Source: Geobacter sulfurreducens PCA (GTDB taxonomy: Bacteria > Desulfobacterota > Desulfuromonadia > Geobacterales > Geobacteraceae). Taken from it: DNA of 32,000 bases. The stretch covers positions 990,001-1,022,000 of the forward strand of contig NC_002939.5 of assembly GCF_000007985.2 (NCBI RefSeq), in the 5' to 3' direction. Below are positions 1-32,000 of the stretch, one piece after another. The position numbers and the translations under genes were made by a program. Position 1 is the stretch's first letter. Every line of letters starts with the position of its first letter. Below the pieces are notes generated by a model. The model had not been told where the DNA came from. It ran no database searches and saw only the letters and a list, made by a program, of their open reading frames with translations.

Positions 1-751
1 GGCCCAGGTGCTGGACGGCGCGAAAACGGCCCACGAGGAACTGCTGGCCGACGCACCCTTCGACATGGTGCCCCAGCTGCGGGACATCCTCGGCGCCTTC
101 CTCTTCACCGGCGACGACATCCACAAGCGGGTAGAGGTCCTCTCGGGCGGCGAGCGGAACCGGCTGGCACTGGCCAAGATGCTGTTGCGGCCCTCGAACT
201 TGCTGCTGATGGACGAGCCAACCAACCACCTGGACCTCTTCAGCAAGGAGGTGCTGCTGGACGCCCTCAAGACCTTTGCCGGCACCGTGGTCTTCGTCTC
301 CCACGACCGGCACTTCATCGACGGCCTGGCCACCCGGGTCGTGGAGGTGGAGGGAGGTCGGCTTACCAGCTATCACGGCGACTACGAGTATTACCTGCGG
401 AAAAAAGCAGCGGACGATTGCCCGGCCCCACAGGCCGCCGCTGGCCGGTCCCAGGTGCCTGACGCATCGGCCGGGTCGCCGACCGCGGAATCCAAGGAGG
501 AGCGGCAGCGCCAGCGGGAGGAGGAAAAGGCCCGCCAGCGGGACGAAAAGCGCCGCCTGAAGCGCCTCGAAGAGCTGGAATCCGCCATTGCCGCCGAAGA
601 AGGGCTCCTGGCCGACCTGGAGGCGCGCATGGCTGATCCGGCCTTTTTCGATGACCACGAGCAGGCCCGGCGGGGGGGCGAAGAACATGCCGGACTCACC
701 GCTCGCATTGCCTCCCTGTACGAAGAATGGGAGAGCGTCGCCGCAGGCTGA
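1..751 (+). CDS. ABC-F family ATPase, C-terminal part (5' end outside window)
   Basis: Reading frame is open from the window edge. ABC signature LSGGERNRLALAKML, Walker B LLLMDEPTNHLD and H-loop VSHDRHF. An Arg/Glu-rich coiled-coil tail follows, typical of ABC-F (Uup/YheS-like) proteins. Confidence 0.85.
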   Translation, partial: AQVLDGAKTAHEELLADAPFDMVPQLRDILGAFLFTGDDIHKRVEVLSGGERNRLALAKMLLRPSNLLLMDEPTNHLDLFSKEVLLDALKTFAGTVVFVSHDRHFIDGLATRVVEVEGGRLTSYHGDYEYYLRKKAADDCPAPQAAAGRSQVPDASAGSPTAESKEERQRQREEEKARQRDEKRRLKRLEELESAIAAEEGLLADLEARMADPAFFDDHEQARRGGEEHAGLTARIASLYEEWESVAAG

Positions 752-801
752 GGAGTGGGTGTTCCTATCCCCGCGACCTTGTTGCATTCACGCGCCATTC
801 A

Positions 802-830
802 TTGACAGGCGCGGCTTCAGAGGCTACTCT
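802..830 (+). promoter_or_regulatory. Candidate sigma70-type promoter for lon operon (TTGACA-N17-TACTCT)
   Basis: TTGACA at 802-807, a 17-nt spacer, then TACTCT at 825-830. It lies about 50 nt upstream of the lon start. Sequence match only. Confidence 0.3.
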
Positions 831-880
831 TTCTGTACTCTGCCGCCACCGTGAGCCGCTCGACCAGAGGGTCAGTTCCC

Positions 881-3199
881 ATGTCCGAGTCCGTGTCGAT
901 ATCAGTCCCCGCCGTTCTTCCGCTCTTTCCCCTCCGGGAGATCGTCGCCTTTCCCTATATGATCTTCCCGCTGTTCCTCAAGGACGACGAACTGACCGCG
1001 TTCGAGGACATGCTCGGCCACGAGCAGATGGTGGTGCTCGCCCGGACCCGGGAAGAGGCGGTGCCCGGCCAGACGCCACAGCTCTGCGAGATCGGCACCC
1101 TCTGCAAGGTGAACCAGATCTACCGGCTTCCCGAGGGGGGCGGCAAGGTGGTCCTGGAGGGGGTCGTGCGGGTACGGATCCTGGACGTGGCGGATACGCT
1201 TCCCCACATCCAGGTCCGCTGTGAGGTGGTCCACGAGTTCTTCGAGAAGTCAGTGGTTTCCGAAGCTCTGGTCCAGAGTCTCAACGCACTCCTCAAGATC
1301 GCTCTTTCGTATGGTCGCCCCCTGCCGGACGACGTCATGAAGATGATCGACCTGATCGACAACCCGGCCCGGCTGGCGGACCTGGTGGCCCTCTACGTGA
1401 ACCTCCCCCTGGACGAGCAGCAGCGGCTCCTGGAGACCGTGGACCCCCTTGAGCGGCTCAAGAAGGTGTACATGCACCTGACTGCCGAGGTGCAACGGCT
1501 CCAGGTGAAGGGCGAAGTGCAGGCCGAAGTGACCCGCCGGGTGGGGAAGAGCCAGAAGGAGTACCTGCTGCGGGAGCAGATGAAGCAGATCCAGGAGGAG
1601 CTTGGCGAGGAGGACCCGCGCGGCACCGAGATGACCGAGCTGCGGAGCCGGATCCAGAACGCCGGCATGCCCGACGAGGTCCGCAAGATCGCCGACAAGG
1701 AACTCAAGCGGCTGGACCGGATCAATCCTTCGTCCCCCGAATACACGGTGGCCCGCACCTATCTGGACTACCTGGCCGGCATGCCCTGGGGCAGGTCGAC
1801 GGCGGACAACCATGACATCAACCAGGCCGAGGCGGTGCTGGACGAAGACCACTACGACCTGAAGAAGGTCAAGGAACGGATTCTCGAATACCTGGCCGTC
1901 CGGACCCTGCGCGAGAGGATGAAGGGGCCGATCCTCTGCTTCGTGGGCCCGCCGGGGGTGGGAAAGACGAGCCTCGGCAAGTCCATCGCCCGGGCCCTGG
2001 GGCGGAAGTTCATCCGGATGTCCCTGGGGGGGATGCGGGACGAGGCGGAAATCCGCGGCCACCGCCGCACCTACATCGGCGCGCTTCCGGGCCGGATCAT
2101 TCAGGAGATCTTCCGCTGCGGCAGCAACAACCCGGTTTTCATGCTCGACGAGGTGGACAAGATCGGCCTCGATTTCCGAGGCGACCCGGCCAGCGCGCTC
2201 CTGGAGGTGCTCGACCCGGAACAGAACAGCACCTTCACCGACCACTATCTGGACGTGCCCTTCGATCTCTCCAACGTCATGTTCATCACCACGGCCAACC
2301 TGTTGGACCCGGTGCCGGCGGCCCTCAAGGACCGGATGGAGGTGATCCGGCTCTCGGGCTACACCGACGAGGAGAAGGAAAAGATCGCGGTCCGCTACCT
2401 CATCCCCAAGGAGGTTGAGGAAAACGGCCTCTCCGCCACCCCTCCCGCCTTTGCGTCTGCCGCTATTTACAAGATCATCGGCGACTACACCCGGGAGGCC
2501 GGGGTGCGCAACCTGCAGCGGAGCATCGCATCGGTCTGCCGCAAGGTGGCCAAGGAGATCACCCAGGGCAAGCCCCTGCGGGAGACCATCACCCCCGAGG
2601 TGGTGGAGGAGTTTCTGGGGCCCCGCACCTTCTTCAACGAGGTGGCGGCGGAACAGGATCGGGTCGGCGTGGTGACGGGGCTCGCCTGGACCGAGACCGG
2701 CGGGGACATTCTCTTCGTGGAGGCGACCCGCATGAAGGGGAAGCGGGATCTGATCCTGACCGGCAGCCTGGGGGACGTGATGAAGGAGTCGGCCCGGACC
2801 GCCCTTTCCTACGTGCGCGCCACCTGCGCGGACTGGGGGATCGACGAGGGGGCCTTCGAGGACAGCGATCTCCACATCCACGTGCCGGCCGGGGCTATTC
2901 CCAAGGACGGCCCGTCCGCCGGGCTCACCATGGTGACCGCCATCGTGTCGCTGCTGTCGGGACGGCCGGCCCGGCGCGACGTGGCCATGACCGGCGAGAT
3001 CAGCCTCACCGGCCGGGCGCTGGCCATCGGCGGCCTTAAGGAGAAGGTCCTGGCGGCCCGGCGGGCCGGGGTCAAGACCGTGGTGGCGCCCTCGCGCAAC
3101 CGGGAGAACCTTGAGGATATCCCCGACGACGTGAAGAACGAGCTTACCTTCATCTTTGTGGATGACGTGCATGAGGCGGTGGCTGCCGCGCTCCAGTGA
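881..3199 (+). CDS. lon: ATP-dependent Lon protease
   Basis: Long ORF with a Lon N-domain, Walker [10 protein letters not shown] and Walker B FMLDEVDK. Protease Ser context PKDGPSAG and Lys context GGLKEK. Start set at ATG 881 (AGAGGG about 10 nt upstream); GTG 851 is an alternative. Confidence 0.95.
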
Positions 3200-3205
3200 C
3201 AACCG

Positions 3206-3976
3206 ATGCCATTGACCTCCATTGAACACACCGTCAAAAGCTTCCTCGCCGAATTCCAGGCGTTCTGCGTCCTGTCGCTCAGGGCCGTGGTGCGCATCTT
3301 CCGCCGCCCCGGCTACTACCGGGAATTCGTCATCCAGTTCGACAAGATGGGCGTCGGCTCCCTCTTCATCATCTGCCTCACGGGACTGTTCACCGGCATG
3401 GTCATGGCGCTCCAGGCCCTGATCCAGCTCAAGCCCTTCGCCGCCACCAGCTACGTGGGGGGGATGGTGGCGGTAACCATGGTAAAGGAGCTGGGGCCGG
3501 TCCTCTCGTCCCTCATGGTCGCGGGCCGGGTCGGCTCGTCCATCACCGCCGAGCTGGGCACCATGGTGGTGACCGAGCAGGTGGACGCCATGCGGGTGGA
3601 GGGGACCGACATCGTCAGCCGGCTGGTCACCTCCCGCCTCAAGGCACTGATGCTGGCCATGCCCATGCTCGCCCTGGTCACCGACGCGGTGGCCCTGCTG
3701 GGCGGGTACATCATTGCGGCGGGGTATGACATCAACCTCCTCATGTACTGGAAGTCACTGCCCCAGTTCATGGTGTTCCAGGACCTCATCGAGGGGGTGA
3801 TGAAACCCTTTGTCTTCGGTACGCTCATCGCGCTCATCGGCTGTTACGTGGGGCTTTCCACCAGCGGCGGCGCCGAGGGGGTGGGGACGTCGGCCAAGCG
3901 GGCAGTGGTTCTCTCATCGGTCATGGTGTTGGTGGCCGATTTTTTCATGACCAAGATATTTATTGTGTTCCGGTGA
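3206..3976 (+). CDS. mlaE: MlaE-family ABC transporter permease (lipid asymmetry / Ttg2B-like)
   Basis: 256-aa multi-TM protein with the conserved core KELGPVLSSLMVAGRVGSSITAELGTMVVTEQVDAM. Starts 6 nt after the lon stop. Confidence 0.9.
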   Translation: MPLTSIEHTVKSFLAEFQAFCVLSLRAVVRIFRRPGYYREFVIQFDKMGVGSLFIICLTGLFTGMVMALQALIQLKPFAATSYVGGMVAVTMVKELGPVLSSLMVAGRVGSSITAELGTMVVTEQVDAMRVEGTDIVSRLVTSRLKALMLAMPMLALVTDAVALLGGYIIAAGYDINLLMYWKSLPQFMVFQDLIEGVMKPFVFGTLIALIGCYVGLSTSGGAEGVGTSAKRAVVLSSVMVLVADFFMTKIFIVFR

Positions 3977-3986
3977 GGGCGACGAC

Positions 3987-4751
3987 GTGAGCGGCGGCGA
4001 ACAGGGCATCAGGATGGACAAGGTTTCCTACTCCGTGGGCGGGCGGACGATCCTCACGGAGTTCGACCTGTTTCTCGCGCCGGGCGTGAACCGCACCATC
4101 CTGGGACGGAGCGGGGCCGGCAAGACCACCATCCTGCGGCTCATGCTGGGACTGATCCGCCCCCAGGCCGGGACCATCTCCATCGACGGCATCCCCATCG
4201 GGAGCCTGAGCGAGAGCGAGCTGATCCGGCTCCGGAAGCAGATCGCCATCGTCTTTCAGGGGGGGGCGCTCTTCGATTCTCTCACGGTGGGAGAAAACGT
4301 GGGCTACCGGCTGCTGGAGGAGGGGCGCCTCGGCGAGGGGGAGATTGAGCGGATCGTGCTTGAGAAGCTCTCCTTCGTGGGGCTCGAGCACTCCATCGAC
4401 CTCTATCCGGCAGAGCTCTCCGGCGGCATGAAAAAGCGGGTGGCCATCGCCCGGGCCCTGGCCGCCGAGCCGCGCTACATCTTTTTCGACGAGCCCACCA
4501 CCGGCCTCGACCCGGTGGGGGTCTACAACATCCAGCACCTGATGCTCCGCCTGCAGGGGGAGGGAAAAACCACCCTGATGGTCACCCATGACCTGGAAAC
4601 CGCTTTCGCCGTGTCCGAGCGATTTTCGTTCCTCCACGAAGCGCGGCTCCTCTTCGAGGGGACCGAGGAGGAGATGCGCCGGTGCGCCGTACCCGATATC
4701 CGCGAGTTCCTGACGCCGTCGGAGGCGTCGCTCTTCAGGAACAGCGACTAG
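3987..4751 (+). CDS. mlaF: MlaF-like ABC transporter ATP-binding protein
   Basis: Walker A GRSGAGKTT, signature LSGGMKKRVAIARAL, Walker B IFFDEPTTGLD, H-loop VTHD. Start chosen at GTG 3987 (GAGGG 7 nt upstream) because the first beta-strand IRMDKVSYSV begins before ATG 4014. TTG 3963 and ATG 4014 are alternatives. Confidence 0.85.
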   Translation: MSGGEQGIRMDKVSYSVGGRTILTEFDLFLAPGVNRTILGRSGAGKTTILRLMLGLIRPQAGTISIDGIPIGSLSESELIRLRKQIAIVFQGGALFDSLTVGENVGYRLLEEGRLGEGEIERIVLEKLSFVGLEHSIDLYPAELSGGMKKRVAIARALAAEPRYIFFDEPTTGLDPVGVYNIQHLMLRLQGEGKTTLMVTHDLETAFAVSERFSFLHEARLLFEGTEEEMRRCAVPDIREFLTPSEASLFRNSD

Positions 4752-4766
4752 AACAGAGGACAGTTC

Positions 4767-5849
4767 ATGAAACGAAGCGACACCATATCGTGGTCCCAGG
4801 TGCGGGGCGGGCTTTTCGTCCTGGCGGCCCTGGCCTTTTTTGCCGGCGGGGTCCTGATCATGGGGGACAAGACCAAGTTCTTCGTGCCCAAGGGGAGGCT
4901 GTCGGTGATCATGACCGACGTGGCCGGACTCAAGGTGGGTGCTCCGGTCTGGCTGGCCGGGGTCGATGTGGGCATCGTCACCGACATCCGTTTCGAGCGC
5001 CCCGAGCAGAGCAATGAGGTGGAGGCGGTGCTTGAGGTGGACGAGGAGGCCCTGAAGAAGATCGGCCGCGACTCGGTCATCACCGTCAAGACCCGCGGAC
5101 TCCTGGGGGAAAAGTACGTTGACATCACCCCCACCCGCCAGATCATCGCCACACCCGTGACGCGGCTCCAGGGCACCAGCCTCCCCAAGCTCGACGACGT
5201 GGTCCAGAAGGCGGGCGAGGCCTTTGAGCGGGTCAACGCCGTGGTGGCCAAGACCGAGCGGGGCGAGGGGACCCTGGGACGTTTCGCCAGCGATCCCAAG
5301 CTCTACGACAACCTGGTGCGGCTCACGGTGGAACTGAACACCATCGCCGGATCAGTGAACCGGGGCGAGGGTACCCTCGGCATGCTCAACCGGAGCCGTG
5401 AGCCCTATGACCGGCTCATGAAGATCCTGTCCCGCGCCGACGACACCCTGGCGGAGATCCAGTCGTCGGAAGGGACCCTGAGCAAGCTCATTCGCGACCG
5501 TGAGCTCTACGACAAGCTGGTGGCGGTGGCCGACAAGGCCGGCGGTGCCGCGGACGAGGTGCGGGAGCTGAACCGCAAGCTGGTGGCCAAGGAGGGAACC
5601 CTGGGGCTCCTCCTGGCCGACCGGGGCTTCTACGACAAGGGGATGAGCCTCATCGACCGGGCCGACCGCTCCCTTTCCTCCCTGGAAGAGATCACCACGC
5701 GCCTCCAGCGGGGCGAGGGGACCGCCGGCAAGCTCCTGTCGGACAAGGAGCTCTACGACAAGCTCAACCGGATGGTGGACGACCTGGACCTGCTCGTCAG
5801 GGACATCAAGGAAAACCCCAAGCGGTACGTGAAGTTTTCGCTGTTCTGA
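4767..5849 (+). CDS. mlaD: MlaD/MCE-family periplasmic substrate-binding component with extended C-terminal repeat region
   Basis: N-terminal TM helix GGLFVLAALAFFAGGVLIM and MCE domain (VIMTDVAGLKVGAPVWLAGVDVGIV). The 360-aa length is much greater than a minimal MlaD because of five C-terminal EGTLG..LYD.L repeats. Confidence 0.85.
   Translation: MKRSDTISWSQVRGGLFVLAALAFFAGGVLIMGDKTKFFVPKGRLSVIMTDVAGLKVGAPVWLAGVDVGIVTDIRFERPEQSNEVEAVLEVDEEALKKIGRDSVITVKTRGLLGEKYVDITPTRQIIATPVTRLQGTSLPKLDDVVQKAGEAFERVNAVVAKTERGEGTLGRFASDPKLYDNLVRLTVELNTIAGSVNRGEGTLGMLNRSREPYDRLMKILSRADDTLAEIQSSEGTLSKLIRDRELYDKLVAVADKAGGAADEVRELNRKLVAKEGTLGLLLADRGFYDKGMSLIDRADRSLSSLEEITTRLQRGEGTAGKLLSDKELYDKLNRMVDDLDLLVRDIKENPKRYVKFSLF
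5262..5786 (+). repeat. Five tandem protein-level repeats inside mlaD ((G/S/K)EGT(L/A)(G/S)-x-L-x2-D-x3-YD-x-L)
   Basis: Repeat units start at residues 166, 200, 234, 275 and 316: GEGTLGRFASDPKLYDNL, GEGTLGMLNRSREPYDRL, SEGTLSKLIRDRELYDKL, KEGTLGLLLADRGFYDKG, GEGTAGKLLSDKELYDKL. Confidence 0.7.
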
Positions 5850-5891
5850 CGGCCGGAACGACCCGGCAATCACTTTCAACTGAGGTAGGAC

Positions 5892-7388
5892 ATGAAAAGA
5901 TCGGCTATGTGCATCGCAGTGCAAATACTGCTGGCGTTGGTTGTCATCCTCCCGGCCCTCGGCGCGGGCCTTGAGGAGCGGGTGCGGGAGCATACCCTGA
6001 AAAACGGGATGAAGCTCCTCATGGTTGAGCGCCATACTTCCCCCACGGTGGCGGCGTGGATCCGGTTCCGGGTGGGGAGCGTGGACGAGCGCAGCGACGA
6101 GCGGGGAATCGCCCACCTGCTGGAACACATGCTGTTCAAGGGGACCAAGACCCTCGGCACGAAGGATTATGCCGCCGAAAAGCCGCTCCTGGACAAGATC
6201 GAGGAAACGGCCCAGGCCCTGATCGCCGAGAAGGCCAAGGGCGCCCGGGCCGACGCCGGCCGGGTGGATGAACTCGGCAAGAAGCTCAATGCCCTGGAGG
6301 CCGATGCCGGGAAGTACGTGATCAAGGAGGAGTTCGCCGAGATCTACGCCCGCAACGGCGGGGCCGGCTACAACGCCATGACCGGCAAGGACGGCACCAC
6401 CTACCTCATCAACATGCCTTCCAACAAGCTGGAGCTCTGGGCCGCCATCGAGGGGGACCGGATGCAGAACGCGGTGCTGCGCGAGTTCTACACCGAGCGC
6501 GACGTGGTCATGGAGGAGCGGCGCCGCTCCTACGACACGGAGCCGGGGTCCAAGCTCTGGGAGACTTTCGTGGCCGTCACCTACAATGCCCACCCCTACG
6601 GTCAGCCGATCATCGGCTGGATGTCCGATCTGGAGAACCTGACCAGGACCAAGGCCGAGGAGTTCTTCCGCCGCTACTACAAGCCCAACAACGCCATCGT
6701 TGCCCTGGTGGGGGACATCGACCCGGACAAGACCATCGCCCTGGTTGAGAAGTACTTCGGCGATATCCCGCCCGGGACCCTGGTGGGACCGGTGGCCGTG
6801 GTGGAGCCCGCCCAGCAGGGCGAGCGTCGGGTGGAGATCCTGGCCGACGCGGAGCCGGAACTGCTTGTCGGCTTCCACAAGCCCACCCTGCCCAATCCCG
6901 ACGACTACGTCTTCGACGTGATCGACATGATCCTGGCCGACGGCCGCACCTCGCGCCTCTACAAGAAGCTGGTGGTGGAGAAGCAGCTGGCCGCCGAGGT
7001 CTCAACCTTTTCTGCCCCGGGAAGCCGCTATCCCAACCTCTTCGTGCTGGCCGCCACCCCCCGCGCGCCCCACACGGCGAAGGAGGTGGAGGATGCCATC
7101 TACGAGGAGCTGGAGCGGCTCAAGAAGGAGCCCATGACCGAGCGGGAGCTGGCGCAGATCCTCAATCGCCTGGAATACGAGGAAAGCCGGCAGATGATCT
7201 CCAACGGCGGGCTCGCCCGCAACCTGACCGAGTATGAAGCGGTCACCGGCTCATGGCGGTACTTGATCGAGCACCGCAAAGAGGTGGCCAAGGTGACCCC
7301 CGACGACGTGATCCGGGTGGCCCGGAAGTATTTCGTCCGCGAGAACCGGACCGTGGGGGTCATCACGAAGAAAGAAGACGTAAAGTAG
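5892..7388 (+). CDS. Secreted M16 (pitrilysin) family zinc peptidase, catalytic subunit
   Basis: Signal peptide MKRSAMCIAVQILLALVVILPALGAG. Inverted zinc motif HxxEH is present as HLLEH (nt 6114-6128). M16 N- and C-domain layout. Confidence 0.9.
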   Translation: MKRSAMCIAVQILLALVVILPALGAGLEERVREHTLKNGMKLLMVERHTSPTVAAWIRFRVGSVDERSDERGIAHLLEHMLFKGTKTLGTKDYAAEKPLLDKIEETAQALIAEKAKGARADAGRVDELGKKLNALEADAGKYVIKEEFAEIYARNGGAGYNAMTGKDGTTYLINMPSNKLELWAAIEGDRMQNAVLREFYTERDVVMEERRRSYDTEPGSKLWETFVAVTYNAHPYGQPIIGWMSDLENLTRTKAEEFFRRYYKPNNAIVALVGDIDPDKTIALVEKYFGDIPPGTLVGPVAVVEPAQQGERRVEILADAEPELLVGFHKPTLPNPDDYVFDVIDMILADGRTSRLYKKLVVEKQLAAEVSTFSAPGSRYPNLFVLAATPRAPHTAKEVEDAIYEELERLKKEPMTERELAQILNRLEYEESRQMISNGGLARNLTEYEAVTGSWRYLIEHRKEVAKVTPDDVIRVARKYFVRENRTVGVITKKEDVK

Positions 7389-7425
7389 CGGCACAGCCAA
7401 CCTTATCGCGAACGAGGACGCACGA

Positions 7426-8862
7426 ATGACCATTACGCAACGTTTCGCCCTGTTCTTAGCATTTCTGGTACTCGTACCCCTTGCCGCCCTGGGCGCCGAG
7501 GCGCCCAAAACAGCAAAGGCCGACCCCCGCACCATGACCTTCCCGCAGCCGGCCTTCGAGGTCCCCCGGACCGAGCGGGCGGTGCTGAAAAACGGCATGG
7601 TCGTCCACATGCTCCCGGACCGGGAGCTGCCCGTGGTGAGCCTCACGGCCTACGTGAACGTGGGGAGCATCTATGAGCCGGCCGACAAGGCGGGCCTTGC
7701 CGGGCTCACCGGTGCGGTCATGCGGAGCGGCGGCACCAGGGATATGGCCCCCGAGGCCCTGGACGCGGAGCTTGAGTTCATGGCCTCCTCGGTGGAGGGG
7801 GGTATCGGCAGCGATGCGGGGAATGTCTCCCTGGCGTCCCTGTCCCGCAACCTTCCCCGGACCCTGGAACTGTTCGCCCGGGTGATGATGAACCCGGCCT
7901 TCCGGGAAGACCGGGTTACCCTGGCAAAGAACCGGACCATCGAGGCCATCCGCCGCCAGAATGACGATTCCAAGGGAATCGCCGACCGTGAACTCCAGAA
8001 GGCCCTCTATCCCGGCCACCCCCTGGGGCGCTTCCCTACGGTGGCCACGGTCCAGTCCATCACCCGCGACGATCTGGCGGCGTTTCACGACCGCTATTTC
8101 CGCCCCGGTAATGTTGTCATCGCCGCTGCCGGCGACTTTGACCCCAAGGAACTGGTGAAGCTCCTGGAAAAGGCCTTTGCAGGCTGGAAGGAAGAGAAGG
8201 TCGATTTCCCGCCCGTGGCCGAACCGTCCCGGGAGATGAAGCCCGCCGTGCTCCTGGCGCGCAAGGAGGTGAACCAGTCGGCCATCCGCATGGGGCACCT
8301 GGGGATCGACAAGAACAACCCGGATCTCTACGCCATCAGGGTCATGGACTACATCCTGGGGGGCGGCTTCACCTCGCGCCTCACCACCGAGATCCGCTCC
8401 AACCAGGGGCTGGCCTACAACGTGGGTGCGTCCTTCGACGTGGGGCGCCGCTTCGTGGGCACCTTCGAGGCCGAGACCGAGACCAAGAGCGGATCCACTG
8501 CCAAGGCCATCGGCCTCATGCGGGACATCATCGACGGCATGCGCAAGGAACCGGTGACCGACCAGGAGCTGAACCTGGCCAAGGAGGCGATCATCAACTC
8601 CTTCATCTTCGGTTTCGCCCGTCCCGACTTCATAGCCAACCAGCGGGCCCGGCTCGAATTCTACGGCTATCCCGACGGCTATCTGGAAAACTACCGGGCC
8701 AATATCGCCCGGGTCACCAAGGAGGATGTCCTCCGCGCGGCGCGGACCTACCTGCACCCTGATCGACTGATCATTCTCGTGGTTGGTGAAGACAAGACAT
8801 TCGACAAACCCCTCTCCACCTTCGGCACGGTTCAGGAGATCAAGCTGGAGAACGGGAAGTAA
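7426..8862 (+). CDS. Secreted M16 family peptidase homologue lacking the HxxEH zinc motif (non-catalytic partner)
   Basis: Signal peptide MTITQRFALFLAFLVLVPLAALGA. At the position equivalent to HLLEH the sequence is GLAGLTGAVMRSGGT, so the zinc ligands are absent. Overall M16 similarity to the upstream gene. Confidence 0.85.
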   Translation: MTITQRFALFLAFLVLVPLAALGAEAPKTAKADPRTMTFPQPAFEVPRTERAVLKNGMVVHMLPDRELPVVSLTAYVNVGSIYEPADKAGLAGLTGAVMRSGGTRDMAPEALDAELEFMASSVEGGIGSDAGNVSLASLSRNLPRTLELFARVMMNPAFREDRVTLAKNRTIEAIRRQNDDSKGIADRELQKALYPGHPLGRFPTVATVQSITRDDLAAFHDRYFRPGNVVIAAAGDFDPKELVKLLEKAFAGWKEEKVDFPPVAEPSREMKPAVLLARKEVNQSAIRMGHLGIDKNNPDLYAIRVMDYILGGGFTSRLTTEIRSNQGLAYNVGASFDVGRRFVGTFEAETETKSGSTAKAIGLMRDIIDGMRKEPVTDQELNLAKEAIINSFIFGFARPDFIANQRARLEFYGYPDGYLENYRANIARVTKEDVLRAARTYLHPDRLIILVVGEDKTFDKPLSTFGTVQEIKLENGK

Positions 8863-8878
8863 GAAAGGAGACAACTGT

Positions 8879-8986
8879 ATGGCAACCTGGAAGTGCGGAA
8901 CCTGCGGCTTCACCAAAGAGGGGCGCTGCAAGCCCCAGAAGTGTCCCCAGTGTCAGGAAAAGGGGAATTTCGAGAAGCAGGAGTGA
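8879..8986 (+). CDS. 35-aa rubredoxin-like / zinc-ribbon miniprotein
   Basis: Sequence MATWKCGTCGFTKEGRCKPQKCPQCQEKGNFEKQE. Two CxxC knuckles (WKCGTCGF and KCPQCQ) resemble the C-terminal rubredoxin domain of rubrerythrins. AAGGAG lies 9-14 nt upstream of ATG 8879. A strong terminator follows immediately. The ORF-track entry 8783..8986 is an upstream extension overlapping the M16 gene. Confidence 0.65.
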   Translation: MATWKCGTCGFTKEGRCKPQKCPQCQEKGNFEKQE

Positions 8987-8993
8987 TACTGAG

Positions 8994-9020
8994 AAAGGCG
9001 GCCCATGGGCCGCCTTTTTT
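8994..9020 (+). terminator. Rho-independent terminator ending the lon-to-miniprotein operon
   Basis: GGCGGCCC-atgg-GGGCCGCC stem followed by TTTTTT (9015-9020). Confidence 0.9.
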
Positions 9021-9143
9021 CTGTTGATGACGATAAGTTGACGTAGTCGGGATGTGAATTCATCCTGTTGCGTGTCGTGGGTAAGGTGTATAAATCCTGC
9101 GGATTATTGATGTTTGCGTACCCGGTGTATTTCTGCTGTATTT

Positions 9144-9159
9144 TGGTACCTTGTTTGCA
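9144..9159 (+). promoter_or_regulatory. Sigma54 (RpoN) promoter, TGGTAC-N5-TTGCA
   Basis: TGGTACCTTGTTTGCA has the exact -24 GG / -12 GC spacing of the TGGCAC-N5-TTGCA consensus. It ends 44 nt upstream of ATG 9203. Confidence 0.65.
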
Positions 9160-9202
9160 TTTTGAGGAGCCATCACACTTTTCAAGGAGGCACGTTACGC
9201 CT

Positions 9203-10474
9203 ATGAAAACAAAGGGCTGGGGTGCGCTGGCAGTGCTCCCCCTGGCGCTCGCACTCGCCGGAAACGTGGCGGCGGAAGAGGTCAAGGGGAAGGTTAAAAC
9301 CGTTTCGGTAAAGGCGGGGCAGATATCCCTCACAGTGGAGAGCAAAGGGGTGATGCTCTTCAGGGTGACCGACGGGACAACATTCGCCAATGCGGCATCG
9401 ATCAGGGAGATTCACGCCGATGATCTCCTGCAGGTCGATTATCGGGTTGACGGCTTCGACAACGTGGCAAAGGCCGTTGCCAAGGTCGTCGCCAAGCTGC
9501 CGGAAGGCGTCACCGCGATGGACACCAGGGAACTGGAGGCCCTGGTGGCCAAGGGAACGGAGGAGGGGGGATATCTGCTGATCGACTCCCGTCCCGCCGG
9601 AAAGTACAATGAGGCCCATATCCCGACGGCCGTATCGATTCCCTTTGCCGAGCTCGAAAAGAACCCCGCGCTTCTGACGGCGTCGAAAGACCGGCTTCTG
9701 GTGTTCTACTGCGGTGGCGTCACCTGAGTACTCAGTCCCAAATCCGCCGGTCTGGCGAAAAAATCGGGATACGAGAAGGTCCGCGTCTATCTGGACGGCG
9801 AACCGGAGTGGAAAAAGGCCGAACTGCCCCTGGAGTCGAGCCTGGCATTTGTTGAAAAGGGGAATATCGTTCTCATTGACCTGCGGTCCCCCGAGAAGGT
9901 GGCCGCGGGCCACATCCCCGGCGCCGTCGGCATCCCCGCCGCGGACCTCGCCGCCGCGCAGGCAAAATTTCCCGCCTACAGGGGAGCCCACCTGGTCTTC
10001 TATTCGGACAGTGCCGAGGACCTCAGCCAGGCCCTTGAACTGGCACGGGACTGGAATTACAAGAACGCTACCATTTTCCCGGGCGGGATCGGTGCCTGGC
10101 AGAAGGCCGGCAAGCACCTGAAGACCGGTGCCGCGGCCGCAACTGTCACATATGTGAAAAAGCTTGCCCCGGGCGAGGTCGGCACAGAGGACTTTCAGGC
10201 GGCGCTAAAGGACGGCAGGACGGTCGTCATCGACGCCCGTGCCCCCGGCGAGTTCGAAAAGGGACATTTCAAGGGAGCGGTCAATATCCCGGCGGAGGAG
10301 GCAGCGAAGCGGCTGGCCGAGATTCCCGCCGACCGGCCCGTACTCGTCCATTGCTCTACCGGCACCCGGGCAGAGATGGTCTACGACCTGGTGAAGGACA
10401 AAGGGTACAATCTCAAATACCTAAAGGCCGGCGTGGAGTTTGCCGCCGACGGAAGCTACACCATCAGCGAGTAG
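9203..10474 (+). CDS. Periplasmic triple-rhodanese protein, probable selenoprotein (in-frame UGA = Sec at codon 175)
   Basis: AGGAGG RBS and signal peptide MKTKGWGALAVLPLALALAGNVAA. ORFs 9068..9727 and 9899..10474 are in the same frame, with no other stop between 9728 and 9898. The 57 bridging codons complete rhodanese domain 1 (GYEKVRVYLDGEPEWKKA) and begin domain 2 (IVLIDLRSPEKVAAGHIPGAV). Domain 3 has a canonical CSTGTR loop. TGA lies in the domain-1 loop FYCGGVT-U-VLSPKSA. Confidence 0.75.
9735..9770 (+). promoter_or_regulatory. Candidate bacterial SECIS hairpin downstream of UGA 9725-9727
   Basis: Upper stem CGCC (9745-9748) pairs with GGCG (9754-9757), with apical loop GGUCU. The loop G begins 22 nt after the UGA. 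Lower stem GUCCC (9735-9739) pairs with GGGAU (9766-9770). The loop sequence and distance resemble the E. coli fdhF SECIS (GGUC loop about 18-19 nt after UGA). Confidence 0.55.
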
Positions 10475-10507
10475 CGTCTGGCGGGACAGTGCCGGTTTCG
10501 GAGGAGC

Positions 10508-10580
10508 AGGGGGCACCGGAAGGGCGGGACACCGGCGGCATGCCGGTTGTCTGTCGGCCGTTCCGGTGCCCCTTTCGTTT
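10508..10580 (+). terminator. Compound hairpin terminator between convergent genes
   Basis: 12-bp outer stem GGGGCACCGGAA (10510-10521) / TTCCGGTGCCCC (10561-10572) encloses an inner GC-rich hairpin. CTTTCGTTT follows on the plus strand. Confidence 0.6.
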
Positions 10581-10589
10581 ATCGCCCCC

Positions 10590-11495
10590 TCAGTATCCTA
10601 CCACGTGGAGTTCCACGCTGATCAGGTCGTTGACCAGGTGCATCCCCAGTTTTTCGAAGAGTTTGCCCGAGCCGTAGTTGACGTTCCAGCGGGTCCGGTC
10701 CAGGTCGAGGCATCCCTGGGCCGTGACGCCGCCGTCCTGCCGGGGTGCGATGAGGGCGGGACAGGCGACGGGGTGGCTCGTTCCCCTGATGGTGAGAGAG
10801 CCCGTGATCCGGTAGTTGGGGGTGCCGGGGGTGGCGTCCGGCAGCGGCTCGGCCCCGGTCAGGTCAAAGGTGGCGGTGGGGTGGCGGGCGGTGTCGAAGA
10901 AGTCGTCCGATTGCAGGTGGGCGACCAGCAGGCGGTTGAGGGCGCTCTCGGTCAGGTCGGCGTTGGCGATGGTGGTCATGTCGATGGTTACCCGCCCCCG
11001 GACGGGCACTCCCCGGGACACCGTCAGTTCGCCGCTTGCCACGGCGATGGTGCCGTGGTGTCGACCGTTGATATTACGGCCTGCCCAGTGGAGCATGCTT
11101 TTGGCCGGGTCGACCCGGTAGGTCCCGTCCCGGAGTGTCGGCGCCGGCATGGTCTGCCCGGGGGCTTCGTCCACCGGCAGGCCGGCGGCGCGCCATTCGT
11201 GGAGTCCGCCGGTAAAGGCCCGTACGTTGCGATAGCCTGCCGCCGCCAGCTTTTCCGCCGCCACCACCGCATCCCGGGAGCGGCCGCTCGACCCGTAAAC
11301 CACGATGGCCGCGTCCTTGTCGGCGGTTATGGCCTTCACCTGCTCCAGGAACGTCACCTCGTAGACGCAGGCATTACAGGCGCCTGCCACGTGACACTCC
11401 CCGTAGTACTCCTTGGGCAGCACATCGATGACGATCAGCGTTCTCTCGGTTAGCCCCGTACGCAGCTCTTCCCTGTCGATGGTGGCGTCTGCCAT
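10590..11495 (-). CDS. Rhodanese-domain / YceI-like domain fusion protein
   Basis: The N-terminal rhodanese fold (IVVYGSSGRSRDAVVAAEKLAAAGYRNVRAFTGGLHEWRAAGLPV) has Gly at the catalytic Cys position. The C-terminal roughly 180 aa are YceI-like (TYRVDPAKSMLHWAG ... LTIRGTSHPV ... VELHVVGY). No signal peptide. Confidence 0.8.
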   Translation of the reverse strand: MADATIDREELRTGLTERTLIVIDVLPKEYYGECHVAGACNACVYEVTFLEQVKAITADKDAAIVVYGSSGRSRDAVVAAEKLAAAGYRNVRAFTGGLHEWRAAGLPVDEAPGQTMPAPTLRDGTYRVDPAKSMLHWAGRNINGRHHGTIAVASGELTVSRGVPVRGRVTIDMTTIANADLTESALNRLLVAHLQSDDFFDTARHPTATFDLTGAEPLPDATPGTPNYRITGSLTIRGTSHPVACPALIAPRQDGGVTAQGCLDLDRTRWNVNYGSGKLFEKLGMHLVNDLISVELHVVGY

Positions 11496-11564
11496 GTCGC
11501 GCCCCTCACTTTGGTTGGGTGATGGCTAGATGCTACCACGGAGGGAGTGCTCGTCAAGGCGTGC

Positions 11565-12815
11565 TCAGAATGCCTGCTGGGCGCTGTCTCTTTTCTCCTT
11601 GGGCAGGAAGAGGTTCAGGAGCACGGCGGTGATGCCGCAGAGGCTCACCCCCTGGAGAGTCACCCAGCCGGCCTGGAGGGTCAGGCCGCCGATGCCGAAT
11701 ACAAGCACCAGCGACACGATTACCAGGTTGCGGGGGCGGTGCATGTCGACCCGGGCATGGATGAGGGTATTGAGGCCCACGGCGGCAATGCTGCCGAACA
11801 GCAGGATCATGATCCCTCCCATGACCGGGGTGGGAATGGACTGGAGCAGGGCGTTGAACTTGCCGAAAAAGGCCATGAGGATGGCGATGCAGGCGGCCCA
11901 GGTCATGATGACGGGGTTGTGGTTGCGGGTGATCATGACCGCGCCGGTCACCTCGGAATAGGTGGTCACCGGCGGACCACCGATGAGTCCGGCCACGCAG
12001 ACCGCCAGCCCGTCGCCGAGCATGGTACGGTGGAGCCCCGGCCGGGCGGTGTAGTCGCGCCCCGTAACGGCCCCGATGGCGATGATGTCGCCCACATGCT
12101 CGATGGCCGGGGCCAGCGCCACAGGGATCATGAAGAAGACCGCCGGCCAGCTCCACTGGGGTGCCACGAAGGGGGGCATGGCGAACCAGGGGGCCGCGGC
12201 GATGGTGCTGAAGTTCACCAGCCCCAGAAACGCCGAGAGGCTGTAGCCCACTGTAACCCCCGCAAGGATCGGTATGAGCCGGAAGATGCCCTTTGCCTTG
12301 AGGGCAATGACCACGGTGGTGGCAAGGGATACGCCGGCCACCAGGAGGGCCGTCTGGTAATCGACCAGCACTGCCTTGCCGTCGCCGGTCTTGCCCATGG
12401 CCAGGTTGACCGCCACGCCGGCGAGCCCCAGGCCGATGAGCATGATGATGGGGCCCACCACCACGGGGGGCATGATCCGGTGGATGAATGCGACGCCCCG
12501 CATCTTGATGAGCAGCGCCAGCATCAGATAGAGCGCGCCGGAGGCGAAGAGCCCCGACAGGGTGGCCGGGATGCCCCAGGTCTGGACGCTGTAGATGATC
12601 GGCGCGATGAACGCGAAGGAGGAGCCAAGGAAGATGGGGACCTTGCGCCCGGTGCACGCCTGGAAGATCAGGGTGCCGATGCCGGCGCCCAGCAGGGCCA
12701 TGCTCGGGTTGAGCCCGGTGAGGATCGGCACCAGCACGAGGGCGCCGAAGGCGACGAAGAGTATCTGCGCGCCGGCGATGGCCTGGCGCCAGACCGGTTC
12801 CTGGTGGTGGGTCAT
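11565..12815 (-). CDS. uraA: Uracil permease (NCS2 / uracil-xanthine permease family)
   Basis: 416-aa polytopic membrane protein with an NCS2-type sequence. It begins 18 nt after the end of upp on the same strand, the classic upp-uraA pairing. Confidence 0.85.
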   Translation of the reverse strand: MTHHQEPVWRQAIAGAQILFVAFGALVLVPILTGLNPSMALLGAGIGTLIFQACTGRKVPIFLGSSFAFIAPIIYSVQTWGIPATLSGLFASGALYLMLALLIKMRGVAFIHRIMPPVVVGPIIMLIGLGLAGVAVNLAMGKTGDGKAVLVDYQTALLVAGVSLATTVVIALKAKGIFRLIPILAGVTVGYSLSAFLGLVNFSTIAAAPWFAMPPFVAPQWSWPAVFFMIPVALAPAIEHVGDIIAIGAVTGRDYTARPGLHRTMLGDGLAVCVAGLIGGPPVTTYSEVTGAVMITRNHNPVIMTWAACIAILMAFFGKFNALLQSIPTPVMGGIMILLFGSIAAVGLNTLIHARVDMHRPRNLVIVSLVLVFGIGGLTLQAGWVTLQGVSLCGITAVLLNLFLPKEKRDSAQQAF

Positions 12816-12833
12816 GGCATGCTCCGCGGGAAG

Positions 12834-13463
12834 TTATTTAGTGCCGAAGATCTTGTCCCCCGCGTCGCCGAGACCGGGGAGGATGTAGCCGTGTTCGTTG
12901 AGGCAGCGGTCAATGGCCGCCACGTAGATGTCCACATCGGGATGGGCGGCAGTGACCCGGGCGAGCCCCTCGGGTGCCGCCACCAGCGCCAGGACCCTGA
13001 TCTGGCGGCAACCGTTGCGCTTGAGCATGCTGATGGTTGCCTCCATGGAGCCGCCCGTGGCGAGCATCGGGTCGAGGATGACGGCCAGCCGTTCGTCAAG
13101 CTTGTCCACGAACTTCTCCAGATAGGTGTGTGCTTCGAGGGTCTCCTCGTTGCGGGCGAGTCCCACCACGCTCACCTTGGCGTTGGGGATCATGTCGAGG
13201 ACCCCGTCGAGCATGCCGATGCCGGCCCGCAGGATGGGCACCACCGTCACCTTCTTCCCCTTGATCTGTTCGATCTCCACCGGGTTGCCGTCCCAGCCGG
13301 TGATGGTCCGGACCTCCAGGGGGAAGTCGCCGCACGCCTCGTAGGCCAGCAACCGCGCCAGCTCGGCGGCAAGTTCCCGAAATTTCTTGGTGCTGATATC
13401 CGCCTCGCGCATGAGGCCGATCTTGTGCCTGACTAACGGGTGGGTAAGCTCGTGAACGCCCAT
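12834..13463 (-). CDS. upp: Uracil phosphoribosyltransferase
   Basis: 209 aa starting [16 protein letters not shown]-binding motif [12 protein letters not shown] and C-terminal [17 protein letters not shown]. Confidence 0.95.
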
Positions 13464-13582
13464 GGATGCCTCCGTTGTGGTAATTCGCCGGCCGGAAGAT
13501 TACCCGAATTTGTCAGACAAGTCATCTGAAAAGGGCGCGTCGGCGGCGACGATGCGCCGCGTGGTGCGCCGGCTCCTTTCCG

Positions 13583-13612
13583 TTGACACTGCGCAACGCG
13601 GAAAGGTATCTT
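13583..13612 (+). promoter_or_regulatory. Candidate sigma70 promoter (TTGACA-N18-TATCTT) bracketed by a 7-bp inverted repeat
   Basis: TTGACA at 13583-13588 and TATCTT at 13607-13612. Inverted repeat CTTTCCG (13576-13582) / CGGAAAG (13599-13605) spans the -35 element and spacer. Confidence 0.35.
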
Positions 13613-13655
13613 GAGCGGGTACCGAACGGAGCCACGGAAGGGGAGCGGGGGCGGC

Positions 13656-14285
13656 ATGAGCAAGGACAAGGACGAGCGGAAGCGACCGCAGCTGCGGTTG
13701 GTGGTGAACAACGTGGAGAAGCGGTCGGGACGTCCGGTTGCGGGGGAAGATGATTTCATAACCCTGGACGAACTCATCCTGCGGCGCCACGAGTTTCGTG
13801 GTCACTTCTATGCCGGGGTGGGGCGTCTTCAGGAAAAGGCGTACCGCTCTCTGGAGCGCTACCTGGAGCGAAAGGGGTGGGCCTACGGTCTGGATCCCAT
13901 GCACGGGCGACTCATGGTCATCCCTGCCGGCCTGGTCTGCCCGGAGGCGATCGTGCCCGACAGCTCCCAGCAGGACGAAGTGCTCGTTTTTGCCGGCGAA
14001 GACCTGACCGGCGTGGGGCTCTGCCTCTCCCTGGAGATGATTATCCCCTTCTGGAGCGATGATGACGCCGTCATGGAGGACGCGCTGCTCTCGGCGCCGA
14101 TTCTCCCCTACGGGATGCTCTTCCTGGAGGAGAACCGGCAGGACGGTTACCTGGACCTCATCTATCGCGTGGCGTTGCCCCTCTATCCGCCCGCGCCGAC
14201 GGTGCGCGTACTTGACAAACTCTTTGCCGTGGCGCGGACCGAATTGGCCGAAACCCTCCGCACCCTGGCCGATTTTTCCGACTGA
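13656..14285 (+). CDS. Hypothetical protein (possibly YbjN-like fold; basic N-terminal tail)
   Basis: 209-aa ORF from ATG 13656 with coding-like composition and no motif I can name confidently. TTG 13611 would overlap the candidate -10 element and precede the predicted transcription start. Confidence 0.55.
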   Translation: MSKDKDERKRPQLRLVVNNVEKRSGRPVAGEDDFITLDELILRRHEFRGHFYAGVGRLQEKAYRSLERYLERKGWAYGLDPMHGRLMVIPAGLVCPEAIVPDSSQQDEVLVFAGEDLTGVGLCLSLEMIIPFWSDDDAVMEDALLSAPILPYGMLFLEENRQDGYLDLIYRVALPLYPPAPTVRVLDKLFAVARTELAETLRTLADFSD

Positions 14286-14301
14286 TCCCTAGCGCGACGT
14301 T

Positions 14302-14335
14302 CCCCCGGCGGCTGGCTGCACGCAGCCGCCGGGGG
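14302..14335. terminator. 13-bp perfect hairpin between convergent genes (no clear U-tract)
   Basis: CCCCCGGCGGCTG (14302-14314) pairs with CAGCCGCCGGGGG (14323-14335) around an 8-nt loop. It sits between the hypothetical gene stop and the MCP stop. Confidence 0.5.
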
Positions 14336-14341
14336 GATGCC

Positions 14342-15928
14342 TCAGGCACCGATCTTGAATTTACCCACCAGTTCCTGCAGCTCACGCGCCAGGCTGGCCA
14401 GCTGGCCGGCCGCCTGAGCGGAGTCCTGCGCACCGCGGGCCGTACTCTGGACCGTATCGGTGATGTCCTGGATGTTCCTGGTGATCTCGCCGGTGGTGGC
14501 GTTCTGCTCCTCGGCGGCAGTGGCGATCTGGTTCACCTGCCCAGTCACGTCGGAGACGCGCTGGAGGATCGCCTGGAGCGATTCGCCCGAGCGCGAGGCC
14601 TCGTCGGTGCCGCGGGTGACCTCGTGAACTCCCTCTTCCATGGAAGTGACCGCACCGCGGGTCTCCTGCTGGATGCTCTTGATCATGGAGCCGATCTCTT
14701 TCGTGGCCCGGGTGGTGCGTTCGGCCAGGGCCCTGACCTCGTCGGCCACCACGGCGAAGCCGCGCCCCTGCTCACCGGCCCGGGCTGCCTCGATGGCGGC
14801 GTTGAGGGCCAGCAGATTGGTCTGGTCGGCAATGTCCTCGATAGTGCCGATGATCTCGCCGATCTGGTCGCTCCTGCTGCCGAGGCTTTCCACGGTCCGG
14901 GCCGTGTCCTTCACCCGGTCGGCGATGCTCGCCATGACGGCGATGGTCCGTTCCACCACCTCCGCTCCGTCCCGGGCCGTTTCGGTAGCCTGCATGGCGC
15001 CGTCGGCGGCGATTGAACAGCTTCCCGCGATCTCCTGGGAGGTGGAGGCCATCTGCTCGCTGGCCGTAGCAACGGTCGTGGCCTGGCCGGCTACCGCTTC
15101 CATGCTCCGGGCCATGTCCGCCGACGTAACGTTGAGCTGGCTTGCCGCCGATGCCAGTTGCGCGGCGTTCTGGGCGATGCGGGTGATGATGCCCTGGATG
15201 GTCGACGTGAGCCGGTTGATGCCGCCGGCCAGGTTGCCGATCTCGTCCTGGGTCCGCACCGGCAGGACTCTGGTCAGGTCGCCGCCGCCGCTGGCAAGTT
15301 CGTCCACCTGGCGCGAGACATCGGCAATGGGTGCGATGATCGTCTTGCTGAAGAAGAAGTACATGCAGGCCAGGAGCACCAGGAAGAAAACTGTTCCCAC
15401 CACGGCCAGCATGATGAGCAGGTGGCGGGCGCCCTCATAGCCTTCTTCGATGGAGGTGGTGACCAGGAGTCCGCCCAGGTAGGCGGCGCCAGCGTCGTGG
15501 CAACTCTGGCAGCGCTGCTCGTTGGGGAAGGGAAGGACCAGGCTCAGGGTGCGCTTGCCGTCCAGGGTCTCCTTGAATTCAAGGGTGCGGCCGGCGGCAA
15601 TGGCCTGCTGGATCTTGGCGTTGGGGGTCTGGGAGGGGGTTGGCGACACCTCTTTGGCCTGCTCGTCGAAAACCCTGAGGTCCATGATGAAATTCTTGCT
15701 CTTGACCGCGGAGATGAAGCGGTCCACTTCCGAGGAGTCGCCCTTCATCATATAGCCGTCAATGTCGTGAATGATGAGCCCGGCCAGATTACGGGCATTC
15801 TTGAGCTGAAGATCGAGGGATGATCTGAACTGGAGCCATCCCGCCACCGACCCCAGCGTGAAGAGGCCAAGCGAAAGGCATATCCCGAGAATCGCCAGAA
15901 CTTTGAATGCCAGCTTTTTACCCAACAT
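14342..15928 (-). CDS. Methyl-accepting chemotaxis protein with periplasmic CxxCH (c-type heme) sensor domain
   Basis: Two TM helices (about residues 7-33 and 170-193), a HAMP domain, and the conserved signalling hairpin [31 protein letters not shown]. The periplasmic domain carries CQSCH (residues 140-144, nt 15497-15511). Confidence 0.9.
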
Positions 15929-15986
15929 TTAAAACCTCCCACTGTAAACAAATGATGAATAAATTGTCGCTTGAGAGCTATAGAAT

Positions 15987-16013
15987 TTATCGGCTGTCGT
16001 AAGAAAATGTTTA
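15987..16013 (-). promoter_or_regulatory. Sigma28 (FliA) promoter, perfect TAAA-N15-GCCGATAA
   Basis: The minus strand reads TAAA (16013-16010), then 15 nt, then GCCGATAA (15994-15987). It lies about 60 nt upstream of the MCP ATG at 15928, which has a GGGAGG RBS. Confidence 0.7.
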
Positions 16014-16178
16014 GTAAAAAAATAAACAACTAATTCATTCTTCAAGATACTTGAATGCCTCCGGAAAGTACTCCATTCCGCTAAGGCCGGAGCAGGCTGT
16101 CGGCCCATTCTGTGCATCGAACCCGACAGTGAGTACGCGGTGCCTGTTTCAGCGGCAGCCGCTACGAGGAGGCTCGCC

Positions 16179-16874
16179 ATGCTGGTCATGATCCAGAACG
16201 ATTCCGAAGTGCCGCCGGGAATCTTCGGTGATTTTCTGCGGGAGGAGCGCATTCCCTTCAGCCTTGTGCATCCCTGCGCCGGCGATCCGCTGCCGCTGCC
16301 GGCCGAGGTGACGGCGGCCATCGTGCTGGGCGGCGCCATGGGGGTCCACGACACGGAGAAACATCCGTTTCTCGAAACGGTCAAGGCGTTCATCGGTGGC
16401 TGCGTGGCGGCCGGCCGCCCCTACCTGGGCATCTGTCTCGGCGGGCAGCTCCTCGCCGACGTGTTCGGGGCGCCGGTCACCTCCGGTGCCGACGGCGAGA
16501 AAGGGACTTTCCCCGTTGACCTGACCGTCGAGGGGGAGCGCGATCCGCTCTTTGCCGGCATTCCCCGGCGTTTCATCACGTTCCAGTGGCATGACGACAC
16601 CTTTGCCGTTCCCACCGGCGGCGTCCTGCTGGCCTCGTCCGCCGTCTGCCTCCGCCAGGCGTTCCGGGTGGGCGACCGGGCATGGGGGCTCCAGTTCCAC
16701 CCGGAGGTGAACCGGGAGATCGTTGGCGCCTGGGCCCGGTGGAGCGGGGATACGGCACCGGACGCGGAGAGCTTCCTGGCGGCTTTTGCCGCTGCCGAGA
16801 CGGAGTATCGGGCGGCGTCCCGGCTGATGCTGGGCAATTTTCTCGTGGCTGCGGGGATGAAGCGAGCCCGATAA
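16179..16874 (+). CDS. Class I glutamine amidotransferase (GATase1, GMP-synthase-like domain only)
   Basis: GAGGAGG RBS. Nucleophile elbow GICLGGQLL and His/Glu context LQFHPEV. 231 aa from ATG 16179. Confidence 0.8.
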   Translation: MLVMIQNDSEVPPGIFGDFLREERIPFSLVHPCAGDPLPLPAEVTAAIVLGGAMGVHDTEKHPFLETVKAFIGGCVAAGRPYLGICLGGQLLADVFGAPVTSGADGEKGTFPVDLTVEGERDPLFAGIPRRFITFQWHDDTFAVPTGGVLLASSAVCLRQAFRVGDRAWGLQFHPEVNREIVGAWARWSGDTAPDAESFLAAFAAAETEYRAASRLMLGNFLVAAGMKRAR

Positions 16875-16894
16875 GTGGGCCGTCCCTGCCTCTG

Positions 16895-16911
16895 TGCCCG
16901 ATATTTGGGCA
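16895..16911 (+). promoter_or_regulatory. 17-bp upstream element TGCCCGATATTTGGGCA (NtrC-type enhancer-binding-protein site candidate)
   Basis: Imperfect palindrome with TGC-N11-GCA spacing, centred about 73 bp upstream of the nifV -24 GG. Related copies at 18260 and 21299. Confidence 0.45.
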
Positions 16912-16974
16912 GACCGGAGGGGGCCGTTTCCCCCGGTGCCGCGCCGGACAGCGGTTTTCCCGATTGCTAGAGCC

Positions 16975-16990
16975 TGGCACGGCTCGTGCT
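16975..16990 (+). promoter_or_regulatory. Sigma54 promoter upstream of nifV (TGGCAC-N5-GTGCT)
   Basis: TGGCACGGCTCGTGCT with correct GG/GC spacing. Confidence 0.7.
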
Positions 16991-17036
16991 AATCTAAACG
17001 TACATAACCGACAGATTCAGTCTTGCAGGGCATCGG

Positions 17037-17070
17037 GGCCCCGGAACAGCATTCCGGGGCCTTTTCGTTT
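17037..17070 (+). terminator. Intrinsic terminator inside the nifV 5' leader (attenuator)
   Basis: GGCCCCGGAA (17037-17046) pairs with TTCCGGGGCC (17052-17061) around loop CAGCA, followed by TTTTCGTTT. It lies between the sigma54 promoter and ATG 17090. Confidence 0.75.
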
Positions 17071-17089
17071 GCCGGAAAGGAGCCGGGCC

Positions 17090-18241
17090 ATGGAACATAC
17101 CCTTAAGCACGAAGTCATCATCGACGACACCACTCTGCGTGACGGCGAACAGACCGCCGGGGTCGTCTTCAGCAAGAAAGAGAAGATAGCCATTGCCCGC
17201 ATGCTTGACTCCATCGGGGTCCGGGAGTTGGAGTGCGGCATTCCGGCCATGGGAGAGGACGAACGCGCCGCGGTCCGGGCGCTGGTGGACCTGGGGCTCT
17301 CTGCCCGGCTCATTACCTGGAACCGGGCGCTGGTGGCCGACATCCAGGCGTCCATCGACTGCGGCATTACCGCGGTGGACATCTCCCTGTCGGTTTCCGA
17401 CCAGATGATCGCCCACAAGTTGCGCAAGGACCGCCGTTGGGTAAAGGAGCAGCTCAGGCACTCCCTCGGCTTTGCGAAGGAGAAGGGGCTTTACGTTTCA
17501 GTGGGAGGGGAGGATTCGAGCCGGGCCGACCTCCTCTTCCTGGTGGAGCTCATGGAGGTCGCCCGCGATATGGGAGCCGACCGGTTCCGCTTTTGCGACA
17601 CCCTCGGCATTCTCGACCCCTTCACCATGTACGAAAAGGTGCGCACGCTACGAACGGCCGTGCCGGAACTCGATATCGAAGTGCACACCCACAACGACCT
17701 GGGGATGGCCACCGCCAATGCAATCGCCGGAATCAAGGCCGGTGCCCGTTTTGTGAACACCACCGTAAACGGCCTTGGCGAACGGGCCGGCAACGCGGCT
17801 CTGGAAGAGGTGGTCATGGCGCTCAAGCTCGCCTGCGGGTGTGATCCGGGCATCGACACCCAACGCTTCCATGAGATCTCGCGCTTCGTGGGGCGTGCCT
17901 CCCAGCGGCCGGTCCCTCCCTGGAAAGCGGTGGTGGGCGAGCGGGTCTTTTCTCACGAATCGGGGCTCCACGCGGACGGCGTCATCAAGAACCCCCTCAA
18001 TTACGAGGGATTCGATCCGGCGGAGGTGGGGCTTCGGCGCCACATCGTGGTGGGCAAGCATTCGGGGACGAGCGGTCTCGTGGAGCGGTTCCGGAGCATG
18101 GGGGTGGAACTGGCGCGCGAAGAGGCCGCGGAGCTGATGGATGAGGTGCGCGCCGTGGCCCAGCGGCTCAAGCGCCCCCTCTCCGACGGCGATCTCCGCC
18201 GGCTCTACGCGGCGGGAAAGCATGACCGCCTGGCAGCATGA
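17090..18241 (+). CDS. nifV: Homocitrate synthase (NifV-type, HMGL-like family without LeuA regulatory domain)
   Basis: 383 aa with motifs TLRDGEQ and HTHNDLGMATANAIAG. No C-terminal LeuA dimerisation domain. Sigma54 promoter and nitrogen-gene neighbours. The ORF-track start at 16682 is an artefactual extension. Confidence 0.75.
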   Translation: MEHTLKHEVIIDDTTLRDGEQTAGVVFSKKEKIAIARMLDSIGVRELECGIPAMGEDERAAVRALVDLGLSARLITWNRALVADIQASIDCGITAVDISLSVSDQMIAHKLRKDRRWVKEQLRHSLGFAKEKGLYVSVGGEDSSRADLLFLVELMEVARDMGADRFRFCDTLGILDPFTMYEKVRTLRTAVPELDIEVHTHNDLGMATANAIAGIKAGARFVNTTVNGLGERAGNAALEEVVMALKLACGCDPGIDTQRFHEISRFVGRASQRPVPPWKAVVGERVFSHESGLHADGVIKNPLNYEGFDPAEVGLRRHIVVGKHSGTSGLVERFRSMGVELAREEAAELMDEVRAVAQRLKRPLSDGDLRRLYAAGKHDRLAA

Positions 18242-18259
18242 TGCGCTGATGTTCATGGT

Positions 18260-18276
18260 TGCATAAATAATGGGCA
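18260..18276 (+). promoter_or_regulatory. 17-bp upstream element TGCATAAATAATGGGCA
   Basis: Same TGC-N9-TGGGCA pattern as 16895 and 21299. Centred about 116 bp upstream of the -24 GG at 18384. Confidence 0.45.
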
Positions 18277-18280
18277 AACG

Positions 18281-18312
18281 AGGGGGCGGGCGATCGGCGT
18301 GCCCCTTCTTTT
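18281..18312 (+). terminator. Terminator after nifV
   Basis: GGGGC (18283-18287) pairs with GCCCC (18301-18305) around a GC-rich interior, followed by TTCTTTTCT. Confidence 0.55.
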
Positions 18313-18382
18313 CTGGTCGGCAAAATTATCGAAGTAACAATAACATGCCGAAATTACTGTGACGATCCGGTGTGCGCAAGAG

Positions 18383-18398
18383 TGGCACGGCCTATGCT
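18383..18398 (+). promoter_or_regulatory. Sigma54 promoter for the OMP-glnK-amtB operon (TGGCAC-N5-ATGCT)
   Basis: TGGCACGGCCTATGCT with correct spacing. Confidence 0.7.
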
Positions 18399-18417
18399 AA
18401 ACAAATGACAAACAATC

Positions 18418-18472
18418 GGCACAACGCTGTGCCATCCATGCAACGAAATCGGGTAACCAGGCAAAGGCGCCT
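18418..18472 (+). promoter_or_regulatory. Two hexaloop hairpins of ANTAR-target type (antiterminator candidate)
   Basis: Hairpin 1 is GGCAC-AACGCT-GUGCC (18418-18433). Hairpin 2 is AGGC-AAAGGC-GCCU (18459-18472). Both loops are 6 nt with A at position 1 and G at position 4. Hairpin 2 uses nucleotides of the 5' arm of the terminator. Confidence 0.5.
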
Positions 18473-18504
18473 TCCACCACGGGTGGAGGCGCCTTTCTTT
18501 TTTT
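18463..18504 (+). terminator. Intrinsic terminator inside the OMP-glnK-amtB 5' leader
   Basis: GGCGCC(U)UCCACC (18466-18478) pairs with GGUGGAGGCGCC (18482-18493), followed by TTTCTTTTTTT. It lies 85 nt upstream of ATG 18589. Confidence 0.8.
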
Positions 18505-18588
18505 ACATTGTGCGGAAAGGAGGAGAAGCTGAACGTCGTTGGGAGGACATTCGTGAATGCAATTATTACTGACAAAGGAGAAGCATCA

Positions 18589-19341
18589 ATGAAAATGACG
18601 ATGAAGATTCTTTCCCTGACCACAGCACTCGTTACCATGATCACCGGCGTTGCCCTGGCGACCCCCTCCACCCAGGTCTGGATTCCGTCCACCGATGTGC
18701 AGGCCTTCGGCACGGCCCACCTCGGCATCGACAATTACCTGAGGGTCTCCAAGAATCCCGACGGCAGCCGCCAGCCCAACACCTACGACCTGGGCCTGAC
18801 CTTCGGCCTTCTCCCCTTCGAGAAGCTCCAGATGGAAGCGGGCGTAGACTACATGGTGAATGCAACCTCCCCCGGCGACAGCCATCCCTTCTACCTCAAC
18901 GTGAAGCTGGCAACCCCCGAGGGGTCGCTCTTCGGGTACTCGCCCGCCATTGCCGTAGGTGCCTACAACATCGGCTTCAAGGAAGACGTCTCTGACCAGA
19001 ACATCGTGTACGGGCTCGTCGCCAAGACCCTGCCGGTTGTGGGGAGACTGTCGGCGGGCTACTTCGTCGGGAACAGTGCGGTGCTGAACGACGCGAACGG
19101 CGAGAACGACAACCATGGCGTGCTCCTTTCCTGGGACCGTACCATGAGCGAAATCTCCGACAAGCTGTGGGTGGCGGTCGACTACCAGGGGAGCGACAGC
19201 TTCATGGGAGCCCTGAACTTCGGTGTTTCCTGGGCCTTCTCCAAGAACGTATCGCTCCTCGTGGGCTACGACATCTACAACAGCTCGGTAACGGGCGGGA
19301 AGAATACCTTCACCACCCAGCTCGACATCAATTTCCCTTAA
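18589..19341 (+). CDS. Putative outer-membrane beta-barrel protein, first gene of the glnK-amtB operon
   Basis: AAAGGAG RBS and signal peptide MKMTMKILSLTTALVTMITGVALA. Alternating hydrophobic/polar strands rich in Y/G/N/S/D, with an aromatic near the C-terminus (LDINFP). 250 aa. Function unknown. Confidence 0.55.
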   Translation: MKMTMKILSLTTALVTMITGVALATPSTQVWIPSTDVQAFGTAHLGIDNYLRVSKNPDGSRQPNTYDLGLTFGLLPFEKLQMEAGVDYMVNATSPGDSHPFYLNVKLATPEGSLFGYSPAIAVGAYNIGFKEDVSDQNIVYGLVAKTLPVVGRLSAGYFVGNSAVLNDANGENDNHGVLLSWDRTMSEISDKLWVAVDYQGSDSFMGALNFGVSWAFSKNVSLLVGYDIYNSSVTGGKNTFTTQLDINFP

Positions 19342-19731
<390 letters not shown>

Positions 19732-19768
19732 TCGCTCGAGATATTACAGAAACCAACGGAGGTTCATC

Positions 19769-21238
19769 ATGAAGTGGAAACGTTCGATCATCACACTTGC
19801 CCTGGCCGCCGCAGCCTTCATGGCTCCGGCCGCAGTCCTCGCCGAAGAGGCCAAGGCCCCCGCCGTGGCGGCAACCCAGGCAGCCGTCACCTCCGCCCAG
19901 GCTGCTCCGGCGGCCGTTGCCCCGGCTGAGGCCGCACCGGCGGCTGCCGAAGCCCCCAAGGTGGCCGAACCGGTCCTCAATACCGGCAATACCGCCTGGA
20001 TGCTCGTCTGCGCGGCCCTGGTCCTTCTGATGCTTCCCGGCCTTGCCCTCTTTTACGGCGGCATGGTCCGGAGCAAAAACGTCCTCTCAACCCTGATGCA
20101 TTCCTTTGTTGCCATGGGGATCGTGGGGGTCCAGTGGGCCGTCATCGGTTACTCGCTGGCCTTCGGTCCCGACATGGGCGGCATGGGGCTTGTGGGAGAC
20201 TTCAGCCGGGCGCTGCTCAACGGAATGATCAGCTTCAAGGACGGCGCGCCGGTCTACACCCTCTGGCAGAACGTGACCAGTGAACCCAACGCCATCCCCG
20301 AGTACGTCTTTGCCATGTTCCAGGGAATGTTCGCCATGATCACCGTAGCCCTCATCTCCGGCGCCATGGCCGAGCGGGTTAAGTTCTCCGCCTACTGCGT
20401 CTTTGTGCTCCTTTGGACCACCCTGGTCTACGATCCCCTGGCCCACTGGGTCTGGATGGTGGACGGCTGGCTCTTCAAGAAGGGTGCCCTGGACTTTGCC
20501 GGCGGCACCGTTGTTCACCTCTCCTCCGGTATTTCCGCCCTGGCGTTCCTCGTCTTCCTCGGCAAACGTCACGGGTTCCCCCATGAGCGTATGGCTCCCC
20601 ATAACCTCTCCATGACCATGCTCGGCGTGGGGCTCCTCTGGTTCGGCTGGTTCGGGTTCAACGCGGGTTCGGCGGTAGTCGGCGTGAACAACGTTGATGC
20701 GGCCGGCGGGCTTGCGGGCCTCGCCTTCGCCACCACCACCATCGCCCCGGCAGCCGGCGGCCTGGCCTGGATGATCGCCGAATGGATCCACGCGGGCAGG
20801 CCCTCGGCACTCGGCTTCGGTTCAGGCGTGGTCGCAGGACTGGTCGGCATTACGCCCGCGGCCGGCTTTGTCCAGCCGGGCGCTGCCATCATCATCGGCC
20901 TCGGCGCCGGCGTGATCTGCTACCTGGGTGTGCTCATGAAGGCGAAGCTCAAGTATGACGACTCCCTGGATGCCTTCGGCGTGCACGGCGTGGGCGGCAC
21001 CTTTGGCGCCCTCGTCACCGGCGTCTTCGCCACGGTGGGGGCCACGGGGCTCCTCTCCGGCAACGTGTCCCAGTTCATCACCCAGGTGATCGGGGTGGTG
21101 TCGGCCGGTGCCTATGCCTTCATCGTGACCCTGGTCATCGCCTTCATCCTCGACAAGACCATCGGTCTCCGGGTGGAGAAGGAAGACGAGATCATGGGCC
21201 TCGACCAGACCCAGCACTCCGAGTCGGCGTACAACTAG
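19769..21238 (+). CDS. amtB: Ammonium transporter AmtB with signal peptide and Ala/Pro-rich N-terminal linker
   Basis: GGAGG RBS. Amt family motifs FAGGTVVHLSSG and DDSLDAFGVHGVGG, with 11-12 TM segments. Start ATG 19769; the ORF-track start at 19706 overlaps glnK. Confidence 0.95.
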   Translation: MKWKRSIITLALAAAAFMAPAAVLAEEAKAPAVAATQAAVTSAQAAPAAVAPAEAAPAAAEAPKVAEPVLNTGNTAWMLVCAALVLLMLPGLALFYGGMVRSKNVLSTLMHSFVAMGIVGVQWAVIGYSLAFGPDMGGMGLVGDFSRALLNGMISFKDGAPVYTLWQNVTSEPNAIPEYVFAMFQGMFAMITVALISGAMAERVKFSAYCVFVLLWTTLVYDPLAHWVWMVDGWLFKKGALDFAGGTVVHLSSGISALAFLVFLGKRHGFPHERMAPHNLSMTMLGVGLLWFGWFGFNAGSAVVGVNNVDAAGGLAGLAFATTTIAPAAGGLAWMIAEWIHAGRPSALGFGSGVVAGLVGITPAAGFVQPGAAIIIGLGAGVICYLGVLMKAKLKYDDSLDAFGVHGVGGTFGALVTGVFATVGATGLLSGNVSQFITQVIGVVSAGAYAFIVTLVIAFILDKTIGLRVEKEDEIMGLDQTQHSESAYN

Positions 21239-21264
21239 AAACATTTTATCTCACGTTTCTGATG

Positions 21265-21297
21265 AGCCGCCCCTTCCAGGGGGCGGCTTTTCTTTTT
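21265..21297 (+). terminator. Rho-independent terminator after amtB
   Basis: GCCGCCCC (21266-21273) pairs with GGGGCGGC (21280-21287), followed by TTTTCTTTTT. Confidence 0.9.
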
Positions 21298-21298
21298 G

Positions 21299-21315
21299 TG
21301 CTGAAATATTGGGCA
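21299..21315 (+). promoter_or_regulatory. 17-bp upstream element TGCTGAAATATTGGGCA
   Basis: Third copy of the TGC-N9-TGGGCA element, centred about 94 bp upstream of the -24 GG at 21401. Confidence 0.45.
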
Positions 21316-21399
21316 GACTGGTGATTGAAAAAGCGGCATTAATCGAGGTGACGGCCGGTCGATGGTGCGTAAAGGCCTGAATATATAACATCTTCGTTC

Positions 21400-21415
21400 T
21401 GGCATGCCTCGTGCC
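21400..21415 (+). promoter_or_regulatory. Sigma54 promoter upstream of the histidine kinase (TGGCAT-N5-GTGCC)
   Basis: TGGCATGCCTCGTGCC with correct GG/GC spacing. Confidence 0.6.
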
Positions 21416-21468
21416 TAACGGATGGTGGGGCTCTCCGCTTCGGCCCCCAACCGGATCCCGGGTGACCC

Positions 21469-22215
21469 ATGGCAAATGCGCTTGCGAAGTACATAGCAGA
21501 AAAGGACCCTGTCGAGGGCGAGCTGCTGGAGCTTCTTGCATTCAACGAGAAGATGGCCGAGCTCGGCCGGATGGCGGCCGGTGTGGTGCATGAGCTGAAC
21601 ACGCCTCTGTCGGTCATCGTTTCGGCCACCCAGATGATCCTCCGCGAAGAGGGCCTGCCCGATTTCGTACGCGAGATGGTGGAGCGGGTCAACCAGGAAG
21701 CCCACCGGCTGTCTGACATGACCAAGGGGGTCCTTTCCTTTACCCGCCGGGACGTAAGCGACCACCAGGAAGCGGACGTGAACCAGGTGCTCCGGGAGGC
21801 CATGACCCTGTTGCGTTACGAGGCCCATAAACGCTCTATCGCCGTCATCGAAGATCTGGATTACCGGCTCCCCTTCATTGCCGCCGACGCCAACCGGGCG
21901 AAGCAGGTTATCATAAACCTGGTCATGAACGCCCTCCAGGCCATGGGAGAGGGCGGAAAGCTCTTCATTCGCACCAGCCAGAACGGGGAGGGGGGCGTAA
22001 CGGTGCAGGTGACGGATACGGGTCCCGGCATCCCGGCTGAATTGCTGGGGCATATCTTCACCCCCTTTTTCACCACCAAAGAGCCGGGAGAGGGCACCGG
22101 GCTGGGCCTGTTCATTACCCGCAAGCTCATGGAGTCGGTGGGCGGGGCCATCGCGGTGGAAAGCACGGTGGGGGAGGGGACATCCTTTACGCTCACCTTT
22201 GTCGCAGCCGAGTGA
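21469..22215 (+). CDS. Soluble histidine kinase without a recognisable sensor domain (HisKA + HATPase_c only)
   Basis: 248 aa with no TM segment. H-box AAGVVHELNTPL, N-box NLVMNALQA, G1 DTGPGI, G2 GEGTGLGL. It resembles what I recall as GnfK of Geobacter sulfurreducens (unverified). Confidence 0.85.
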   Translation: MANALAKYIAEKDPVEGELLELLAFNEKMAELGRMAAGVVHELNTPLSVIVSATQMILREEGLPDFVREMVERVNQEAHRLSDMTKGVLSFTRRDVSDHQEADVNQVLREAMTLLRYEAHKRSIAVIEDLDYRLPFIAADANRAKQVIINLVMNALQAMGEGGKLFIRTSQNGEGGVTVQVTDTGPGIPAELLGHIFTPFFTTKEPGEGTGLGLFITRKLMESVGGAIAVESTVGEGTSFTLTFVAAE

Positions 22216-22239
22216 ATTTTTAGGCACTTCCCGATTCAC

Positions 22240-22272
22240 AGCCGCCCAACTACGGTTCGGGCGGCTTTTTTT
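22240..22272 (+). terminator. Rho-independent terminator after the histidine kinase
   Basis: GCCGCCC (22241-22247) pairs with GGGCGGC (22259-22265), followed by TTTTTTT. Confidence 0.9.
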
Positions 22273-22331
22273 GTCGCGTGAAACGCGGCTGTTTGCTATA
22301 ACCCCTCAAGCACCATTTCCGGGAGAATGCC

Positions 22332-23117
22332 ATGACCGCCACGTATCTCGCCGTTGCCGCCGAGGCTGCCCGCCGGGCCGGACAACTCCAGCGCGAGCGT
22401 CTCTGGACCGACCACGACATCCGCTACAAGGGGGAGATCGATCTGGTCACCGAGGTTGATCAGGCCAGCGAGGAGCTGATCGTCGCCGCCATCCGCGCCG
22501 CGTTCCCCGACCATGACATCCTGGCCGAGGAACAGACCAGGGAGACGGGCACCTCCCGGTATCGCTGGATCGTGGACCCCCTGGACGGCACCACCAACTA
22601 TGCCCACGGCTTTCCGTGGTTCTGCGTCTCCATTGCCCTTGAAATCGACGGAGAGGTGACCGTCGGCGTGGTCTACCAACCGGTTATGGACGAGCTTTTC
22701 TCCGCCGTGAAGGGGGAGGGTGCCTTCGTGAACGGCAGTCCGATCCACGTCTCGTCGCGGGCTCCCCTGAAGCAGTGCCTGCTGGCTACGGGCTTCCCCT
22801 ATGACCGGACCCGTGACAATGAAAACAACTTCGACAACTTCTACCGCTTCCAGTTTGCCGCCCGCGCCGTGCGCCGAGCCGGCGCCGCGGCCCTCGACCT
22901 GGCCTGTGTTGCCGCCGGCAGGCTTGACGGCTACTGGGAGCTCAAGCTCAAGCCGTGGGACGTGGCCGCCGGCTTTCTGCTGGTGACCGAAGCGGGGGGG
23001 CGGGTCACCACTCACGACGGCGCATCCTTCTCCGTGTCCGAACATCGCATCCTGGCTTCCAACGGTCTGATCCACGACGAAATGCAGAGGGTGCTGGCGG
23101 CGGGAGACACCCTCTAA
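22332..23117 (+). CDS. suhB: Inositol monophosphatase family protein (SuhB-like)
   Basis: Motifs ILAEE, WIVDPLDGTTNY, WDVAAG. 261 aa. Confidence 0.9.
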   Translation: MTATYLAVAAEAARRAGQLQRERLWTDHDIRYKGEIDLVTEVDQASEELIVAAIRAAFPDHDILAEEQTRETGTSRYRWIVDPLDGTTNYAHGFPWFCVSIALEIDGEVTVGVVYQPVMDELFSAVKGEGAFVNGSPIHVSSRAPLKQCLLATGFPYDRTRDNENNFDNFYRFQFAARAVRRAGAAALDLACVAAGRLDGYWELKLKPWDVAAGFLLVTEAGGRVTTHDGASFSVSEHRILASNGLIHDEMQRVLAAGDTL

Positions 23118-23151
23118 CCTGTCGTTTTCCCATATTGACTGTATTTGCCCA

Positions 23152-23181
23152 TTGACGACTGTGCTGTTCCGGGCGTATATC
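23152..23181 (+). promoter_or_regulatory. Candidate sigma70 promoter (TTGACG-N18-TATATC) for the PilZ gene
   Basis: Sequence match only; lies 24 nt upstream of ATG 23205. Confidence 0.3.
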
Positions 23182-23204
23182 CTCTGCTTCCCGTGGAGAA
23201 TGCA

Positions 23205-23939
23205 ATGGCAGAACGTAATGAAGAGTCGATGAAAACCGAAGAGCCTGTCCGCCTGGTATTCGTAGTAGAGGGCCGGGTGGCCGTGGCGCCGTATCTTGAT
23301 ACGGTGCGGAGCGAAGTGGAGGACGTGACGGTCGTCTCCTCCATCGGGGAACTTTTTCCCCTCATGGCGCGGGAGGCGTTCAACGGTATCCTCCTGGACG
23401 TTCCCACCCTGGTTCGGGCGACCAGCACGGAAAAGGCTGCCCTCTACGATCTGATCCAGGTGTTTCCCACGCTCAGGGTGAAATGGGATTCCCGCTCTGC
23501 CACGGTGCGGGCGCTTTTCTACGATCGCGTCCCCGGTCCCGGCGCCGGGCTCGGGAGCTTCGTCCGCCAGGTCTGCGCCTGTTTCGTCCCCCGCATCATC
23601 CGCCGGAGGGACCGGGTTGCCGCTCACCTGAACGTGATGGTTTCGGAAACCCCGGCGTTCAGCCCGGAAGAGGTGACGCGCACGGTCAGCCTCAATCTCT
23701 CGCTCGACGGGTGCTTTCTCATTGCCGTCGATCCCTGGCCCCAGGGCGCCCGGCTCTGGCTGCGCATGCTGGAATTCGACGACCAGACACCCATCGCGGC
23801 GGAGGTCCGCTGGCGCAAGCCGTGGGGGGTGTCGCCGGGCATAGCCGGCGCCGGGGTCAGATTTCTTGAGCTGACGGATGAGCAGAGGAAGTGTGTTGTT
23901 GATTTGTGTGAGCAGAATAGGGTGGTAGGCGGTATCTGA
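23205..23939 (+). CDS. PilZ-domain c-di-GMP receptor with N-terminal receiver-like (degenerate) domain
   Basis: GGAGA RBS. The C-terminal PilZ motifs RxxxR (RRRDR, residues 133-137) and (D/N)xSxxG (NLSLDG, 164-169) are intact. The N-terminal roughly 100 aa look like a CheY fold (GILLDVPT) but lack the acidic pair (VFVVEGRV). Confidence 0.8.
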   Translation: MAERNEESMKTEEPVRLVFVVEGRVAVAPYLDTVRSEVEDVTVVSSIGELFPLMAREAFNGILLDVPTLVRATSTEKAALYDLIQVFPTLRVKWDSRSATVRALFYDRVPGPGAGLGSFVRQVCACFVPRIIRRRDRVAAHLNVMVSETPAFSPEEVTRTVSLNLSLDGCFLIAVDPWPQGARLWLRMLEFDDQTPIAAEVRWRKPWGVSPGIAGAGVRFLELTDEQRKCVVDLCEQNRVVGGI

Positions 23940-24095
23940 AGCTGGCGTATTATTCTCTGCAGCCGGTTGGTATATATTTTTACAAAAAATAATCAAAATC
24001 TGATTTACTAATGTCTATCAAATTGGTAAGGTATCTTACGGTTTGAAGGCGTTTCGGGCAGCAACGAGCGTAACCCACAACAGAATACGGCTTAA

Positions 24096-24198
24096 CTTAT
24101 CAAGAGCGACCGAGGGACAGGCCCGGTGACGTCGCGGCAACCTCCCCATGGGGGGAAGGTGCCAATTCCTGCGAGACCGACAGGTTTCGGGAGATAAG
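24096..24198 (+). promoter_or_regulatory. SAM-I (S-box) riboswitch aptamer
   Basis: CUUAUCAAGAGCGACCGAGGGACAGGCCCGGUGACGUCGCGGCAACC...AAGGUGCCAAUUCCUGCGAG...GAGAUAAG matches the S-box consensus. P1 is CUUAUC/GAUAAG. The GGUGA kink-turn, GGCAACC and GUGCCAAUUCC elements are present. Confidence 0.9.
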
Positions 24199-24226
24199 GA
24201 AGAGCGTGACACCTCACGGTGAATCG

Positions 24227-24258
24227 AATCCTCTTCCGCACCCCGGAAGGGGATTTTT
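24227..24258 (+). terminator. Expression-platform terminator of the SAM riboswitch
   Basis: The stem includes CUUCCG (24233-24238) paired with CGGAAG (24244-24249) and is extended by flanking pairs, followed by AUUUUU. It ends 17 nt before ATG 24275. Confidence 0.8.
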
Positions 24259-24274
24259 CATTGTGGAGGAAACC

Positions 24275-25408
24275 ATGAACATCGCGACGCAGGCAGCACA
24301 GATCGGTCTCGACTGGGATACCCGCACCGGGGCGGTGACGGTACCCATCTACCAGACGGCAACCTTCCGGCATCCGGGATTGGGCCAGAGCACGGGCTAC
24401 GATTATTCCCGCTCCGGCAACCCCACCCGCCAGGCCCTGGAAGAGGGGATCGCCCGGCTGGACGGCGGCGCCAGGGGATTTGCCTATGCCTCGGGCATGG
24501 CTGCCATCGCCAATCTCCTCCTGCTCTTCAAGAGCGGCGACCACCTGGTGGTGACCGAGGACCTCTACGGCGGCACCTGCCGTCTCTTCGACCAGATTCT
24601 GGTCCAGTACGGCCTCTCGTTCACCTATGTGGACACGAGCGATCCTGAGGCGGTGCGGGACGCCATCCGTCCCGAGACCAGGGCCCTGTTCGTGGAGTCC
24701 CTCACCAACCCGCTCCTCAAGGTCGCCGATATCGCGGCCCTCTCGACCCTCTGCCGCGAGCGGGGGCTGCTTTGTATCGTGGACAACACCTTCCTCACTC
24801 CCTATCTTCTGCGGCCCCTGGATCTCGGGGCCGACATCACGGTCTACAGCGGCACCAAGTACCTGTCCGGGCACAACGACACGGTGTCGGGGCTGGTCGT
24901 GGTCAAGGAGCCGGCCCTGGCCGAGCGGGTCTACTTCCTCCAGAATTCCGTGGGCGCAGTGCTGGGGCCCCAGGATGCGTGGCTCACCATCCGGGGGATG
25001 AAGACCCTGTCGGTGCGACTGGACCGCCAGCAGGAAAACGCCGGCCGGATCGCCGAATGGCTGGCGCGGCATCCGCGGGTGCCACGGGTCTTCTATCCGG
25101 GGCTGCCGGGCCATCCGGGCCACGAACTGCTGGCGCGCCAGGCCCGGGGCTTCGGCGCCATGATCGCTTTCGAGGTGGATGATAAGGCTCTGGTGGAGCG
25201 TTTGCTCCTCAAGACGGAATTGATATCATTCGCGGAAAGCCTCGGCGGCGTTGAAACCCTGATCACCTTTCCCCAGGTTCAGACCCATGCGGACATCCCG
25301 CCGGAGGTTCGGGAGCGGCTCGGCATCAATGACGTGCTCCTGCGCCTTTCGGTGGGGATCGAGGATGCGGACGACCTTATCGCCGACCTGTCCCGGGCAT
25401 TCGCGTAA
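24275..25408 (+). CDS. Cys/Met-metabolism PLP enzyme (cystathionine gamma-synthase / beta-lyase family)
   Basis: GGAGGA RBS, 377 aa. PLP-lysine context YSGTKYLSGHND and N-terminal PIYQTATF. The exact activity (MetB vs MetC vs MetZ) cannot be told from the sequence by eye. Confidence 0.9.
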   Translation: MNIATQAAQIGLDWDTRTGAVTVPIYQTATFRHPGLGQSTGYDYSRSGNPTRQALEEGIARLDGGARGFAYASGMAAIANLLLLFKSGDHLVVTEDLYGGTCRLFDQILVQYGLSFTYVDTSDPEAVRDAIRPETRALFVESLTNPLLKVADIAALSTLCRERGLLCIVDNTFLTPYLLRPLDLGADITVYSGTKYLSGHNDTVSGLVVVKEPALAERVYFLQNSVGAVLGPQDAWLTIRGMKTLSVRLDRQQENAGRIAEWLARHPRVPRVFYPGLPGHPGHELLARQARGFGAMIAFEVDDKALVERLLLKTELISFAESLGGVETLITFPQVQTHADIPPEVRERLGINDVLLRLSVGIEDADDLIADLSRAFA

Positions 25409-25423
25409 GAAATGGAGGACATC

Positions 25424-26560
25424 ATGAAATTCGGCACCCGCATCATCCATACGGGCCGTGAGATCGATCCGACCACCGGAGCGCTCTCGGTTCCCATTTA
25501 CCAGACGTCCACCTATCGGCAGGAATCGGTGGACCATTTCGGCAAGTACGATTACGCCCGCTCGGACAACCCCACCCGCGAGGCCCTTGAGGAAACCGTG
25601 GCCCAGCTGGAGAACGGGACGCGGGGATTCGCCTTCGCCTCGGGCATGGCCGCCATCTCCTCCACGCTGCTCCTGTTCTCGCCCGGCGATCACCTGGTGG
25701 TCTGCGAGGATGTCTATGGCGGTACCTTCCGGGCGCTGACCCAGCTTTTCAGCCGGCTGGGGGTCGAGTCCACCTTCGTGGACGCCACGGACACGGCCGC
25801 CATTGAGGCGGCCTTCCGCCCGAACACCAAGGGCCTCTATCTGGAGACCCCCTCCAATCCACTCATGAAGATCACCGACCTGGCCGCCGCGGCCCGCCTG
25901 GCCCGGGAGAGGGGGGCCATCACCCTGGTGGACAACACGTTCATGACTCCCTACCTGCAGCGGCCCCTGGACCTGGGCTGCGACGTGGTGCTCCACAGCG
26001 GGACCAAGTTCCTGAACGGCCACAGCGATGTGGTCTGCGGCTTTGCCGTGGTGAGGGACCCGGAGTTGGGGCAGCGGATCAGGTTCATCCAGAATGCCTT
26101 CGGCGCCATCCTGGGCCCCCAGGATTCATGGCTCGTGCTGCGGGGTATCAAGACCCTGCGGGTCCGGATGGAGGAAAGCCAGGCCGGGGCGGTCAAAATT
26201 GCCAACTGGCTGGCTGGGGAAAAACGGGTGAGCCGGGTTTTCTATCCCGGACTCCCCGATCATCCGGGTCACGATATCCATGGCCGGCAGTCGTCGGGCC
26301 CCGGCGCGGTCCTGTCGTTCACCCTGGATACCGTTGAAACCACCCGCCGCCTGCTGGAGGGGATGCGTCTGGCTGCCTTTGCCGTGAGCCTCGGCGGGGT
26401 GGAAAGCATCATCTCCTATCCCGCCAGGATGTCCCACGCGGCCATGCCGCCGGCCGAGCGGGCCGCCCGGGGGATCGGCGATACCCTGGTACGGCTTTCC
26501 GTGGGGCTTGAGGACGCCGACGACCTCCTGGCCGAGATGGACCGCCTGATCAACGGCTGA
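25424..26560 (+). CDS. Second Cys/Met-metabolism PLP enzyme (paralogue of the upstream gene)
   Basis: PLP-lysine context HSGTKFLNGHSD and N-terminal PIYQTSTY. Start placed at ATG 25424 (GGAGG 5 nt upstream); ATG 25412 is an alternative. Confidence 0.9.
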   Translation: MKFGTRIIHTGREIDPTTGALSVPIYQTSTYRQESVDHFGKYDYARSDNPTREALEETVAQLENGTRGFAFASGMAAISSTLLLFSPGDHLVVCEDVYGGTFRALTQLFSRLGVESTFVDATDTAAIEAAFRPNTKGLYLETPSNPLMKITDLAAAARLARERGAITLVDNTFMTPYLQRPLDLGCDVVLHSGTKFLNGHSDVVCGFAVVRDPELGQRIRFIQNAFGAILGPQDSWLVLRGIKTLRVRMEESQAGAVKIANWLAGEKRVSRVFYPGLPDHPGHDIHGRQSSGPGAVLSFTLDTVETTRRLLEGMRLAAFAVSLGGVESIISYPARMSHAAMPPAERAARGIGDTLVRLSVGLEDADDLLAEMDRLING

Positions 26561-26638
26561 CACGATGCATGGCCGATAATGAAACGCAATGAAAGGATTA
26601 GGGTTTTTGCTGAAGATCAGTTTTTGTTTACTTTTAGC

Positions 26639-26665
26639 TCAACTCCCTGCGCATTTCGCCGATAT
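26639..26665 (+). promoter_or_regulatory. Sigma28-like promoter candidate TCAA-N15-GCCGATAT
   Basis: The -10 element GCCGATAT (26658-26665) is a near-perfect FliA/SigD-type element. The -35 element TCAA (26639-26642) matches 3 of 4 positions at exact N15 spacing. It lies 95 nt upstream of ATG 26760. Confidence 0.35.
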
Positions 26666-26759
26666 CTGTAACAAGGTGCACTGTGGTCCGCTCCTCCGTC
26701 CTTTAATCATGCAGCGGGTAGCAGCCAGGTGATCTTTCCTTGAAAGTACAGAGGCGGTA

Positions 26760-29288
26760 ATGAAGATTCGGAGCACCCTCACAGCCGGCTGTTTTATCTT
26801 CGCCCTGCTCACGGGGCTGGTCGGCTATTTCGGCGGCAGCGCCATCACCAGGATCAGCGCCGAGTTCGACGCGGTGACGCGGGATGGCTTGCCGGCCATT
26901 AGGACTCTCCACGACATCCGCCATGCGGGAGTGCGCATTGTTGCCTCCACCAGCGAGTTCGGACTGGTGAGCGTGGTCGGTCGCAACGGCGTTGCTGCCC
27001 GCCATCAGGTTGAGGAAGAAAAAGAGCTCCTGGAACAGGGAGCCGGTCTGTACCAGTCCGCGTTTTCCACCCTGAAAGACCTCTCCGACCGTCTTGATCC
27101 CGAAACACGGCAGTATGTGCAGGAAATCGACCGGGCCGGCAGGGATCTCCTGGCGCTGAGCGCAGAGTCCATGGAGACCGTGCGCCGCGTCAGCTCACCC
27201 GCGGCGATTTTGGAGGTAAAGGAGCGCTTCGAGACAGCGGAGAGACACTTCCTCGACGTTGTCGACCGCGCTCTCGCCCTCGAACGGCGGCGGCTCGTCA
27301 CACGTCAGCAGGAAGTCCACGATTCCATTACCCTGGCACTGTTCACCCTCAGCGCGGCATCTGCGGTGGCGCTCCTCTTTGCAATGGGTGGCGGCACCCT
27401 CTCGGCGATACTGATTTCACGTCCCATAGCGCTCCTGCAGGAAGGGGTCGAGCAGGTGGGGCAGGGAATCCTCGACACCCGCATCGATATCAGCGGCAAC
27501 AACGAGATCGGCCGGCTCGCCGGCGCCTTCAACCGCATGACCACGGAACTCCGGGCGGCCAAGGACGAAATCACCACGGCGCGCAACTACCTGGACAACG
27601 TGATCTGCTCCATGGCCGACGCCCTCCTGGTGGTGGATACCAACGGTACGGTCATGAACGTCAACCCGGCCCTCTGCGGGTTGCTCGGCTACCGGGAGAA
27701 CGAGTTGATCGGCCGTTCCTTCTCGTCCATCCTGGCCGACGGGGGGCATGGGCAGAGCATCATTGCCGAGATGGCCGAGCAGGGGCAGGTTCCCGACCGG
27801 GAGCTCCTCTACCGGAGCCGCCAGGGCGAGCTGATCCCGGTGGTCCTGTCCGGCGGCGCCATGCGGAACCAGGACGGCGAGGTGTGCGGCATCGTCTGCA
27901 TCGCTCACGACATGAGGGAACGCAAGAGAAGTGAAGAGGAAATCCGGCGGCTTGCCTACTTCGATCCCCTCACCGGCCTGCCGAACCGGGCACTGTTCCA
28001 GGACCGGGTCAGCCACGCCCTGGCCGTGGCCAGGCGTGAGGAAGGTGCGGTGGCGCTGCTGTTCCTGGACCTGGACCGGTTCAAGGACATCAACGACACT
28101 CTCGGCCATGCCATGGGAGATCTGCTCCTGACGTCGGTGGCCGACCGGCTCAAGGCCCACGTGCGGGTCAGCGACACGTTGGCCAGGCTGGGCGACGACG
28201 AGTTCGTGGTCATCCTGACCGGGGCGCGGGATGAGCGGGGAGTGAGCATCGTGGCCCAGTCGCTTCTGGACCTGCTCACCCCGTCCTTTGACCTGGAAGG
28301 AAAAGAGGTGTTCATCTCCACCAGTATCGGCATTGCCCTGTTCCCGTCCGACGGCGAGGACGGCAATGTGCTCCTTTCCCGGGCCGATATGGCTCTGCAC
28401 GCGGCCAAGGAGGCCGGCCGCAACGTCTATCGCTTCTACAGCGACGACATGAACCGCTCCGCCCAGGACCGGCGGGGGCTTGAGGACCGTCTGCGGCGCG
28501 CCTTGGCCAATGAGGAGTTCTATCTCGATTATCAGCCCCAGATCGATATGCGGACCGGGGGAATCTTCGGCGTTGAGGCGTTGCTGCGCTGGAACCACCC
28601 CGAGGAAGGCCTTATCCCGCCCGGGCGCTTCATTCCCGCGGCCGAAGAGATGGGGTTCATCCGCCGCATCGGCGAGTGGGTCCTGCGGGCAGCCTGTCTC
28701 CAGTGCCGTGCCTGGCAGGAGTCGGGCCTCCCGCCGGTCAGGGTGGCCGTCAACGTGTCGGGGCACCAGTTCAACCAACCGGGGTTCATCGATATGGTCG
28801 ACCGGGTTCTGGAGGAGACAGGGCTTGATCCCACCCTTCTGGAACTGGAGCTGACCGAAAGCACCCTGCTCGAAGGGGCCCGGGACACGATCATGACCCT
28901 CATCGACCTGAAGGTAAGGGGCATTCATCTGGCCATCGACGACTTCGGCACCGGGTATTCGTCCCTCAGCTACCTGAAGCACTTCCCCATCGACCGGCTC
29001 AAGATCGACCGCTCCTTTGTCCGCGATATCGTCTCCGACCTGGACGACCGGGCCATCGTGGAGGCGATCATCGCCATGGCCCACAGCCTGGGGCTGCGGG
29101 TCCTGGCCGAGGGGGTCGAGCGGGAGGAGGAGCTGGAGTTGCTGCGGGAGCGGGGGTGCGACGAGGTTCAGGGGTACTACTTCGGCAGGCCCATGTCGGC
29201 CCGGGACCTGGAGGCGCGCCTGATGGCGGCGTTGCCCGCCCGCGGGACCGCACCCCTGCGGCTGATAGCGAGGGCCGAAGAGGGGTAG
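26760..29288 (+). CDS. Membrane sensor protein: periplasmic helical domain - HAMP - PAS - GGDEF (GDDEF variant) - EAL
   Basis: 842 aa with two TM segments (about 8-28 and 192-218), a HAMP domain and a PAS domain (NYLDNVICSMADALLVVD). GGDEF domain with RVSD I-site and GDDEF at nt 28191-28205. EAL domain with EALLRW (from 28575), DDFGTGYSSL and QGYYF. Confidence 0.9.
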   Translation: MKIRSTLTAGCFIFALLTGLVGYFGGSAITRISAEFDAVTRDGLPAIRTLHDIRHAGVRIVASTSEFGLVSVVGRNGVAARHQVEEEKELLEQGAGLYQSAFSTLKDLSDRLDPETRQYVQEIDRAGRDLLALSAESMETVRRVSSPAAILEVKERFETAERHFLDVVDRALALERRRLVTRQQEVHDSITLALFTLSAASAVALLFAMGGGTLSAILISRPIALLQEGVEQVGQGILDTRIDISGNNEIGRLAGAFNRMTTELRAAKDEITTARNYLDNVICSMADALLVVDTNGTVMNVNPALCGLLGYRENELIGRSFSSILADGGHGQSIIAEMAEQGQVPDRELLYRSRQGELIPVVLSGGAMRNQDGEVCGIVCIAHDMRERKRSEEEIRRLAYFDPLTGLPNRALFQDRVSHALAVARREEGAVALLFLDLDRFKDINDTLGHAMGDLLLTSVADRLKAHVRVSDTLARLGDDEFVVILTGARDERGVSIVAQSLLDLLTPSFDLEGKEVFISTSIGIALFPSDGEDGNVLLSRADMALHAAKEAGRNVYRFYSDDMNRSAQDRRGLEDRLRRALANEEFYLDYQPQIDMRTGGIFGVEALLRWNHPEEGLIPPGRFIPAAEEMGFIRRIGEWVLRAACLQCRAWQESGLPPVRVAVNVSGHQFNQPGFIDMVDRVLEETGLDPTLLELELTESTLLEGARDTIMTLIDLKVRGIHLAIDDFGTGYSSLSYLKHFPIDRLKIDRSFVRDIVSDLDDRAIVEAIIAMAHSLGLRVLAEGVEREEELELLRERGCDEVQGYYFGRPMSARDLEARLMAALPARGTAPLRLIARAEEG

Positions 29289-29376
29289 GACCTGGCCGGT
29301 CACCGAAGGCCTTCTGAACCTCGATACTCTCCTCTCTCCGGCATTTCCGGCCGAAACAACCGGCCGTAATGCCGCC

Positions 29377-30081
29377 TCAGGCGGTCCCGCCGTTGCGCCG
29401 CTCCCCCACGATCCGGCCATCGCTCACATCAAGTATCCGATCGAAACCGTGCACCATCCGGTGGTCGTGGGTGACCACCATGATCGCCGAATGGTTCTCC
29501 ACGGCGAGCCGCTTGAGGAGCGCCATCACGTTCGAGCCGTTTTCGGTGTCCAGGGCCGCGGTCGGCTCGTCTGCCAGGATGACCCGGGGCCGGTTGGCCA
29601 GGGCCCGGGCAATGGCCACCCGCTGCGATTGTCCCCCCGACAGGTGTGACGGATAGTGCCCGGCCCGCTCCGCCAGCCCCAGCTCTCCCAGCAGGTCCAG
29701 CCCCCGTTGTTTCGCCTCTTTTCGACCGACTCCATTGATTTCCATGGCAACCATCACGTTTTCCAGGGCCGTGAGAAAGGGGATCAGGTTGTGGGCCTGA
29801 AAGATGAATCCCAGCCGCTCGCGCCTGATCCGCTTCAGGTCGAGGCCCGGCAACCATCCCTCGTCGGCCACGGTTATTCCGTCGATCACCACCCGGCCGT
29901 GGGTCGGTTCCGTAACCAGTCCTATGGAGGTGAGCAGGGTCGTCTTGCCCGAGCCCGACGGGCCCAGAATCGCCACCAGCTCCCCGGGCGACACCCGGAA
30001 GGAGGCGTCGGTGAGCGCCCTGACCGCCGTTTCTCCCGTCCCGTAAATCTTTGTCAGGTTTTCCACTTCCACCGCGTACAT
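29377..30081 (-). CDS. ABC transporter ATP-binding protein (MacB/LolD-like)
   Basis: Walker A GPSGSGKTT, signature LSGGQSQRVAIARAL, Walker B ILADEPTAALD, H-loop VTHD. Confidence 0.9.
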   Translation of the reverse strand: MYAVEVENLTKIYGTGETAVRALTDASFRVSPGELVAILGPSGSGKTTLLTSIGLVTEPTHGRVVIDGITVADEGWLPGLDLKRIRRERLGFIFQAHNLIPFLTALENVMVAMEINGVGRKEAKQRGLDLLGELGLAERAGHYPSHLSGGQSQRVAIARALANRPRVILADEPTAALDTENGSNVMALLKRLAVENHSAIMVVTHDHRMVHGFDRILDVSDGRIVGERRNGGTA

Positions 30082-30098
30082 GCAGATTCCTCCCGTTG

Positions 30099-31298
30099 TT
30101 ACGAGCTCAGGGCGTCGGCGGCTTCCACCTTCAGCGCCTTGCGGATGCCCACCATGCTCGCTGCCACGCAGATTACCACCACGATGAGGAAGAGCATCCG
30201 GAGGTCGGTCGCCAGCAGTTCCACCCGGCGCGGAAACTTTTCCTGGGTGAGGGTGATGAGGACGTAGCCGATGGCGTAGGCGATGACCCCCATCAGGATC
30301 GACTGCTGGAGGATCAGGCCGACGATAACCCGGTTCTTGGCGCCGATCAGCTTGAGGGTGGCGATGGTCCTGATCTTGTCGAGGGTTGACGTGTAGATGA
30401 TGAGCGAGATGATGACCCCCGAGATGACGAGCAGGATCGCCCGGAACAGCCCCAGCTGCATCTTGGCCTTCTTGATCATCCCTTCGGTGAGGATGGTTGT
30501 CTGCTCCTCATCGGAGATGGCGCGCAGATGGTTCCAGCGATCGATCCCGGCGCGGACCCGCGCCGGTTCGGCTCCCGGCGCCAGGCGTGCCACCACGGTG
30601 TTGACGATGTGGGTGGAGCCGGTGAGCTCTTCCGCCAGGGCAGATGCCTGTTCCGCCTGGACCGGCGGCAGCCCCTTCCGGGCCACCCGGTCCGCGATCC
30701 GCACGCGATTATTGCGAATGGCGTTGTTGTCCTCCTTGAACTGGATCTTCTGGGCATCCTCCAGCGTTACCCAGGCCACCGGATCGCCGCTGGAGGAAAC
30801 CATCTTCCGGGTAAGCCCCACCACGGTGTAGACGTCGCCGGCTATGGCGAGCCGCTCGCCCACCGCCAGCCCCATGGCCCGGTCGGCCACCAGCTCGTAG
30901 TGCTTCTGACCGATCCCTCGCCCCTCCACGATGGCCGGCGGTCCGCCGAGCCCTCCCGGTTCGTATCCCACCAGAAAGAAGCGGAACGGCTCGCCGAAGC
31001 GCTCCAGCTGGATATTCTGGAAGGAGAGAGGGGATGCCTGGCTGACCCCCGGCACGGCCCTGATCCGGTACTTGAGGTCCTCGGGCATGCGGGAGGTGGC
31101 GGCAAAGGGGCCGCTGGTCCCCTGCTGCACCACCCAGACGTCGGCGCCGGTTGCCTCAAGGATGGCCAGTGCGTCAGCCACGAGGCCACGGTAGATCCCC
31201 CCCATGCTCATGACCACGGCCAGGAGCAGCCCCAGCCCCAGGCAGGTCTGGACGAAACGCCCCCGGTGGCAGCGGATGTCGCGGACCGCCAGGTTCAC
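30099..31298 (-). CDS. ABC transporter permease, FtsX/MacB-type
   Basis: 399 aa: N-terminal TM, large periplasmic domain, then a C-terminal three-TM FtsX-like bundle. Its start overlaps the stop of the upstream adaptor gene by 4 nt. Confidence 0.85.
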   Translation of the reverse strand: MNLAVRDIRCHRGRFVQTCLGLGLLLAVVMSMGGIYRGLVADALAILEATGADVWVVQQGTSGPFAATSRMPEDLKYRIRAVPGVSQASPLSFQNIQLERFGEPFRFFLVGYEPGGLGGPPAIVEGRGIGQKHYELVADRAMGLAVGERLAIAGDVYTVVGLTRKMVSSSGDPVAWVTLEDAQKIQFKEDNNAIRNNRVRIADRVARKGLPPVQAEQASALAEELTGSTHIVNTVVARLAPGAEPARVRAGIDRWNHLRAISDEEQTTILTEGMIKKAKMQLGLFRAILLVISGVIISLIIYTSTLDKIRTIATLKLIGAKNRVIVGLILQQSILMGVIAYAIGYVLITLTQEKFPRRVELLATDLRMLFLIVVVICVAASMVGIRKALKVEAADALSS

Positions 31299-32000
31299 GG
31301 CGACACCCTCACCTTCATGCCGTCACGGAATTTCTTCGCCTGGGCCGGCGTCGGCAGCACCACCGGCTCGGCCCCGGCCAGGCCCGACAGGATCTCGGTG
31401 ACGCCCTGGCGATCCTCGATGCCGACCTGCACCGGCTTGAAGCGGAGCCGACCTTCCGACACCGTCCAGACCCCGTGCTTCCCCCCGTGGCTCGTCAGGG
31501 CCGCGGCAGGCAGGGACGGCACGCCGCGTTTGGTGCCGACCGTGATCAGAACGTCGGACTGCTCTCCCAGGCGGAACGCGGGCGGCGGGGCGGCGAAGGC
31601 CACGTCCACCGCCAGTTCTTCAGTCACCCGGTCGCTCTCCATGCCGACCCGGGCCACCCGTCCCTGCATGGCACGCTCCGGCGCGGACCGGAGGGAGATC
31701 GCGGCCTCCCGGCCCACGGCCACGCCGGCAAGCTGCGATTCGTCCACATGGGCCCTGACCCAGACCACCGCCGGATCGGCAAGGGTGAAGATGCTCTGGC
31801 CGGGAGAGACCACGGCCCCCTTTTCCAGGTCGCGGGAGACGATGATCCCGTCGCGGGGGGCGCGGATAACGGTGTCGTCAAGCCGCGACCGGGCCACTCC
31901 CCGGGCAGCGCGTCCGGCCGCCGACTCCATGCGGGCCGCTTCCAGGGCCGCACTGCTCCGGGCTTCCTCCTCCCGTGCCAGGCGCCAGGCCGTTTCGTAC
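31295..32000 (-). CDS. Efflux periplasmic adaptor (HlyD/MFP family), C-terminal part; N-terminus outside window
   Basis: The frame stays open to the window edge (…YETAWRLAREEEARSSAALEAARMESAAGRAARGVARSRLDDTVIRAPRDGIIV…), giving coiled-coil, lipoyl and beta-barrel motifs typical of MFPs. Confidence 0.85.
   Translation of the reverse strand, partial: YETAWRLAREEEARSSAALEAARMESAAGRAARGVARSRLDDTVIRAPRDGIIVSRDLEKGAVVSPGQSIFTLADPAVVWVRAHVDESQLAGVAVGREAAISLRSAPERAMQGRVARVGMESDRVTEELAVDVAFAAPPPAFRLGEQSDVLITVGTKRGVPSLPAAALTSHGGKHGVWTVSEGRLRFKPVQVGIEDRQGVTEILSGLAGAEPVVLPTPAQAKKFRDGMKVRVSP

Follow-up and report, generated by a model that had tools for sequence, protein, structure and literature searches.

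The locus poses a simple question: does the UGA codon at 9725-9727 end a short gene, or is it decoded as an amino acid within a longer one? The window, by which we mean the whole 32,000-nt stretch of Geobacter sulfurreducens DNA that was analysed, contains two called open reading frames on either side of this codon. A preliminary description of the sequence had joined them into one secreted protein with three rhodanese domains and a selenocysteine in the first active-site loop. Here, we examine the reading frame, the conservation of the codon in relatives, the RNA downstream of it and the setting of the gene, and weigh the other ways in which the UGA might be read.

Reading frame and gene start

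The frame proved to be as described. The open reading frames 9068..9727 and 9899..10474 share one frame in the list of open reading frames, and translation of 9068-10474 gave TGA 9725-9727 as the single stop between ATG 9203 and TAG 10474. The joined product is 423 aa long, the UGA is its codon 175, and the surrounding loop reads C170-G-G-V-T-U175-V-L-S. The peptide quoted in the preliminary description as following the TGA is indeed in frame, but its length was misstated as 57 codons: the peptide has 58 letters and includes the valine of GTG 9899. Judged by eye only, there is neither a Shine-Dalgarno-like purine run nor an ATG just 5' of this GTG, again as described. The features of the locus are collected in Table 1.

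Table 1. Features of the selenoprotein locus, with positions in the 32,000-nt window
Feature	Position	Strand	Basis
Shine-Dalgarno-like AAGGAGG	9184..9190	+	12 nt 5' of ATG 9203; read directly from the sequence
Predicted selenoprotein CDS	9203..10474	+	One frame, 423 aa + TAG; sole internal stop TGA 9725-9727
Predicted Sec-type signal peptide MKTKGWGALAVLPLALALAGNVAA, then EE	9203..9274	+	Sequence; N-terminal helix of the P0003 model
N-terminal all-beta domain, ~residues 25-95	9275..9487	+	AF2 strands at residues 25-94 of P0003, pLDDT >90
Rhodanese domain 1, spanning the UGA	9509..9832	+	PDB sequence matches at residues 107-214 (3nhv, YgaP); NF045694 TsoB at residues 103-215
Cys170 codon TGC, canonical rhodanese catalytic position	9710..9712	+	Nearly invariant in the family; Gly in one homologue
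UGA codon 175, almost certainly selenocysteine	9725..9727	+	Cys/TGA alignment column; no variation among the aligned Cys forms
Possible lower SECIS helix, GUCCC 9735-9739 with GGGAU 9766-9770	9735..9770	+	Minimum-energy fold; weakly supported
Predicted SECIS core, stem CGCC/GGCG and apical loop GGUCU (9749-9753)	9745..9757	+	18-30 nt past the UGA; comparative pairing
Rhodanese domain 2, predicted catalytically inactive	9833..10114	+	PDB matches at residues 214-304; Ser268 replaces Cys (FYSDSAED)
Rhodanese domain 3, HC384STGTR	10175..10408	+	Best Pfam stretch, residues 329-412; Cys codon 10352-10354
Long GC-rich hairpin, then UUUCGUUUAUC	10506..10585 (approximate)	.	Between the selenoprotein gene and the convergent rhodanese-YceI gene

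Conservation of the UGA position

A search of 5.8 billion proteins returned 364 relatives, of which the best 120 were aligned. Among these 120, every one of the 92 full-length homologues (382-455 aa) carries a cysteine at the UGA column, and none ends at the site, which was one of the checks proposed in the preliminary description. The full-length Cys homologues share the loop motif FYCGGxxC-xLSPKSA, and over the whole family the last cysteine of the motif is C or U. A further 28 of the best 120 (~247-252 aa) start 1-2 residues past the UGA column, and these are split gene calls. A sequence search with the N-terminal 174 aa gave 20 matches.

In the DNA of relatives, TGA stands at exactly the same column in 73 other loci, which represent 60 distinct sequences, and TGC or TGT stands there in 10. 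The 60 distinct TGA loci span 40-89% protein identity, and the TGA is retained in the closest relative, L003, at 85-89% protein identity and a dS of ~0.7.

A conserved hairpin downstream of the UGA codon

Searches for bacterial SECIS elements with bSECISearch look for a stem-loop shortly past the UGA with a G in the apical loop, and the hairpin at 9745-9757 fits these distance and loop criteria. The preliminary description had pointed to a hairpin with a GGUCU loop here, and this hairpin is real, with its loop 22 nt and its stem 18 nt past the UGA. In an ungapped alignment of the TGA plus 60 nt, all four pairs of the core are present in every one of the 60 distinct TGA sequences. Two of the four pairs are dictated by two alanine codons, while the other two join synonymous third positions, so the evidence at the RNA level comes from the two third-position pairs and the conservation of the loop.

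Both of these pairs are held across the 60 TGA sequences. Pair 24-30 is C-G in 59 and U-G in one, and pair 21-33 (9745-9757) covaries, being C-G in 45, U-A in 11, U-G in 4 and C-A in none (Fisher p = 4e-9, with no phylogenetic correction). The third bases of the codons Ala+7, Gly+8 and Leu+9 have an entropy of 0-0.12 bit, compared with 1.3-1.9 bits at other four-fold degenerate codons, and the three codons are frozen as GCC (61/62), GGU (48/48) and CUG (47/47), respectively. In other clades the stem is kept and the loop is AGUAA, GGUAA, AAGAU, AGGAA or C-GNC-G.

The Cys-form loci behave differently. In the nine that are distinct, the third positions of the hairpin vary freely, and both third-position pairs form in two of the nine, against 60 of the 60 TGA loci (p = 3e-8). 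Covariation of the hairpin in orthologues had been suggested as a check, and the hairpin is conserved and covarying only where the TGA is present. Judged from these alignments, the hairpin is an RNA-level constraint found only in TGA carriers, and it lies as far from the UGA as a bacterial SECIS should.

Folding energy was dropped as evidence for a SECIS and the comparative data were used instead: the energy of the hairpin is unexceptional (z = +0.5 for 66 nt and -1.5 for 23 or 48 nt) and indistinguishable from that of shuffled sequences. Rfam gave no SECIS match, either at its gathering thresholds or with E <= 10. The lower helix of the minimum-energy fold is a tentative element, with 74% of cells pairing across loci in an ambiguous register.

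The SECIS of E. coli fdhF is a hairpin within the coding sequence, shortly past the UGA, with an apical loop that contains GGUC. The element described here likewise lies within the coding sequence, with its GGUCU loop 22 nt past the UGA and about one codon further from it than in fdhF, whereas its conserved stem is short, at 4 bp (5 bp in relatives with GGCGG). Decoding would follow the standard bacterial mechanism, in which SelB with Sec-tRNA(Sec) would bind the mRNA hairpin at 9745-9757 inside the CDS, and the UGA would be decoded as Sec175.

Selenocysteine use by the host

The window contains no selA, selB, selC or selD and no tRNA gene within its 32,000 nt, so the presence of the selenocysteine machinery rests on the identity of the organism and on the literature. 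G. sulfurreducens is a selenocysteine user with SelD and FdhA (PMC1794560), and it has an experimentally characterised periplasmic selenoprotein, MccSep, of which U325 mutants were tested (PMC13510729). These reports bear out, for this species, the earlier statement that Geobacter-type bacteria use selenocysteine. At the related locus L006, selB lies 5.6 kb away on the same contig.

Recoding of the UGA not, or not only, as selenocysteine could take several forms: near-cognate read-through as Trp or Cys, insertion of Cys via the Sec machinery at low selenium, or termination regulated by the selenium supply, so that products of 174 aa and 423 aa are both made. The sequence is compatible with such a mixture of products, and a SECIS core of only 4 bp might make insertion inefficient. 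However, the alternation of Cys and UGA together with a G/U-containing hairpin loop is the signature of selenocysteine insertion, the constraint on the hairpin is confined to TGA-carrying genes, and the same organism makes MccSep, itself a periplasmic selenocysteine protein. We consider recoding of this other kind very unlikely, and the decoding of UGA 9725-9727 as selenocysteine almost certain.

Coding constraint beyond the UGA codon

Were the UGA a true stop, the locus would hold two genes or a truncated pseudogene, that is, a 174-aa secreted fragment and a separate rhodanese protein of 191 or 248 aa. Gene callers have taken it in this way, as the preliminary description had expected of them: strain YM18 is annotated with BBA69473.1 (174 aa, hypothetical) and BBA69474.1 (248 aa, 'PspE'). 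The split products recur on 141-150 contigs, Logan, JGI and ENA calls among them, and homologues are likewise split, dozens of them in metagenomes. Databases thus hold many "hypothetical 174-aa" and "PspE-like" entries that are false fragments.

The coding signal argues against a true stop. In comparison with L003, the codons that precede the TGA have a dN/dS of 0.096 and those that follow it 0.085; the 57 codons from the TGA to GTG 9899, taken alone, have 0.069 at a dS of 0.58. Purifying selection is equally strong on the two sides of the TGA, which L003 keeps, and translation therefore runs on in frame beyond it. Decay of the downstream coding signal, named in the preliminary description as the mark of a pseudogene, is thus absent in this comparison. 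A true stop would, moreover, cut rhodanese domain 1 within its active-site loop and leave a C-terminal piece that has no signal peptide and, as far as the eye can tell, no Shine-Dalgarno-like purine run or ATG just 5' of GTG 9899. It is also at odds with the cysteine that aligns with the TGA in all full-length homologues among the best 120 of 364, and with the persistence of the TGA across the 60 distinct loci. We judge termination at this codon to be extremely unlikely.

The chance of a sequencing or assembly error, with TGC or TGT as the real codon, is negligible: exact copies of the 174-aa N-terminal piece were found on 141 contigs, and of the 191-aa C-terminal piece on 150, drawn from the independent assemblies of NCBI, JGI, ENA and Logan, L003-L005, at 85-89% identity, share the TGA, as do dozens of loci from metagenomes, and the RefSeq protein has U. 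Positions 9203-10474 are thus very probably one gene for a 423-residue exported protein, in which a signal peptide is followed by a small beta domain and then by three rhodanese domains, and UGA 9725-9727 is read as Sec175.

Previous records of the protein

The existence and identity of this selenoprotein are already known and are not new. The preliminary description had noted that rhodanese-related selenoproteins were predicted in earlier surveys, and the present protein, WP_010941598.1, is itself the catalogued example: it is listed as a predicted selenoprotein, first predicted, according to reviews, by Zhang & Gladyshev 2005 with bSECISearch (PMC9312934, PMC13188914). Supplement 3 of deep-Sep prints WP_010941598.1 with U175, and RefSeq carries the protein with U (PMC12013277). 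Over approximately the first 400 residues printed there, the window protein and WP_010941598.1, from the same organism, agree residue for residue with no difference, including U175-V-L-S (PMC12013277).

The selenoprotein catalogues list WP_010941598.1 without a function. In the literature searched, we found no experimental report of selenium incorporation into it, and in the accessible part of that literature we found no description of the covariation in the SECIS, of the invariant position 175 or of the neighbourhood census reported here. The recoded UGA was correctly recognisable from the sequence alone, without tools.

Domain architecture and active-site loops

The N-terminus, MKTKGWGALAVLPLALALAGNVAA followed by EE, looks like a Sec-pathway signal peptide and has neither a lipobox Cys nor a twin arginine; we infer that the protein is periplasmic. 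To our knowledge, this places it among the few exported bacterial selenoproteins. No Pfam or NCBIfam family covers the beta domain that follows. The Pfam family PF00581 matches three stretches of the protein (E = 1.4e-46; 157.5 bits, cut-off 22.2).

Comparison of the three active-site strands gave LLVFY-C-GGVT-U-VLS for domain 1, HLVFY-S-DSAE-D-LSQ for domain 2 and VLVH-C-STGT-R-AEM for domain 3. The catalytic cysteine at the start of the loop is C170 in domain 1 and C384 in domain 3, with Ser268 at this place in domain 2. Sec175 lies five residues past the canonical Cys170, at a position where domain 3 has an arginine. The H, C, T, G and R of the domain 3 site are invariant in the 28 Sec-form C-terminal pieces, and among the aligned Cys forms the cysteines that never vary are those at position 175 and C384, with C170 nearly invariant. 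The sequence and the conservation within the family are consistent with the earlier proposal that domain 2 is inactive and domain 3 Cys-active.

A structure was modelled with AF2 for P0003, a Cys homologue that is 57% identical to the window protein (pLDDT 92.2, pTM 0.83). The model consists of an N-terminal helix (residues 3-19, at low pLDDT), a beta domain (residues 25-94), three rhodanese domains and a C-terminal beta hairpin. Foldseek searches of the PDB with this model returned only multi-rhodanese proteins (1yt8, 6mxv, EanB and YnjE), all with a TM-score of ~0.2.

Comparison with related sulfur-transfer proteins

The best PDB matches by sequence and fold are the multi-rhodanese proteins YnjE of E. 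coli and 1yt8, a four-domain thiosulfate sulfurtransferase of P. aeruginosa. The likeness is distant, with a global TM-score of ~0.2 and 15-18% identity, and both lack the selenocysteine, the CGGxxC/U loop and the N-terminal beta domain.

Domain 1 also matches TsoB (NF045694), a rhodanese/DsbD fusion-like selenoprotein, whose profile covers residues 103-215 (74.8 bits, E = 3.7e-21). The motif catalogued for TsoB in a review table, UxxxxU, is spaced like C170-x4-U175, and we infer that the two motifs align. The profile match suggests, for rhodaneses of this subtype, that the loop can hold a redox-active residue at both positions. Unlike TsoB, the window protein has no DsbD-like membrane domain, has one selenocysteine only and differs in architecture. 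Membership of the TsoB family itself was rejected, the score of 74.8 bits standing against a cut-off of 805, with residues 103-215 alone covered and no rhodanese/DsbD fusion present.

Sud of Wolinella succinogenes is a periplasmic polysulfide-sulfur transferase with a rhodanese fold that is tied to polysulfide respiration, and it is a single-domain Cys protein. By this description, a likeness to Sud would lie in the setting of the gene at the Sec loci L007 and L008, where it has a molybdopterin oxidoreductase gene on one side and genes for 4Fe-4S and NrfD proteins on the other, in a Psr/Phs-like arrangement. In contrast to Sud, the window protein has three rhodanese domains, a beta domain and a selenocysteine, and the G. 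sulfurreducens locus is without such an operon.

Gene neighbourhoods in relatives and proposed function

We took a census of the neighbourhoods of 63 distinct Sec loci. A DsrE-like gene lies directly upstream in 20 of them and a gene for an HdrB-like CCG protein upstream in 10. Downstream, YeeE/Sulf_transp genes are present in 19/63, and a conserved ORF of ~139 aa, which matched no family, follows directly in 21/63. A molybdopterin oxidoreductase gene is adjacent in three of the 63 loci. Only at L007 and L008 is the Sec-rhodanese gene part of a full molybdopterin-4Fe4S-NrfD operon, and genes for TusA and DsrE lie close to it there. The DsrE/YeeE clusters and the molybdopterin oxidoreductase neighbours in relatives point to a role in the handling of periplasmic sulfane sulfur, and the DsrE, YeeE, Hdr-like and Psr-like neighbours together offer a concrete functional hypothesis.

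The G. sulfurreducens locus itself says less. The sole sulfur-related neighbour in the window is a convergent rhodanese-YceI gene, and there is neither a molybdopterin oxidoreductase gene in the window nor a Psr-like operon at the locus. With no other sulfur-metabolism neighbours at hand, the functional argument is borrowed from relatives that are 50-58% identical.

The role of periplasmic sulfur or selenium carrier suggested in the preliminary description is plausible. The best-supported reading is that the protein may carry or reduce sulfane sulfur, and possibly selenium too, in the periplasm, acting via a Cys170/Sec175 selenenylsulfide and the Cys384 site. Sec175 and Cys170, both in the loop of domain 1, would work together, and the pair could carry or resolve a persulfide, a polysulfide or a selenium species through the selenenylsulfide. 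Cys384 of domain 3 would then provide a second, conventional persulfide site.

A more specific version places the catalytic centre of domain 1 at residue 175 rather than at the canonical Cys170. Residue 175 is the only invariant Cys/Sec of domain 1, and one homologue has Gly in place of Cys170. The family would then consist of periplasmic C-x4-U selenenylsulfide redox rhodaneses rather than passive carriers, which would reduce or resolve polysulfide, thiosulfate or selenium species and feed YeeE-type importers or molybdopterin/MccSep-type reductases. We regard this version as conceivable but rather doubtful. If residue 175 is indeed catalytic, the protein could be a missing periplasmic partner in the elemental-sulfur respiration of G. 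sulfurreducens; the host's sulfur respiration has recently been shown to depend on another periplasmic selenoprotein.

Setting of the gene in G. sulfurreducens

The gene is monocistronic in G. sulfurreducens and lies between two hairpin terminators. A simple promoter and terminator scan flagged neither of the two; folding shows both clearly. The fold of 10475-10590 has an energy of -65.3 kcal/mol (z = -3.4), and the hairpin it contains, between the selenoprotein gene and the convergent rhodanese-YceI gene, is probably a bidirectional terminator.

Two other genes of the window gave exact matches to database entries of G. sulfurreducens, which identify the source of the DNA: the M16 peptidase at 5892-7388 is AAR34254.2 / Q74EN5_GEOSL, and the uracil phosphoribosyltransferase at 12834-13463 is AAR34260.1.

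Gene neighbourhood of the predicted selenocysteine-containing rhodanese in relatives

Two gene arrangements were noted around triple-rhodanese homologues that carry the in-frame TGA (Sec-rhodanese). The first is a recurrent gene cluster found at one locus of a relative (L006, 3502-8500) and at about 20 similar loci (L018-L049), in the order 4Fe-4S protein, HdrB-like CCG protein, DsrE, Sec-rhodanese, an ORF of ~139 aa, and two YeeE/Sulf_transp genes. The conserved ~139-aa ORF, positioned 3' of Sec-rhodanese, had no family match and no Pfam hit, and its longest copy bears a Pro/Ala-rich tail. At L006, selB and a YqeC-family gene reside 4.7-5.6 kb downstream of Sec-rhodanese on the same contig.

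The second arrangement, present on two metagenome contigs (L007, 3253-8293 and L008, 219-5259), is an operon encoding, in order, a molybdopterin oxidoreductase, Sec-rhodanese, a 4Fe-4S protein and NrfD, a layout that resembles Psr/Phs operons. Farther downstream, L007 encodes TusA and a pyridine-nucleotide disulfide oxidoreductase, together with a product that matches DsrE weakly.

A hairpin in two Cys-form loci

In two loci with TGC in place of the TGA (L011 and L012), the sequence where the SECIS would lie (~3175-3190) still pairs into a hairpin of 5 bp, with the strands swapped (GGCG...CGCC) and a loop of GCUAU or GCGAU. These are the sole exception to the Sec-specific hairpin pattern, and the hairpin could be a chance product of GC-rich alanine codons, or a relic.

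Features flanking the selenoprotein gene and elsewhere in the window

Immediately 5' of the selenoprotein gene lie a small zinc-ribbon ORF, which scored 26.0 bits against PF21349 (slightly below the cut-off of 26.5) and is also called in the closest relative (L003), and a strong intrinsic terminator. The convergent pair formed by the selenoprotein gene and a rhodanese-YceI fusion recurs in L003 (85-89% identical), and a gene similar to the fusion is found downstream of Sec-rhodanese at another relative's locus (L082); the two genes may be functionally linked.

Features of the window and of locus L006
Feature	Location	Strand	Remarks
Rubredoxin-like zinc-ribbon ORF, 35 aa	window 8879-8986	+	CxxC...CxxC; PF21349 match below cut-off
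Strong intrinsic terminator	window 8991-9020		3' of zinc-ribbon ORF; -21.8 kcal/mol, z = -4.1
Rhodanese + YceI-like domain fusion, 301 aa	window 10590-11495	-	convergent to selenoprotein gene
SAM (S-box) riboswitch	window 24094-24200	+	91.4 bits
Two tandem Cys/Met-metabolism PLP enzyme genes	window 24206-25408, 25412-26560	+	riboswitch immediately 5'
selB and YqeC-family gene	L006 11496-12750	-	selB product with SelB winged-helix domains

Several long ORFs in the window lacked a Pfam match: 22296-23996 (-), 18508-19341 (+), 13611-14285 (+) and 15929-16393 (-). The genome is GC-rich and some of these may be shadow ORFs, as exemplified by a histidine kinase fragment (21469-22215, +) that overlaps minus-strand ORFs. 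The SAM riboswitch and the tandem PLP enzyme genes that follow it are an ordinary methionine-pathway arrangement.

Follow-up and report, generated by a model that had tools for sequence, protein, structure and literature searches.

A probable GnfR-controlled attenuator in the leader of the GSU0938-glnK-amtB operon of Geobacter sulfurreducens

The operon of G. sulfurreducens that encodes an outer-membrane channel (GSU0938), the P-II protein GlnK and the ammonium transporter AmtB begins with a leader in which a sigma54 promoter is followed by RNA hairpins and a U-tract. Such an arrangement raises the question of whether initiation at the promoter suffices for expression of the operon or whether elongation through the leader is controlled as well, and by which regulator. 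The leader was analysed within a window of 32,000 nucleotides, the whole stretch of DNA under study, to which all positions refer. The evidence argues strongly that this leader is a transcription attenuator of GSU0938-glnK-amtB under the control of the ANTAR response regulator GnfR.

P2 and the terminator are mutually exclusive

The first-pass annotation had placed a sigma54 promoter at 18383 and the first gene at 18589, and both features were found there (Table 1). Also present are the two hairpins it had drawn, GGCAC[AACGCU]GUGCC (P1) and AGGC[AAAGGC]GCCU (P2), whose base pairs were re-indexed and all confirmed base by base. The terminator that follows has the GC-rich stem and U-tract described for it, but the proposed length of 12 bp fell short, as 15 pairs form around one bulge. 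Its 5' arm spans 18463-78 (U18473 bulged), its loop 18479-81 and its 3' arm 18482-96, followed by a C and seven Us to 18504. Nucleotides 18463-72 are common to P2, where they form the loop and 3' arm, and to the 5' arm of the terminator. Owing to this overlap only one of the two structures can form at a time, as the annotation had recognized.

Table 1. Positions in the window of the leader elements, the operon and neighbouring features.
Feature	Position	Strand	Details
Activator-site candidate of nifV	16895-16911		
sigma54 promoter of nifV	16975-16990		
P2-like hexaloop hairpin, nifV leader	17028-17041		GGGC[AUCGGG]GCCC; non-consensus
Terminator, nifV leader	17035-17063		10-12 bp and U-tract; overlaps the hexaloop hairpin
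Candidate upstream activator site (GnfM-type)	18260-18276	+	TGCATAAATAATGGGCA; pattern match; GnfM assignment putative
sigma54 (RpoN) -24/-12 promoter	18383-18398	+	TGGCAC-GGCCT-ATGCT; pattern match
P1 hairpin	18418-18433	+	GGCAC 18418-22, loop AACGCU 18423-28, GUGCC 18429-33; 5 bp; -8.6 kcal/mol
P1-P2 linker	18434-18458	+	25 nt
Published GnfR site	18458-18471	+	CAGGCAAAGGCGCC; overlaps P2 (18459-18472)
P2 antiterminator hairpin	18459-18472	+	AGGC 18459-62, loop AAAGGC 18463-68, GCCU 18469-72; 4 bp; -5.0 kcal/mol
Intrinsic terminator	18463-18504	+	15-bp stem, one bulge; -26.0 kcal/mol
Ribosome-binding site and start of first gene	ATG at 18589	+	AAAGGAG
GSU0938, outer-membrane channel	18589-19341	+	250 aa; identical to AAR34265.1 ("Outer membrane channel")
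glnK, P-II protein	19393-19731	+	112 aa; Pfam P-II, E = 1.4e-33
amtB, ammonium transporter	19769-21238	+	489 aa; Pfam Ammonium_transp, E = 1.3e-128; gene call from public assemblies
Operon-end intrinsic terminator after amtB	21264-21299	+	11-bp stem, 8 G-C pairs, T-run
Activator-site candidate of gnfK	21299-21315	+	Pattern match; GnfM footprint of gnfK in PMC2995071
sigma54-type promoter of gnfK	21401-21416	+	TGGCAT-GCCTC-GTGCC; from sequence; RpoN promoter experimental in PMC2995071
gnfK (GSU0941), histidine kinase	21469-22215	+	248 aa; sensor-less; HisKA and HATPase_c only

The energetics of these structures favour the terminator. Folding of the whole leader (18400-18510) yields -38.8 kcal/mol (z = -4.26), a stability reached by none of 200 shuffles. 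In the minimum-energy fold of a nascent RNA ending at 18481, before the 3' arm of the terminator, P2 forms alongside P1. Because the terminator is worth -26.0 kcal/mol and P2 only -5.0 kcal/mol, termination is expected to be the default, and read-through needs something that holds P2. With a transcription start placed near 18409 from the position of the -12 element, the predicted terminated leader measures about 95 nt, shorter than the roughly 110 nt initially suggested.

The promoter pattern TGGCAY-N6-TGCW occurs twice in the window against 0.24 matches expected, and a pair of A-x-x-G hexaloops with a U-tract twice against 0.05 expected per 32 kb, counting both strands. The second of these dual-hairpin matches, on the minus strand near 27118, was judged to be due to chance: it has weak, G-U-rich stems and lies antisense inside a GGDEF/EAL gene. 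The pattern for activator sites, derived from one half of the footprinted gnfK region (-131 to -91; Ueki & Lovley, PMC2995071), gives four matches in the window against 1.35 expected, including those at 18260, at 21299 (gnfK) and at 16895 (nifV).

The genes around the leader identify the locus. The leader is present unchanged in public G. sulfurreducens assemblies, and comparison with CP074693.1 shows 3 mismatches in 6753 nt. GSU0938 matched no Pfam family; it has a signal peptide, and its AlphaFold model (pLDDT 79.8) contains 12 strands in a predicted 12-stranded beta-barrel, whose top structural matches are 12-stranded outer-membrane barrels and porins with TM scores of about 0.5. The kinase encoded three genes downstream of GSU0938 is identical to AAR34268.1, and other members of its protein cluster are named GnfK. 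A Pfam scan of the 20 main ORFs of the window found no ANTAR domain; GnfK is GSU0941, and the ANTAR regulator GnfR is GSU2822, encoded outside the window (PMC2995071).

Published GnfK/GnfR control and the dual-hairpin rule

The nitrogen-fixation genes of G. sulfurreducens have RpoN promoters activated by GnfL/GnfM (Ueki & Lovley 2010, PMC2995071). Terminators were described in the leaders of nifH, nifEN-nifX, the Gsul_0938 operon (hypothetical protein, glnK, amtB) and Gsul_2799, and the 'Gsul_0938 homologue operon' is named in Figure 10A of that study among the leaders with a terminator and a GnfR site. The site, CAGGCAANGGCGCC, is common to the terminator-bearing leaders, in which it lies upstream of the terminator and overlaps it. 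The nifH terminator is functional in lacZ fusions, nifH transcripts end prematurely in delta-gnfK and delta-gnfR strains, and binding of GnfR to the CAGGCAANGGCGCC site of the nifH leader requires GnfK. For gnfK itself, an RpoN promoter and a GnfM footprint were shown experimentally (PMC2995071). These results bear out the statement in the first-pass annotation that GnfK and GnfR antiterminate nitrogen genes in this organism.

The leader in the window has the organism, the listed operon (GSU0938-0940), the RpoN promoter and the terminator in common with this regulon. A candidate activator site lies upstream of the promoter, and CAGGCAANGGCGCC overlaps the 5' arm of the terminator, with an exact match at 18458-18471 that is the sole one in the window. 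The gene for GnfK lies within the window too. There are two differences. PMC2995071 describes one site, which corresponds to P2, and no upstream P1 hairpin, and its lacZ, primer-extension and RNA-binding data come from the nifH leader and not from that of GSU0938.

P1 is accommodated by the published definition of an ANTAR target, a pair of hairpins with six-nucleotide loops that have A in loop position 1 and G in position 4 (A1/G4), the second hairpin competing with a terminator (Ramesh et al. 2012, PMC3369931). The annotation had applied this same rule, and Table S2 of PMC3369931 records a dual-hairpin match before "hypothetical protein; P-II; ammonium transporter" in G. sulfurreducens. Like the RNAs recognized by EutV, NasR and AmiR, the GSU0938 leader contains two tandem stem-loops of at least 3 bp each (5 bp in P1, 4 bp in P2), hexaloops with A1 and G4 in both (AACGCU and AAAGGC) and a second hairpin that overlaps the 5' arm of an intrinsic terminator, at 18463-72. 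The linker sets it apart, being 25 nt long whereas those of the E. faecalis eut leaders measure 5-12 nt. For EutV and eutP, a linker of 3 nt abolished induction and one of 14 nt impaired it (PMC3369931). A 25-nt linker is beyond this EutV range; the nirB-type leaders discussed below typically have linkers of this size, and the search model of the family allows a variable linker.

Together, these elements outline a mechanism. When nitrogen is limiting, GnfM, an NtrC-like activator, would switch on the sigma54 promoter at 18383. By default, the nascent leader of about 95 nt would form the terminator (18463-18504) and transcription would stop at 18497-18504, before the first gene. GnfK would phosphorylate GnfR, and the phosphorylated regulator would bind P1 and P2, the two A-x-x-G hexaloop hairpins, during their synthesis. 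With P2 held, nucleotides 18463-18472 would be sequestered and the 5' arm of the terminator left unpaired, allowing read-through into the channel gene, glnK and amtB. By analogy, GnfR would thus act at the GSU0938 leader as it does at that of nifH, and P1 probably contributes to its binding.

Conservation in orthologous and related leaders

Homologues of the channel protein numbered 2683 at E <= 1e-10, from which 80 metagenomic loci and four genomic ones were sampled. The P2 motif, with up to two substitutions, occurs in 37/85 upstream regions, and 35 distinct leaders combine the two hairpins with a terminator and U-tract downstream; the annotation had named conservation of the hairpins in relatives as a test, and these leaders keep both with A1/G4. 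Most of the orthologous leaders listed have a sigma54 element, TGGCA(C/T)-N5-(C/T)TGCT, upstream of P1. Across the 35 orthologues P1 has the consensus GCAC[AAYGNN]GUGC with a near-invariant core; its loop carries A1 in 34 and G4 in all 35, and the remaining positions (2, 3, 5 and 6) are variable. The P2 loop has A1, A2 and G4 in 35 of 35. Linkers are mostly about 10-30 nt long and reach 41-42 nt in the two closest relatives (L128 and L129), which also have a 7-nt P1 loop; a further pair of variants (L156 and L157) has G at position 1. The attenuator is found in about half of the orthologous channel genes, and many of the others have a sigma54 promoter without an attenuator or lie 3' of another gene. 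The gene order channel, glnK, amtB, gnfK was found in a dozen related loci examined.

Covariation in orthologous leaders, another check proposed in the annotation, gave a divided result. Of 9 consensus pairs in the terminator, 4 have undergone compensatory changes; one of these, from G-C to A-U, involves position 5 of the P2 loop and shows that loop nucleotides pair in the terminator. The core pairs of P1 and P2, on the other hand, never vary among the 35 orthologues, which makes the test uninformative for them; only the outer pairs of P1 covary (G-C, U-A or C-G), and these are unpaired in many sequences. Pairing in P1 and P2 therefore rests on conservation and not on covariation, and reliance is placed on the conservation of A1/G4 and on the differing P1 stems of a wider set of leaders. 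Pairing of P2 loop position 3 with the 3' arm of the terminator was given no weight: this position is paired in 95% of motif-selected terminators, but that set is mostly A-U there, and among the orthologues its pairing is inconsistent.

The wider set was obtained by scanning one genome per species for CAGGCAANGGCGCC-N4-30-GGCGCCNTT, which matched at least 120 DNA stretches. Among the matches listed, the genes preceded by the P2/terminator motif are nirB (Pseudomonas, Stutzerimonas and Bordetella), nifH and a radical-SAM gene (both in Geobacterales), amtB (Clostridia-type genomes) and eutA (Neobacillus). Of the 75 terminator-type matches listed, 59% have an A-x-x-G hexaloop hairpin with a stem of 4 bp or more in the 70 nt upstream; the corresponding rates are 5% for shuffled sequences, 9% for random windows and 11% for the listed matches that do not resemble terminators. 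The P1 stems differ among the listed matches (GAUC/GAUC, AGGC/GCCU, GCAC/GUGC and others) and the loop consensus is AAYGNN. Among the listed nirB-type leaders of Pseudomonadota linkers are mostly 18-30 nt, so the 25-nt linker of the GSU0938 leader is normal for this proteobacterial class.

A close likeness within this class is to NalA, the leader of nirBD in P. putida, in which NasT binding and nirBD expression depend on the two hexaloops and on the A1/G4 of each (PMC10783516). The Pseudomonas leaders retrieved before nirB share with the GSU0938 leader a P1 hexaloop of the form AAYGNN, a linker that is mostly 18-30 nt and an identical P2/terminator core, CAGGCAAAGGCGCC...GGCGCCUUU. The two systems differ in the P1 stem, which is GAUC/GAUC as opposed to GCAC/GUGC in the GSU0938 leader, in the regulator (NasT freed from NasS by nitrate, as opposed to GnfR phosphorylated by GnfK), in the signal (nitrate/nitrite as opposed to nitrogen limitation) and in the target genes.

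At gathering thresholds, Rfam matched nothing at the leader, its only match in the window being a SAM riboswitch at 24094. At permissive E-values, and independently of the P2 motif used in the scan, the leader resembles P11 (RF00625; 26.7 bits, E = 3.9e-4, threshold 70 bits) and narK RNA (RF03032; 20.6 bits, threshold 43.2 bits). Their aligned consensus sequences contain a sigma54-like element, a CAACG loop and the ACAAAGGCG hairpin, and resemble NalA. Since both scores fall below the gathering thresholds, this is a resemblance only, and the leader is filed under neither family. A covariance model from nirB-type leaders was considered for scoring the window and rejected, because these leaders had been retrieved with the window's own P2 motif and the P2 score would have been circular.

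Several observations count against the preferred model. The linker is longer than the 14 nt that already disturbed eutP induction, although the 18-30-nt linkers of the nirB-type leaders offset this, and about half of the orthologous channel genes have a sigma54 promoter with no attenuator. Some leaders, the radical-SAM leaders L011 and L087, carry the P2 motif and have no room for P1, so P1 may be dispensable for GnfR. Within the window, the leader of nifV (17028-17070) looks like a second attenuator of the GnfR type. No evident P1 was seen in this leader, and relatives have a canonical GGC[AAUGGC]GCC at the place of its hexaloop hairpin. The radical-SAM and nifV leaders point to the possibility that GnfR may also act on single-hairpin sites; if this reading of their sequences is true, members of a single regulon would be free to depart from the dual-hairpin rule. 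In addition, GlnK or the GlnK-AmtB complex could be the input of GnfK, because gnfK lies directly downstream of glnK-amtB and this order recurs. The two ideas combined, a feedback-closed circuit with GlnK or GlnK-AmtB as GnfK input and GnfR working on single-hairpin sites, make a speculative proposal that is unlikely to hold as a whole.

Other readings and the place of the leader in nitrogen control

The leader could be read in other ways. The most credible of these, itself quite improbable, accepts a real attenuator but gives it another reader, be it a different ANTAR protein, a metabolite acting through a riboswitch or the translation of a leader peptide. It draws on the fact that the published GnfR data concern the nifH leader and on an ORF in the program-made list, 18372-18572 (66 aa, GTG start), that spans the GSU0938 leader. 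This ORF starts upstream of the -12 element and is untranslatable from the leader transcript, for which reason leader-peptide attenuation was rejected. A riboswitch finds no matching family, P11 and narK being the only resemblances and both below threshold. GnfR is the reader suggested by the 14-nt site, which has the same form as the nifH site bound by phosphorylated GnfR; this motif defines the regulon.

There is a slighter chance that the terminated leader of about 95 nt is a trans-acting small RNA, besides or instead of attenuating in cis. Terminated leaders can accumulate, the best Rfam resemblance, P11, is annotated as an sRNA gene, and ANTAR systems include a regulator-sequestering sRNA (EutX/Rli55). 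However, P2 is buried in the terminator of the terminated form, so that the product would present P1 only; no target complementarity was found, and the P11 match stands at 26.7 bits against a threshold of 70. The faintest prospect is that the hairpin at 18463-18504 does no more than end transcription from the upstream gene nifV, as a constitutive terminator or insulator, with P1 and P2 incidental. Its location in the nifV-GSU0938 intergenic region and its detection by a simple scan for intrinsic terminators favour this reading, but nifV and the hairpins are separated by a sigma54 promoter, and the nifV stop is followed by a separate terminator-like hairpin at 18288-18304. In orthologues, moreover, promoter, P1, P2 and terminator follow one another in this order directly before the channel gene, regardless of what lies upstream. 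Incidental hairpins are also hard to square with two loops in which A1/G4 hardly change and other positions do, or with the exact match to the published GnfR site.

The preferred reading, attenuation under GnfR, makes the GSU0938 leader switch an already known element, since its mechanism and operon appear in PMC2995071 and its dual-hairpin match in PMC3369931. It holds no new biology, having been published in 2010 and found by the ANTAR motif search of 2012. The first-pass annotation saw it correctly, and the case serves as a positive control in which a correct regulatory switch was recovered from raw sequence alone. The present analysis adds refinements: a P1 hairpin conserved with its A1/G4 in orthologous leaders, linkers of about 18-30 nt as a normal feature of the proteobacterial leaders in this class, and an attenuator in only about half of the orthologous channel genes. 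Literature and orthologous leaders support the two-layer control that the annotation proposed. Ammonium uptake and P-II signalling in Geobacter would accordingly pass through two successive layers, initiation by sigma54 and GnfM followed by antitermination by GnfK and GnfR.

A second ANTAR-type attenuator candidate and variation in P1

The leader of nifV looks like a second ANTAR-type attenuator in the window, with the features set out in the table below. Its hexaloop hairpin shares nucleotides with the 5' arm of the terminator and differs from the published CAGGCAANGGCGCC site of the antiterminator GnfR (Ueki & Lovley 2010, PMC2995071). At the equivalent position of the nifV leader, the relatives at loci L128, L129 and L185 carry the canonical GGC[AAUGGC]GCC. 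No counterpart of P1, the upstream of the two tandem hairpins in the glnK-amtB leader, is evident in the nifV leader.

P1 also varies among orthologues of GSU0938, the outer-membrane channel gene that opens the glnK-amtB operon. The two closest relatives (L128 and L129) have P1 loops of 7 nt, AAUGAUA and AAGGGCU, and linkers of 41-42 nt between P1 and P2, while the first loop position is G, not A, in L156 and L157.

Coordinates of the features described (L-numbers denote related loci compared with the window)
Feature	Location	Strand	Details
nifV leader	window 16895-17092	+
Candidate activator site, nifV leader	window 16895-16911	+	TGCCCAAATATCGGGCA
Sigma54 promoter, nifV leader	window 16975-16990	+	TGGCACGGCTCGTGCT
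Hexaloop hairpin, nifV leader	window 17028-17041	+	GGGC[AUCGGG]GCCC; loop A1 and G4 present
Terminator, nifV leader	window 17035-17063	+	10-12-bp stem, then UUUUCGUUU
GSU0938	window 18589-19341	+	first gene of the operon
gnfK	window 21469-22215	+
SAM riboswitch	window 24094-24200	+	RF00162, 91.4 bits
Cys/Met-metabolism PLP enzyme genes	window 24206-25408; 25412-26560
DDE transposase gene	L001 6442-6753		CP010430.1
P1 variant leaders	L128 2308-2409; L129 2324-2425; L156 2325-2402
Radical-SAM gene leaders	L011 ~3808-3849; L087 ~5083	-; +	P2 motif; Trichlorobacter and Geobacter MAGs
P2/terminator motif 5' of amtB-glnK	L007 ~4382-4423; L046 ~4554-4595	-; -	gut Clostridia-type genomes

Gene order and the channel protein

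Directly 3' of amtB lies gnfK, encoding the kinase partner in the antitermination pair, which has no sensor domain, and the order channel-glnK-amtB-gnfK is repeated in L045, L128, L129, L163, L170, L171, L182, L185, L196 and L197, and additionally in L133 and L135. GlnK could be the input of the kinase GnfK. The place after amtB is occupied by gnfK in the window and in the other G. sulfurreducens assemblies, unlike CP010430.1, where a DDE transposase gene follows amtB. Elsewhere in the window, a SAM riboswitch lies directly 5' of two genes for Cys/Met-metabolism PLP enzymes.

GSU0938 itself matches no Pfam family and has 2683 homologues. Its predicted model (pLDDT 79.8) comprises a signal peptide and a 12-stranded beta-barrel. 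In structure comparisons it resembles outer-membrane barrels of a generic kind (TM ~0.5), namely a COG4313 channel, FapF and porins. Many Geomonas-like loci have the attenuator 5' of the channel gene without glnK or amtB downstream. In roughly 50% of the channel-gene orthologues, among them those of L133, L134, L146, L147, L158 and L162, there is a sigma54 promoter but the leader is devoid of hairpins and terminator; some others sit directly behind another gene, and P2 is decayed in L131, L178 and L194.

P2 motifs in other leaders, several without a standard P1

In the radical-SAM gene leaders a P1 hairpin cannot fit, because the sigma54 promoter ends ~15 nt before the P2 motif. An A-x-x-G P1 is also absent from several nifH leaders (L010, L081 and L118), and a GYCGCA hexaloop replaces it in the leaders of L095 and L113. 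The same 14-nt P2/terminator motif precedes amtB-glnK in the gut Clostridia-type genomes, where a sigma70-like promoter (TTGACA-17-TATACT) ends just a few bases 5' of the motif and so leaves these leaders with a single hairpin. Finally, two Neobacillus loci (L050 and L069) carry the identical CAGGCAACGGCGCC motif and a terminator upstream of an open reading frame that we read, from its N-terminal sequence alone, as putative eutA (ethanolamine utilisation). The identical motif before this eutA-like frame thus makes the 14-nt P2 sequence common to distant phyla, in differing gene contexts.
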